Shown here: piece by piece, positions 1 through 61,580 of the stretch
How the letters are laid out: each line of letters opens with the position of its first letter
Numbering within the stretch: position 1 is the first letter of the stretch
Source: Chiloscyllium plagiosum
Taxonomy: Eukaryota
Reading direction: 5' to 3'
NCBI RefSeq assembly: GCF_004010195.1
Contig: NC_057749.1
Span: 10,587,271 to 10,648,850 of the forward strand
DNA length: 61,580 nucleotides
Made by a program: the position numbers and the translations under genes
Notes under the pieces: model-generated
Databases searched by the model: none
What the model saw: the letters and a program-made list of their open reading frames with translations, nothing else
Told to the model about the DNA's origin: nothing

Positions 1-204
1 TGAAATGAGCTGCCAGAGGAAGTGGTGGAAGCTGGTATAATTGCAACATTTAAAAGGCATTTGGATGGGTATATGAATAGGAAGGGTTTGGAGGGATATG
101 GGCCGGGTGCTGGCAGGTGGGTCTAGACTGGGCTGGGATATCTGGTCGGCATGGACGAGTTGGACCGAAGGGTCTGTTTCCGTGCTGTACATCTCTATGA
201 CTCT
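1..204 (+). mobile_element. CR1-like LINE 3' end
   Basis: Ends with NELPEEVVEAG...FKRHLDGYMNRKGLEGYG and a ctctatgactct tail. Confidence 0.9.
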
Positions 205-499
205 AAATGAGTTGTGGTACTCCACACAATGGCCTGGTAAGAAGGATGCAGATAGGATGGGCTGGTACTTCTACCTGCTTGCCCAATCGCTTTTCAATAC
301 AAAAGCAACTTCTGTGCCGAAGGCCCTGTCTATTCAAATAAACCCTCCAACCCTCTTATGGAAACTGCAAGTCACAAACAAGGAAAAGACATTGCTCCCT
401 GTACCACATAACATCTTTTAACCAAAAAGGATAGCTGTTGTTCATAAAAGAGCAAATAACATGTCAGTTTCTTGCCACAAAGTCACAAGATTCCAAGAT

Positions 500-716
500 A
501 GAGCCTCACTCTGGGAATTCAGATTGACAGTCCAGTGCAGTACTGAGAGAGTGCTGCTGTGTCTGAGGTGCTGTCTTTCAGATGTGACTGAGGGACTTAA
601 ACTGCCACTTGGGGGTGATGTGAAAGATCCCAAAGAACAGGGGAACACTCCCTCTGACCTGACCAGGTAGTTATCCCTCAATCAGCGAAGCAAAAACAGA
701 TTAACTACTCATTATC
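500..716 (+). mobile_element. Old Deu-domain SINE fragment (SacSINE/AmnSINE-like)
   Basis: gtgcagtactgagagagtgctgc...gaggtgctgtctttcagatg...aaagatccc...tatccctcaatc matches the recalled Deu-domain consensus. Similar remnants at ~37450-37665 (-), ~38780-38990 (+) and ~44725-44920 (+). Confidence 0.6.
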
Positions 717-717
717 C

Positions 718-918
718 ATGATATGGAGGTGCCGGTGTTGGACTGGGGTGGACAAAGTCAGAAATCACCTGATGCCAGGTTCTAGTCCAACAGGTTTATT
801 TGAAATCACAAGCTTTCGGAACACTGCTCCTTCATCGGGTGAAGGCTGACCCTCTGTGTTCATCTGACGAAGGAGCAGCGCTCCGAAAGCTTGTGATTTC
901 AAATAAAACTTGCTGGAC
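718..918. mobile_element. Fold-back PLE-derived mini-element, family A, with a hammerhead motif in each arm
   Basis: Arms ~785-843 and 859-918 are reverse complements around a 15-nt spacer. Plus-strand core CTGACGA-aggagc-agc-gctcc-GAAA-GCTT at 864-892; the left side is longer. Confidence 0.8.
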
Positions 919-1419
919 ACCCAAAACGTAGGAAAGATTCAACCCCATTGCTGTGGGTCTGGAGTCACGTGTAGGCCAGATTGGGAGATTTCCTTCCCTG
1001 AAGGATGTTCAGTGAATCTGAAGGATTTTTACCACAATCAGCAGAAGTTACATGGCTGCCATTAGGTTAACTTTTATTATTTCTTTTCTGTTGAATTCAA
1101 ATTTCACCATGCACCATGGTGGGATTCAAACCCTTCCTATTCATGTACCCATCCAGATGCCTTTTAAATGTGATAATTGTACCAGCATCCACCACTTCCT
1201 CTGGCAGCTCATTCCATTTACTTGGGTTTCTGGCTTACTCGTCCAGTTATATTCCTGCCACACCTCCCTTTCAAAGTTGCTGTAAAAATGGATCTATGAG
1301 AAGGTTAAGGGGAAAGTGGAGTTAAGTGTACACTCAGATTGGCTGTGACCTTATTCAATGACAGAGTAGGCTCGAATGGCTCATGGTCTGCAGCTGCTTC
1401 CAATTCTTGTCTACCACCT

Positions 1420-1690
1420 TGGGCGGCACGGTGGCTCAGTGGTTAGCACTGCTGCCTTACAGCACCAGGGTCCCAGGTTTGATCCCAGCCTCGGGTAACT
1501 GTCTGTGTGGAGTTTGCACGTTCTCCCAGGTTTGCTCTGGTTTCCTCCCACAGGTCAGGTAAATTGGCCATGCTAAATTGCCCATAGTGTTAGGTGCATT
1601 AGTCAGAGGGGAAATGGGTCTGGGTGGATTACTCTTCAGAGGACTGGTTGGGCTGAAGGGCCTGTTTTCACACGTAGGGAATCTAATCAC
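1420..1690 (+). mobile_element. HE1-like SINE
   Basis: gggcggcacggtggctcagtggttagc head and gggaatctaatc tail. Confidence 0.9.
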
Positions 1691-2277
1691 ATTTCCTAGA
1701 ACAGTAACCACATTTTGAAAGGATCATTGGCTGTAAAACACTGTGAGGTGCCGCATAAATGCAAACTTTTCATTTCTTGATCTGAGCTGATAAAGCTCTG
1801 AATCAGGAACAAAGGTATAACATGCCCACTAAAGAGAGATTTGAAAGGATGTGTAAAACAGCATGTCACACAGAGGGACTGGTGTGCTGCTCTATAATCA
1901 AAGCTTTTAGCATTTTGGAATCATTCTCGTCCAAATATCTTTTTGTTTAAATAAGGAAAACGTAAGTCAGACAACCCAGGCTCAGAACGCACATCAGTTT
2001 TGCATATTTCAATTAAAATATCAAATCTTCCAATTCCATTCTTTGCATTTTTACATAATCCATTTGGGTTATTTAAATGAGGAGGGTGTTGCTCCTGTTT
2101 AAATGATCACATTTGCATTGTTCAGCTAATCCATTGATTTGTTCTAGTTGAAAGTCAAATGTATTCATGCTTTTTGCACTGCGCTGTCTTGACATAGCAA
2201 GCTCCCTGGGATGTTTCACTCATCGATGCACATAATACAGATTGTAAGGTTGATCCCTATAGGCCTTTAGGCTGAGA

Positions 2278-2443
2278 AACACTACACACATAAACATAAA
2301 ACACAGGCACACACACACAGAGACACAGACACACAAACACAGGCGTGTGCACACACACACATAAACAAACCCACACACACACAGACACACACGCAGACAC
2401 ACATGCAGACACACGCACAGACACACACGCACAGACACACGCA
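2278..2443. repeat. Imperfect (CA)n microsatellite
   Basis: Visible CA/CAGA runs. Confidence 0.9.
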
Positions 2444-2524
2444 TAAATATATAGAAAATTGTCTCTATGATCTGGGTTTGTTCATCCCAAACACAAAGCC
2501 ACCCAAATGCCCCCACTCAGCAAA

Positions 2525-3055
2525 CACCAAAGAACAAAGACTAATATGGGAACAGGCTCTTCGGCCCATCTAGCCTGCACTGACACATGACGCCTTTTCT
2601 AAACTAAAAGCCTTTCGTCTTAATCTGTCAAGATGCCTCTTAAATGCCATTGTATCTGCTTCTAGCACCCCCTCTGGCAGCTCATTCCAGGCACTTACCA
2701 GCCTCTGTGTAAAAAACCTCATGTACCCAGTAATTGATCTGGGATAAGGACTCTATCCATTTGATCCTTGCCTCATTGGATGCCCCTAGCCTCTGATGTT
2801 CAAGTGAAAACAAACCAAGTTTGTCCAATCACGCCTCATAGCTAATCCCTTTAAACCAGGCAACATCCTGGTAAACCCTTTCTGTACCCTCTCCAAAGCC
2901 TTCACATCCTTCTGGTCATGTGGCGACCAGAAGTGTACACAATATTCCAATTGTCGACTAGCTAAAGCTCTATACAGCTGCAATGTAACTTGCCAATTTT
3001 TATATCTGTGCCCCGACGAATGAAGGCAAGCGTACTATATGCCTCTTTACCAGCT
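2525..3055 (-). mobile_element. CR1-like LINE 3' fragment
   Basis: LEYCVHFWSP...LERVQKGFTRMLPGL motif. Confidence 0.88.
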
Positions 3056-3069
3056 AATCTATTTGCTTT

Positions 3070-3804
3070 GTTGAAAAATGTGGTGCTGGAAAAACACAGC
3101 AGGCCAGGCAGCATCCAAGGAGCAGGAGAATCGACGTTTCGGGCATAAGCCCTTCTTCAGGAATGAGGCTGGTGTGCCAAACGGGCTGAGATAAAAGGTA
3201 GGGAGTATGGAATTTGGTGGAGTGGTGCTGGGAATACGATAGGTGGAAGGAGGGTGATAGGCCGGAGAGGGGGTGGGGGCGGAGAGATCGGGAAGAAGAT
3301 TGCAGGTCAAGAGGGCGGTGCTGANNNNNNNNNNNNNNNNNNNNNNNNNNNNNNNNNNNNNNNNNNNNNNNNNNNNNNNNNNNNNNNNNNNNNNNNNNNN
3401 NNNNNNNNNNNNNNNNNNNNNNNNNNNNNNNNNNNNNNNNNNNNNNNNNNNNNNNNNNNNNNNNNNNNNNNNNNNNNNNNNNNNNNNNNNNNNNNNNNNN
3501 NNNNNNNNNNNNNNNNNNNNNNNNNNNNNNNNNNNNNNNNNNNNNNGGCCTGAAATAAAAGGTAGGGGGGAGGGAATTTGGGGGAGGGGCACTGGGAATA
3601 CGATAGGTGGAAGGAGGTGAGGGAGAGGGTGATATGCCGGAGAGGGAGTGGGGGCGGAGAGGTCGGGAAAAAGATTGCGGGTCAAGAGGGCGGTGCTGAA
3701 TCCAAGGGTTGGGACTGAGATAAGGTGGGGGGGAGGGGAAATGAGGAAGCTGGAGAAATCTGCATTCATCCCATGTGGTTGGAGGGTTCCTAGGCGGAAG
3801 ATGA
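3070..3804 (-). mobile_element. Penelope-like element 3' end (Neptune-like) spanning an assembly gap
   Basis: Minus strand encodes FIFRLGTLQPHGMNADF, typical of the PLE GIY-YIG C-terminus. A pyrimidine-rich 3' UTR follows, then the hammerhead CTGAAGA-agggc-ttat-gccc-GAAA-CGTC (~3133-3160). Confidence 0.8.
3325..3546. other. Assembly gap
   Basis: Run of N. Confidence 1.
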
Positions 3805-6164
3805 ACCTGGGTCCCTGGCGCTATGAGGCAGCAGTGCTAACCACTGAGCCATCATGCTGCCTTACAGCATTGCTTCAGGGAAATCGGAGAGTGGAGCTAA
3901 TTATGTAGCTTTCATAACCAGAAATAGGTCATTCAGCCCAAACACCAGGGCATTCTGAACCTGATACTAACCAAACCAGAAATCTATTTTAAGTATGCCC
4001 AGGCAATTATTCTACTTTGAAGTAATTGTTTTAATCATTCACCCCCCCCATCATAAAAAGTAGTTATTAACAGAGGACCGCTCCGTAGCAATGGGAGAGC
4101 GTAATGCTATGTTATTGGTACAAGTAAATTGCAAGCTCTTTATCTCTGAGCTAGGAGACCCAGGTTCAAACCCTAGAGGTGGGCAATTACATCTCTGAAA
4201 ATATCTGCAAGTTCTTTTGAGGTGTTATTCATGTCCTACTGAGTGAGTCTTTAGCAAAAAAGACTGCAGACAATAGAGGAAAATATGGAACTTCTGAATG
4301 TCTCTGACATAAATACTGCCCCACAGTGAAAAACCAGTAATACTGGGAAATGGGCATACAGGTCATACTGGAGCTCCATTTTGAGGTATACATGACAGGT
4401 CAGACCAGTAAATATCATTTACAACTGCTTTTACTGGTTTAACCTACTGGGCCATGAAAGCAGTTTAATTCAAGTAACGGGAAGCAAAGCCTAGGAACAA
4501 AATATTTTTTGAGGTGAACATTTTAAAAAATTATGAAGTAAAGCAGTGAGATGGAATTAGGTCACCCACAACCTAACTCCGTGATGGAACAGGCTTGAGG
4601 TCTGACTGCACTGGTATTAGCATGAGGACTGAACACTTTCCTGTTCCTTTGCTCCTCACCCCTTCTTCCTCACTCTGAGAGATTCCATAGGGAGAAACCA
4701 TCCATCCCTTGAGGGCGAATAAGGATGGAAAATAAATGCTGGCCTTCCTAGTGACACCCACATCCCAAAAATAATAAAGCAAACACAGCCTAAACAAAAC
4801 GGGCTAGGCTTTCAGGAGTTAAGGTGAGCAAACACTTCGACACACAAGGGGAGGTAGAAATAAAGCTCTCTTCCACAAATGGCAATTGATGCTCGGCCGT
4901 GTGAATCGTACATCTGAGAGTAATGCATTTCTGTCAAGTCAAGGTAGTAAAGGGTCATACTGGAGCTAGGTACATGGTAGCAGAGGTAGGTACAAGGAGT
5001 CTAATCATACATCAATTATTATCCCATTCATTCGGGCATGTCATTCTTTGGACAGCCAAATGTTTACCGATGTTCCCCATGACTGGCCTTTCACATGCTC
5101 CCAGCACATTTGTTTCAGATTTTGCATTTCTTTTCTGAGAAATGGAAACAAAGGAGCCTGGTTGGCATTGACACCCAGTTCAGCCTCAAAGTGGCAGAAC
5201 AGACAGGGTTCCTAATATCTTTAGTCTATTCCTGGTGGTAGACTGACAGCTCGGGTGATTATTGGTGCCTGATTGAAGGCTGCTCCGGACCTCCCCTGGG
5301 TCTATGAAGCGAAATTGCATTTCTAATTGAAATGTTCACAGGGAAGATTCATGATTACACAAGAGATAGAACCTCAATCAAATACACAGCTCCTGCACGC
5401 TCAGCTCATGATGAAGCCGAAATAACAGCAATCATATGGGTCACAAATCAAGCTCTGGCCTGATTGCCTTGAATCTTAAACGCTGATAAAATCATCAGGC
5501 GTCTTTGCTGCTTGCTTGACGGCAGAGACACAACAGCCTTCCTCGCTTATCAGTGAATAACCAGTGCATGTAGTACAATGACTGATTTACCCAAAGATAA
5601 CAGCAACAAATAATTAGTTCAAAATTAACATCTATTTTATCAGAGTCCAATATGGCACCTGTATCATGTGTGAGTGATTCACCTAATTGAGTTAACGTTC
5701 ATCTTATTTCACTCATAAATTGTTCATATCCATCCACCACATACCTCTCACAAAGACTGACTGACCTACATTTTACTGGAACCTCAGTGGCTCAGAAGGT
5801 CCTGAAGCACTTCACAGTCAATGTAGTATTTTGTGAAGGGTAGTCTGTGTTAATTAGAAAGAGCAATCTTCCATTCATTTCACAGATTTTGTAAGCTCAG
5901 GGTATCCCCAGGTGCTCCGCGAGCAGTGAGGCCCTATTGCAACATACTCGCCACCATTATAAAGGAAAACACACTCAGCAAGGCGCCAAAGAACACAAGA
6001 TCGTTCATTCATCTCCCTCTCAGTGATGCTGGTTGAGTGATGATACTGGAAGCTCCTTGGTTTTATCTTCCTCAGCTCAGCATCACATCATGAGGACAGC
6101 ACTCGTGACAGTGCAGCACTTCCTTGGTACTCCACAGAAGTGACAGCTTAGCGTACATACTGTA

Positions 6165-6457
6165 AGAGGATTTTGTTTTTAAGGTGAGAGGAAAATGATT
6201 TAAAGACACGGGGGCAACCTTTTTACACAGAGAGTGGTTCGTGTGTGGAATGAACTTACACAGGAAGTGGTGCATGTGAGTACAATTATGACATTAAAAG
6301 ACATTTGGATATGTAAATGAATAGGAAAAGTTTGACAGGTTATGGGCCAAACGCAGGAAGTGGGACTAGTTTAGTTTGGGATTATGGTCAGCAGGGATTG
6401 GTTTGACCAAAGGGTCTATTTCCATGCTGTATGATGCTATGACAATGATTCTATAAC
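6165..6457 (+). mobile_element. CR1-like LINE 3' end
   Basis: FFTQRVVRVWNEL-like motif and CR1 3' UTR. Confidence 0.85.
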
Positions 6458-6479
6458 TGACACAACAACATTTCAGATG

Positions 6480-6760
6480 ACTTGGTTTGATTTATTATTG
6501 TCACTTGTACCCAAGTACAGTGAAAAGTTTTGTTTTGCATGCAGTACCGGTAGATCATGCCACACAAAGTGCATTAGGGTATTAGAACACAGTGAGGAAT
6601 ACAATGTTACGGCTGCAGAGGAGATACACAGAGAGCGAGATCAACATTAGGTTTAAAACTTATGAAGTCCATTCAGCAGGGAAGCAGGGTAAGCAGCTGT
6701 TCTTAAACCTGTTCATTTGTGTGCACAGAACTTTATATCTTCTGTCTGACGGAAGAGGAT
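6480..6760 (-). mobile_element. Rex1/Babar-like LINE 3' end
   Basis: Minus strand encodes LPSDRRY...NRFKNSC, a Rex1-type C-terminus; its tail matches the plus-strand copy at 11302-11510. Confidence 0.6.
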
Positions 6761-8574
6761 GACAAGGGGGTGGGGGTGGGGGGTGGAAGAGGGGGTGGGA
6801 GGGGTTGGATTACAATCGTTGCTTTCCTGAGGCAGCTGGAACTTTCTGACTCGGGGCAAGAGGGTCGCCGTTAAAATGATTATTTTCTTTTCATTCAGTG
6901 TAAGCATCAGGGACTAGCCCAGCATTTAATGCCCATTCCTGAGTTCCATGGGGGAGATGGTGGAGAGCTGCCTTCTTGAACAGTTGGCAGTCCTTGAAGA
7001 TAGACCCCCGTGCTATCAGCTATCAACACTGAAACTAAAAACTGGAATGAAGCCACACTTGTGACATCCCTGGCTCTTAAAAATATAAAGTATTGTGCAG
7101 ACCCAGAAACCTACATAAAAGGGCTAGGTACTGCATACCATAAACTAATGTGTTGAGACAGCACTTGTAACTGTGGTTCAAAGACAGAATATACATTGAT
7201 CTGAGGCATGCTTCACTTTTTAATTCCTAAAGCGATAAGTAAAACATGACTTTAAAGCTGTGCATCTCCCATAAGGTAACGTTGAATATTCACCCCTTGC
7301 ATTGCACTGGAGGAATCGTGCGGCTCTGCTCAAGCTGCATTACCAATTACAATCCAGCAGGAGGAGCTCATTCACTGTCCTCCTGAAACTTTGACCAGCA
7401 CGTTGCTTACACCATGATAAGGAACGCAGGGATTGTTCTCTCCCTGTGTGGTTTACCTGTGTAAATCACTGCCCTCCAAAGCAACTTATTATGGCTGGTT
7501 TCAATAAGATACAAGATAAATACAAATATTATGATGACAGATATATTTAGCCCTTTCACCTGCTTTCAATTGAGTCTTGATGGAGTCTGGTTGAGTGACG
7601 AGATTCTACAAAAGCACAATGGACTGACTGCTGCCTTTGGACTCTGATCCTCACTCACTCCCCCCACCCCACGTAAACTTAGACTCAATTAAGTGACTGC
7701 AATTTTTCTCAAGGCAGCTCCACTGACACGAATTTGCCCAGAACAAAAGGCTTTGCACTCCATCACAGCACCAGGCAGTTTCTAAAGGATCCCAAATTTG
7801 GCCCTCACTTGAAGCCTATTCTATGTTTCGCAGCCTCTAGGGAGAGAGAAATGGAGTGACCAATCCGAGGCTGACACATCTCTCCGTGGATGCTGCCAGT
7901 CCTCCTGAGTTTCTCCACTATTTTCTGTTTGTTTCAGAATTCCAGCATCTAAAGTATTTTGCTTTCATTTGCTTCTGTTCGACTGTGTGAGGAGTATTGA
8001 GCATAAATGTAGCTTATTTCTAGTCTGCACTTGTGTGATCTGTTATTGGTTAATTTGTTTTCTCTGTTCCTATTTATACTACCGCCTTCTTCCATTAATA
8101 TACAGAACAGACACAAGTCCAGTTATTGCTTATTTTTGTTATTATTTATGTTTTGGCAGGGATAGACAAATTCACGATTTTGATTTCACTGATCCCGAGG
8201 ATTTACTTTAATCATTGGAACTTACAGTGCAGAAGTTGGCCACTTGGCCCTTTGAGTCTGTGTTGGTTTTTGAGAGTCGTGCTTAATCCCACATCCATGT
8301 TTTTTAATCCATAGCACTCTCGGTTTCTTATTTCTTAAATACCTGTCCAGCTCCCTGTTAGCATTAATGACCATTGAGCTTTCAATTCAAGCATTTCAGA
8401 TCCAGACAAACACCCAGATACCTTCTTGTGATTACCCTCTCAGGTTCCTTTTGGGTTGACTATTGTAGGGCATTCCCATTGACTGTTCACAAATCTACGA
8501 CACCAAGCTTTCAAACTCCTACATAAGCTTTGCTGATTCATGTTTGTGGATCTTAGCAAATCCAAAGTTCTGAA

Positions 8575-8885
8575 CATTTGGCCCATCGAGTCTGTACTGG
8601 CCCTCCAACGAACATCACACACAGACCCAACTCCCCCACCCTATCTCTGTTACCCTGCATGGCTATCTAGCCTGCGTATCCCTGGACCCTATGGGCAATT
8701 TAGCATGGCCAGTCCACCTAACTTGCACATCTTTGGACTGTGGGAGGAAACCTGAGCACACAACAGAAACCCACACAGACACAGGAAGAACGTACAAACT
8801 CTGCACAGTTACACGAGGCTGGAATTTGAACCTGGGTCCCTGGCGCTGTGAGGCAGCAGTGCTAACTACTGAGCCACTCAGCCAC
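8575..8885 (-). mobile_element. HE1-like SINE
   Basis: Same head and body as the other copies, reverse orientation. Confidence 0.85.
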
Positions 8886-9470
8886 CTGGGGGTAATGATT
8901 GACCAGAAACTTGAACTGGACCAGTCAGGTAAATATTGTAGCTACAAGAGCAATTGAGAGGCTGGGAATTCTGTGTCAAGTTAATAACCTCCTAACTCCT
9001 CAAAGCCTGCCCACCATCTACAAAGCCAAAGTGAGGAGAACAATGGAGTACACTGCACTTTCCTGCAGCAAGATGTTTCACACCAACTGAGATAAAGCAA
9101 CAAGCTTGACTGGCACCACATCCACTAACATTGCTCCACCCATGCAGAGTGGCAGCAGTGTGTACCGTCTACGAAATGTACTGCAGTAACTCAACAAGAC
9201 GCCTCAGTCAGCACATTCCACACCTATCACCGCTAACACAGAGAGGGACAAGGGCTGCAGGTCCAAGGGAACGCTGTCACTTGCAAGCTCCTCTCCAAGC
9301 ACTCACTGCTGTGTCCCAGAACTATATCATCGGCACGGGATCAAAACATTGGAATTCCATCTCTAACAGTACTGTGGGTGTACCGCTCCCATGCAGTTCA
9401 AGAAGGTGGCTCCTCAGGGCAATTAGGGATGGACAACAAATGCCAGCCTAGCCAGGGTGCCCACATCCTG
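8886..9470 (+). mobile_element. CR1/L2-clade LINE 3' fragment (second family)
   Basis: LGVMIDQKL...TIYKAKVRRTMEY and the tail gggcaattagggatgg...gcccacatcc. Related 3' pieces at ~930-1125, 10985-11300, 12600-13110, 15335-15630, 18110-18410, 19760-20010, 34535-34860 and 41412-41720. Confidence 0.75.
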
Positions 9471-9519
9471 TCAATCAACAACATAAGCACGAGGACCATG
9501 TCAAAAAGCCAGAATTCTG

Positions 9520-9630
9520 TACACACAAACATTATCACAACCACCTGATGAAGGAGCAGCGCTCCGAAAGCTAGTGCTTCCAATTAAACCTGTTGGACTA
9601 TAACCTGGTGTTGAGTGGTTTTTAACTTTG
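9520..9630 (+). ncRNA. Single PLE 3' arm (family A) with an intact hammerhead core
   Basis: CTGATGA-aggagc-agc-gctcc-GAAA-GCTA at 9545-9573. Confidence 0.7.
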
Positions 9631-10210
9631 CATTACCATGTGCATTACCAAATTGCATTACAGGTAGCTTTTAAAAAAGAAACAACCGAGACAGGGAAAG
9701 GCTCGTGTCACCAGTGGCTCTCTCAAAATGAATCCTGAGATGATGATCTAATCAAGGAGCTGAAATGACAGCATCAGTCACAAACAAGAAAGCTTTCTTG
9801 GTTTACCAGTATCATCGGAACTCTGAGATTGGATTAGGACATTAAATTCACTCAGAGCTATCTCGTTGAGTGATATTATGTGCAAGCTTTTTGTTGTCAG
9901 TGACTTTTCCAGTGTTCAGGTAGTCTATCGGTTTGCTCTATTTGTCACAGGTGAAAGTGGTGCCTGGTGGTACTGTCTCCACTCAATTATGTGATAAGGA
10001 GCTGAAGATTTATCTGGTAAGCCTGGAGCACTGTCAGATGTCTGCTGCTTTGACATTCTGTCCAAGTGTTGAAGTTCCGCTGTGTGATGCAGTCCATGGG
10101 AGAACATATTGTTCCTCAATCCAACGCCACCAGTGACAGGTTAACAGACCATTCATCTCACATACATCCCTTTAACTCACCCTAACCCTATAATCCTCTC
10201 TCTCTCTCGC

Positions 10211-10745
10211 TTGGAATACTACGGTCAATTCTGGTCTCCCTGCTTTAGGAAAGATGTGAAACTTGAAAGGGTTCAGGGAAGATTTACAGGAATGTTGCCA
10301 GGGTTGGAGGGTTTGATCTATAGGGAGAGGCTGAATAGTCTGGGGCTGTTTTCCCTGGAGCATCTGAGGCTGAGGGGTGACCTTATAGAGATTAATAAAA
10401 TTGTGAGGGACATGGACAGGGTGAATAGATGAGGTCTTTTAGGGTAGGGGAGTCTAAAACTGGAGGGCATAAGGTGAGTGGCAAAAGATTTAAAAGGGAT
10501 CTAAGGGGCGCCTTTTTAACTCAGAGGGTGGTGCGTGTATAGAATGAGCTACCAGAGGAAGTGGTGGAGTCTGGTACAATTACAACATTTAAAAAGGCAC
10601 CTGGATGGTTACATGAAGAGGAAGGGTTTAGAGGGATATGGGCCAAGTGCTGGCAAGTGGGACTAGATTAATGTTGAATATCTGGTCGGCATGGACAGGT
10701 TGGACTGAAGGGTCTGTTTCTATGCTGTTGGTCTCCATGACTCTG
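10211..10745 (+). mobile_element. CR1-like LINE 3' fragment
   Basis: QFWSPCFRKDVKLERVQGRFTGMLPGL...RLRGDLIE motif. Confidence 0.9.
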
Positions 10746-11301
10746 TGGTCCTGGGCTCCAACTCCATTATTCCTTTCCACCATCCAAACAACACCACCCC
10801 CTCCTCAGACACTCCTTCACCACTGCCCCCCTACCTTTTGCCATCACCAACCACCCCTACTCCAGAGCCACCTACTGCGTCACACAACTGTCTCAGAGAA
10901 TACTGAGGAGCCTCAAGAAAATACATTGAGAAATGTTATCCTCTCTTCCAGCTTCTTCCATCAGGGAGAAGATCTAGAAGCTTTTTTTTTCTATTTATTC
11001 ACAGGATAAGGATGTCGCTGGCAAGGTCAGCATTTATTGCCCATCCCTAATTGTCCAGAGGGTAGTTAAGAGTCAACCACATTACTGTGGATTTGAAGTC
11101 ACATGTGGGCCAGACCAGGTAAGGGTCCTTCCCTAAAGGACATTAGTGAACCAGATGGGCTTTTCCTGATGATTAGCAATGAAATCACAGTCAGCATTAA
11201 CCTCTTAATTCCAGATATCTTTGAATTCAAATTCCACCATCAGCCGTAGCGGGATTTGAATCCAGGTCCCCCGAACGTTTCCTGGGTCTCTGGAATAATA
11301 T

Positions 11302-11510
11302 GTACCAATAGATTCAGGAACAGCCTCTTATCTGCTCTTACAAGACTTTTGAACAGACCTCTCATATTTTCGAGTTGATCATTCTCTGCACCTTCTCTGT
11401 AGCTGTCCTATTACCCTGATGTACTTCTGTAAGGTATGATGTGCCTGGAAAGCACACAAAGCAATACATTTCCCTGTATCTCAGTACGTGATAAAATCAT
11501 ATCAAATCAA
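11302..11510 (+). mobile_element. Rex1/Babar-like LINE 3' end
   Basis: TNRFRNSLLSALTRLLN resembles the Rex1-type RFRNSFFPxxIRLLN terminus; atcaaatcaaa tail. Confidence 0.6.
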
Positions 11511-12149
11511 ATTAAAATGCTCAGACAAGCCAGCTGACTGCAGCAAAGCAGCACCATCCAGCCTTAATGATTTTTTCTAAAAAATATAGCCATCAACTTG
11601 TCAAGAACTGTTCCCGTGGCTCCTTCCCCTGCCCTGGCAACACCCTCAGAGGCACAAATGGCAATCACATCAACTAATGAGAACACAGACTTTTAGGTTT
11701 GTTCAACAGATCAGCAAATGAGGTACAAGATATTATCACTCATCAGTGTCACTGCCACGTCTCACAGATACAGCGGAGATCCAGAGCACGCAGCTTATCC
11801 ACTCAACTAGTGAAGGCAGGAGGCCTGGGGTAGCCCTCACGTACAAAACCTCCAGGCTGATGGGAAATTCTCTTCATTTCGCCCCCTGCAGCTCAGAGTG
11901 AAGAGTTTCTTACCAGCTCGGGGCATCCCAAAGGTCCTTTCTAACATGTAGCCCCTTCTTGCAACGTAGGAAATGCGTCAGTCAATCTGCACATAGTAAG
12001 CTCCCATGTGGAGCAATGAGAAAATGTCTAAATGAATACAGAAATTTACTGTGCAGAAGATTTAAGCAAGGGCCTAACATCTAAAAAGCAGCCCATACTA
12101 CAATCCTTCAGCGTTACACACAATTCAGTCTGAATGACATACTCAATGT

Positions 12150-12470
12150 CATCAGAGTCATTGATTCCTCACAGTGCAGATAGAGGCTGTTCAGTTCACA
12201 CTGACTCTCTGAAGAGCATCCCACCTAGACCCACCCCTGTAACCCCACATTTCCCGTGGCTAATCCACCTAGCCTGTGCATCCCTGTATACTAAGGGCAA
12301 TTTAGCATGGCCAATCCAAATAGTCTGCACTTCTTTGGGAAGAAACTGTAGCACCCAGAGGAAACTCATGCAGATAGAGGGAAAACACGCAAACTCCACA
12401 CAGTCACTCAAGGGTGGAATCGAACCCAGGTCCCTAGCACTGTAAGGCCACAGTGCTAACCAGTGCGCTA
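12150..12470 (-). mobile_element. HE1-like SINE subfamily with two imperfect copies of the 51-bp unit
   Basis: ttcccgtggctaatccacctagcctgtgcatccctg...gggcaatttagcatggccaatcc followed by the tRNA-like head. Confidence 0.85.
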
Positions 12471-13363
12471 TCATACCCAGTGGTCTGGAACCCACGGCCT
12501 CTGGACTGACGAACAAGGGTGCCATGTACTGAGCCATGCAAACACCAAACCAGAGCCTTGGAGAATGATCAAGGCATACAGGTCACGACTCATTACAGAC
12601 AGTGGATGGGGACCACAAGCTGAGAGGGTGGCAGCTGGTAATCCAGAGACCCAGGTGAACAGTATGGGACTGTGTGTCCAAACCTCTACCCAGACAGCTG
12701 CCAGAATTTAAATTCAATTGATAAATCTGGAATATAAAAGCAATCTCAACAATGCAATTATCGTTGGTTGCATTAAAAACCCATCTGGTTCACTATAAGA
12801 ACATCAGAAACAAGAGCAGGAGTAGGCCATCTGGCCCCTCCAGCCTGCTCCGTCATTCAATAAGATCATGGCTTATCTTTTCGTGGTCTCAGCTCCACTT
12901 CCCCGCCCACTCACCATAACCTTAAATCCTTTACTGGTCAAAAATCTTTACTGCTCACTAATGCCCTTTAAGGAAGGGAAGTCTGCCATTCTCATACCTG
13001 GTCTGACTTGACATGGGGATCCGGGCCCATAGCAACTTGGGTTGGCTCTGAACTGGCTGAGCCGAGATGGATTGGGCAACAAATCTATGACACCCACATC
13101 CTGCAAAAGAATCTAACCAAGTATCTCCATGTTCCACTGCAAAAGTCTGGGCTCATGCATAACTGAGCTCCTCAAGAGTTTTTAAGTGTAATCAATGGCA
13201 GGAAAGAGATACACATCTTTGACACACTTCTCAAGAGCTGCAGCTGGTAGGAGGAGGGAGTTGCTTCTGGGGTTGGAATTAATGAAATTCCTTCTGGGTG
13301 TAAGCTATCTTTAATTTCACCCCCAGGAGGAGAGAGGGCAGTACATCACCTTCTATGATGTAC

Positions 13364-13435
13364 CTGCAGCAGCATTTCGTTCTGGCTTTAATGTATTGAA
13401 GAACTTGCTCGTCCTCTCCTTCTTCATGCTCATTT
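13364..13435 (-). other. Possible alternative exon (coding ATG CTG CTG CAG = MLLQ at its 3' end)
   Basis: Donor CAG|gtacat at 13363; possible acceptor ccctgtatcag|AAATG; unique sequence. The MLLQ frame ends in phase 0, like the 16796 exon. Confidence 0.3.
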
Positions 13436-14092
13436 CTGATACAGGGCACACTCTAACTTAACTTTAACGCAGGCTTACGCTGATTTGGTCACCACTTTGA
13501 TGAGGACAAAGATGCAAAGCACACTTATCACCGTGCGTGGTGTGAAATGCAAAGTACTAGTACATTCACAGTTCCAGCTGTTCACGTTCCAGAGGCGGGT
13601 GCCCAGTGGAGGAATAATGTATTGTCTGCTCAGTCTAAAATAGGACAGGGGAGCAGGAAAATGCCAACTTCCCAAAGGTATATAAGGGAATAACTGGAGA
13701 CAACTGTAATAAGGACTGAAATTGAGGAATAGCTTTCTAACTCCAAATCCCACCCTTACCTCTGGTGTCTAACTATTGTAGACATTCGTGTACCCAACAA
13801 CAACAACAACAACATGTACTGATGTAGCACCATTAATGTTGTAAACCACTCCACCTAGACAGAACTTGACCCTGAGCCACACATTCAAAGAGGCGGTGAA
13901 AACCTTCGTCAACGAGCTAGATTTTAAGTAAAAACCTAAAGAACTGCAGATGCAGTAAATCAGGAATAACAACAGGAATTGCTGGAAAAGCTCAGTAGGT
14001 CTGGCAGCATCTGTGGAGAGAAATTGTAGTTATTGTTTGGGTCCAGTGACTAGACCTGCACAGTGTTGCATTCAAGTTAGTGTATCATAGGA

Positions 14093-14382
14093 TCATAGAA
14101 TAGAATCATACAGTGTGAAAAGAGGTCATTTGGCCCATTGAGAGTGCACCAACCTTCTGAACAGCACTGCACTACCCCACACTTCCTATGGCCAATCCAC
14201 CCAGCCTGCACATCCCTGGTCACTATGGGGCAGTTTTTAGCATGGCCAGTTCACCTACTCAGCACATCTTTGGACTGTGAGAGGAAACCCATGTACTCAC
14301 AGAGACAATGTGCAAACTCCACACTGACAGCCACCTGAGGCTGGAATCGAACCTGAGTCCTGAGGCAGCAGTGCTAACCACT
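14093..14382 (-). mobile_element. HE1-like SINE
   Basis: Family head and body with a catagaat tail. Confidence 0.8.
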
Positions 14383-16121
14383 CTGTAAATACATGTTATT
14401 GCTGTTGCTTCCAATGAAAGCTGATTGGGGAGGGGGCAGGGGTGGGGGAGGGAGGCAAGACAGAAGCATCTTCTGACATATTTGCGACTGTTGGTGCTTC
14501 TTAAATAACCCTACAGTCTTGCCTGGCTAAAGAACCAATCTCTTGAATATACAGCTGTTACAGCACTGCATAAGTTCACAATAGATTTCACTTTCCAAGA
14601 CTAGCAATTAAATTACGCTTAGACTGAAATTAATTAATTAAACTAATTGAGCAAATTCTCTTAGACAGGAAAGAGATGAATCTTGTAGCTCATTTACATC
14701 GACAATGGGAAGCCCAAATGGTTTCAGCGCCTTTGCCTTGAAGGTGTTGCTCTGGACCACTTCCTCCTCGCCCACACATCACTGCATGACCCTCAGGTGC
14801 TGGTCTACTTAAGCATCACAGCTTCCTATTACAGCTCAGAGTAGGTCTAACCCAGTTCAGTCGGCTGTAATCTGAAGTTCCCATTTAACCTTTCAGTGGG
14901 TCCTCAATACGTTTGCCAGTTTGGTCTCCAAGTGATTGGGGGGGGGGGAACGGATTTGAAAACAAGGATACAAATGTTGAAAGTGAGATGCTCCTTGACT
15001 TATTGTCAATGTAAGGCAGCAAGCACAGGGGCAAAACTGCGGGATGAGACACAAGTAGTTCTGAAGCATACATGTGAGTTTCAGTCTGTTAGTGCTCTCC
15101 CCTATCACGTAGCTAGTATTTCAGGAGCAGGTATACACTGCCTGGCAGTGTGGTGGAGACAGGTTCAATATGGTGTTTCACATATGGTGTAGTCAATCTC
15201 AGAAACCGGAGTTGCCTGAGCTCCAACATCATCGTGGATGCAAAGTATTTGCATCAAGACAACAGCTTTAATACCCATTGATAAACTTCCAGGATGCAGA
15301 ACTCTGCAGTTACAGAATTCACAAAATCAAATCACCTTCCAAGCTCAGGACCACTTCCATCTAGAAGGACAAGGGCAGCAGATACATGGGAAGACCACCA
15401 CCTTCAAGTTCCCCTTCACTCACCATCCTGACTTGGAAATACATCGCCTTTCCTTCAGTGTCACTGGGTCAAAATCCGGGAATTCCCTCCCTAAGGGCAT
15501 CATGGGTCAACCTACAGCACAAAGACTGTGGCGGTTCAAGAAGGCAGCTCACCCCCAGCAAGGGCAATTAGGGACGGGCAATAAAAACTGGGCCCAGCCA
15601 GTGACACCTAAATCGCACAAATGAATAAAACAAAATCACGCAATTGTTGAGGTGCAAAGGGAGGCCATTCAGCCCATTACGTCTAAGCATTTTGATTTAG
15701 TGCCAAAGTCCGGCCTTAATCCCATAACCCTGAAGGGTTTTTCTATTTAAATAAGCAGTCTGTGCCCTCTGAATGCCCCAATTGAACCTGCCTCCACCAT
15801 ACTGCCAGGCAGTGTATACCTGAAATACTAGCTACGTGATAGTGTAAGACCAATCTGATTCTGCCTTTTATCCATTGAGTAGGTGGCAACCAATTTGCCT
15901 TAAGCAAGCATCCACAATGTGATATAGTGGTGAGATAATCTGTCTTGGTGCTAGGAACATTTTTAAAACAGCAATGTTCTAGCACCCCTCACCAGGGGTG
16001 CATCAGGAATGGCAACCCACAGCATGTCCTCAGGTCTGGGGAGTGGAACTTAAAATCATAGCCTTCTGACTCAGAGTGCAATCAACTGAGCCAGACCATG
16101 ACTGTGATAATTGCAAAGATC

Positions 16122-16632
16122 TTCTGGAATACTATGTCCACTTCTGCTCGCCCTGTATTAGGAAGGATATTATTAAGCTGGAGAGGGTTCAGAAGAGATT
16201 TACCAGGATGTTGCTGGGAATGGGCTGGGACATTTTTCACTGGAGCGTGGAGGTTGAGAAGTGACCTTATAGAAGTTTATAAAATATGAGAGGTATATAT
16301 GAGAGATATAGATAGGATTAATGATTGCTGCCTCTCCCTGAGGATGGGGAGTTTCAAGATTAGAGGGTGCATTTTTAAGGTGAGAGGAGAGAGATTTTAA
16401 AAAGACATAAGAGTCAAATTTTTTACATAGAGGTGGTTCTTGTGTGGAATGAGTTTCCAGATGAAGTGATGGATCTGGGTGCAATTACATTTGACAGACA
16501 TTTCGATACATGAACAGGAAAGGTTTGGAGTGATATAGGCCAGGAGCAGGGCAGGTGGGATTAGTTTAGTTTCACATGGTATTCGGCGTGGATTATTGGG
16601 ACCGAAGGGTCTGTTTCCATACTCTATGACTG
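16122..16632 (+). mobile_element. CR1-like LINE 3' fragment
   Basis: LEYYVHFCSPCIRKDIIKLERVQKRFTRML motif. Confidence 0.9.
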
Positions 16633-16795
16633 GATTTATATATAAAACAAGGAAATGGCATTTGTATTGTCCGTGCATTGAGGGATTACTAAAAGGACTA
16701 AGAAAGTAGCCCTTGCTGAGGGACTGTTACTTAACCCAGTGAGAAACGGGGAGTCTGTGTAAAGATTGTCAGTCCATGTCGGACAGTGTACTTGC

Positions 16796-16853
16796 CTCTG
16801 TTTCATGACGGCGAATTTCCTGGTTTTCAGCATGGTCATCAGTCAGAGGCTCC
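16796..16853 (-). CDS. TSPOAP1: Coding exon (R)EPLTDDHAENQEIRRHETE with a GC donor
   Basis: Acceptor gttctgtcttgtctgcag|G completes the AG+G Arg codon from the previous exon. 58 nt = 1 + 19 codons. Ends GAG|gcaagt, the consensus GC-type donor. Confidence 0.72.
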
Positions 16854-17627
16854 CTGCAGACAAGACAGAACATATTAAGTCTACAACAGCGTGCCTTTGC
16901 GGGTCACTTCCATTGTGGAAAAGACATTCCAAGTCCCTTCACAAAAAGAAATAGAAACAAAATAGTCATAATGATTGAATGACTCATTAGAGAAACACAA
17001 CAAGAGCCTAAGAACCTTAAGTAGTAACACGTCACAAGGTATTGCACAAGGAGACAAAAACTGAGGAAACGTGATATCAGAACAGCGTGATCAAAAAAAT
17101 GAATTTTGTAGAGACTCCTGAAGGAGGAGAGTTGGAAAGACAGGGATGTTTGGGGAAGGAATTTTGGAATTTGGACAGGGACAGCTGACAGTCACCAATA
17201 AAGGAGACAGAATCTTGAAAATTCCTCTCTGATCCTGCTCAGATGCAAAAGCTAGTCCAGGAGATTAGATGATATCTGTGAAGCGACTTTATAATTCTGC
17301 CGATTTATTATGAATTTAATAAAATTCAGTCTTCCAAGAGACTACCAGAGGCTGCCTTCTCACATTATTGATGTTGGGTACACTGTCTGTGCGCTCCCAG
17401 ACTGGGAGACAGAGAAAATCATCTCTCCACACACACACGTACACACATATGTCTGAACTGCAGATTCATATAGATTCTAATTACAATTATTTGGGTGCTT
17501 CGCCAACCAGCCTCTCCTCCTTCAGCTCTCTGCTCACTGTCTCCAAAACATTTCACCTGTCACTGAAAATCAAAGTGAAAACCAGCATTGATCAGCCTGA
17601 TCCACCATAAAAACAGGGTTAGCAAGT

Positions 17628-17889
17628 TTTGAAAAGATTTGTAGCTCAGGTTAAGGTTCTGGATGTAGGTTTGCTCACTGAGCTGGAAGGTTCATTTACA
17701 GACATTTCGTCACCCTACTGGGTAACATCTTCAGTAAGCCTCCGGATGAAGCAATGGTGGTGTAGCCTGCTTTCTATTTATATGTTTGGGTTTCCTTGGG
17801 CCGGTGATGTAATTTCCGGTGATGACATCATTTCCCATGGTGATGTCATTTCCTGTTCTTTCTCTCAGGGGGTGGTAAATGGAATCCAG
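17628..17889 (-). mobile_element. PLE 3' end (same family as 56498-58390) with hammerhead motif
   Basis: Matches 56500-56710. Core CTGAAGA-t-gttacc-cagtag-ggtgac-GAAA-TGTC at 17701-17734. Confidence 0.88.
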
Positions 17890-18944
17890 TGATGAAGGCT
17901 TCTGACCGGAAATGTCAACTCAACTACTCCTCAATGCACCGTGACCTGCTATGCTTTTTCCAGCTCCACTCTTTATTGACTGTCTACATAGCCTCCAATC
18001 TTCAAATCAAGAACCCACATTATTACCTTACCCATCCCTAGTGTGTGACTAGCATGCTTGTAATGATTGGAGAATGAAACAGTGAAGGGATTCCCAATGA
18101 AAAGTACTTTTTTTCTTCATTCATTCATGGGATGAGGGTGCTGCAGCATTTATTGCTATGAGGGCAGTTAAGAGTCAACCACATTGTTGTGGGTCTGGAG
18201 TCACACATAGGTCACATCAGGTAAGGATGGCAGTTGCCTTTCCTGAAGGACATCAATGAGTCAGATGAGATTTTCCAAAAATTGAACAATAGATTCTTAA
18301 TTCCAGATATTTTAAAAATGGATTTCAAATTCCATGGGGGGATTTGAATCCAGAACATTATCTAGGTCACTAGATTAACTGCCAAGCAATAATACCACTA
18401 GGCCATTGCCTTCCTCCATTTGCCAGAAGGTTTCCCATCAATATATAAGGGGGATTGGGTGTTTTAGAGATATCATGGGAAATGCAAGGAAAGGTAATTC
18501 AATTCAGGACCAAGCGGATTCCATGAATCTAATGGTTTTCTCCTTGCCCAGAGCAGCTCTCATCTGGGAACATTGTTAGGCCATGGATCTCTAGGTACCA
18601 ATCACGTTTGGTCATGTGTGTGAAAATCTGGCCAGCAAATGATGGCAGTCCAATTATAAAAGGCTCTGTCGAAGGGTTATTAACAAAGGCAAAGCTCCAT
18701 TGGTGCAGGGATACATGCCTCCCATATCTGTGCTCCATAGACATGAGAGTTGTAGACCCTTGGGAGGGTGTGAGGAAAAAGTGAACAGAGGCAAACCGTA
18801 AAGCAACCTTTCCAATATTAGAACAATATAGAAATTGGCAGAGAAGCTGAGTAGGTCTGGTACCATCTGTGGAGAGAGAAACAGAGTTAATATTTCAAAT
18901 CCAATATGATTCTTCTTTAGAACTTGTACATCTTGCCAACACGT

Positions 18945-19262
18945 CACAGAGTCATTGAGGTTTACAGCATGGGAACAGACCCTTCAGCCCAACTTGTCCA
19001 TTCTGTTCAGTTTTCACAATTAATCGAGTCTCATTTGCTTGTGTTTGGTCCCTATCCTTTCATACCTATCCCATTCACATACCTATCCAAATGTCACTTA
19101 AATGACAAAATTGTAGTCACTTCTACCTCTAGCAGCCCATTCCAGACACTCACCACCCTCTGTGTGAAAAAATTGCCCCTCTGGACCCTTTTGTATCTCT
19201 CCCCTCTCACCTTAAATCTATGCCCTCTAGTTTTAGACTCCCTTACCCTGGGGAAAAGGTCT
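18945..19262 (-). mobile_element. CR1-like LINE 3' end
   Basis: Family 3' UTR and FFTQRVV motif. Confidence 0.85.
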
Positions 19263-19332
19263 TGAGGTTACGGTGGAGGGTCAATCCAACTCAAAAACAA
19301 AGAACAGTAAATCTATCTGAGTTACTCATGCT

Positions 19333-19530
19333 ATGCAGATGCTGGAGCTCAGAGTCGAGAGTATAGTGCTGGAAAAGCACAGCAGGTCAGGCATCATCCA
19401 AGGAGCAGGAGAGTCAACGTTTCGGGCATAAGCCCGAAACTTCCTGATGAAGGGTTTATGCCCGAAACATCGATTCTCCTGCACCTCAGATACTACCTGA
19501 CCTGATATGCTTTCCCAGCACTACGCTCTC
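19333..19530. mobile_element. Fold-back PLE-derived mini-element, family B
   Basis: gagagtatagtgctggaaaagcacagcaggtcagg...tttcgggcataagccc is inverted against the right arm, which holds CTGATGA-agggt-ttat-gccc-GAAA-CATC (19444-19471). Confidence 0.8.
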
Positions 19531-20394
19531 TTACTCAAGTTACGAGTAACAATGAACAAGTAGCCTAGGCCCATAGGTTAGACACAGCTGCCAACTCTGG
19601 GCTCCGGGGTAGAATTGTGTCTCAGCGTCAGAAGGTCTCACTCCAAGGATCAGAACATCATCAAGACTGACACTCAACCAAGGCCAGCCAGATTTCCATC
19701 ACTGGTGATGTCAGCTTGTTGAGTTAAACCCTGATTCTCTCTGGTCTTTGAGGTATTTTTTCTAAGCTGTTCATGGGACATTGCTGGCTAGGCCAGCATT
19801 CACTGCACATCCCCAGTTACCAAGAGGGCAGTTAAGAGTCAACTGCATTACTGTAGTTTGATGTCACATGTAGGCCAGACCAGGTAAGGAGGGCAGTTTC
19901 CTTCTCTAAAGAACATTAGTGAACCAGATGGGTTTTTTTCCAACAATTGACGATGGCTTTATGGTTATCATTAGACTCTTAATTTCAGATTTTCATTGAA
20001 TCCAAATTCCAGTGGCTGGATATAAATGAGGATCCTTTTGATCTTTTGAAGAGAAACAGTGTAATTCTGCTTCAATATTCCCTCAAACCCATCACTCAAA
20101 TATCCGTTTATCTGCTATTATAATATTACTTGAGCCAGCTTACTATGTGTAAGTTGGCTGCTGTATTTTCTTCATTACAACAGGCACTGCACTTCACAAA
20201 TATTCCGAGAATGTTTGTAAAGTCCTTTGCAATATACAGCGATATAAACCCCAACACTGTCTTGCTTTCCTGCACCAGGATGGATTGTGTAACCTGCAGA
20301 TTATCTCTCCTGTAAGCACCTCAGCGCGCATGTTAATGGTCAGCCAGATGATGGGACCTACACAGGCCAGAAAGCTGCTTTCGAGAAGCCTCAC

Positions 20395-20573
20395 CTTTTC
20401 TTCGAGGACATAGCACTGTGGTGAGTCTGGAGAGGATTGGGGTGTCGGACTAACTGCTGCTGTTCCTTCTCCCGCTTCTCCATCGGGCGAGGACTGCGGA
20501 ATAGGTAGTTGTACTCGGGAAGAATCTGAGCCAGTGCATCGTAGGATGGCAGGCTAACTCTGTCCTGCTGAAG
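20395..20573 (-). CDS. TSPOAP1: Coding exon LQQDRVSLPSYDALAQILPEYNYLFRSPRPMEKREKEQQQLVRHPNPLQTHHSAMSSKK(R); probable RIM-binding protein family N-terminus
   Basis: Acceptor ttctttcccag|CTT and donor AAG|gtgagg. Unique, relatively CpG-rich, 179 nt (59 codons + 2), in frame with the next exon. The exon itself is well supported; the gene identity is from memory of non-mammalian TSPOAP1-like N-termini and has not been searched. Confidence 0.75.
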
Positions 20574-20627
20574 CTGGGAAAGAACATTGGAGACAGTGAG
20601 GCAAGGAAACTTCACAACAAAAACCCA

Positions 20628-21130
20628 GAATACTGTAAGCAGTGTTGGGCCCCTTACCTAAGGAAGACATATTGGCATGAGAGGCAATCCAGAAAGGGTT
20701 CACTCGGTTATTCCTGGGTTTGCAGCGTTGTCTTATGAGATGACGTTGAGTCGGTTGGACCTGAACTCATTGGAATTTGGACAACCTCAGAGAAACATAT
20801 GAGGTTCTTAGGGAATTTGCCAGGGCAGGTGCAGAAAGGCGGATTCCCTTGAGGGAGAATCTAACACCAGGAAGAATAATCTCAGAGACGAGGGCAGAGA
20901 TGGGGAGGAATTTCTTCGGTCAGGGCATTGTGAACCTGTGGAAGTTTTTTACTGCAGAGTGGAGGTTGTGTTGTTAAGTATTTTCAAGGCTGAGATGAAA
21001 AGGTTCTGAATCAGTGAGAGAATCGAGGGTTATGGGGAAAAAGCAGGAAAATGCAGTTGAGAATGATCAGATTGGATGGCAGAGAAGATTTAAAGGATTA
21101 AATGCCCTATTTCTGCTCCTAAATTGTATG
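20628..21130 (+). mobile_element. CR1-like LINE 3' fragment (older)
   Basis: Degenerate EYC..WAPYLRK and RNFF..IVNLW motifs. Confidence 0.75.
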
Positions 21131-21434
21131 ATTAGATTCCCTACACTGTGAAAACAGGCCCAACCAGTCCGCACCGACCCTCCAAAGAGTAACCCACCCA
21201 GACCCATTTCCCTCTGACTAATGCACCTAACATTGAGAGCAATTTAGCCTGGCCAATTCAACCTAACCTGCACATCTTTGGACTGTGGGAGGAAACCGGA
21301 GCACCCGGAGGAAACCCACGCAGACACGGGGAGAATGTGCAAACTCCACACAGAAAGTCATCTGAGGCTGGAATCGAACTAGGGACCCTGGTGCTGTGAG
21401 GGAACAGTGCCATCCACTGAGCCACTGTGCTGCC
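21130..21434 (-). mobile_element. HE1-like SINE
   Basis: gattagattccctaca tail through ccactgagccactgtgctgcc head. Confidence 0.9.
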
Positions 21435-21499
21435 ACTGTGATCTTACTTACATGATACCTTTAACATCCCTGGAGAGTTATAACACAATATATAATAAC

Positions 21500-21690
21500 T
21501 GTAAGGGTTTTAATGAGGTCAGCTAGCTGCACCTCATAGAATATGAGTTCCCTGATTGGAATTGCGAATCTGGGCTAATCAGGGAGCCCTGGCTGACATA
21601 AAAGAGTGAATTTCAGGGATATTGACATCCCAGTGCCCGACTCAGTGCTTTGACCAAAGACTATGCATATGTAAATAAAGGATGATTGGA
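21500..21690 (+). mobile_element. Short solo-LTR-like element
   Basis: Starts tgtaag; contains ccctgattgg...ctaatcagggagccctggctgacataaaag...tgtaaataaagg. Confidence 0.55.
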
Positions 21691-21699
21691 GTTTTTTCA

Positions 21700-22075
21700 C
21701 AAAGAGATAAAAGGTCAAGTGACCAAAGCGGTAGGCATTAAGGAGTGTCATTAAAGGTGTAAATGAGGTAGAGAGAGACAGACAGCTGTAGGGAGAATGT
21801 TCCAGAGTTTACGGTCCAAGCAACTGAAGGCACATTCCCCAGTGGTGAAGTGATTAAAGCAGTGCTCAAGAGACCAAAATAATAGGAGCACAAATATCTT
21901 GGAAGATTGTGGGATTGAAACAGATTGCTGAGGTAGGGGTGAGAGAGGGATTTGAGAACAAAGATGAGAGCTTTAAAATCAAGCTCGCGTGGGAGCTAAT
22001 GTGTACCAATGAGCCAAGGCAATAGGGTGAGTGTGAGTTAAAATATCAGCAACGATAATATGGAGAACCTTCAGG
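21700..22075 (-). mobile_element. L2-like LINE 3' fragment (old)
   Basis: gtaggcattaaggagtgtc...gggagaatgttccagagttt...gaaggcac pattern; related pieces at ~17050-17210. Confidence 0.5.
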
Positions 22076-22409
22076 GGAGTGTTAGTTAAAATAGTATCGG
22101 TTAAATATACCTCATCTTTGTCAGTTAAATACTTTGCTGATCAGCAGTGGGTTTTCCGTAGGATTAAGGACACTGGGAGCAGACAGTTGCCATGCCTACC
22201 TCGGGTTGAATGTCAGGAATTCTGGGAGGAGACAATGAAGGGGGCCACTCAAGAGCTTCAATTGGTTTCAAGGTCAGAAGGTTGAGTCTTCCTGCCTGGA
22301 TGTCTTCCAGGCAGAGGCAAGAATTGTGTCAAGTTCCCTATCTGGGATCCTCAAGCCCAATGCCCTCCCCATCTTTAAACTCATCTTGGTGGGGAGGTCT
22401 CACCAAATC

Positions 22410-22558
22410 ATACAACCCAGACAGTGCAGGAAGAGGCCATTCAGCCCATCAAATCTGCAGCAACCCTCCAAAGGGCACCACACACAGAGTCACCCAAGGA
22501 TGGAATCAAACCCAGGTCCCCTGCGCTGTGAGGCAGCAGATTTAACCACTGAGCCATC
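22410..22558 (-). mobile_element. Internally deleted HE1-like SINE
   Basis: Tail joined directly to the head region. Confidence 0.7.
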
Positions 22559-23344
22559 AGGTTCCACCCAACGAATCTGCATTTACATTTTCCAGCTGTA
22601 TGTTCCCGATGTATACAATTTGTTGTGTAAAGAAATTCCTCCTCATCATATTCTGGATCTTTAGCCAATTCGTTCTATCTAGTGTGAACTTGAAAAGGAG
22701 ACATTTTCTTTCAAGCTGACAATCTCTAATTTCCAGACTCCTAATACTTTGGAGACTGACGTTGCTCAGCACAGCCTTCACTTTGTGAATCTGTTAACAA
22801 GCAAGGGATAAAAGGCAGCTCTAAGAACCTAATATAACGCTGCAACCCAGGCACAGTTCCAATGCAGTAAAACAACAAAGTCACATTATGTTAATCTTGT
22901 AACAAGAAACTGTGAAAAGACAAATGTCAAGGGAAGGACATTGTACAATGAATTGAAGAGAATCTCCTATGTGTTTTTTGAATAATTCTTCTTTTATATT
23001 TAATCTGCAACTTCCTTTTATGAGTTCAAGTTATCTTCTAACACCAAAGAGGCCATTTGGTCCATTGAGTCCTTGCCGGCACTTTGATCCCCACTCCCCT
23101 GCTCTTTCCCCACAACCAAGCAATGCTTTTCTTCTTATGTCCCTATCCAAGTCCCTTTTGAAAGTTACTATTCAACAGGCTTCCACAGAATACGAACCAA
23201 TTTGAGAAGATGGTGCACAATTAAATGTTAATGTTTCATCTCTCCATCAACACCACTCAAACCAATAATCCAGCTGGCCCCTCCGTGCTGTTGGTCAGGA
23301 CTTGCACAAATGGACAGGAGGCATCACAACATTGACTAAATGTC

Positions 23345-24215
23345 ATCGAGGCAGACAGCACAGAAACACACCCTTCGGTCCCACTCGTCAATTCAAACCA
23401 GCTATCCTAAATTAGATTAGATTAGATTGCCTACAGTGTGGAAACAGGCCTTTCGGCCCAATTAGTCCACATTGACCTTCCAAAGAGTAACCCACCCAGA
23501 CCCATTTCCCTCAAAATAATGCACCTAATGCTATTGGCAATTTAGCATGACCAATTCACCTGACTTGCACATCTTTGGACTGTGGGAGGAAACCAGAGCA
23601 CCCATGCAGACACAGGGAGAATGTGCAAACTCCACACAGACAGTCACCCAAGGCTGGAGTCGAACCTGGGACCCTGGTGATGTGAGGCAGCAGTGCTAAC
23701 CACTGAGCCACTGTGCCGCCATAATTAAATTAAATTAATCCAGACCCATTTGCCAGCACCTGGCCCATATCCCTCTGAACACTTCCTATTCAAATACCCA
23801 TCCAGAAGACTTCTAAATGTTGTAATTGTACCAGCCTCTGGTACTTCCTTTGGTAGCTCATTCCATACACACACACTGCCTGAAAAGGTTGCCCCTAAGG
23901 TCCTCTCCCACCTTCAACCTATGCCCTCTAGGTTTGGACTCCCCTACCCTGGGAAAAACCTTTGGCTATTCACCCTATCCATGCCCCTCAATGAGTTTAT
24001 AATCCTCTATAAGGTCACCCCTCAACCTCCAACGCTCCAGTCTATTGAGCCTCTCCCTATAACTCAAACCCTCAAACCCTGGCAACATCCTTGTAAATCT
24101 TTTCTGAACCCTTTCAAGTTTAACACCATCTTTCCTATAGCAGGGAGACCGGAGTTAAACACAGTATTTAAAAAGTGGCCTCACCAATGACCTCCCAACT
24201 CCTGCCACTCAATAC
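23345..24215 (-). mobile_element. CR1-like LINE 3' fragment
   Basis: Matches the other CR1 copies; contains a nested SINE. Confidence 0.88.
23410..23721 (-). mobile_element. HE1-like SINE nested in a CR1 3' UTR
   Basis: (attag)3 tail and full head; interrupts CR1 23345-24215. Confidence 0.9.
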
Positions 24216-24227
24216 ACCGACCAACAA

Positions 24228-24323
24228 AGTCGAAAAATGTGGTGCTGGAAAAGCACAGCAGGTCAGGCAGCATCCAAGGAGCAGGAGAATCAACATTTCA
24301 GGCATAAACCCTTCAATCAGGAA
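24228..24323 (-). mobile_element. Single PLE 3' arm, family B
   Basis: Matches 3070-3163; degenerate hammerhead. Confidence 0.75.
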
Positions 24324-24387
24324 ACTAATGTCGATCCCTCTTCCTGCTGCCCAGAGGAGATCTGTGTAGTCCTTCATCCTGACCAAC

Positions 24388-24592
24388 TGATGAGGATATT
24401 AGGAGATTACAGGGTGACCTGGACAAGTTAGGTGAGTGGGCAGATGCATGGCAGATGCAGTTTAATGTGGATAAATGTATGGTTATCCACTTTGGTAGCA
24501 AGAACAGGAAGGCAGACTACTACCTCAATGGAATCAATTTATGTAAAGGGGCAGTACAGAGAGATCTGGGTGTTCTTGTACACCAGTCAATG
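24388..24592 (+). mobile_element. Internal CR1 RT fragment abutting the tandem array
   Basis: LQGDLDKLGEWADAWQMQFNVDKCMVIHFGSKNRKADYYLNG...QRDLGVLV. Confidence 0.92.
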
Positions 24593-24593
24593 A

Positions 24594-27500
24594 ACCTAAC
24601 CTGTACATCCCTGGGCACAATGGGCAATTTCCCATGGCTAATCCACCTAACCTGTACATCCCTGGGCACAATGGGCAATTTCCCATGGCTAATCCACCTA
24701 ACCTGTACATCCCTGGGCACAATGGGCAATTTCCCATGGCTAATCCACCTAACCTGTACATCCCTGGGCACAATGGGCAATTTCCCATGGCTAATCCACC
24801 TAACCTGTACATCCCTGGGCACAATGGGCAATTTCCCATGGCTAATCCACCTAACCTGTACATCCCTGGGCACAATGGGCAATTTCCCATGGCTAATCCA
24901 CCTAACCTGTACATCCCTGGGCACAATGGGCAATTTCCCATGGCTAATCCACCTAACCTGTACATCCCTGGGCACAATGGGCAATTTCCCATGGCTAATC
25001 CACCTAACCTGTACATCCCTGGGCACAATGGGCAATTTCCCATGGCTAATCCACCTAACCTGTACATCCCTGGGCACAATGGGCAATTTCCCATGGCTAA
25101 TCCACCTAACCTGTACATCCCTGGGCACAATGGGCAATTTCCCATGGCTAATCCACCTAACCTGTACATCCCTGGGCACAATGGGCAATTTCCCATGGCT
25201 AATCCACCTAACCTGTACATCCCTGGGCACAATGGGCAATTTCCCATGGCTAATCCACCTAACCTGTACATCCCTGGGCACAATGGGCAATTTCCCATGG
25301 CTAATCCACCTAACCTGTACATCCCTGGGCACAATGGGCAATTTCCCATGGCTAATCCACCTAACCTGTACATCCCTGGGCACAATGGGCAATTTCCCAT
25401 GGCTAATCCACCTAACCTGTACATCCCTGGGCACAATGGGCAATTTCCCATGGCTAATCCACCTAACCTGTACATCCCTGGGCACAATGGGCAATTTCCC
25501 ATGGCTAATCCACCTAACCTGTACATCCCTGGGCACAATGGGCAATTTCCCATGGCTAATCCACCTAACCTGTACATCCCTGGGCACAATGGGCAATTTC
25601 CCATGGCTAATCCACCTAACCTGTACATCCCTGGGCACAATGGGCAATTTCCCATGGCTAATCCACCTAACCTGTACATCCCTGGGCACAATGGGCAATT
25701 TCCCATGGCTAATCCACCTAACCTGTACATCCCTGGGCACAATGGGCAATTTCCCATGGCTAATCCACCTAACCTGTACATCCCTGGGCACAATGGGCAA
25801 TTTCCCATGGCTAATCCACCTAACCTGTACATCCCTGGGCACAATGGGCAATTTCCCATGGCTAATCCACCTAACCTGTACATCCCTGGGCACAATGGGC
25901 AATTTCCCATGGCTAATCCACCTAACCTGTACATCCCTGGGCACAATGGGCAATTTCCCATGGCTAATCCACCTAACCTGTACATCCCTGGGCACAATGG
26001 GCAATTTCCCATGGCTAATCCACCTAACCTGTACATCCCTGGGCACAATGGGCAATTTCCCATGGCTAATCCACCTAACCTGTACATCCCTGGGCACAAT
26101 GGGCAATTTCCCATGGCTAATCCACCTAACCTGTACATCCCTGGGCACAATGGGCAATTTCCCATGGCTAATCCACCTAACCTGTACATCCCTGGGCACA
26201 ATGGGCAATTTCCCATGGCTAATCCACCTAACCTGTACATCCCTGGGCACAATGGGCAATTTCCCATGGCTAATCCACCTAACCTGTACATCCCTGGGCA
26301 CAATGGGCAATTTCCCATGGCTAATCCACCTAACCTGTACATCCCTGGGCACAATGGGCAATTTCCCATGGCTAATCCACCTAACCTGTACATCCCTGGG
26401 CACAATGGGCAATTTCCCATGGCTAATCCACCTAACCTGTACATCCCTGGGCACAATGGGCAATTTCCCATGGCTAATCCACCTAACCTGTACATCCCTG
26501 GGCACAATGGGCAATTTCCCATGGCTAATCCACCTAACCTGTACATCCCTGGGCACAATGGGCAATTTCCCATGGCTAATCCACCTAACCTGTACATCCC
26601 TGGGCACAATGGGCAATTTCCCATGGCTAATCCACCTAACCTGTACATCCCTGGGCACAATGGGCAATTTCCCATGGCTAATCCACCTAACCTGTACATC
26701 CCTGGGCACAATGGGCAATTTCCCATGGCTAATCCACCTAACCTGTACATCCCTGGGCACAATGGGCAATTTCCCATGGCTAATCCACCTAACCTGTACA
26801 TCCCTGGGCACAATGGGCAATTTCCCATGGCTAATCCACCTAACCTGTACATCCCTGGGCACAATGGGCAATTTCCCATGGCTAATCCACCTAACCTGTA
26901 CATCCCTGGGCACAATGGGCAATTTCCCATGGCTAATCCACCTAACCTGTACATCCCTGGGCACAATGGGCAATTTCCCATGGCTAATCCACCTAACCTG
27001 TACATCCCTGGGCACAATGGGCAATTTCCCATGGCTAATCCACCTAACCTGTACATCCCTGGGCACAATGGGCAATTTCCCATGGCTAATCCACCTAACC
27101 TGTACATCCCTGGGCACAATGGGCAATTTCCCATGGCTAATCCACCTAACCTGTACATCCCTGGGCACAATGGGCAATTTCCCATGGCTAATCCACCTAA
27201 CCTGTACATCCCTGGGCACAATGGGCAATTTCCCATGGCTAATCCACCTAACCTGTACATCCCTGGGCACAATGGGCAATTTCCCATGGCTAATCCACCT
27301 AACCTGTACATCCCTGGGCACTATGGGCAATTTCCCATGGCTAATCCACCTAACCTGTACATCCCTGGGCACTATGGGCAATTTCCCATGGCTAATCCAC
27401 CTAACCTGTACATCCCTGGGCACTATGGGCAATTTACCATGGCTAATCCACCTAACCTGTACATCCCTGGGCACAATGGGCAATTTCCCATGGCTAATCC

Positions 27501-27720
27501 ACCTAACCTGTACATCCCTGGGCACAATGGGCAATTTACCATGGCTAATCCACCTAACCTGTACATCCCTGGGCACTATGGGCAATTTACCATGGCTAAT
27601 CCACCTAACCTGTACGTCTCTGGGCACTATGGGCAATTTCCCATGGCTAATCCACCTAACCTGTACATCCCTGGGCACTATGGGCAATTTCCCATGGCTA
27701 ATCCACCTAACCTGCACATC
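24594..27720. repeat. 51-bp tandem array, ~61 copies, derived from a SINE body
   Basis: Unit AACCTGTACATCCCTGGGCACAATGGGCAATTTCCCATGGCTAATCCACCT. Copies look identical up to ~27320; variants (cactatg, tttacc) occur only in the last ~8 units. The array runs directly into a SINE head. Confidence 0.98.
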
Positions 27721-27850
27721 TTTGAATTGTGGGAGGAAACCCACGCCGACAAGGGGATATTGTGCAAGATCCACACAGTTGGTCACCCAAGGCTGGAATC
27801 GAACCTGGACCCCTGGTGCTGTGAGGCAGCAGTGCTAACCACCATGCTGC
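27720..27850 (-). mobile_element. tRNA-derived SINE head (HE1-like) at the end of the array
   Basis: Reverse complement of the ggtggttagcactgctgcctcacagcaccag...ggttcgattcc A/B-box head seen in the other SINE copies. Confidence 0.9.
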
Positions 27851-28183
27851 CTTTTATTCTGGAGTAAGTCTTCTGATTCCAAACAGAAAGCCATGATGTA
27901 AAGTCAAATTGCTTTAATAATTGTTCATTTAATCACTTACAGTCATTATTTATTTTATTTACAAATACGTATTTTTAGGAAATTACGTATCAGCTAAGAG
28001 TTTTATAAAGCTTCAGGTTTGAGAAGATGATTCCTATTCAGTGTGGTTAGAGGCTGTTCTAGAATATTCTCTTGTAGAAATTTGGAGCAAGTGCTATGAT
28101 GGCCTGAAGAATCATAAGAGAATTGATTAATGAAGCACTTTAGCCACAGTAAGGTTGTTACCGTCCTGTGGAACCATTCCCAC

Positions 28184-28185
<2 letters not shown>

Positions 28186-28219
<34 letters not shown>
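28186..28219. repeat. (GA)n microsatellite at the tail of a minus-strand tRNA-like SINE (~28220-28351)
   Basis: About 17 GA units. Confidence 0.9.
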
Positions 28220-28220
<1 letters not shown>

Positions 28221-28677
28221 GGGCGACTGGTGGTGGTTTTGCCTGAGGTGAGGAGTGAGGTTGAGAAGGAGGGAGCTTCACAGTAACCTCAGCCAGTGTG
28301 GGAAATTGAACATGTGCTGTTGGCATCACAAACCAGCCCAGTGAGCTAACCAGCTACAGTAACCGCAAAGAGAAAAAAAAACGGATTTCACAGCATAGAA
28401 GCTGGCCATTCAACCCAGGTGGTATGCTGTTGCCCAGAGATCTGGTCTCATGGTGCCACACGCCAATGTCTTCTATCATCTCCACATGTCCATTGTAGCT
28501 CGTCTACAATCAATCTGTGACATTCGACAGCCATTGATATCTACATTGATCCCTCTTCCTGCTGCCCTCTACATTGCTGCCTCGAGGGGATCTGTGTAGC
28601 CCTTCATCCTGACCAACTGTATTAAGCTGGTGTCAAAGCTCCACTTGAGCCACGGTCTCTCCCGACTTCATTTAATC

Positions 28678-29365
28678 CTGGATTCCAGGGTTGGAATGTC
28701 GTCTGAAGACAGACTGGATCAGTTAGGACTATATTCATTGGAGCTTAGAAGAATGAGGTGGCAATCTCATAGAAACTGAAATAACTGCGCAGAGTCCAGT
28801 GTCCTGTCACTAAGTTACCCTTTATTTACACATGCACAGGACATGGACTCTGACCAGTTAGCTCAGAGCCAGTGCCTAGAGTGAGGAGACACTCTGAGAC
28901 TCCTGTTTATATCTGTCAGCCAGGGCTCCCTGATTAGTCCTGGTTAACAGCCCCAATCAGGGATCTCATACTCAACCTCGTTCCAATCATGATAGAAACC
29001 TATAAATGTTTGACAGAACTAGACAGGGTAGATGCAGGAAGGATGTTCCCAATGCTCAGGGAGCCCAGGACCAGGGGCCTCAGTATCAGGATACAGGGTA
29101 GACTGTTTGGGACTGAGATACAGAGAATTTTCCTCACCTCGAGAGTAAGGATCCTATGGAAATCTCTGTCACAGAAAATGGTTGAAGCCAAAACATTGAA
29201 TGTTTTCAAGGAGGAGTTAGATATAGATCTTCGGGCTAAAGGGATCAAACGATATGGGGAGAAAGCAGGAACTAGGGACTGATCTAGATGAGCAGTCATG
29301 ATTGTATAGAATGATGGAGCAGGTTTGAAGGGCTGAATGGCCTACTCCCACTCCCATTTTCTATG
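28678..29365 (+). mobile_element. CR1-like LINE 3' fragment interrupted by an LTR-like insert
   Basis: GLYSLELRRMR...IETYKCLTELDRVDAGRMFP motif. Confidence 0.85.
28777..28991 (-). mobile_element. Short solo-LTR-like element
   Basis: On the minus strand: paired ccctgattgg/taatcaggg boxes, gatataaac and gtaaataaaggg. Flanked by duplicated atagaaac; homologous to 21500-21690. Confidence 0.55.
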
Positions 29366-30197
29366 AAACCCCTTTACCACAGCCCCTGTGTTCTTTCTCC
29401 ATCACCTAATCTCCTCCAAAGGCTTCTATGGTGTGTCCCAGAATTAATCTATGCAGCAGGGAGTTCAACATTCTAATCCTTCTCTGAGTTAAGAAGTTTC
29501 TCCTGAATTCTCTACTGGATCGAATAGTCATTATCTTATACATCTGACCATTTTTTTTTCTGCATCTCTCTCTCTCTCGCATCAAACATTTTCATAATTT
29601 TAAAGGCACCTATCAAGTAATCTTTTCTCAAGATAAAGACCTGTAGTCTGTTAAATGTTACCTGAAAATTATAAGTTCAGTTCTGGAACATCCATATCAA
29701 TTTGTCTAACACTGTGTCCAGTGCCTCCATATCCTTCTTGCAATATAGTGACTAGAAATGTGCATTGACCCCTTTGCCTCTTATATCTTTTATCTTTCAA
29801 GGACTATGCAACCTTCTTATTCTCCTTAGCAAAATGTACCATCCCACTCATATTTTAACTGGATTTACTGTGCTCATACACACAACCCTTTTGTAAGCTA
29901 TCGCAACAAGTTACGCAACAATTGTCACCAAAACTCAAAGAATATATGATGATATAAATCAAATTCCTTAAAAGTGATGTCCTGTATATAAGTCAAACTT
30001 GGCTTGTGCTTTCAAATACTCACGGTTGTTGTAAGGGGCCTGTAGTATGCAGCCATTTGACGCATTCTGAATATAAGTCGGCCTTCTCCTAATTCAAGAA
30101 ATCCAGCATAAACCCGCAACCTACGCTTCCCCTTTCCTGTGCGCAGAATTCGCAAAGTACCCAGCAGCCAACTTGCTCATGTGCCCTTGACACTTAC

Positions 30198-30215
30198 GCA
30201 GCCTCCCTTTAGCAT
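30198..30215 (-). CDS. TSPOAP1: Candidate first coding exon of the host gene (MLKGGC)
   Basis: Minus strand reads gcaacATG CTA AAG GGA GGC TGC|gtaagt: A at -3, an in-frame TAG six codons upstream, and a consensus phase-0 donor matching the phase-0 acceptor at 20573. An alternative ATG|gtaact at 30243-30245 is also phase 0. Gene name is tentative, from recall of the downstream peptide. Confidence 0.55.
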
Positions 30216-30676
30216 GTTGCTAAGTAGCCTCTACCTAGTTACCATTGAGATCACAGATTGATTCGTGTTCACGGTAGCAACCACTGGTGCGATTCAACTC
30301 AGGGAAGCTACTTAGATAAAGCAAAGAAACCATTAACCTGCTTATTGCACTGACGCAACATTCCAAATATCTGCTTCCTGGCAAATAATAGTTTTGGAAC
30401 ACAGTCCTCAATGTCTGCAGATAGAACAGCAATCTTCCCCCTTCTCTCTCTCTGTCTCTCTCCCGGCGTACTGCAGTGAATAATCAGTTAGTATCTAAAG
30501 GCTTGGGCTGCCTGCCACATTCACAATTGCTCTCTCCATTCTTGTGGCATACAATAAATGCTTTGTCACCCCTCGTGGTTGCTACAACACAACCTTTCCT
30601 TAGTAACCAGCAGATATTACACTGGCTGCGCGTGGCTGAACACGGGAATGTGGGGGAATGGAGGGTAATTAATAAA

Positions 30677-30690
30677 GTTACCATGGAAAC
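30677..30690. promoter_or_regulatory. RFX X-box in the putative promoter
   Basis: GTTACCATGGAAAC is a near-palindromic match to the RFX X-box, about 460 bp upstream of the candidate ATG. Additional half-sites (gttgctaag ~30216, tagcaac ~30295, ggttgcta ~30577, tagtaac ~30601) lie in the same repeat-free block. Confidence 0.55.
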
Positions 30691-30837
30691 AAACTTGTCT
30701 GTTTCCAGGGGAGGGGAACAAAGACATCACCTCGTTTCATGAGAATGGTGCGTTCCTCAAACTGAGCAAAATGCAGGTTTTTGGCTGTTATATAGTCAGA
30801 GTTTTACAGCACAGAAACAGACCCTTCAGTCCAACCA

Positions 30838-32090
30838 GTCATAGAATCATAGAGGTGTACAGCATGGAAACAATGTCAAACATAATCCCAAACAAAACTA
30901 GCCCCACATGCCTGCTCCTGGCCCATATCTCCGCAAACCATTCCTATTCATATAGTTATCCAAATGTCTTTTAAATCCTGTAATTGTACCCACATCCACC
31001 AATTCCTCAGGAAGTTCATTCCACAGGTGAACCACCCAGTGTGTAAAAAATTCCCTCCTTTGTCTTTCTTAAATCTCTCCTCTCCTCTTAAAAATGTGCC
31101 CCCTAGTCTTGAAATCCCCCACCCTAGGGAAAAGGCAACTACCACGCACCTTATCTATTCCCCTCATTATTTTATAAATTTCTATAAAGTCATCTCTCAA
31201 CCTCCTACACTCCAGTGAAAAAGGTCCCAGCCTATCCAGTCTTTCTTATAACTCAAACCTTCCATTCCCAGCAACATCCTGGTAAATCTCTTCTAGGTCC
31301 TCTCCAACTTAATAATACCCTTCCTATAACAGGCCGGCCAGAACTGGACACAGTATTCCAGAAGAGGCCTAACCGATATCCTGTACAACCTCAACATGAC
31401 GTCCCGACCCCTGTACTCAAAGGTCTGAGCAATGAAGGAAAGAATGCCAAACTCCTTCTTGACCAACCTATCTATGTGTGACACAATTACCAAGAATTAT
31501 GTACCTGAATCCCTCGGTCCCCCTGTTCTACTACACTACCCAGGGCCCTAACATTAACTGTATAAGTCCTGCCCTTGTTTGTTCTACCAAAATGCAATAC
31601 CTCACATTTGTTTTCAGATTAGATGCCCTACAGTGTGGAAACAGGCCCTTCGGCCCAACAACTCCACACCGACCCTCTGAAGAGTAACCCACCCAGACCC
31701 ATTTCCCTCTGACTAATGCACCTAACGCTATGGGCAATTTAGCATGGCCAATTCACCTGAACTGCGCACCTTTGGACTGTGGGAGGAAACCAGAGCACCC
31801 GGAGGAAACCCACGCAGACACGGGGAGAATGTGCAAACTCCACACAGACAGTTGCCCGAGGCATGGAATCGAACCTAGGACCCTGGTGCTGTGAGGCAGC
31901 AGTGCTAACCACTGAGCCACCATGCCACCCTGAAAGGCCCAGAATTTTTCCAAATTCAATTCCAACTGCCACTCCTCAGCTCATTGATCCAATCGATCAA
32001 GATCTCTTTATAATTTTAGACCCAACTGTCCACTATATCATCAATTTTGATGTCATCTGCAAACTTCCTAACCATGCCTCCTACATTCTC
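30838..32090 (-). mobile_element. CR1-like LINE 3' fragment
   Basis: LRLYRISVRPLLEYCVQFWPACYRKGIIKLER motif. Confidence 0.9.
31615..31930 (-). mobile_element. HE1-like SINE nested in CR1
   Basis: Full-length copy; interrupts CR1 30838-32090. Confidence 0.92.
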
Positions 32091-32630
32091 ATATGCCAGT
32101 GATAGCATCAATCCTCAGTGTACAATGCAAGGCTTCCTGCAAAGCATACAGTAGATGGGGACCATTCAATGGGACTTGCATATAAAACCTTGCTTTGGAC
32201 AGATGCCAAAATTCAACAAGAAAATGACACGTAGATTAATTATGAATAGGAAATGGGTTTCTCAGGGAGAACCTAATTCAGAACCAGTACCAGAGCAGCC
32301 AGTTCTGGAGATGAACTGAACGGTTCCAAACGGTAAAACCAACAGCATGTACAAGAAGGAATTATTTGAATTCTGAACATCAGAACTTTCAGTCACTTTG
32401 GAAATTTTTCACATGTCACTGAAATTCCATGTCCCTCAAACCCGCATGGACATCCTATTTTACTTTGAATTTGCACCATTGGTCTATCTAAGTGCTTAAG
32501 CTCCACATGAATTTCTTTCGGCTATTTTATTGAATTCACTCACTTACCAGCATATCCTTTGACACCTTCCCTCCTCTTGCTTGTTTAGCTTCCTCTTAAA
32601 CATACCTTTGCCATTTATCATAATGTGCGT

Positions 32631-32849
32631 GTGCTGGTGTTGGACTGGGATGAACAAAGTCAGAAGTCACACAACACCGGGTTACAGTCGAACAGGTTTA
32701 TTTGAAATCACAAGCTTTCAGAACGCCGCTCCTTTGTCAGGTGAAACCTGACCCTTCATCTTCACCTGACGTAGGAGCAGCGCTCTGAAAGCTTGTGATT
32801 TCAAATAAACTTGTTGGATTGTAACGTGACGCCATGTGACTTCTGACTA
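32631..32849. mobile_element. Fold-back PLE-derived mini-element, family A
   Basis: Arms ~32657-32745 and 32761-32849 are inverted around a 15-nt spacer. Both hammerhead cores are mutated (CTGACAA, CTGACGT). Colinear with 718-918. Confidence 0.8.
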
Positions 32850-33175
32850 TTTACCCTAATTCTTCATAAAAGTACAGCTCCCATCAGGGATGTCTTTGGC
32901 AATGTCCCCTCTAAGCTTGGTGCAATTCTTTCCTGATTGGAGGCCTGTGCAGCAGGGAAAATGAATTTGAGGACAAGTTGATATTGGGTAGATTCACAAC
33001 CGCCCATCTTTCTTATGGATCTCATGTTGGGAAAGATGTCTTATCTCACAACTTTGACCAAAGATACGGTTAAGCTTAACAAAGAGCAACACATGACTTG
33101 ATAGTTTATTATATTACATTAGAAATACATGATGTTCCCTTGTAAAACACAGTAGACTATAATGTCATTGGACAT

Positions 33176-33513
33176 TAGGCAAAGTGGCTCAGTGTTTAGC
33201 ACTGATACCTCACAGTGCCAGGGACCTGGGTTCAATTCCACCCTTGGGCAATTGACTGTGTGGGGTTTGTGCATTCTCCCTGTGTCTGCGTGGGTTTCTT
33301 CCCACAGTCACAAAGATGTGCAAATTACAGTGGATTTGCCATGCTAAATTGCCCACAATGTTCAGGGATAAGCATGCTAGGTGGATTTGCCATGGGAAAT
33401 GCAGGGTTGCAGGGACAGGGTACGGGGCAGGCCTGGGTGGGATGTTGTTCAGAAGGTTGGTGCGATTTGATGGGCCAAATGATCTGCTTCAACACTATAG
33501 GGTTTCTATGATA
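33176..33513 (+). mobile_element. HE1-like SINE
   Basis: gtggctcagtgtttagcactg head and a CR1-like tail. Confidence 0.85.
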
Positions 33514-34196
33514 GATTATTGGAGGTCAGTGCTTGTGGTGTGGCAGCAGTGTGTTCAAGTAATGATTTGACTCAGTATAGCTTTTAAACACTTCGGTTCC
33601 TAACCCCTTGATTCAGGTTGGGTGTCTTTAAAGTTGTGTCAATACAGCACTCAAGCAGGTGAAACTATTTACAACCAATGTTCTTCCTCAACACAGTCGT
33701 ATGCATTAGCAATGTTACTGTTAAAAGCACCTTTCAACACATCTTTTTGAGTGCTTCAAAACTGAAATGATATTTTAAATGATTCAGACTTGAGATTAAG
33801 GACTAGGGCAAGGAAAGGGTGTTCTGTATTTAGCAGAGCTCTGCAAAGTGAATGCTAAATGCTTTGCAATAGATCCAGTGTTTATTGGTACAAAGATTGC
33901 CTTCACTTGTATCTGACCAGCCACATAATCCCATTCATTATGAACACACAATGTATCTGATTTGTGCCTAGTTTCACTCTCTGAGTTGCATGTATCACAA
34001 ATGCTGATCTCCCAGTTGTTCTGATACTGCTTCCAGGCTGCCATACGACAAGGGGTAAATGGTAATGCGGGACCCACACTGGTCTTATCGAAATTCAACT
34101 CACGTTGTGCAGGCTGCAATCGATGTCTCATTGTTTTCCCTCAGGTTAAGCAATATGAAAGCAAACTCTCAGTGCGCAGAGGTGTAATTAGCTCAC

Positions 34197-34300
34197 CTTT
34201 GGGGCTGTCCCTCTTTGGAGAGCTGGGGAGATGGTAAATCAGTCGGCTAATGGACAGATACAACAGGACAAGCAGCAAAGGCCAACAGATCACTTCTTAT
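34197..34300 (-). other. Possible non-coding 5' UTR exon
   Basis: Acceptor tctgtctgtctgtgtcctatgcag|ATAAG and donor AAAG|gtgagc. All three frames contain stops. Confidence 0.3.
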
Positions 34301-35194
34301 CTGCATAGGACACAGACAGACAGACCCCAGCACAGAGTACCTCTATTGATGAATCATCTCTTTGTTCATATATTAAACAAATTTAAAAGCTAACTTATTG
34401 AAAAAAAAAGAGAAGATAAGGCCAGAAATACAGACAGGTCCGCCAGCAATCTCTGCAGAACCTTCCTGGTTCTGTCAATGGAGCTCAAACTGTATTTGCA
34501 CCATTTAGCTTATAGATATTATTTATAGATATAGGTCTCACTGGCCAGGCCAGCATTCACTGCTGCTCCATAGCTGCCCAAAAGGATGTTAAGAGTCAAC
34601 CACATTGTTTATGGGTCTGGAGTCACACGCAGGTCGACCAGATAAGGATGAACTTCCTTCCCGAAAGTATATTCATAAATCAAATGTGTTTTTACAACAA
34701 ATGACAGTAGTTACACCATCACCATTAGACTAGCTTTTCATTCCAGACTTTTATTGAATTGAATTTCTAACCATCTGCCATGATGAGATTCAAACCTATA
34801 GCCCTATAATAAAGTCCTTGGCTTGTGGATTACTAGTCCAGTGACATTACCATTTCTCACCACCTCCTCTCACTGTCAGTTGCAAAAGCTTCAGTTAATA
34901 GATCAGATTAGTTAGGGTCTGTTTATCTCCACTTTTGTGCTTTTAAATCAGAAGGTAGAGGGTCAACTCCTTCTCAAGACAGACCCAACAGCTAGTGACC
35001 AGAGGACGTTCTCTGAGCTCAAGAAGGTCAGTCATGTCCAATAGATGTGGCTATCCAGCTATCATCATACAAATGAGGAGCCCCTCCAGCTTGCTTATCC
35101 ATTTGATAACTCATGACTTTGTTTCTGTGACTGCTAATGTCCTGTCTGTCCCACACCCTTTGACTCTCTTTTTAGTCAAACTGAATCCAACTCG

Positions 35195-36172
35195 ACATGG
35201 CGTATACAGTTAATGGTAGGGTCCTAAGGAGTGTTGCCGAACAGAGAGACCTAGAGGTGCAGGTGTATAGCTCCTTGAAAGTGGAGTCACAGGTAGACAA
35301 GGTGGTGGAGAAGGCATTTGACATAGACAATAGATAATAGACAATAGGTGCAGGAGTAGGCCATTCAGCCCTTCGAGCCTGCACCGCCATTCAATATAAT
35401 CATGGCTGATCATTCCTAATCAGTATCCTGTTCCTGCCTTATCTCCATAACCCTTGATTCCACTATCTTTGAGAGCTCTATCCAACTCTTTCTTAAATGA
35501 ATCCAGAGAGTGGGCCTCCACTGCCCTCTGGGGCAGAGCATTCCACACAGCCACCACTCTCTGGGTAAAGAAGTTTCTCCTGAGCTCTGTCCTAAATGGT
35601 CTACCCCGTATTTTTAAGCTATTTGCATTCATTGGTCAGAACATTGAGTATAGGAGTTGGGATGTCACATTGTGGCAATGCAGGGACATTGGTGTGACCT
35701 CTTTTAGAATACTGTGTACAATTCTGGTTGCACTTCTATAGGAAAGATGTTGTTAAACTTGAGAGGGTGCAGAAAAGACTCACAAGGATATTGCCAGGAC
35801 TGGAGGGTTTGAGTTGCGGGGAGAGGCTGAATAGGCTTGGGCTTTTTACCCTGGAACATTAGAGGCTGAAGGGTCATGAGGGGCACAGATACAGCGAATA
35901 GCAAAAGTTTTTTTCCGAGGGTGAGGGAGTCCAAAACTACATGGCATAGATTTACAGTGAAAGAGGAAAGAATTAACAAGGACATGAGAGGTAACTTTTC
36001 ACACAGGAAGTGGTGTGCGTATGGACCGAGCTGCCAGAGTAAGTGGTCAAGGTGGGTACAATTACAGCATTTAAAAGGCACCTGGATGGATATTTGAATA
36101 GGAAGGGTTTAGAGAGATATGGGCCAAATGCTGGCAAATGGGACTTGATCAGATTGGGGTGTTTGGTTAGTA
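35195..36172 (+). mobile_element. CR1-like LINE fragment containing a younger nested CR1
   Basis: TVNGRVLRSVAEQRDL... continues after the insert with EYCVQFW. Confidence 0.88.
35322..35620 (-). mobile_element. Young CR1 3' end with (TCTATTG)n tail, nested
   Basis: Intact frame SLKIRGRPFRTELRRNFFTQRVVAVWNALPQRAVEA...GYGDKAGTGY*. Confidence 0.92.
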
Positions 36173-36463
36173 TGACTCAGACTTCACTGCAGTACCGAGG
36201 AGAGCTCAACAGTAAAATGAAACTCTAAGAAGAAAAAAACTTGTCCTCATCTTAGTTAATTTTAAATTGTCCCTAATTCTAGTCATCCCCACAATGGGAA
36301 ATTTCCCTTCAACATCCACCTTGTCAATCTCTCTCAGAATCTTAGAAATCTCATTAAGATCATCTCTCATTCTTCAAAACTCAAAAGAATGCACATCTGA
36401 TCTAGCCAACTTTTGCTCATCTTAGAACTCAGGCAATAAACCTTTTCTGAACTGCTTCTATTA

Positions 36464-36595
36464 TAATTCCTGATGAAGGGCTTATTCCTGAAATGTTGAC
36501 TCTCCTGCTCCTTGGATGCTGCCTGACCTGCTGTGCTTTTCCAGTGCCATACTGTTCGAGTCGGAACTCCAGCATTTGCAGTCCTCACTGTCTCT
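36464..36595 (+). mobile_element. Single PLE 3' arm, family B, inserted in a CR1 fragment
   Basis: cctgatgaagggcttattcctgaaatgttgactctcctgctcc...ctccagcatttgcagtcctcact. Confidence 0.75.
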
Positions 36596-37939
36596 CTAAT
36601 ACAATAATGTTCTTTTTTGAAATAAGGATACCAAAACTAAAGACAATATTCTGGATGTAGCCTCAGCAACACCCTGTACAAAAAACATCTCTTTTTATTT
36701 TCCATTCCTCTTGCAATAAACAACAACAAATGGGTTTGGGGAGTCCAAAAGAACTCTCCTTCTGTGCATTGAGGTGACGATTGAAGGATGGAGAACATTT
36801 TCTTCTGGTTTCCAATGTTAGCATCAAACTTTTACATATTAGGAACAGAACTGACCAAATATTCCATTCTACCTAAAACCTCCCTCAACCTCACAGCAAC
36901 CATTTCTGCAGTTTCACTGTCATTACCAATACCCACAATAGCCGCCCTGTGCTCTTTCTTAGCAAAATGTTAGAGCTATAGGAATTTTCTGCTGTGGATG
37001 TTTTGTAGTTACCTTAGCACAGTTATTTAAAATCACCTCATGTATCTATTGTACCACTGGGAGAAAAGAAGAAGGAATTTGTACGTAAAGAGCACCTTTA
37101 CAGTCCATAAGGCACAGTCATTCTGAAGTACGGGCCTGTCAAACTTGAAACATTTCTCTCTCCACAGATGCTGCCGGGCCTGCTGAGTTTCTCCAACATT
37201 TTCTGCATTTACATACTGTTCTTGTTGCAGCACAGAGACAAATCCAGATAAGGATTCCCACGCAAAGTCCCTCAAATGTCAGTGAGACAAATGACCTGAT
37301 ATTCTGATATAATGATATTAGCTAAGGGTTAAAGGTTACATCCGAAACGTTGACTTCTCCGCCTCCTGATGCTGCCTGGCTTGCTGTGTTCTTCCAGCCT
37401 CCTGCTTGTCTTCCTTGGATTCCAGCATCTGCAGGTATTTTTTGTTGTCTCTAAGGGTTAAATATTGGCCAGAAGACTGAGAACTTTTCTTTGAAAGACT
37501 GCAAGCAGCACCATGATGTCACACCTGAAAGAAGAGTGTTCTGACAGTGTAGCCTCCCTCATTACAACACTTGAAGAGTTATGACAGCTCTCAGCTCAAG
37601 GCTCGGGGACTTGAACCAACAACCTTCAGCATCAGAAAATAGTGCTACCCACTGAGCCACAGCTATCACAATGAAGTCCAATTCAAGGAACATTGCTCTC
37701 TCTTGTTGCAGCATTTTACAGTTCAGGGGGTCAGAGGTCAATTTTCAGGTAGTGACATTTGGATGAATGATGTCTGGGTGGCCAATATTTCTGCTCACAT
37801 TATCCTAGACTTCAATAGCAGTCGCAGCAACAAGTTGTACATATCACTGACAATCTGCTGCTTCAAGAAGGTCAAATTCGAGTGAAAGACAATTAGAATT
37901 GCAACAAAAGGTTGCAAGTCTCTCCTCTAACAGATGAGA

Positions 37940-38130
37940 GACTTAACAAACAATCAACGTATTTTTCAATGTATAATTTCAATTACATCACACTGTAAAC
38001 TTTTGCTATAAATTCTGTGTCTTACAATCGTGTACTCCACAGCCACCTGATGAAGGAGCAGCGCTCCGAAAGCTAATGCTTCCAATTAAACGTGTTGGAC
38101 TATAACCTGGTGTTGTGTGATTTTTAACTT
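37940..38130 (+). ncRNA. PLE 3' end (family A) with an intact hammerhead core
   Basis: CTGATGA-aggagc-agc-gctcc-GAAA-GCTA at 38047-38075, with the same downstream sequence as the 9545 copy. Confidence 0.7.
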
Positions 38131-39081
38131 AGCAAAAGGTACAGATGCATTCTTCAGAAAAATGTCTCTTGGTCTTTGGGTGCTGCTTGGTCGTACAAAT
38201 ACACTCTACAATGATCTCCTAATCATGTGTCTGCTCATTTATGACTGGATAAGTAATCTGTTTACATAAATGATTAACAGACTAATAACTCTCACTAATG
38301 CCAGTCCCTAATGAATTTTACATTTGTAAAGATTAACATGCATCTCTCCAGCAGTCCCTTATCTGGTCACGTGGCACCATCAGGGTGTTAGCAATTACTG
38401 AGTGTAGTGTCAGTGCTGTTTGATCTTGTAATTCTCATTAGCAAATGACAATGCGTCATTATTTATTTTTAGTTTCTGTTCCCTGGACAAAGCCCCTCAT
38501 GTCAAATGTGTTGTGAGCTGCAGTTTGCTATTGTCACTTTCCTGCTCACAGTTTCAGGAGCATGAAATGCGTCTTTCAGTGATGTTAATGTTCCCAGGTC
38601 GTTAGCCTTTTGAGCTCATCGCAAAAAACAGACTGAGTTAAACTCTAGTTCTGAAGTATTAAAGCATCAATTGTACATTCCCAACACAAACATTATTTAG
38701 CATTGTGAAATTATTTCCTACATTCTCTTCAACTCACATCACCACAATCTCCTGTTAAGTGGGAGCATCAGAATTACAGTGGCAATGCAGCACTGTCAGA
38801 GGTGCTATCTTTCTGATAGGATCTTAAAGCAAGACCCCATCTAACCTCCCAATGTGCGAGGTACCATTTGGGAAGATAAACTGGGCCAATAGTCATCCCT
38901 CAGCAATCATCACTGTAAAACAATTTAGGAGCTCATTAACATAACTTGCTGCACTCAGTTTGGTTGCTGCATTTTTGCACATTATAACAACTACTTTCTC
39001 TGTCGCCATGTCTTCTCTCCCCTCCTCCCCTCCCCCTGTCTGTTCTTTCCAGTCTGGCAGTTAGAGACACCATTGTTCGCA

Positions 39082-39282
39082 ATCAAGATTAGAGTGGTGC
39101 TGGAAAAACACGTCAGGTCAGGCAGCATCTGGGCAGCAGGAAAATCGACGTTTCGGGCAAAAACCCTTCATCAGGAAACGCTGATTTTCCTGCTCTTCGG
39201 TGCTGCCTGACCTGCTGTGCTTTTCCAGCACCACTTTAATCTTGACTCTAATCTCCAGCATCTGCAGTACCCACTTCTGCCT
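39082..39282. mobile_element. Fold-back PLE-derived mini-element, family B, nested in an older PLE 3' UTR
   Basis: tcaagattagagtggtgctggaaaa... is inverted against ...ttttccagcaccactttaatcttga. Minus-strand core CTGATGA-agggt-tttt-gccc-GAAA-CGTC at 39147-39174; unpaired right tail. The flanks cattgttc (~39072 and ~39286) look like a target duplication. Confidence 0.8.
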
Positions 39283-39284
39283 AC

Positions 39285-39530
39285 ACATTGTTCTGCCACT
39301 CTCACAATGCAATCACTTAATCTGCTCTATCAGCACACTTCCTCCCCCAGCGCTGCACTCTCCAACGATTGCATAAATGCTGCTCCCTCCACACTTCACA
39401 TCTGATGAAGACTCATTTAGACTTGAAACATAAGCTTACTCTCTCTCCATGGATGCTGCCTGACCCGCTGTGATCTCCAGCATTTCTTGTTTTCAGTACA
39501 GATTCCATCATCTGCAGTAATTTGCTCCTG
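39285..39530 (+). mobile_element. Older PLE 3' end with a degenerate hammerhead
   Basis: ctgatgaagactcatttagacttgaaacata followed by the shared gatgctgcctgacc...tccagcat tail. Confidence 0.55.
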
Positions 39531-40304
39531 TAACAATGACAACACTTCTTAGGGATGGGCAATGAATGCTGGCCTGGTCAGTGATACCCACATCAACTGG
39601 ATGAATACACACAAGGAAAATTGAAGTGCCCACTTTGAAGTGCTTTAGGATGCCCTTGGTCATTAGGGGCACTACAGAAATTTATGTTCTTGCTAAGTAC
39701 AACAGGCAGAGACAGAGAGTGGTATGAACTTATCTGTGCAGTGAGAAGATTTTCATTGCAAATGACTAAAGCTATTGGTTCCATTGACAGCATACATGCT
39801 ATCTGAAAGCAGAAGGTGTGCTTCTGATCTGCACTTGAATGAGATAGACTGAGGATGCTGCTTTGCCATTGAGCTGCCTTTTGAGTGAAGCATTTAACAA
39901 AAACCCCTGAGTTTATTTCCTGGTGTTTCAGATGGATGCTAAAAATGTAGCCATGGGGAGTGAAAATGAACCTTACTCCCTCATGCCGTCAAACAGCAGT
40001 GAGTTGGATAACTGACTGGGAATATCCTGTTCGGGAATAGGTTTTTACCAGGACACCAGGAAAATGGTCACATGGACTGTGCAGACTCTTACATTCACCT
40101 GGACATGTAGGCAGGGCCTTATTTTTCAATGTTTGGTCCCTCTGACATTGCAGATATTTCTCCTCGATATTTCACTGGGAGAATCAACCTCAGTTACATT
40201 CTCAAATGGTGAAAGAGATCCCAAACCTACAACTTTCTAACTCAGAGATAAGAATATTATTAACTGAGTCCAGTTGCCATTGGACACACAATTATAGAGT
40301 GAGA

Positions 40305-40690
40305 GTGTCATAAAGCTGTACAGCATGGAAACAGATCCTTTGGTCCAACTCGTCTGTGCCGACCAGATATCCTAAATTATTCTAGTCCCATTTGCCAGCA
40401 TTTGCCAGCACTTGGCCCATATCATTCTAAACCCTTCCTATTCATATACCCATCTAGATGCCTTTTAAATGTTGTAATTGTACAAGCCTCCACTATTTCC
40501 TCTGGCAGCTCATTCCATATACACTCCACCCTCTGCGTGAAAAAGTTGCCTCTTGGGTCTCTTTTATATCTTTCCCCTCTCACCCTAAACCTAAGCCCTC
40601 TAGTTCTGGACTCTTCCACCCCAAGGAAAATACCTTGTCTATTTACCTTATCCATGGCCCTCATGATCTTATAAGCCTCTATAATGTCAT
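40305..40690 (-). mobile_element. CR1-like LINE 3' end
   Basis: ORF 40422-40664 ends RGNFFTQRVECIWNELPEE...FKRHLDGYMNRKGLE. Confidence 0.9.
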
Positions 40691-40771
40691 ATAACTTCAG
40701 ATTTTAAAAATTATCACTTTCTGTATACTTATTTATGGGATATTGGCTTCACAGGACAGGCCAACATTTAT

Positions 40772-41408
40772 AGAGTCACTGAGGCATAGAGTCATAGAGC
40801 ATGGAAACAGACCCTTCGGTCCAACCAGTCCATGCTGACCAGAATCGCAAACTGAACTAGTCCCACCTGCCTGCACTCGGCCCATATTCCTCTAAACATT
40901 TCTTATTCATGTATTTATCTAAAAGTCTTTTGAATGTTGGAACTGTTACCCACATCCACATCTTCCTCTGGAAGCTCATTCCACACACAAACCACACTCT
41001 GTGTAAAAAAGTTGCCTCTCATGTCTTTTTTCCGGAAAAGACACCTGGCCATTCACCTTATCCATATCCCTTCCATAGACCTCTATAAGGTCACCCCTCA
41101 ACTTCTTATGCTCCAGCGAAAAAAGTCCCAGTGTATTAGCCTCTCCCTATAACCCAAACCCTCCTGGCAACATCCTGGTAAGTCTCTTCGGAACTCTCTC
41201 CAGTTTAATAATATCCTTCCTATAACAGGACGACCACAACTAGACACAATACTCCAGAAAAGGCCTTCTTGTATAACCTCAACATAACATCACAACTACT
41301 ATACTCAAAGGTCTGAGAAATGAAGACAAGGTTGCTAAATGCCTTCTTGACTACCCTATCCATATATGACACAAATTTCAAAGACTTATATACCTGAACC
41401 CCTAGGTT
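40772..41408 (-). mobile_element. CR1-like LINE 3' fragment
   Basis: LGVQVYKSLK...DRVVKKAF motif. Confidence 0.88.
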
Positions 41409-42057
41409 ATTGTCCATTCCTAATTGCCCAGAGGGTAGTTAAAAGTCAACCACATTGCTGTAGTTCTGAAGTCACATGCAAGCCAGGCCAAGTAAGGACA
41501 GTAGATTTCCTTCTCTAAAAGATATCAGTGAACCATGTTTTACAAAAGCAAGTGTTTAAATAAACGTCACAGATAATAGGTTAGCTTTTCATTGCAGATC
41601 TTTATTGTATTCAAATTCTACCCTCTGCCATGATGGGATTCAAATCCATGTCCCAAACACATTGCCGAAGTTTCTAGATTGTTAATCTAGTGGCATTATC
41701 ACTAACACTGCTACCTCCTCCCTGGATCACAGTGTTCTGTCCTGTTAATGACACCACTATTTAACAGTCCAGAGACAGTCTCTACATTTCCTTTGTGGAG
41801 CCTTGCGGATGGCAAGTAAAGGTTGGAGAACTGGGGACATAGCGTTATTGCCTTGGCTTTGACAGCTCTTCTCTGTTGGCATTTCAGGACACCAGAGTAA
41901 CTCCTTACATCCTGTAGACTACGGGAGAGAGTCCATTGAGCAAGATCGAGAGAAAACAAGACAGATCTTGAGTCAGCAGGACAATCCAGTATTGGCATGT
42001 TATTTGAAGAAACCTACCCAAACATCACTGAACAGATTGAGAAACATTAATCCAACT

Positions 42058-42262
42058 GTTAAAAATCACACAACACCAGGTTGCAGTCCAACAGGTTTAT
42101 TCGGAAGCTCTAGCTTTTGGAGCACTGCTCCTTCATCAGGTATTCATTAGGAGCAGTGCTCCGAAAGCTAGTGCTTCCAATTAAACGTGTTGGACTATAA
42201 CCTGGTGTTGTGTGATTTTTAACTTTGTTCAAACCAGTCCCACACCAGCATCTCCAAATCAT
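42058..42262. mobile_element. Fold-back PLE-derived mini-element, family A variant
   Basis: gttaaaaatcacacaacaccagg...ccttcatcagg is inverted against ggagcagtgctccgaaagctag...gatttttaac, with an unpaired ~38-nt tail on the right. Confidence 0.8.
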
Positions 42263-44995
42263 AATCCAATGGTATATGGCTGGCTGAGAAATTAGGGGAC
42301 AAAAATTGTTCACTGTCAGGATGAGAAAATTGTCAAAATGTTACTCACAGTTAGGGGTAAAGTTACAATTAGTAGTTAGTGTGTTATGGTTGTGCTAGGG
42401 TTAATGAATTGAGTTAGGAATGTAGGCCATTCAGCCCCTCGAGCTTGCTCTGAGACAAAATACATCAGATAAAAATACAATGGACTAGCCCAAAAGGAGA
42501 TCTTTGCAAAAACTCAATTAGACATCTCATTTTGATGCAATGCCAGAGAGTTAGTTTATTGTCAACAGCCCAGTGCTGTCAACATTAATGTTGCTCCCAA
42601 CAATGATTTGGTTATAATGCAAATACACTAAACATAAAACTGATTTAAATACATATTCTTCTGTTGCTGTTTTTTTAAAAATTGCATCCCAAAATCTTTA
42701 CTGATATCAAATCAGCATTTACTCCAGACAGCTGAAGATTTAAGATGAGTTTGCCAGGGTAATGATGATAAGGTTGTGACTAGGGAATGAGGAAGGAAGA
42801 TTGGCTTGGCTGATTTCCCAGTGATTAGGCAACACAATCACCGCAGTATTGTCAATTGTGGTATCTAGTGCTAATCATTAATTTAAACTGACTACCCCTT
42901 AACCAAAACTCAAACTATAACGACCAACCTTTAACCTTAACATTAACATGTTAATCCCCAATCACAAATATCAGTCCTTAGCTTTAGCCCTGACCTAAAC
43001 TACAACAACCTAGCCAGAACCTAAAGTGATATGAGGGCGGTGTAGGAGATGGCATTGAAGGAGACAATCAATAATGATTTAGAATGGCAGAGCAGGCCTG
43101 AAAGGGTTGAATGGCCTATATTTCCAACTCTCAGCTCTATTCCTTAACCCTAATAGACTGACCTTAACCACTAATTATGAATTGTAACTTCAACCCTAAA
43201 TGTGAGTAGCAGTCAGACCATTTTCTGACATAGAAATACTGAACAAGCACTCAGAAAACCAGCACTAATAGCTCAGCCAATGATACTCAGCAGGATTCAT
43301 TTCTCACACCCCATTGTATGATTTTTGGGTAAATTTCCTCACAGCAACACATTGGCTGAACCAGAAGATGTGGTCATTCTCTGGAGAAGAGTGGTTTAAA
43401 ATTGTCACTCAACTCACAGTCAGAAGGCTGGGCCCAACCTTATCCTTAATATTTCCCTTTAAAATCAAGATCTGTCTCATGATTTAGCAAATGCATTAAA
43501 CGTAACATTGGCAGATGACTTGACTCTATGTGGGAATCATTGAAGTAATTCTTCCTAGAGGTCCTGGGTTTAAAGATGTCATTGAAATTCAGGACCACAG
43601 ATGATGCACAGTTGTTGTCACAGAGACAAAAGATTGGGGTATCGAAGGTGGCAGAGGGCATTAAGTGCCACGACGAAAGACATTATCACTGGAGGCTAGA
43701 TTCTCCTGTCAGTGCAGCATATGTTGCTCCAATCTGTTTGCCCGTGAGAGGTTGAAGTCAGAAGCCGATATTTAACCCTCTATGTCAATCAGGTACAATG
43801 AAGCATTGCTGGGAAACTGAGGGCTGACTGGTGACCATCGGAGTGTGTAAACATGACTAAAGAGCATGACTGTGGCACTGCCCACTGGACCGTTAAACAA
43901 ATTGGTTCAGCCAGGATTTACTCACACGCAGCTCTACCAGATCAAGTGAACCATACTCGGGGTGAGAGATATCTGTGAGTGGGCAAGAGAAAAAGCAAGA
44001 TGGCTGTTCCACTTTAAGGTGAAGTTTAGCTCCCTGCAATCACACTAAAAGCACACACTCAAAGAATTTTGAATGCCTAATCCATGGATTATTTTTTCTT
44101 TATTTCAATTGTGGGCATTCATGTTGCCATTGGTGGAAACCAGCCTTATAGAAAGACTGAGGTTAAAAAATGTTAGAAATAACTCATTAACCAGCAGTCT
44201 CACAAATACTGAGACTACCCTGAATCTCCATGTTTGTGCACATATGTGTACATGTGTGCCTGTTTGTGGTTCTTCCTAGGTATGTGTGTGCACATGCAAG
44301 GCTGAATGCATACATGTGTGAGTGTGTATTTGTTTGTGTGTGCACATGTGTTAATGCCTTCAGGATTTTTTTCTGAATGTCCCATTAGGTTTATTAGCAC
44401 TATTTCAGATTTACAGCCACAGAATGAAGATCAGCAAATAAATATCGAACCATTTATAGGAATGAGAGGGCTGAACCAATGGACAAACCATGTACGAGAG
44501 CGTGGATGTATACAATTGAGGGTGTATATTTAAAAAGGACATGTGCATGCGTACGTGTATCTGCATGTGTATGCCTATACTTTTTACTGCCATCTTCTCC
44601 TGTCTTCCCTGCCTACAAGCAATCATTTCACTGAGATACACAGATCCCCAGCATCAGTGGACTTCCTCATGTGAGAGATTGATAAATTAATATTGCCCAG
44701 GGAGTTAACTGGGGAGGGCATCACAGCTGAGTCTCACTGGAGTGCAGTATTGTGGGAGTGCTTTATTGTGAGAGATGTGATATCAGAGGTAGCCAACTTA
44801 TTTATTTCAGTGATATTATTGGACGTTAAAGATCACATGAGCAATGAAGGCCAAAGAGTTCTCCTGGTGTCCTAGCCAATATTCATCCCTCAAACACAAC
44901 ACAAATTCCCCCTCATTCATTCACTAATGTCTATGGGATAATGCAGAGTGCTATGAATTGTTGCGATGGCCTATATAATAACAATCAACAGACCT

Positions 44996-45666
44996 CATAG
45001 AGACCTACAGAATTAGACCCTTCAGTTCAACTCATCCATACTGACCAGGTTTCCCAAACTAAACTAGTCCCACTTGGCTGCATTTAGCCCATATCCCTCC
45101 AAAGTTTTCCTATTCAAAAAACTATCTAAATGTCTTTTAAACGTTGTAACTGTACCCGCATCCAACACCTCCTCATTTCACACATGAACCACCTTCTGTG
45201 TGAAAAGGTTGGCCCTCAGGTTCCTTTTAAATCTTTCTCCTCTCACCTTAAACCTATAGGGTCTTGTTTTGAACTCCCCCACATTTGCCATTCAACTTAT
45301 CTATACTCCTTATTATTTTATAAACCTCTCTAAGGTCACCCTCAAATTCCTAGGCTACAATGAAAAAATGTTGCAGCCTATCCAGCCTCTCCTTATACCT
45401 CAAGCCCTCCAATCTGGATAACATCCTTGTAAATCTTTTCTGTCCCCCTCCAATTTAATAATACCTTTCCAAGAGCAGGGCGACCAGAACTATACACAAT
45501 ACTCTAAAAGTGGCCTCACCAACGTCCTGTACAACCACAACGTGACATCCTAACTCTTTGACTCAATGTTTTGAAAAGGTAAGCATATCAAATGCTTTCT
45601 TTACCACCGTGTCTACCTGCGACTCCTCTTTCAAGGAACTGTGTATCTGAATCCCTAGGTCTCTCT
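44996..45666 (-). mobile_element. CR1-like LINE 3' fragment
   Basis: Matches the other copies. Confidence 0.88.
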
Positions 45667-46127
45667 CATGAATTGGGACGGTTCCTAGGAATATGATAAA
45701 GTCTTTTCTCAAACTTTTGCCTGTAATGCTTTACATGATGCTGATGTAAAACTGTTTCTCAGAAATAGGATTTGTGAAAGAGTCATTATTGGTAATAATT
45801 AGATCAACAGAAAGCCAGTGATTTTGGAGCAGCAGATGGGTTAAGAGCAGTAAGTTGATCAACAGCTCATCATTAAGCTTACACATGTTTCATTATCTCA
45901 ATCCCAGAGACTAGGCCCACTGAATATTCCATGGGGAATGCAGTAGATTCCTGATTATCCAAAATAACATCGACCTTTGCTTGAAGGTTCACAAGACACA
46001 GTGGAAATGCACAGCAGAGCTGTTTGAGTGCTTTGTCCCGTAGCCTAATCACATCATACTCACACCACAGATGCTTTACATAGCTTAGTAGAGTCACAGT
46101 ATAGAACAAGCTTTTCTGCCATAATAG

Positions 46128-46634
46128 TCACAAGACCATAAGAAATAGGAACTGGATTCGGCCATTCGGCCCCTCATGTCTGTTCTGCCATTCAATAGGA
46201 TTATGGCTGATCTGACATTCCTCACAGCCCCTGATTCGCCGACTGATCAAGAATCTACCTCAGCCTTAACTACACACATGGACTCTCCCCCCAACAGCTC
46301 TCTGTGGCAAGGAGTTCAAAGTCTCTCAATCCTCTGAGAGGAAATTCCTCTTTATCTCAGTATTAAACTGCTGCCCCTTTATTCTGAGACTATGCCTTCT
46401 GGTCCTAGACTCTCCCAGGAGAGGAAACATCCTCTCAGCGTTGACCCTATCAAGCCCCTTAAAGAATCCTGTTATGTTTCAATGAGATCATCTCTCATTC
46501 TTCTAAATTCCAGTGAGTAGAGTCCCAACCTGTTTAGCCTTTGCTCATAAGACAATCTCGTCATACCAAGGATCATTCTAGTGAACCTTCCCTTAACTGC
46601 CTTCAATGAAATGGTATCTTACCTTCACTAAGGA
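46128..46634 (-). mobile_element. CR1-like LINE 3' fragment, head-to-head with the next copy
   Basis: ataagaaataggaactgg tail and CR1 ORF2 end. Confidence 0.85.
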
Positions 46635-46639
46635 AACAT

Positions 46640-47062
46640 AAAGAAACGTTGGATAGGCTGGGACCTTTTTTCATGGGAGCGTAAGAGGTTAAGAGGCAAC
46701 TTTATAGAAATTTATAAAAGAATGAGGGGTATAGATAAAGTTAATGGTAGTTGTCTTTTCCCTAGGATGGGGGATTTCAAGACTAGGGGGCATATTTTCA
46801 CAGTGAGAGGAGAGAGACTTAAAAAAGACTCGAGGGGCAATTTTTTTACACAGAGACTGGTTCGTGTGTGGAATGAATTTCCTGAGGAAGTGGTGGATGC
46901 AGGCACAATTACAATAATTAAAAGACATTTGGATAAGTAGGAAAGATTTGGAGGGATCTGGGCCAGGAGCAGGCAGGTGGGACTGGCTTAGTTTGGGATT
47001 ATGGGCGGCATATAGTGTTTGGACCAAAGGGTCTGTTTCCATGCTGTATGACTCTATGACTA
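46640..47062 (+). mobile_element. CR1-like LINE 3' end
   Basis: MRGIDKVNGSCLFPRMGDFKTRGH...FFTQRLVRVWNEFPEEVV. Confidence 0.9.
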
Positions 47063-48339
47063 TAAATAAGTCCAACAGATCTATGTTGGCATTTATGACA
47101 TGACGCAAGAGTCTCAAGGAAGAGGTTGAGGTGGACAGCAGTTTGGAAGTGTGGTGGGGGAAAAGAAAGACAAATTGATGGGTTTGAACAAGAGTATAAA
47201 TGGAGGAATCAAAAGGGGTTGCTTGATATTGTTCAAGAGGGATAGATAACTGTTGGAAATGAAGGCCGTAACCCAGCCACTATTGTTGGCGAAATTATGA
47301 GTTAAAAACTGAAAAGGAAGATAAGAAAGTGAAAGGGTGGGGGGTAATATTGATCAGATGGGCCACCAGAGAGCAGTGGAGCTTGGGTCATCCAAGGTTC
47401 AGTTAGATGGGTTTTTCATTGACAAGGGAGTCAACGGTTATAGGCAGCAAACATGGAAGTGGAGTTGAGACCACAGTCATATCAGCCATGATCTTATTGA
47501 TTGGCGGAACAGGTTCGAGGGGGCCAAGTGGCCCACTCCTACTCATATTTCGCTTTCAAAGAGTTAGTATCAGTGCAATGGACCAAATGGCCTCCTCTGT
47601 GGATCATTCATTTAAAATACACTGGCAGGAGCTGGGCTGAGGCAGGGATCCCAACCCATTCTTGGGTTAGCCTGGAGTAGTTGGTGGTGAGCTACTTTTG
47701 GAATCTTTGACCTGTTTCCCTGTAAAGTCGGCCTGACAGACAGGACACTCCGGCCACGATGACTTTGCAGAATCAATCGATAATTCTTGTTTTTAAACTG
47801 CGAGCTATTATACTATTCAGGTTTTTATTGTTTGTTTCATCGCTTGCTTAATAAAGTGCAGAAAACAGAAGGTGAATATAGCTCCCGCTGGCTTCTATCC
47901 AGATGCATTATGTCAGTTCCAATTGCTCGATTATTTCAGAAGGATTTTTTTTTGTGAATGGCAATACTGACTACCCTGGAATATGGTAATTGCAAATCAG
48001 TCGGCATTGAAATGTTCATATGTTTAAATTAAGCTTAAATATAATAACATATTTTAAATGAATTTGTGTCCTTCAAGTCTCTAAAATACTGAGGCAGTGA
48101 TTCATTCTAATATAATCACAAGCTTCCCCTTAGGGACCTGCCTGGTCAAAGCTGAATCCTAATTAAACCATGTTAGCAGTCTGTGAGCAAATGGCCCACA
48201 TCCCATCTTTCTGTCAAGGACAGAGGACCGTGTTTAATCTGAAGTGTCACAATCGCCCCTCCACTCCCACCCCATTCTCTCCCTCCTCGTATTCTCCACC
48301 CTCACTTCAACTGCGTTCTCTCCCTCAACCCCCTGCATT

Positions 48340-48620
48340 AATGGCTAACACGAGGGGTCATAGTTTTAAGCTGGTTGGAGGAAAGTATAGAGGGGATGTC
48401 AGAGGTGGGTTCTTTACACAGAGAGTTGTGAGAGCATGGAATGCGTTGCCAGCAGCAGTTGTGGAAGCAAGCATTGGGGACATTTAAGAGTCTGCTGAAC
48501 ATGCATGTGGTCACAGATATTTGAGGGTGCATACATGAGGATCTGAGGATTAATGGTCGGCACAACATCGTGGGCTGAAGGGCCTGTTCTGTGCTGTACT
48601 GTTTTATGTTCTATGTTCTA
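48340..48620 (+). mobile_element. CR1-like LINE 3' end with (TTCTATG)n tail
   Basis: ANTRGHSFKLVGGKYRGDVRGGFFTQRVVRAWNALP. Confidence 0.9.
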
Positions 48621-49790
48621 TTCTCTCCTGTTCTTTACTGCCCCCTCCTTTCTCTCCTCTCCATTCTTTCCCTCCTCTCATTCTCCCACACCCCCACCTC
48701 CCATTCTCCAAACATCTCCAACCCCTGCTCTCCATACTCCCCTCTCATTCTCCATACCCCTCTCCCATTNNNNNNNNNNNNNNNNNNNNNNNNNNNNNNN
48801 NNNNNNNNNNNNNNNNNNNNNNNNNNNNNNNNNNNNNNNNNNNNNNNNNNNNNNNNNNNNNNNNNNNNNNNNNNNNNNNNNNNNNNNNNNNNNNNNNNNN
48901 NNNNNNNNNNNNNNNNNNNNNNNNNNNNNNNNNNNNNNNNNNNNNNNNNNNNNNNNNNNNNNNNNNNNNNNNNNNNNNNNNNNNNNNNNNNNNNNNNNNN
49001 NNNNNNNNNNNNNNNNNNNNNNNNNNNNNNNNNNNNNNNNNNNNNNNNNNNNNNNNNNNNNNNNNNNNNNNNNNNNNNNNNNNNNNNNNNNNNNNNNNNN
49101 NNNNNNNNNNNNNNNNNNNNNNNNNNNNNNNNNNNNNNNNNNNNNNNNNNNNNNNNNNNNNNNNNNNNNNNNNNNNNNNNNNNNNNNNNNNNNNNNNNNN
49201 NNNNNNNNNNNNNNNNNNNNNNNNNNNNNNNNNNNNNNNNNNNNNNNNNNNNNNNNNNNNNNNNNNNNNNNNNNNNNNNNNNNNNNNNNNNNNNNNNNNN
49301 NNNNNNNNNNNNNNNNNNNNNNNNNNNNNNNNNNNNNNNNNNNNNNNNNNNNNNNNNNNNNNNNNNNNNNNNNNNNNNNNNNNNNNNNNNNNNNNNNNNN
49401 NNNNNNNNNNNNNNNNNNNNNNNNNNNNNNNNNNNNNNNNNNNNNNNNNNNNNNNNNNNNNNNNNNNNNNNNNNNNNNNNNNNNNNNNNNNNNNNNNNNN
49501 NNNNNNNNNNNNNNNNTCCCCCTTCTCCATACCCCCACCATTATCCACACCCCTCCCATTCTCCATATCCGCTTCCCAATATCCAGCCCCCTCCCATTCT
49601 CTTCCCTCATCCTGCCCATCCCCAACACCCCTGTCCCATTCTCAATAACCCCTTCCCATTCTCCACCCTCCCTTCCCCCATTCTTCACCTCCCTTCAAAT
49701 CCTCCATAAGAACCCATCCCATGCTCAAAACCACCATTCCCCCCCACCACCACCATCTCGTTCTCTAAATGCCCCCACACCCGCTCCTCG
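48620..49790. repeat. Pyrimidine-rich low-complexity repeat (cccattctccat-like) around the gap at 48770-49516
   Basis: Recurring cccattctcc motif on both sides of the N-run. Confidence 0.8.
48770..49516. other. Assembly gap
   Basis: Run of N. Confidence 1.
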
Positions 49791-50484
49791 ATTTCCAGCT
49801 GGTCTACATTATGAACTATTTTCATTGTAATGTTATGAAGCTTGTTTCCACACAAAGGTGTGTGGAAATCAGAAAATAGTTCTATAACACTGTTGAGGAT
49901 GGGGTGGGTTCGAATTGTTTTCATCAGGTTCCAGAGGTTACACACTGAGGTGGACACATGGTGTTACAATCCAGATCAGGCAGAACAGCCATGTGGGTCT
50001 GAACGCTCATTCTCTTTTCATTCTTTTACAGCATTGGAGGTCACTTTATTGCCCATCTTTAATCACCCTGGAGGAGGTGGTAGGTGAGTTACGTTTTTGA
50101 ACCACTTCAGTCCATCTTGTGTAGGAACCCTCTCAGTGCCATTCGCAAGGGAGGATTAGGAAATTGACTGAGTGACACTGAAGCAACAAGTGAGGTGGTG
50201 TGTAAATTGCAGGGGAACCTGCATGGAGATTGTTGTCGACATTTTTAATTGACCATGCTAATGACACACCTCAGCAGGCAGGACTTGAACCCAGGCCTCC
50301 TGGCCCAGAGGCAAGGACACTATCGCTGTGCCAAGACAGACCCCAAGGTTTATGGAGTTTTGGCCAGACCAAACAGACCTGTGTCTTTAAGATAGTGACC
50401 ATGTGACAATGCACAATAAAGGTATCCCCACAATAAAGGGGTCAGTGTTGCCAGTCAGCTCCATATGCGTAATGTAGAGTAACA

Positions 50485-51268
50485 TCATAGAGTCATAGAG
50501 ATGTACAGCATGAAAACAGATCTTTCAGCCCAACTAGTCCATACCAACCAGATATCATAATTTAATCCAGTCCTATTTGCCAGCACTTGGTCCATATACC
50601 TCTAAACCCTTCATATTCATATACCCATTCAGATGCCTTTTAAATGCTGCAATTGTACCAGCCTCCACCACTTCCTCATTTCATACATGTACCACCCTCT
50701 GCGTGAAAAAGTTGCCTTTAGGTCCCTTTTAAATCTTTTCCCTCTCACCCTAAACCTATGCCTCTAGTTCTGAACTCCCCCAACCCAGTGAAAAGACCTT
50801 GTCTATTCATCCTATCCATGCCCCTCATGATTTTATAAATCTTTGTAAGGTCATCCCTCAGTCTCCGAGTCCAGGGAAAACAGCCCCAGCCTAATCATCC
50901 GCTCCCTGTAGCTCAAACCCTACAACCCTGGCAACATCCTTGTAAATCTTTTCTGAACCCTTTCAAGTTTCACAACATCCTTCCTATAAGAGGGTCATTT
51001 ACTCAATGCACTGACAATAAAGGAAAACATAATAAATGCCCTTTTCACTATCCTAACTACCTGCAACTCTACTTTCAAGGAACTATGAACCTGCACTCCA
51101 AGGTCTCTCTGTTCAGCAACACTCCCCAGGACCTTACTATTAAGTGTATAAGTCCTGCCCTGTTTTGCCTTTCCAAAATGAAGCACCTCACATTTATCCA
51201 AATTAACCTCCATCTGCCACTCCTCGGCCCGTTAGCCCATCTGATCAAGATCCAGTTGTATGCAGAGG
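50485..51268 (-). mobile_element. CR1-like LINE 3' fragment
   Basis: NLDKCEVLHFGKAKQGRTYTLN...QRDLGVQVHSSLKV. Confidence 0.9.
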
Positions 51269-51547
51269 TGTAAGCACTGACCCCAAACTGCATCCAAGTC
51301 TGTGATATTGTAGCTGTGCCAATAGTTAGTGTTGCTAATAAACTTCAAGACATCTGTCTCAACAAAAGCCTGACCCCCTCTGGCATGTTTTATGCAGACA
51401 AACATATAGAAATCCAGAAAATATATCAGTAATAATGGGAGCAAGTGGCAACTAACCTCTAGTACATGGCAGGAAGTGAAGGTTTAAGAGTGACAAGGCT
51501 TTGACAGTAAGGCATTTGCCAAAGTTAATGCTGGAACAACGTACAAC

Positions 51548-52100
51548 ACATGAACACAGAAAATAGGAACAACAGTAAGCCTTTACAGCCCTTGAATACG
51601 CTCCAACATTCAATAAGATCATGGCTGCTCCATTTGTGCTTTAAGTTCCACATCCCTGTCTACTCCCCGATAGCTTTTATTCCCTGCCCAACAAGGATTG
51701 ACCGACCTTCACCTTCAAAACATACAATGACCCGTCACCACCACTTTCTGAGACAGTCCACAGTTACCCTCAAAGAGAAAAAAACACTTCCCATTTCCAT
51801 CTGAAAGGGTGACCCCTAATTTTAAAACAGTGCCCCCAAGTTCTGTACCGTCCCACCAAAGAGAACATCCTTTCCACGTCCACCTTGTCAAAACCTTTCA
51901 GGATCTTACACACTTCAATCAAATCACTCCCTGTTCTTCTAACAACCAATGCAAACAAGCCCAGCCTCTATAACCTATCCTCATAAGTCAACTCACTCTT
52001 TCCCGGTTTCAACCACCTCTTCATCATCTCCAATGCACTTACATCCTTCCTTAAATAAGGAGACCAAAACTGCAGACAGTATTCAAGATGTAATCTCACC
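51548..52100 (-). mobile_element. CR1-like LINE 3' fragment
   Basis: DLIEVCKILKGFDKVDVERMF motif. Confidence 0.85.
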
Positions 52101-52528
52101 AGTAGGACTTGAACTCCGAGGCAGGAATACCACCCACTGTGCCACAAGAACTCCTCTTAATCCTCACAAAAAAAGATCTGCAGAGTTTAAGATTCTTAGA
52201 AGATTCAATTGTGTCCTTTGATCTTTTGGGTTGAGAATCCTAGATCTTTGCAAGTCGTTAGTTTTTATGAAAATGCTGTAGTGAAGGATTGATGGATATG
52301 AGGGCACTCATGTTGTTAGCTAAACAGTCTAAGACAGAGACTGAAAGGGAAGGAATTCTCTCAATCTGGAGAGTCAGGGTTTGAACCAGGACTGTAGTAA
52401 AGTGTGTAGTGTGAATAAAGAGTTGGAATAACTTTACCACGTCTACATCCAGATTATTGGTGGATTAGAGCAGTGAAAGCTGGCAAATCAAATCAGCAGT
52501 AGGGAGTCTGAGATAAACCAGGACACCG

Positions 52529-52862
52529 TGGGCGGCACGGTGGCACAGTGGTTAGCACTGCTGCCTCACAGCGCCAGAGACCCGGGTTCAATTCCCGCCT
52601 CAGGCGACTGACTGTGTGGAGTTTGCACGTTCTCCCTGTGTCTGCATGGGTTTCCTCCAGGTGCTCCGGTTTCCTCCCACAGTCCAAAGATGTGCAGGGT
52701 CAGGTGAATTGGCCATACTAAATTGCCTGTAGTGTTAGGTAAGGGGTAAATGTAGGGGTATGGGTGGGTTTCGCTTCGGCGGGTCGGTGTGGACTTGTTG
52801 GGCCGAAGGGCCTGTTTCCACACTGTAATCTAATCTAATCTAATCTAATCTAATCTAATCTA
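52529..52862 (+). mobile_element. Full-length young tRNA-derived SINE (HE1-like) with (TAATC)n tail and target-site duplication
   Basis: Head gggcggcacggtggcacagtggttagc...gggttcaattccc (A/B boxes), CR1-like 3' end and (taatc)7 tail. taaaccagg(a/t)cac occurs on both sides. Confidence 0.95.
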
Positions 52863-53053
52863 AACCAGGTCACAGCTGCAGAAGTCCCTTTAGCTCTTCC
52901 TGATTCCAAACCGAATGCTTCCCGATTTCACCCATACACGACCAAGTTCTCACTTTAAGGTTACAATGCCTTGTTCTGATTCCTCTCTATACCTGCCCCT
53001 TCAAATTCTTTTTGCCATTTTAAACATATGTTGGAGGCTGACATTTACCAAGA

Positions 53054-53590
53054 TAGAATACTGTGTCCAGCTCTGGTCACCCTGTTACAGGAAGGATATT
53101 ACTCAGCTGGACAAAGTTCTGAAGAGATTTACTGGGATGTTCACAGTGTGGAAGGTTTCACTTATAAAGAAAGGCTGAAGAGGCTGAGACTTTTTTCACT
53201 GGAGCGTAGGAGATTGAGAGGTGACCTTATAGAAGTTTATAAAATAATGAGGGGCATAGACAGGGTTAATGTTAGTTGTCCTTTCCCTAGGATGGGGGAT
53301 TTCAAGACTCGGAGGAGCATTTTTAAGGCAAGAGGAGAGAGATTTTAAAAAAGACATGAAGGACAAAACGTTTACACAGAAGGTGGTTCCCGTGTGGAAT
53401 GAACTCCCTGAGGAAGTGACGGATGTGGGTACACTTACAACGTTTAAAGGACATTTGGGTAAGTACATAAATAGGAAAGGTCTGGAGGGACATAGGCCAA
53501 GAATGGGCAGATAGGACTAGTTTAGTTTGGGATTATGTTTGGCGTGGACTAGTTGGACCGAAGGGTGTGTTTCTGTGCTGTATGACTGTA
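53054..53590 (+). mobile_element. CR1-like LINE 3' fragment
   Basis: EYCVQLWSPCYRKD...RRRLRGDLIEVYKIMRG. Confidence 0.9.
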
Positions 53591-53699
53591 TAAGAACAAC
53601 AGAGAAGACAAGGAAGGGACAAAATGAGGAACAAACTGGCAGCAGCATGTTGCAAAGAACAAAGATGAAAGTTCTTTTGGACAGCAAATGCAAAAGGTT

Positions 53700-54248
53700 C
53701 AAAGTTTGTGAGAAGATTTGTAGCTCAGGTGCTCGTTGTTGTGGTTCTGTTCGCCGAGCTGAGAATTTGTGTTGCAGACATTTCGTCCCCTGTCTCGGTG
53801 ACATCCTCAGTGCTTGGGAGCCTCCTGTGAAGCGCTTCTGTGATGTTTCCTCTGGCATTTATAGTGATTTGTATCTGCCGCTTCCGGTTGTCAGCTCCAG
53901 CAGTCCGCTGCAGTGACCAGTATATTGGGTCCAGGTTGATGTGTTTGTTGATAGAATCTGTGGATGAGTGCCATGCCTCTAGGAATTCCCTGGCTGTTCT
54001 CTGTTTGGCTTGTCCTATAATAGTAGTGTTGTCCCAGTCGAACTCATGTTGCTTGTCATCCGCGTGTGTGGCTACTAAGGATAGCTGGTCGTGTCGTTTC
54101 GTGGCTAGTTGGTGCTGATGGATACGGATTGTTAGCTGTCTTCCTGTTTGTCCTATGTAGTGTTTTGTGCAGTCCTTGCATCGGAGTTTGTACACTACGT
54201 TGGTTTTGCTCATGCTGGGTATCGGGTCCTTTGTCCTGGTGAGTTGAT
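53700..54248 (-). mobile_element. Penelope-like element 3' end (GIY-YIG domain), second Poseidon-type family
   Basis: ORF 53725-54213 reads NVVYKLRCKDCTKHYIGQTGRQLTIRIHQH...REFLEAWHS...SINKH. Hammerhead core CTGAGGA-tgtcacc...gggac-GAAA-TGTC at 53777-53810. Confidence 0.93.
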
Positions 54249-54269
54249 GTAATCATGTTCCTGTAATCA

Positions 54270-54555
54270 TTAAAAGCACAGAAATAGAAAACACACACCG
54301 GATCATCAACGCCACACTCAGAGGAATCCGATTCACTAGAGAGGAAGAAAAGGACAACCAACTCCCATTCCTAGACGTGATGGAATTTCATCAACAGATG
54401 CCTAAGGGAAAGACAACGGAATGAGGACATGCCACAGCCCAAAGGACGAGCCACACTATCATACATCAAAACATTTCTGGACTGACAGCCAGACTACTGC
54501 GACCACTAGGACTTATAACAGCACACAAACCAACAGACACTCTCAGACAACAACT
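54270..54555 (+). mobile_element. Inverted upstream fragment of the same PLE (RT end and linker, internally deleted)
   Basis: Encodes IRFTREEEKDNQLPFLDV and ARLLRPLGLITAHKPTDTLRQQL. It ends at the element position where the minus-strand part begins (QLTRTKDP). Confidence 0.85.
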
Positions 54556-55329
54556 ATTTCAGATAAAAATGCTCAAATTTTCTTTGGTTGCATTCAAAGA
54601 TGACAGTATGCCTAACGGATAGGGCAAAACTTGGAAACACTTGATGTTAAAGAAGAAAACAAAAGACTGAATGGTTTTTTTTTGGAGAACGACCACCACC
54701 ACCACCCCCCACAAGAACTGACGATAAATCAAAATGTAATTAGGTTTGAGAAAAGCTTCAGATATCCAAGTTCGGGAACAATTAATAAGAACTCACTTGG
54801 ATGAAAAGCCGTGATAATCCAGGGGAGGGACACATCCCAAAGGTTTTAATTCACCGCAGTCACTTCACAAAGTAAAGGTTGATTTCTTTCCTCTCAGAAC
54901 CAAAAACCTGTTACATTTAAGGCATCTGAACACCACGAGATATAGTGGATAGGTCAAAGGATGTGGAGTGCAGGAATCATTCCTGAAAAATATCAATAGT
55001 TTGAGAGCCACTGGAAACTTTTGCAACTGGTACAATGTGAAAAAAGAAATGGTCACTTTTTCACATAAATAGCAACTTGAAGCAATTTGTTTTAAAAGCA
55101 CCATAGTCTGTTTTTTAAAAATATTCTTTCATGGACGTTAAATGTTGCTATGTTAATTGTCCACCCTGAACTGCCCTTGAACTGAATGACTTGCTAGGGC
55201 CACTTCAGGTGGCAAAAGTCAACCACATAGAATCATATAATAGAATCCTTACGGTGTGGAAGCAAGCCATTCAGCCCATCAAGTCCACACTAACCTTCTG
55301 AATAGAGCATAGCAATAGATTGCTGTGGC

Positions 55330-55511
55330 AAAAATGCGTACTGCAGATGCTGGAAATCAGAGTCTAGATTAGTTTGGTGCAGGAAAAGCAGAGCAGGTCA
55401 GGCAGCATCCAAGGAGTATTCCTGATGAAGGGCTCCTGCCCGAAACATCGATTTTCCTGCTCCTCAGATGCTGCTTGACCTGCTGTGCCTTTCCAGCACC
55501 ACTCTAATCTA
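55330..55511. mobile_element. Fold-back PLE-derived mini-element, family B
   Basis: tagattagtttggtgcaggaaaagca... is inverted against ...ttccagcaccactctaatcta. Core CTGATGA-agggc-tcct-gccc-GAAA-CATC at 55422-55449; unpaired left tail. atagattgctgtg occurs on both flanks. Confidence 0.8.
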
Positions 55512-55825
55512 CACATAGATTGCTGTGTGTCTGGAGTCACATGTAGGCTAGATGGGGCAAGAACAGCTGATTTCCTTCCCTCAAGAACAGTAATGATACC
55601 AGTGGGCTTTGGCAAACATTGATGACCATTTCATTATCACCATTACTGATACAAGTTTGCAACTGCAGCCTTTTTCTTAAAAAAAACATTCATTGAATCT
55701 AATTCCACCAGCTGTAGCTGGGTTAGCTATAGACATGTGGCCTCCATCATCAGCCTAAATCTTTGGAAACTAATCTCATAACATTACCACAATGCCATCA
55801 TAATACAGTCCACATATAGAATATA

Positions 55826-56148
55826 GTTGCTCAGTGGTTAGCACTGCTGCCTCCCAGCACCTGGGACCTGGGTTCAACTCTACACTCGGGCGACTGTCTG
55901 TGTGGAGTTTGCACATTCTCTCCATGTCTGCGTGGGTTTCCTCCGGGTGCTCTGGCATCCTCCCACAGGTTAGGGTGGATTGGCAGTGCTAAATTGCCCG
56001 TAGTGTCTAGGGATGCATAACTCAGTGGATTAGCCCATGGGAAATGCAGGGTGATTGGATAGAGGGGTGGGTCTTGAGGGGGATGGTCTTCGGAGGGTTG
56101 GTGCAGACTCTAAGGGCTGAATGGCCTGCCCCCATGTTGTAGGATATC
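55826..56148 (+). mobile_element. HE1-like SINE
   Basis: gctcagtggttagcactgctgcc head; body includes tggattagcccatgggaaatgc. Confidence 0.85.
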
Positions 56149-56539
56149 TATCTGCTTTACCTGCATTGCTCACTATCAGTTTGAAACACTTGGAAGAGTG
56201 ATGGAGATTCACTGTTTTGTCGAAGTTGACACAATTTGTGACATGTGCAGCAAAAGGCCAACATTCATCGGAACGATAAAAGGCTGATAAAACACAAAAA
56301 CTGAAATTAACACTGGCACTTCAATAGGAAGTGAAGAATTGCATTTATCTAGCATCCTGCTCATTCCCAGAAACATCCTGATGCCCACTGCTGTAAGGAA
56401 CGTTGCGGGTGGTTGTGACAGTCATTTTGTCTCCAAAACCCAGCCATTCCAAATACATAGCATTAAAGATCACAGGCTGTGGGAAGGATTAAACAATCTG
56501 GATGTAGGTTTGCTCGCTGAGCTGCAAGGTTCGTTTTCA

Positions 56540-56573
56540 GATGTTTCATCACCATACTAGGTAACATCATCAG
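56540..56573 (-). ncRNA. Minimal hammerhead ribozyme motif in a PLE 3' end
   Basis: CTGATGA-t-gttacc-tagtat-ggtgat-GAAA-CATC. PLE pseudo-LTRs are known to carry minimal hammerheads. Confidence 0.65.
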
Positions 56574-57466
56574 TGAGCCTCCGGATGAAGCACTGGTGGT
56601 ATGGCCCGCTTTCTATTTATGTGTTTCAGTTTCCTTGGGTTGGTGATGTAATTTCCTGTGGTGATGCCATTTACTGTTCTTTTTCTCAGGGGGTGATAAA
56701 TCGGGTCCAAGTCAATGTGTTTGTTGATAGAGTTCTGGTTGGAACGCCAAGCTTCTAGGAATTCTCGTGTGTGTCTCTGTTTGGCTTGTCCTAGGATGGA
56801 TGTTTTGTCCCAGTCAAAGTGGTGTCCTTCCTCATCTATATGTAAGGATACTAGTGAGAGAGGGTCATATCTTTTTGTGGCTATTTGATGTTCATGTATC
56901 CTGTTGGCTAGACTTCTGCCTGTTTGTCCAATGTCGTATTTGTTACAGTACTTGCAAGGTATTTTGTAAATGACATTAGTTTTGCTTGTTGTCTGTATGG
57001 TGTCTTTCAAGTTCATTAGCTGCTGCTTTAGGGTGTTGGTGGGTTTGTGGGCTACCATGATGCCAAGGGGTCTGAGTAGTCTGGCAGTCATTTCTGAGAT
57101 GTCTTTGATGTAGGGGAGAGTGGCTAGGGTTTCTGGACGCATTTTGTCTGCTTGTTTGGGTTTGTTGCTGAGAAATCGGTGGACTGTGTTAATTGGGTAC
57201 CAGTTCTTTTTGAATACACGGTATAGGTGATTTTCCTCTGCTCTGCATAGTTCCTCTGTGTTGCAATGTGTGGTGGCTCATTGAAATAATGTTCTAATGC
57301 AGCTACATTTATGGGTGTTGGGATGATTGCTTCTGTAATTCAATATTTGGTCCGTATGTGTTGTTTTCCTGTAGACGCTGGTTTGAAGTTCCCCATTGGC
57401 TGTTCACTCTACTGTGACATCTAGGAATGGCAGTTTGTTGTTGTTTTCCTCCTCTTTCGTGAATTT

Positions 57467-57775
57467 TATTAGATTAGCTACAGTGTGGAAACAGGCCCTT
57501 CGGCCCAACAAGTCCACACCGTCCCACCGAAGCGAACCCGCCCAGACCCATTCTTTTCCATTTACCCCCTCACCTAACACTACGAGCAATTTAGCATGGC
57601 CAATTCACCTAATCTGCACATTTTTGTACTGTGGGAGGAAACCGGAGCACCTGGAGGAAACCCATGCAGACACGGGGAGAATGTGCAAACTCCACACAGA
57701 CAGTTGCCTGAGGTGGGAATTGAACCCGGGTCTCTGGTGCTGTGAGGCAGCAGTGCTAACCACCGTGCTGCCCAT
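57467..57775 (-). mobile_element. HE1-like SINE nested in the PLE RT region
   Basis: Full SINE; aattttat on both flanks; interrupts the PLE near KFTKEEENN. Confidence 0.92.
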
Positions 57776-58390
57776 AAAATTTTATAGCAGCGGTGGGTAC
57801 CCTTATGCCAGTAAAGGTATTATTAGTGGTCATGAAGGTTTCCTCTAATTTGTTTCTTTTAGCAATGACAAAGGTGCCATCCTGTAGCAGGTTTGGGTTG
57901 GATGGTTGGCAGAGCTGTTTTCTCGAGTCTCTACATTACTGCCTCTGCTAAGTACTCTGATATCGGAGATCCCATGGGTGTTCCATTGGCTTGTCTGCAG
58001 GTTTTGTTGTTGAAGGTGAAGGGTGTGGTAAAGCATAGGTCCACTAGCTTGACGATATTGTCCTTGCTGATGAAGTTGGTGGTGTTTGGTGTATGTATCT
58101 TTGGGTCTTCTCATAGTGTAGTCAGTGTTTCCTTGACTAGATTGATGTTGATGGATGTGACCAGGGCTGTTACGTCAGAGGAGACCATTATTTGATCCTC
58201 TTCTATCTTGGTGTCTTTGATGGTCTTCAGGAATTCTTGGGTGGAGTGGATGGAGTGGCGTGAGTCTTCTACTAATTGTTTTAGTCTTTGGTGTAATTCC
58301 TTGGCCAATCTCTAAGTTGGTGTTCCAGGTAGCGAGACTATGGGTCTGAGGGGGGCTCCTGGTTTGTGAATTTTGGGTAATCCATAGAAA

Positions 58391-60003
58391 TCTCCCCTTA
58401 ACACTAGCCAAAAGAATAGCAGAGCCAAAGGGCTGCAGAATGCTTAGAGAAATGATTAATGATGCACACAACAGACTCAGTAAATACAACCGAGAAATTT
58501 CGTGCGAAAAATCTTTACTCACTAATGCAACAGACATGAATGGACAGACACAGTACAACAAACCATAGACATTAGACAGCAACAAACACAGAAAATGAAA
58601 AAAAAAACTAGACCTGCTGAAAAATCTAGACAAACTTACACAAAATAACAACACCAACAATACAGAAGCATGGATTAAAAAACAGATCTGACTGACCCTT
58701 AACAGACACTGAAAAAGCCGTCTTAGTAACAGGATTAAATTACAACTTTCAGGATGCGGACAAGAAAGAGTTCTTAGCAGCATTAGAAACAACACTGAAA
58801 GACAACCAACTCACAGAAGAAACCCAGCAAACCATCAGACAGACAGTTGCACCAAAATTAAGCAGGAAAAAGGAAGGAAACACACTCAATATACAAGAAA
58901 GGAAAGTTCTAGAAAGTCTAAATGAAGATAAAAACAATGTTATCCTATCTGCAGACAAAGGATGCTTGACAGTCATTTTAAATCAAAGAGGCTACATTGA
59001 GAAAGTGAATGCACTACTTGCAGATACCAACACTTAACAACAAGTGACAATAGACCCAACCCCACAACTACAGAACTGAATCACAGCCCTATTCAAAAAA
59101 CTTCAGAAATCTGGACAAATAAATAAGATCGACTTCCAAAAAATGATGGATCCAAAACACCACACTTCTACAAATTACCCAAAATTCACAAACCAGGAGC
59201 CCCCCTCAGACCCATAGTCTCGCTACCTGGAACATCAACTTACAGATTGGCCAAGGAATTACACCAAAGACTAAAACAATTAGTAGAAGACTCACGCCAC
59301 TCCATCCACTCCACCCAAGAATTCCTGAAGACCATCAGAGACACCAAGATAGAACAGGATCAAATAATGGTCTCCTCTAATGTAACAGCCCTGTTCACAT
59401 CCATCAACATCAACCTAGCCAAGGAAACACGGACTACACTATGAGAAGAACCAAAGACACATACACCAAACACCACCAACTTCATCAGCAAGGGCAACAG
59501 CATCAAGCTAGTGGACCTATGCTTTACCACACACTTCACCTTCAACAACAAAACCTGCAGATAAACCAACGGAACACCCATGGGATCTCCGATATCAGGA
59601 TTCTTAGCAGGGGCAGTAATGCAGAGGCTCAAACAAACAGTTCTACCAATCATCCAACCCAAACCTTGGGTCCGCTACGTGGATGACACCTTTGTCATCA
59701 TTAAATGAAACAAGTTTGAGGAAACCTTCAAGATCATTAATAATATCCTTACTGGCATAAACTTCACTAAAGAGGAGGATAACAACAACAAACTGCCATT
59801 CCTAGATGTCACTGTAGAGCAAACAGCCAATGAGGAACGTCAAACCTGCGTCTACAGGAAAACATACTGACCAAATACTGAACTACAGAAGCAATCATCC
59901 TAACACACACAAACGAAGCTGCATTAGAACATTATTTCAATGAGCCACCGCACACTGCAGCACAGAGGAACTACAAAGAGCAGACAAAAATCACCTATAC
60001 AGT
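58391..60003 (+). mobile_element. Inverted 5' part of the same Penelope-like family (N-terminal region and RT)
   Basis: Encodes ADKG, PKIHKPGAPLRPIVS, GTPMGSPIS, WVRYVDDTF and LPFLDV, with stops and frameshifts. Segment ~59165-60003 is the reverse complement of ~57222-58390, excluding the SINE. Confidence 0.92.
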
Positions 60004-60004
60004 T

Positions 60005-60163
60005 TAGAACATAGAACATAGAAGAATACAGCGCAGTACAGGCCCTTTGGCCCTCGATGTTGCGCCAATCCAAGCCCACCTAACCTATACTAACCCACTA
60101 TCCTCCATATACCTATCCAATGCCCGCTTAAATGCCCATAAAGAGGGAGAGTCCACCACTGCT
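60005..60163 (-). mobile_element. CR1 3' end with (TTCTATG)n tail
   Basis: agaacatagaacatagaagaatacagcgcagtacaggccc. Confidence 0.8.
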
Positions 60164-60669
60164 AACCTTACAGCCTGTTTTATACTGTATTTCAATGTCC
60201 TTCCTACCGAAGTGCATCACCTCACACTGCTCTGCATTAATCCTCATCTGCCATAAACCTGAAAACTACACCAATGTGTCACTGTCCTGTTGGAGTTCCA
60301 CACTGTCCATCACAAACATTATAATTCTTCCAGGTTTAGTATCTGCATATTTTGAAATTGTCCTACAGTCACACACCACACAGAAATACCGATTCACTCA
60401 CTATTGTGAGGAAGTGCACTATTCACACACTCCCTGAGGACAGACTTAAATACTGACACCCACCAGACAAAGCAAGTGAAATGCTGACAAGGTCACCCTG
60501 GAGCAAGAGAAATACCGACAGACATTCCATGTCTGTATTAGTTTCTGCGTATTAATGAGTTTCTCTAAATCTCTGTATCAGTGTGTGTGTGTATATCTGT
60601 GTGTGTCTGCGTGGGACGAGTCTGGCAGTCACTATGGTGCTTACAGTGATGTAATATCCACCTGACACG

Positions 60670-60748
60670 AGTTCTGAGGAAGGGTCACTCGACCTAAAAC
60701 GTTAACTTTCATTTCTGTCCACAGATGCTGCCAGACCTGCTGAGCTTT
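60670..60748 (+). mobile_element. PLE 3' arm of another family with a degenerate hammerhead
   Basis: CTGAGGA-agggtc-actc-gacc-taaaa-cgtt, then cacagatgctgccagacctgctgag. Related arms occur at ~7878-7967 (+), ~13930-14050 (-), ~18820-18923 (-), ~37120-37208 (+) and ~37341-37435 (+). Confidence 0.55.
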
Positions 60749-60869
60749 ATTTTGCTGTCAGTCTCTGCTCGTCTCCCCCCAGCACTGTACAGCTTGGAGT
60801 GGAGGGTAAAAATCATCAGAGATTCAGTTTACGAGGGACAGAGGGAGGGCAGCAGCTCACAGCATCATC

Positions 60870-61015
60870 AACAAACACACACACACACACACAAACACAC
60901 AGACAGTCACAGGCACACAGACACACACACACTCAGAGAAATAGACACATAACATGTGCAGAGAGATAGATACACACAGAGGGGCACACAGATATACATA
61001 TAAACGCACACAAAT
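60870..61015. repeat. Imperfect (CA)n microsatellite
   Basis: Visible CA runs. Confidence 0.85.
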
Positions 61016-61069
61016 AGACAAGTGCGGACAGAAATGCGCAGATACATGCTTGGACATACAAACACACTT

Positions 61070-61580
61070 GGAGTCAGAGAGTTACACTGAGTGTTTGTAA
61101 ACAGACCTATCGGCCCATACAGTCCATGCGGATGATAATCTCAATCTAAGCCAGTCCCACTTGCATGTGCTTGGATCATATTTTCCCAAACCTTCCCTTA
61201 TACTTGCACTTAATCAAATGTCTTTTAAACGTTGTAACTTTACCCACACCCATCACTTCTCAGGACGTTCGTTCCATACACGAACCAAATGATGTGTAAT
61301 CACAACGCACTTCATGGGCACTGATCAGGGGTACACGAGAACTCAGTGGGAAGCTTGGGAAGTAAGTGCTGGGAATCTTGATGACATGTACTTATCATCA
61401 ACAGCCGAAGGAATAATGCAGGAAGACATGAGGCTGATTTACGTGGTGCCATTATTATACAAATTGGGATGGAAAAGGCAGGGAACAACAGACCGGTGAG
61501 CATGACATCGGTGGTGGGCAAGATGTTGGAGAGAATCCTGAGGGACAGGATGTACATGTATTTGGAAAGGCAAGGACTGA
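61070..61580. mobile_element. CR1 fragments: 3' end on minus (~61070-61295) and an internal ORF2 piece on plus (~61320-61580)
   Basis: The plus piece resembles the CR1 RT-upstream motifs (VVPLLYK...RPVSMTSVVGKMLERILRDRM). Confidence 0.75.

Follow-up and report, generated by a model that had tools for sequence, protein, structure and literature searches.

Two hammerhead-bearing palindromes in shark DNA are probably old insertions of a PLE terminal unit

The window analyzed here, a stretch of 61,580 nucleotides of Chiloscyllium plagiosum DNA, holds two palindromes, W1 (718-918) and W2 (32620-32848), which are head-to-head inverted pairs of a hammerhead-bearing unit of about 125 nt common to both. 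The balance of the evidence favors their being old insertions of the terminal unit of a shark Penelope-like element (PLE), with the palindrome made anew each time. The palindromes are real and are expected scars of PLE integration, of a known kind; W1 and W2 themselves are now inert, decayed relics. The unit would comprise a leader of about 15 nt, then a minimal type-I hammerhead, then a stem-loop with a choice of 3' terminus, either T1 or T2, the latter being T1 plus 38-39 nt. It is found also as single arms and joined to a longer body, and wherever both outer ends are readable in pairs of the W1/W2 type, one arm is T2 and the other T1. We infer from the enzyme of PAc (Poseidon of Anolis carolinensis, PMC11167929) that the two nicked target strands would each prime a cDNA on the unit RNA, and that the two cDNAs would converge and be joined near the RNA 5' end. 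Joining at that point would mean that the palindrome forms anew at each insertion and is not inherited. The constant fold point would correspond to a preferred cDNA end immediately 5' of hammerhead helix I, and the 15-nt spacer would result when one arm halts at this preferred end and the other reaches the end of the leader. This proposal leaves out one observation, the presence of the rare-leader junction of W1 and W2 at four places, all on the chromosome of the window (C40); fresh formation of each palindrome does not predict this clustering.

The long arm of W1 (718-843; 126 nt) has its sense strand on the minus strand of the window and served as the reference arm for alignments. It includes a 39-nt tail (718-756, minus strand) and a minimal hammerhead layout at about 805-843 (minus strand) with C at core position 4. 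The 15-nt spacer (844-858, plus strand) reads as the leader 5' of the plus-strand hammerhead in the short arm (859-918). That hammerhead layout, at 859-896, has every conserved core position present, and the short arm ends early, at reference column 68, where it adjoins another repeat at 920-1132. In W2, the long arm (32620-32745, minus strand) has its tail at 32620-32657 and, at about 32707-32745, a hammerhead layout whose core position 8 is A. The spacer (32746-32760, plus strand; 15 nt) is the leader of the short arm (32761-32848, plus strand), which stops at the tail-less terminus and carries a hammerhead layout at 32761-32798 with U at core position 9. The repeat search placed the inverted arms of W1 at 792-843 and 859-910 (52 nt, 88% complementary), the right arm being carried out to 918 by BLAST, and those of W2 at 32658-32745 and 32761-32848 (88 nt, 84%). 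The inter-arm gap is exactly 15 nt in both, and the two spacers have ctgaccct in common. The RNA fold of the W2 strand, a single long hairpin, has an energy of -127.9 kcal/mol, compared to -55.7 +/- 4.2 for shuffles (z = -17). The two arms of W2 differ by 16%. In both palindromes the left arm is longer than the right by an extra 38-39 nt, which start ATGAT or ATAAT and precede the palindromic part. Thus the preliminary description was correct in seeing head-to-head pairs of one PLE 3' arm around 15-nt spacers with ctgaccct at both loci, and its extent for W2 (32631-32849) needs revision, as the long arm starts at 32620 with an extension of 38-39 nt that the right arm lacks. The surroundings of W1 are repeat-rich. 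Other interspersed repeats lie at 920-1132 and 1127-1216, against the shortened short arm, and one repeat beside W1 is SINE-like (ggtctggagtcac...) and is present near W2 as well. The window contains 969 N.

On the strand that carries it, each arm reads in the order of a short leader, UCAC or UCAU (helix I), CUGAYGA, one extra A, GGAGC-AGC-GCUCC (helix II), GAAA, GC, UU, GUGA (helix I), a stretch containing AAUAAA, and then a stem-loop. This layout, which had been assigned to each arm, is present in all four, and the core is intact in one only, the right arm of W1; each of the remaining arms has one core change (U4 to C in the left arm of W1, G8 to A in the left arm of W2 and A9 to U in the right arm of W2). 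The claim of a ribozyme core on each strand accordingly fails for W2 and for one W1 arm. Judged by sequence reading against the feature list in PMC4209133, the right arm of W1 is complete for the minimal-hammerhead layout. The features compared were the CUGANGA ... GAAA ... UH core, the extra nucleotide 9/10.1, the G10.1-C11.1 pair, the palindromic 15.2-16.2 and helix I. The match to the metazoan PLE minimal hammerhead, as set out in that source (Cervera and de la Pena 2014, PMC4209133), extends to CUGAYGA with an extra nucleotide before helix II, the G10.1-C11.1 pair, a 5-bp helix II, GAAA, a 4-bp helix I, and a palindromic AGCU in place of helix III (the dimer type). We see no notable difference in layout; published minimal hammerheads are described as cleaving poorly in vitro (PMC4209133). 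Minimum-free-energy folds of the right arm of W2 and of the long arm of W1 contain helix I plus helix II, and the stability of the single-arm folds was no greater than that of shuffles (z from -0.78 to 0.60). Rfam gave 0 matches in the window at the gathering score, and at E<=10 the 6 and 8 matches of W1 and W2 included no hammerhead; as no Rfam hammerhead model matches, the assignment rests on motif and not on model. The microRNA precursors mir-2012, MIR845_1 and mir-1597 were rejected as candidates, as their matches scored 26.1 vs 90, 49.6 vs 81 and 43.6 vs 93 bits and are generic long-hairpin matches far under the gathering thresholds. For annotation, such pairs are best not called microRNA hairpins, MITEs or active twin ribozymes.

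The family was traced through the genome (3.56 Gb searched). The 219-nt W2 palindrome as query returned 4790 candidates, of which 40 were scored; every one of these 40 has matches on the two strands, at 75-86%. When 27 of those copies were aligned with W1, W2 and a third pair in the window (W3, below), the flanks were unrelated and the centers very different, whereas the start of the long arm and the end of the short arm were constant. The junction pattern TCAGGTGAA-N(0-30)-TTCACCTGA occurs at no fewer than 153 places genome-wide (control, 1). Among the first 50 junctions listed, in a sample picked for intact inner 9-mers and hence not a random draw from the family, spacer lengths span 1-29 nt, most often 3-5, and spacer sequences vary; a 15-nt spacer is present in 4 of these 50. 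An internal 24-mer has 3792 exact matches (control, 0). Of twenty arms picked by this 24-mer only, 11 are in fold-backs, whose inner breakpoints differ widely, 7 are single and 2 continue into an upstream body; 6 of the 7 single arms end exactly at the fold boundary of W1 and W2. The fold-backs L133, L137, L140, L146 and L150 lack the middle of one arm or of both, by post-insertion deletion or by inner breakpoints that were different from the start. Two fold-backs 543 bp apart with identical match scores (L003/L004; C23:14929688-14930438) point to local tandem duplication of a whole pair, and a tandem array at C34:34357487-34359862, with CTGACCCTTGCCC(C/T)TTCACCTGA repeated every 27-222 nt, may be a satellite derived from the first part of a hammerhead unit.

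We took a census of tails in 40 of the first 50 listed TCAGGTGAA-N(0-30)-TTCACCTGA copies. One tailed and one tail-less arm are found in 32 of these 40 junction-selected copies: the tailed arm extends to reference columns 1-10, and its partner ends further in, mostly at columns 27-44, with a few that stop short because of truncation or an alignment break. The remaining 8 comprise 7 with alignments broken by indels or truncation and 1 without family arms, and neither two tails nor the lack of any tail was seen among the 40. The tail length is 38-39 nt. Many of the junction-selected copies, L095, L097, L102, L106, L114, L115, L117, L119 and L123 among them, are flanked beyond both arms by target duplications of about 8-15 bp, with lengths varying from 7 to 15 bp overall. 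Their position outside both arms makes each palindrome a single insertion event, as the preliminary description had it. W2 has a possible, weak target duplication of 9 nt (7 of 9 alike; 32611-32619 and 32847-32855). For W1, the downstream search for a target duplication or for the missing arm end scored no better than shuffles.

This organization is that of a PLE insertion unit, with an inverted, 5'-truncated neighbor within one target duplication of variable length and a tail of 30-40 bp usually at one end. A tailed arm paired with a tail-less one has been published as the hallmark of PLE insertions (PMC11167929, PMC8557442, PMC3846280). PMC3846280 describes PLE insertions as inverted pseudo-LTRs in one target duplication, with a tail on one of them and palindromes at the junction, the head-to-head form being the commonest. 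Compared to the canonical endonuclease-positive PLEs, as described by Arkhipova et al. 2013 (PMC3846280) and Craig et al. 2021 (PMC8557442), the shark copies are alike in the head-to-head arrangement within one target duplication, the tail at one end (30-40 bp in PLEs), the palindromes or overlap at the inverted junction, the heavy 5' truncation and the hammerhead in a repeated terminal region. They differ from those elements in that most shark copies consist of a terminal unit of about 90-140 nt per side with no ORF between, and in that their inner ends fall close together, in a stretch of about 15 nt immediately upstream of the hammerhead. With purified PLE protein of Anolis, both DNA strands are cut and extended, reverse transcription begins from a pair of neighboring internal sites of an AC-rich stem-loop, with the PLE tail as the sequence between these sites, and insertion proceeds without need of hammerhead cleavage (Frangieh et al. 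2024, PMC11167929). The shark family resembles PAc in the two adjacent starts in an AC-rich stem-loop downstream of the hammerhead, in the tail as the stretch between the starts, and in the cutting and extension of both DNA strands; the T/A-rich letters flanking W2 are also in line with the AT-rich targets of PAc. In PAc there is no strand difference in start site, whereas the shark pairs almost always combine the distal and the proximal start, and the PAc hammerhead overlaps the ORF start, whereas the shark frame from that ATG closes after 9 codons (PMC11167929). The near-obligatory pairing of a tailed with a tail-less arm constrains models of how PLE enzymes use their start sites on both DNA strands.

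A sister subfamily (the GAAAGCTAGTGC type) is young, at 94-96% identity, and repeats this pattern of ends. Its sense strand ends either tail-less (T1) or about 39 nt further (T2) in 29 aligned copies. The singles comprise 9 T1 and 11 T2, and the 10 inverted pairs comprise 9 T1+T2, 1 T1+T1 and 0 T2+T2, with clear target duplications; the inner point of truncation differs widely between the two members of a pair. The window has a third head-to-head pair, W3 (42057-42262, plus strand), of this subfamily, in which the left arm is tail-less and the right one tailed. Its junction has removed part of both hammerhead cores, and it is flanked by an exact TAATCCAA duplication (42048-42055 and 42262-42269). 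The window also holds a single 5'-truncated copy of the subfamily at 37926-38130 (plus strand) and a single short copy at 9542-9630 (plus strand), both ending at the tail-less terminus.

The sister subfamily also provides the tie to a PLE protein. One of its copies, L036, has decayed ORF fragments about 450 nt upstream of the hammerhead, among them a reverse transcriptase (RT) with YIDD and C-terminal fragments reading ...RMNGH...GLNRDLGFMSH. The RT fragment matches uncharacterized shark proteins that carry RVT_1, with up to 89% identity. These homologues have a C-terminal VVYLIRC...WYIG(K/E)T, which to the eye is GIY-YIG-like, and our assignment of it to a GIY-YIG endonuclease is putative. 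Pfam scans of the five L036 ORF fragments were empty, those of four full-length homologues gave only RVT_1 and no GIY-YIG match, and a PDB sequence search returned nothing significant. The putative linkage to an ORF of PLE-type RT with a GIY-YIG-like motif, the latter recognized by eye, was thus seen for the sister subfamily only. For the W1/W2 subfamily, the upstream body seen spans about 300 nt (L136 and L144) and no ORF-linked copy came to light; its ORF link is drawn from the sister. The earlier proposal of a fold-back element mobilized in trans survives in part: the arms are ORF-less PLE tail units that must be mobilized in trans, and the fold-back as the replicating unit is not supported.

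The spacers trace to the leader of the unit. We count 224 places with the pattern CCCTC-N(2-6)-TTCACCTGAYGAAGG (control, 0); most read CCCTCCAC or CCCTCTCAC immediately before TTCACC. The same leader stretch precedes the hammerhead in the long-bodied copies L136 and L144. It is also present in the letters before 32760 in most family contigs, from three species labels, and the 3' part of the W2 spacer, cccttca, is what precedes the hammerhead in most family copies. Several other spacers of 13-15 nt (L123, L098, L086 and L011) are this leader too. The spacer of W1 and W2 is therefore largely native leader from upstream of the hammerhead, and its length of 15 nt means that one arm halts immediately before helix I and its partner goes some 15 nt further. 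As to why cDNAs should end at the boundary 5' of helix I, our guesses are the start of transcription or a block by the folded hammerhead.

A comparison of the two arms within copies bears on how they were made. No fixed difference between long and short arms was found in 73 shared columns (lowest uncorrected p, 0.013). Arms of the same copy share 2.12 derived states, compared to 1.40 between copies (reached by 0 of 5000 shuffles), and their identity is 0.800 vs 0.780 for arms of different copies (reached by 2 of 5000 shuffles). In non-CpG columns the minority state is present in both arms 33 times, vs 16.8 expected. Such sharing within a copy is what one predicts if a single template made both arms at insertion; gene conversion within the palindrome could be an alternative source of it. 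The lack of fixed arm differences, together with the private variants that arms of the same copy share, would speak against a long-lived fold-back master. Twin priming of L1 offers a parallel, in that both nicked strands prime cDNA and give an inverted 5' part, as proposed here for W1 and W2. L1 twin priming joins different segments of one RNA, whereas the W1 and W2 arms copy the same segment, and hence two templates or two passes are needed.

We return to the junction that W1 and W2 share. Their spacer is a variant of the leader, in which CTRACC replaces the commoner GCTTCC and one base is added. The strict junction pattern without mismatch is found genome-wide only in W1, W2 and a copy at C40:10.18 Mb. 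The 20 junction matches with one mismatch (control, 14) include none with family arms adjoining, and were rejected as chance. A looser leader pattern has 22 matches (control, 5), about half of them in unrelated tandem arrays, and GGTGA lies within 30 nt upstream only in W1, W2 and the 10.18-Mb copy. The same 15-nt junction recurs in one more copy, the fourth, at C40:13.196 Mb, which has its own target duplication. The loosest pattern has 7 places (control, 0), which are these four plus one each on C3, C4 and C20, whose spacers are 13-14 nt with different second halves. The exact W1/W2 junction type is therefore present at four places (10.18, 10.588, 10.620 and 13.196 Mb), all on C40, a chromosome of 27 Mb or 0.76% of the genome. 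Setting aside W1 and W2, which were ascertained together, 2 of 5 pattern matches are on C40, for which chance would be about 6e-4 by our arithmetic. With these two further copies, the suggestion that the junction of W1 and W2 is shared beyond chance is borne out. Across the family as a whole, relatedness within chromosomes showed no excess (1.94 vs 1.97 shared states; 2791 of 5000 shuffles reach the observed value), which counts against simple copying as a unit. We put forward, as a tentative reading only, that the four C40 copies reflect chromosome-local propagation, either of a re-copied fold-back or of one C40 source RNA that reinserted nearby. If this is true, the RNAs that PLE enzymes mobilize in trans would not disperse at random; a junction variant confined to one chromosome hints at local reinsertion of short PLE-dependent RNAs. 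The C40 group has three candidate readings: serial local copying of a fold-back, repeated local insertion from one C40 source with a recurrent junction class, and gene conversion.

The most serious alternative to fresh formation, although we consider it rather unlikely, holds that a ready-made fold-back (tail-less arm, 15-nt spacer and tailed arm) was transcribed and re-copied by the PLE machinery into the four C40 copies, with a bias to the home chromosome. It would account for the same 15-nt spacer variant and breakpoints in W1, W2 and the copies at C40:10.18 Mb and C40:13.196 Mb and nowhere else, amid flanks that are all different and with an own target duplication in 3 of the 4 copies, and 5' truncation of a fold-back template would fit the shortened outer arm of W1. 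The arms themselves do not show the expected kinship. Among W1, W2 and the 10.18-Mb copy, pairs of long arms have 1, 1 and 2 derived states in common vs a mean of 1.34, and pairs of short arms 0, 0 and 0 vs 1.40. A rare variant occupies column 66 in both arms of W2 (3 of 60 sample arms), a further one occupies column 88 in both arms of the 10.18-Mb copy (2 of 63), and each is private among W1, W2 and the 10.18-Mb copy, the three copies in this comparison; this is as expected if each copy was made from its own template. Furthermore, junctions of the '0 / -15' class are also found beside different variants of the leader (L123, L086 and L098), and a perfect RNA hairpin of 90 bp would be a poor template and would block the hammerhead fold. 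Genome-wide, re-copying fails in the face of varied junctions and the lack of fixed arm differences. The preliminary description had held that the palindrome was copied as a unit, and two findings count against this: copies across the genome have heterogeneous breakpoints and spacers, and the spacer is largely native upstream sequence. Copying as a unit is refuted for the family and is a minority reading for the four-copy C40 group.

Short-tract ectopic gene conversion, by which the centers of four independent C40 insertions would later have been made alike, strikes us as improbable. It has the merit of reconciling the private two-arm variants far from the center with an identical center, it is by nature a within-chromosome process, and it makes local transposition unnecessary. 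Against this, the copies are 32 kb to 3 Mb apart with homology of only about 90 bp per side, and the arms adjoining the spacer are no more alike than background in the three copies compared. The four spacers differ from each other at several of their 15 positions, as much as the arms or more, and therefore give no sign of late homogenization.

We dismiss as very improbable a segmental duplication of W1 and W2 or a MITE-type DNA transposon with long terminal inverted repeats: the two palindromes do lie within 32 kb in the same orientation and have long inverted termini, but W1, W2 and the 10.18-Mb copy have no collinear flank homology (so that W1 and W2 do not share flanks, in keeping with the original account), the flanks match only in other interspersed repeats in a different order, the 38-39-nt tail on one side only and the target duplications of 7-15 bp eliminate a MITE or fold-back DNA transposon as a candidate, and the outer ends are two natural 3' termini of single retro-copies.

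The non-LTR retrozymes (Li, Clavereau and Pollet 2026, preprint, 10.64898/2026.07.22.740005) were considered as well. According to that source, they are non-autonomous, hammerhead-bearing derivatives of the PLE terminal region, as W1 and W2 are, and occur in vertebrates, cartilaginous fish included. The same source describes them as direct tandem repeats thought to give circular RNAs, whereas W1 and W2 are inverted and have no direct repeat. The two 401-nt regions around W1 and W2 each gave 0 direct-repeat families, the units there being inverted, and in the absence of direct tandem hammerhead monomers this class was rejected. Our literature search found no paper on fold-back PLE units in sharks, which is weak evidence of absence.

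Returning to W2 as an insertion of the PLE terminal unit, we find its outer junctions, from left flank to long arm and from short arm to right flank, in contigs of two other species labels, with a flank divergence of about 4-7%. The contigs break inside W2, and the comparison is thus one of its outer ends and not of the spacer. Presence of the flank junctions in these two related species places the insertion of W2 before their split. Among the sequencing runs listed as containing the W2 stretch there was no RNA run. In the one RNA run searched, reads fell on the repeat only, with none on the W2 flanks and none at least 99% alike; these reads derive from other copies of the family and are uninformative on transcription of W2. 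Polyadenylate-selected reads of other copies (less than 95% alike) enter A/T tracts about 15-17 nt past the AAUAAA of the arm, within 32796-32826 and, in the mirror arm, 32672-32702, with loose ends at 32818, 32682 and 32686. Polyadenylation sites may thus be supplied by copies of the unit; alternatively, some relative may have an A-rich tail.
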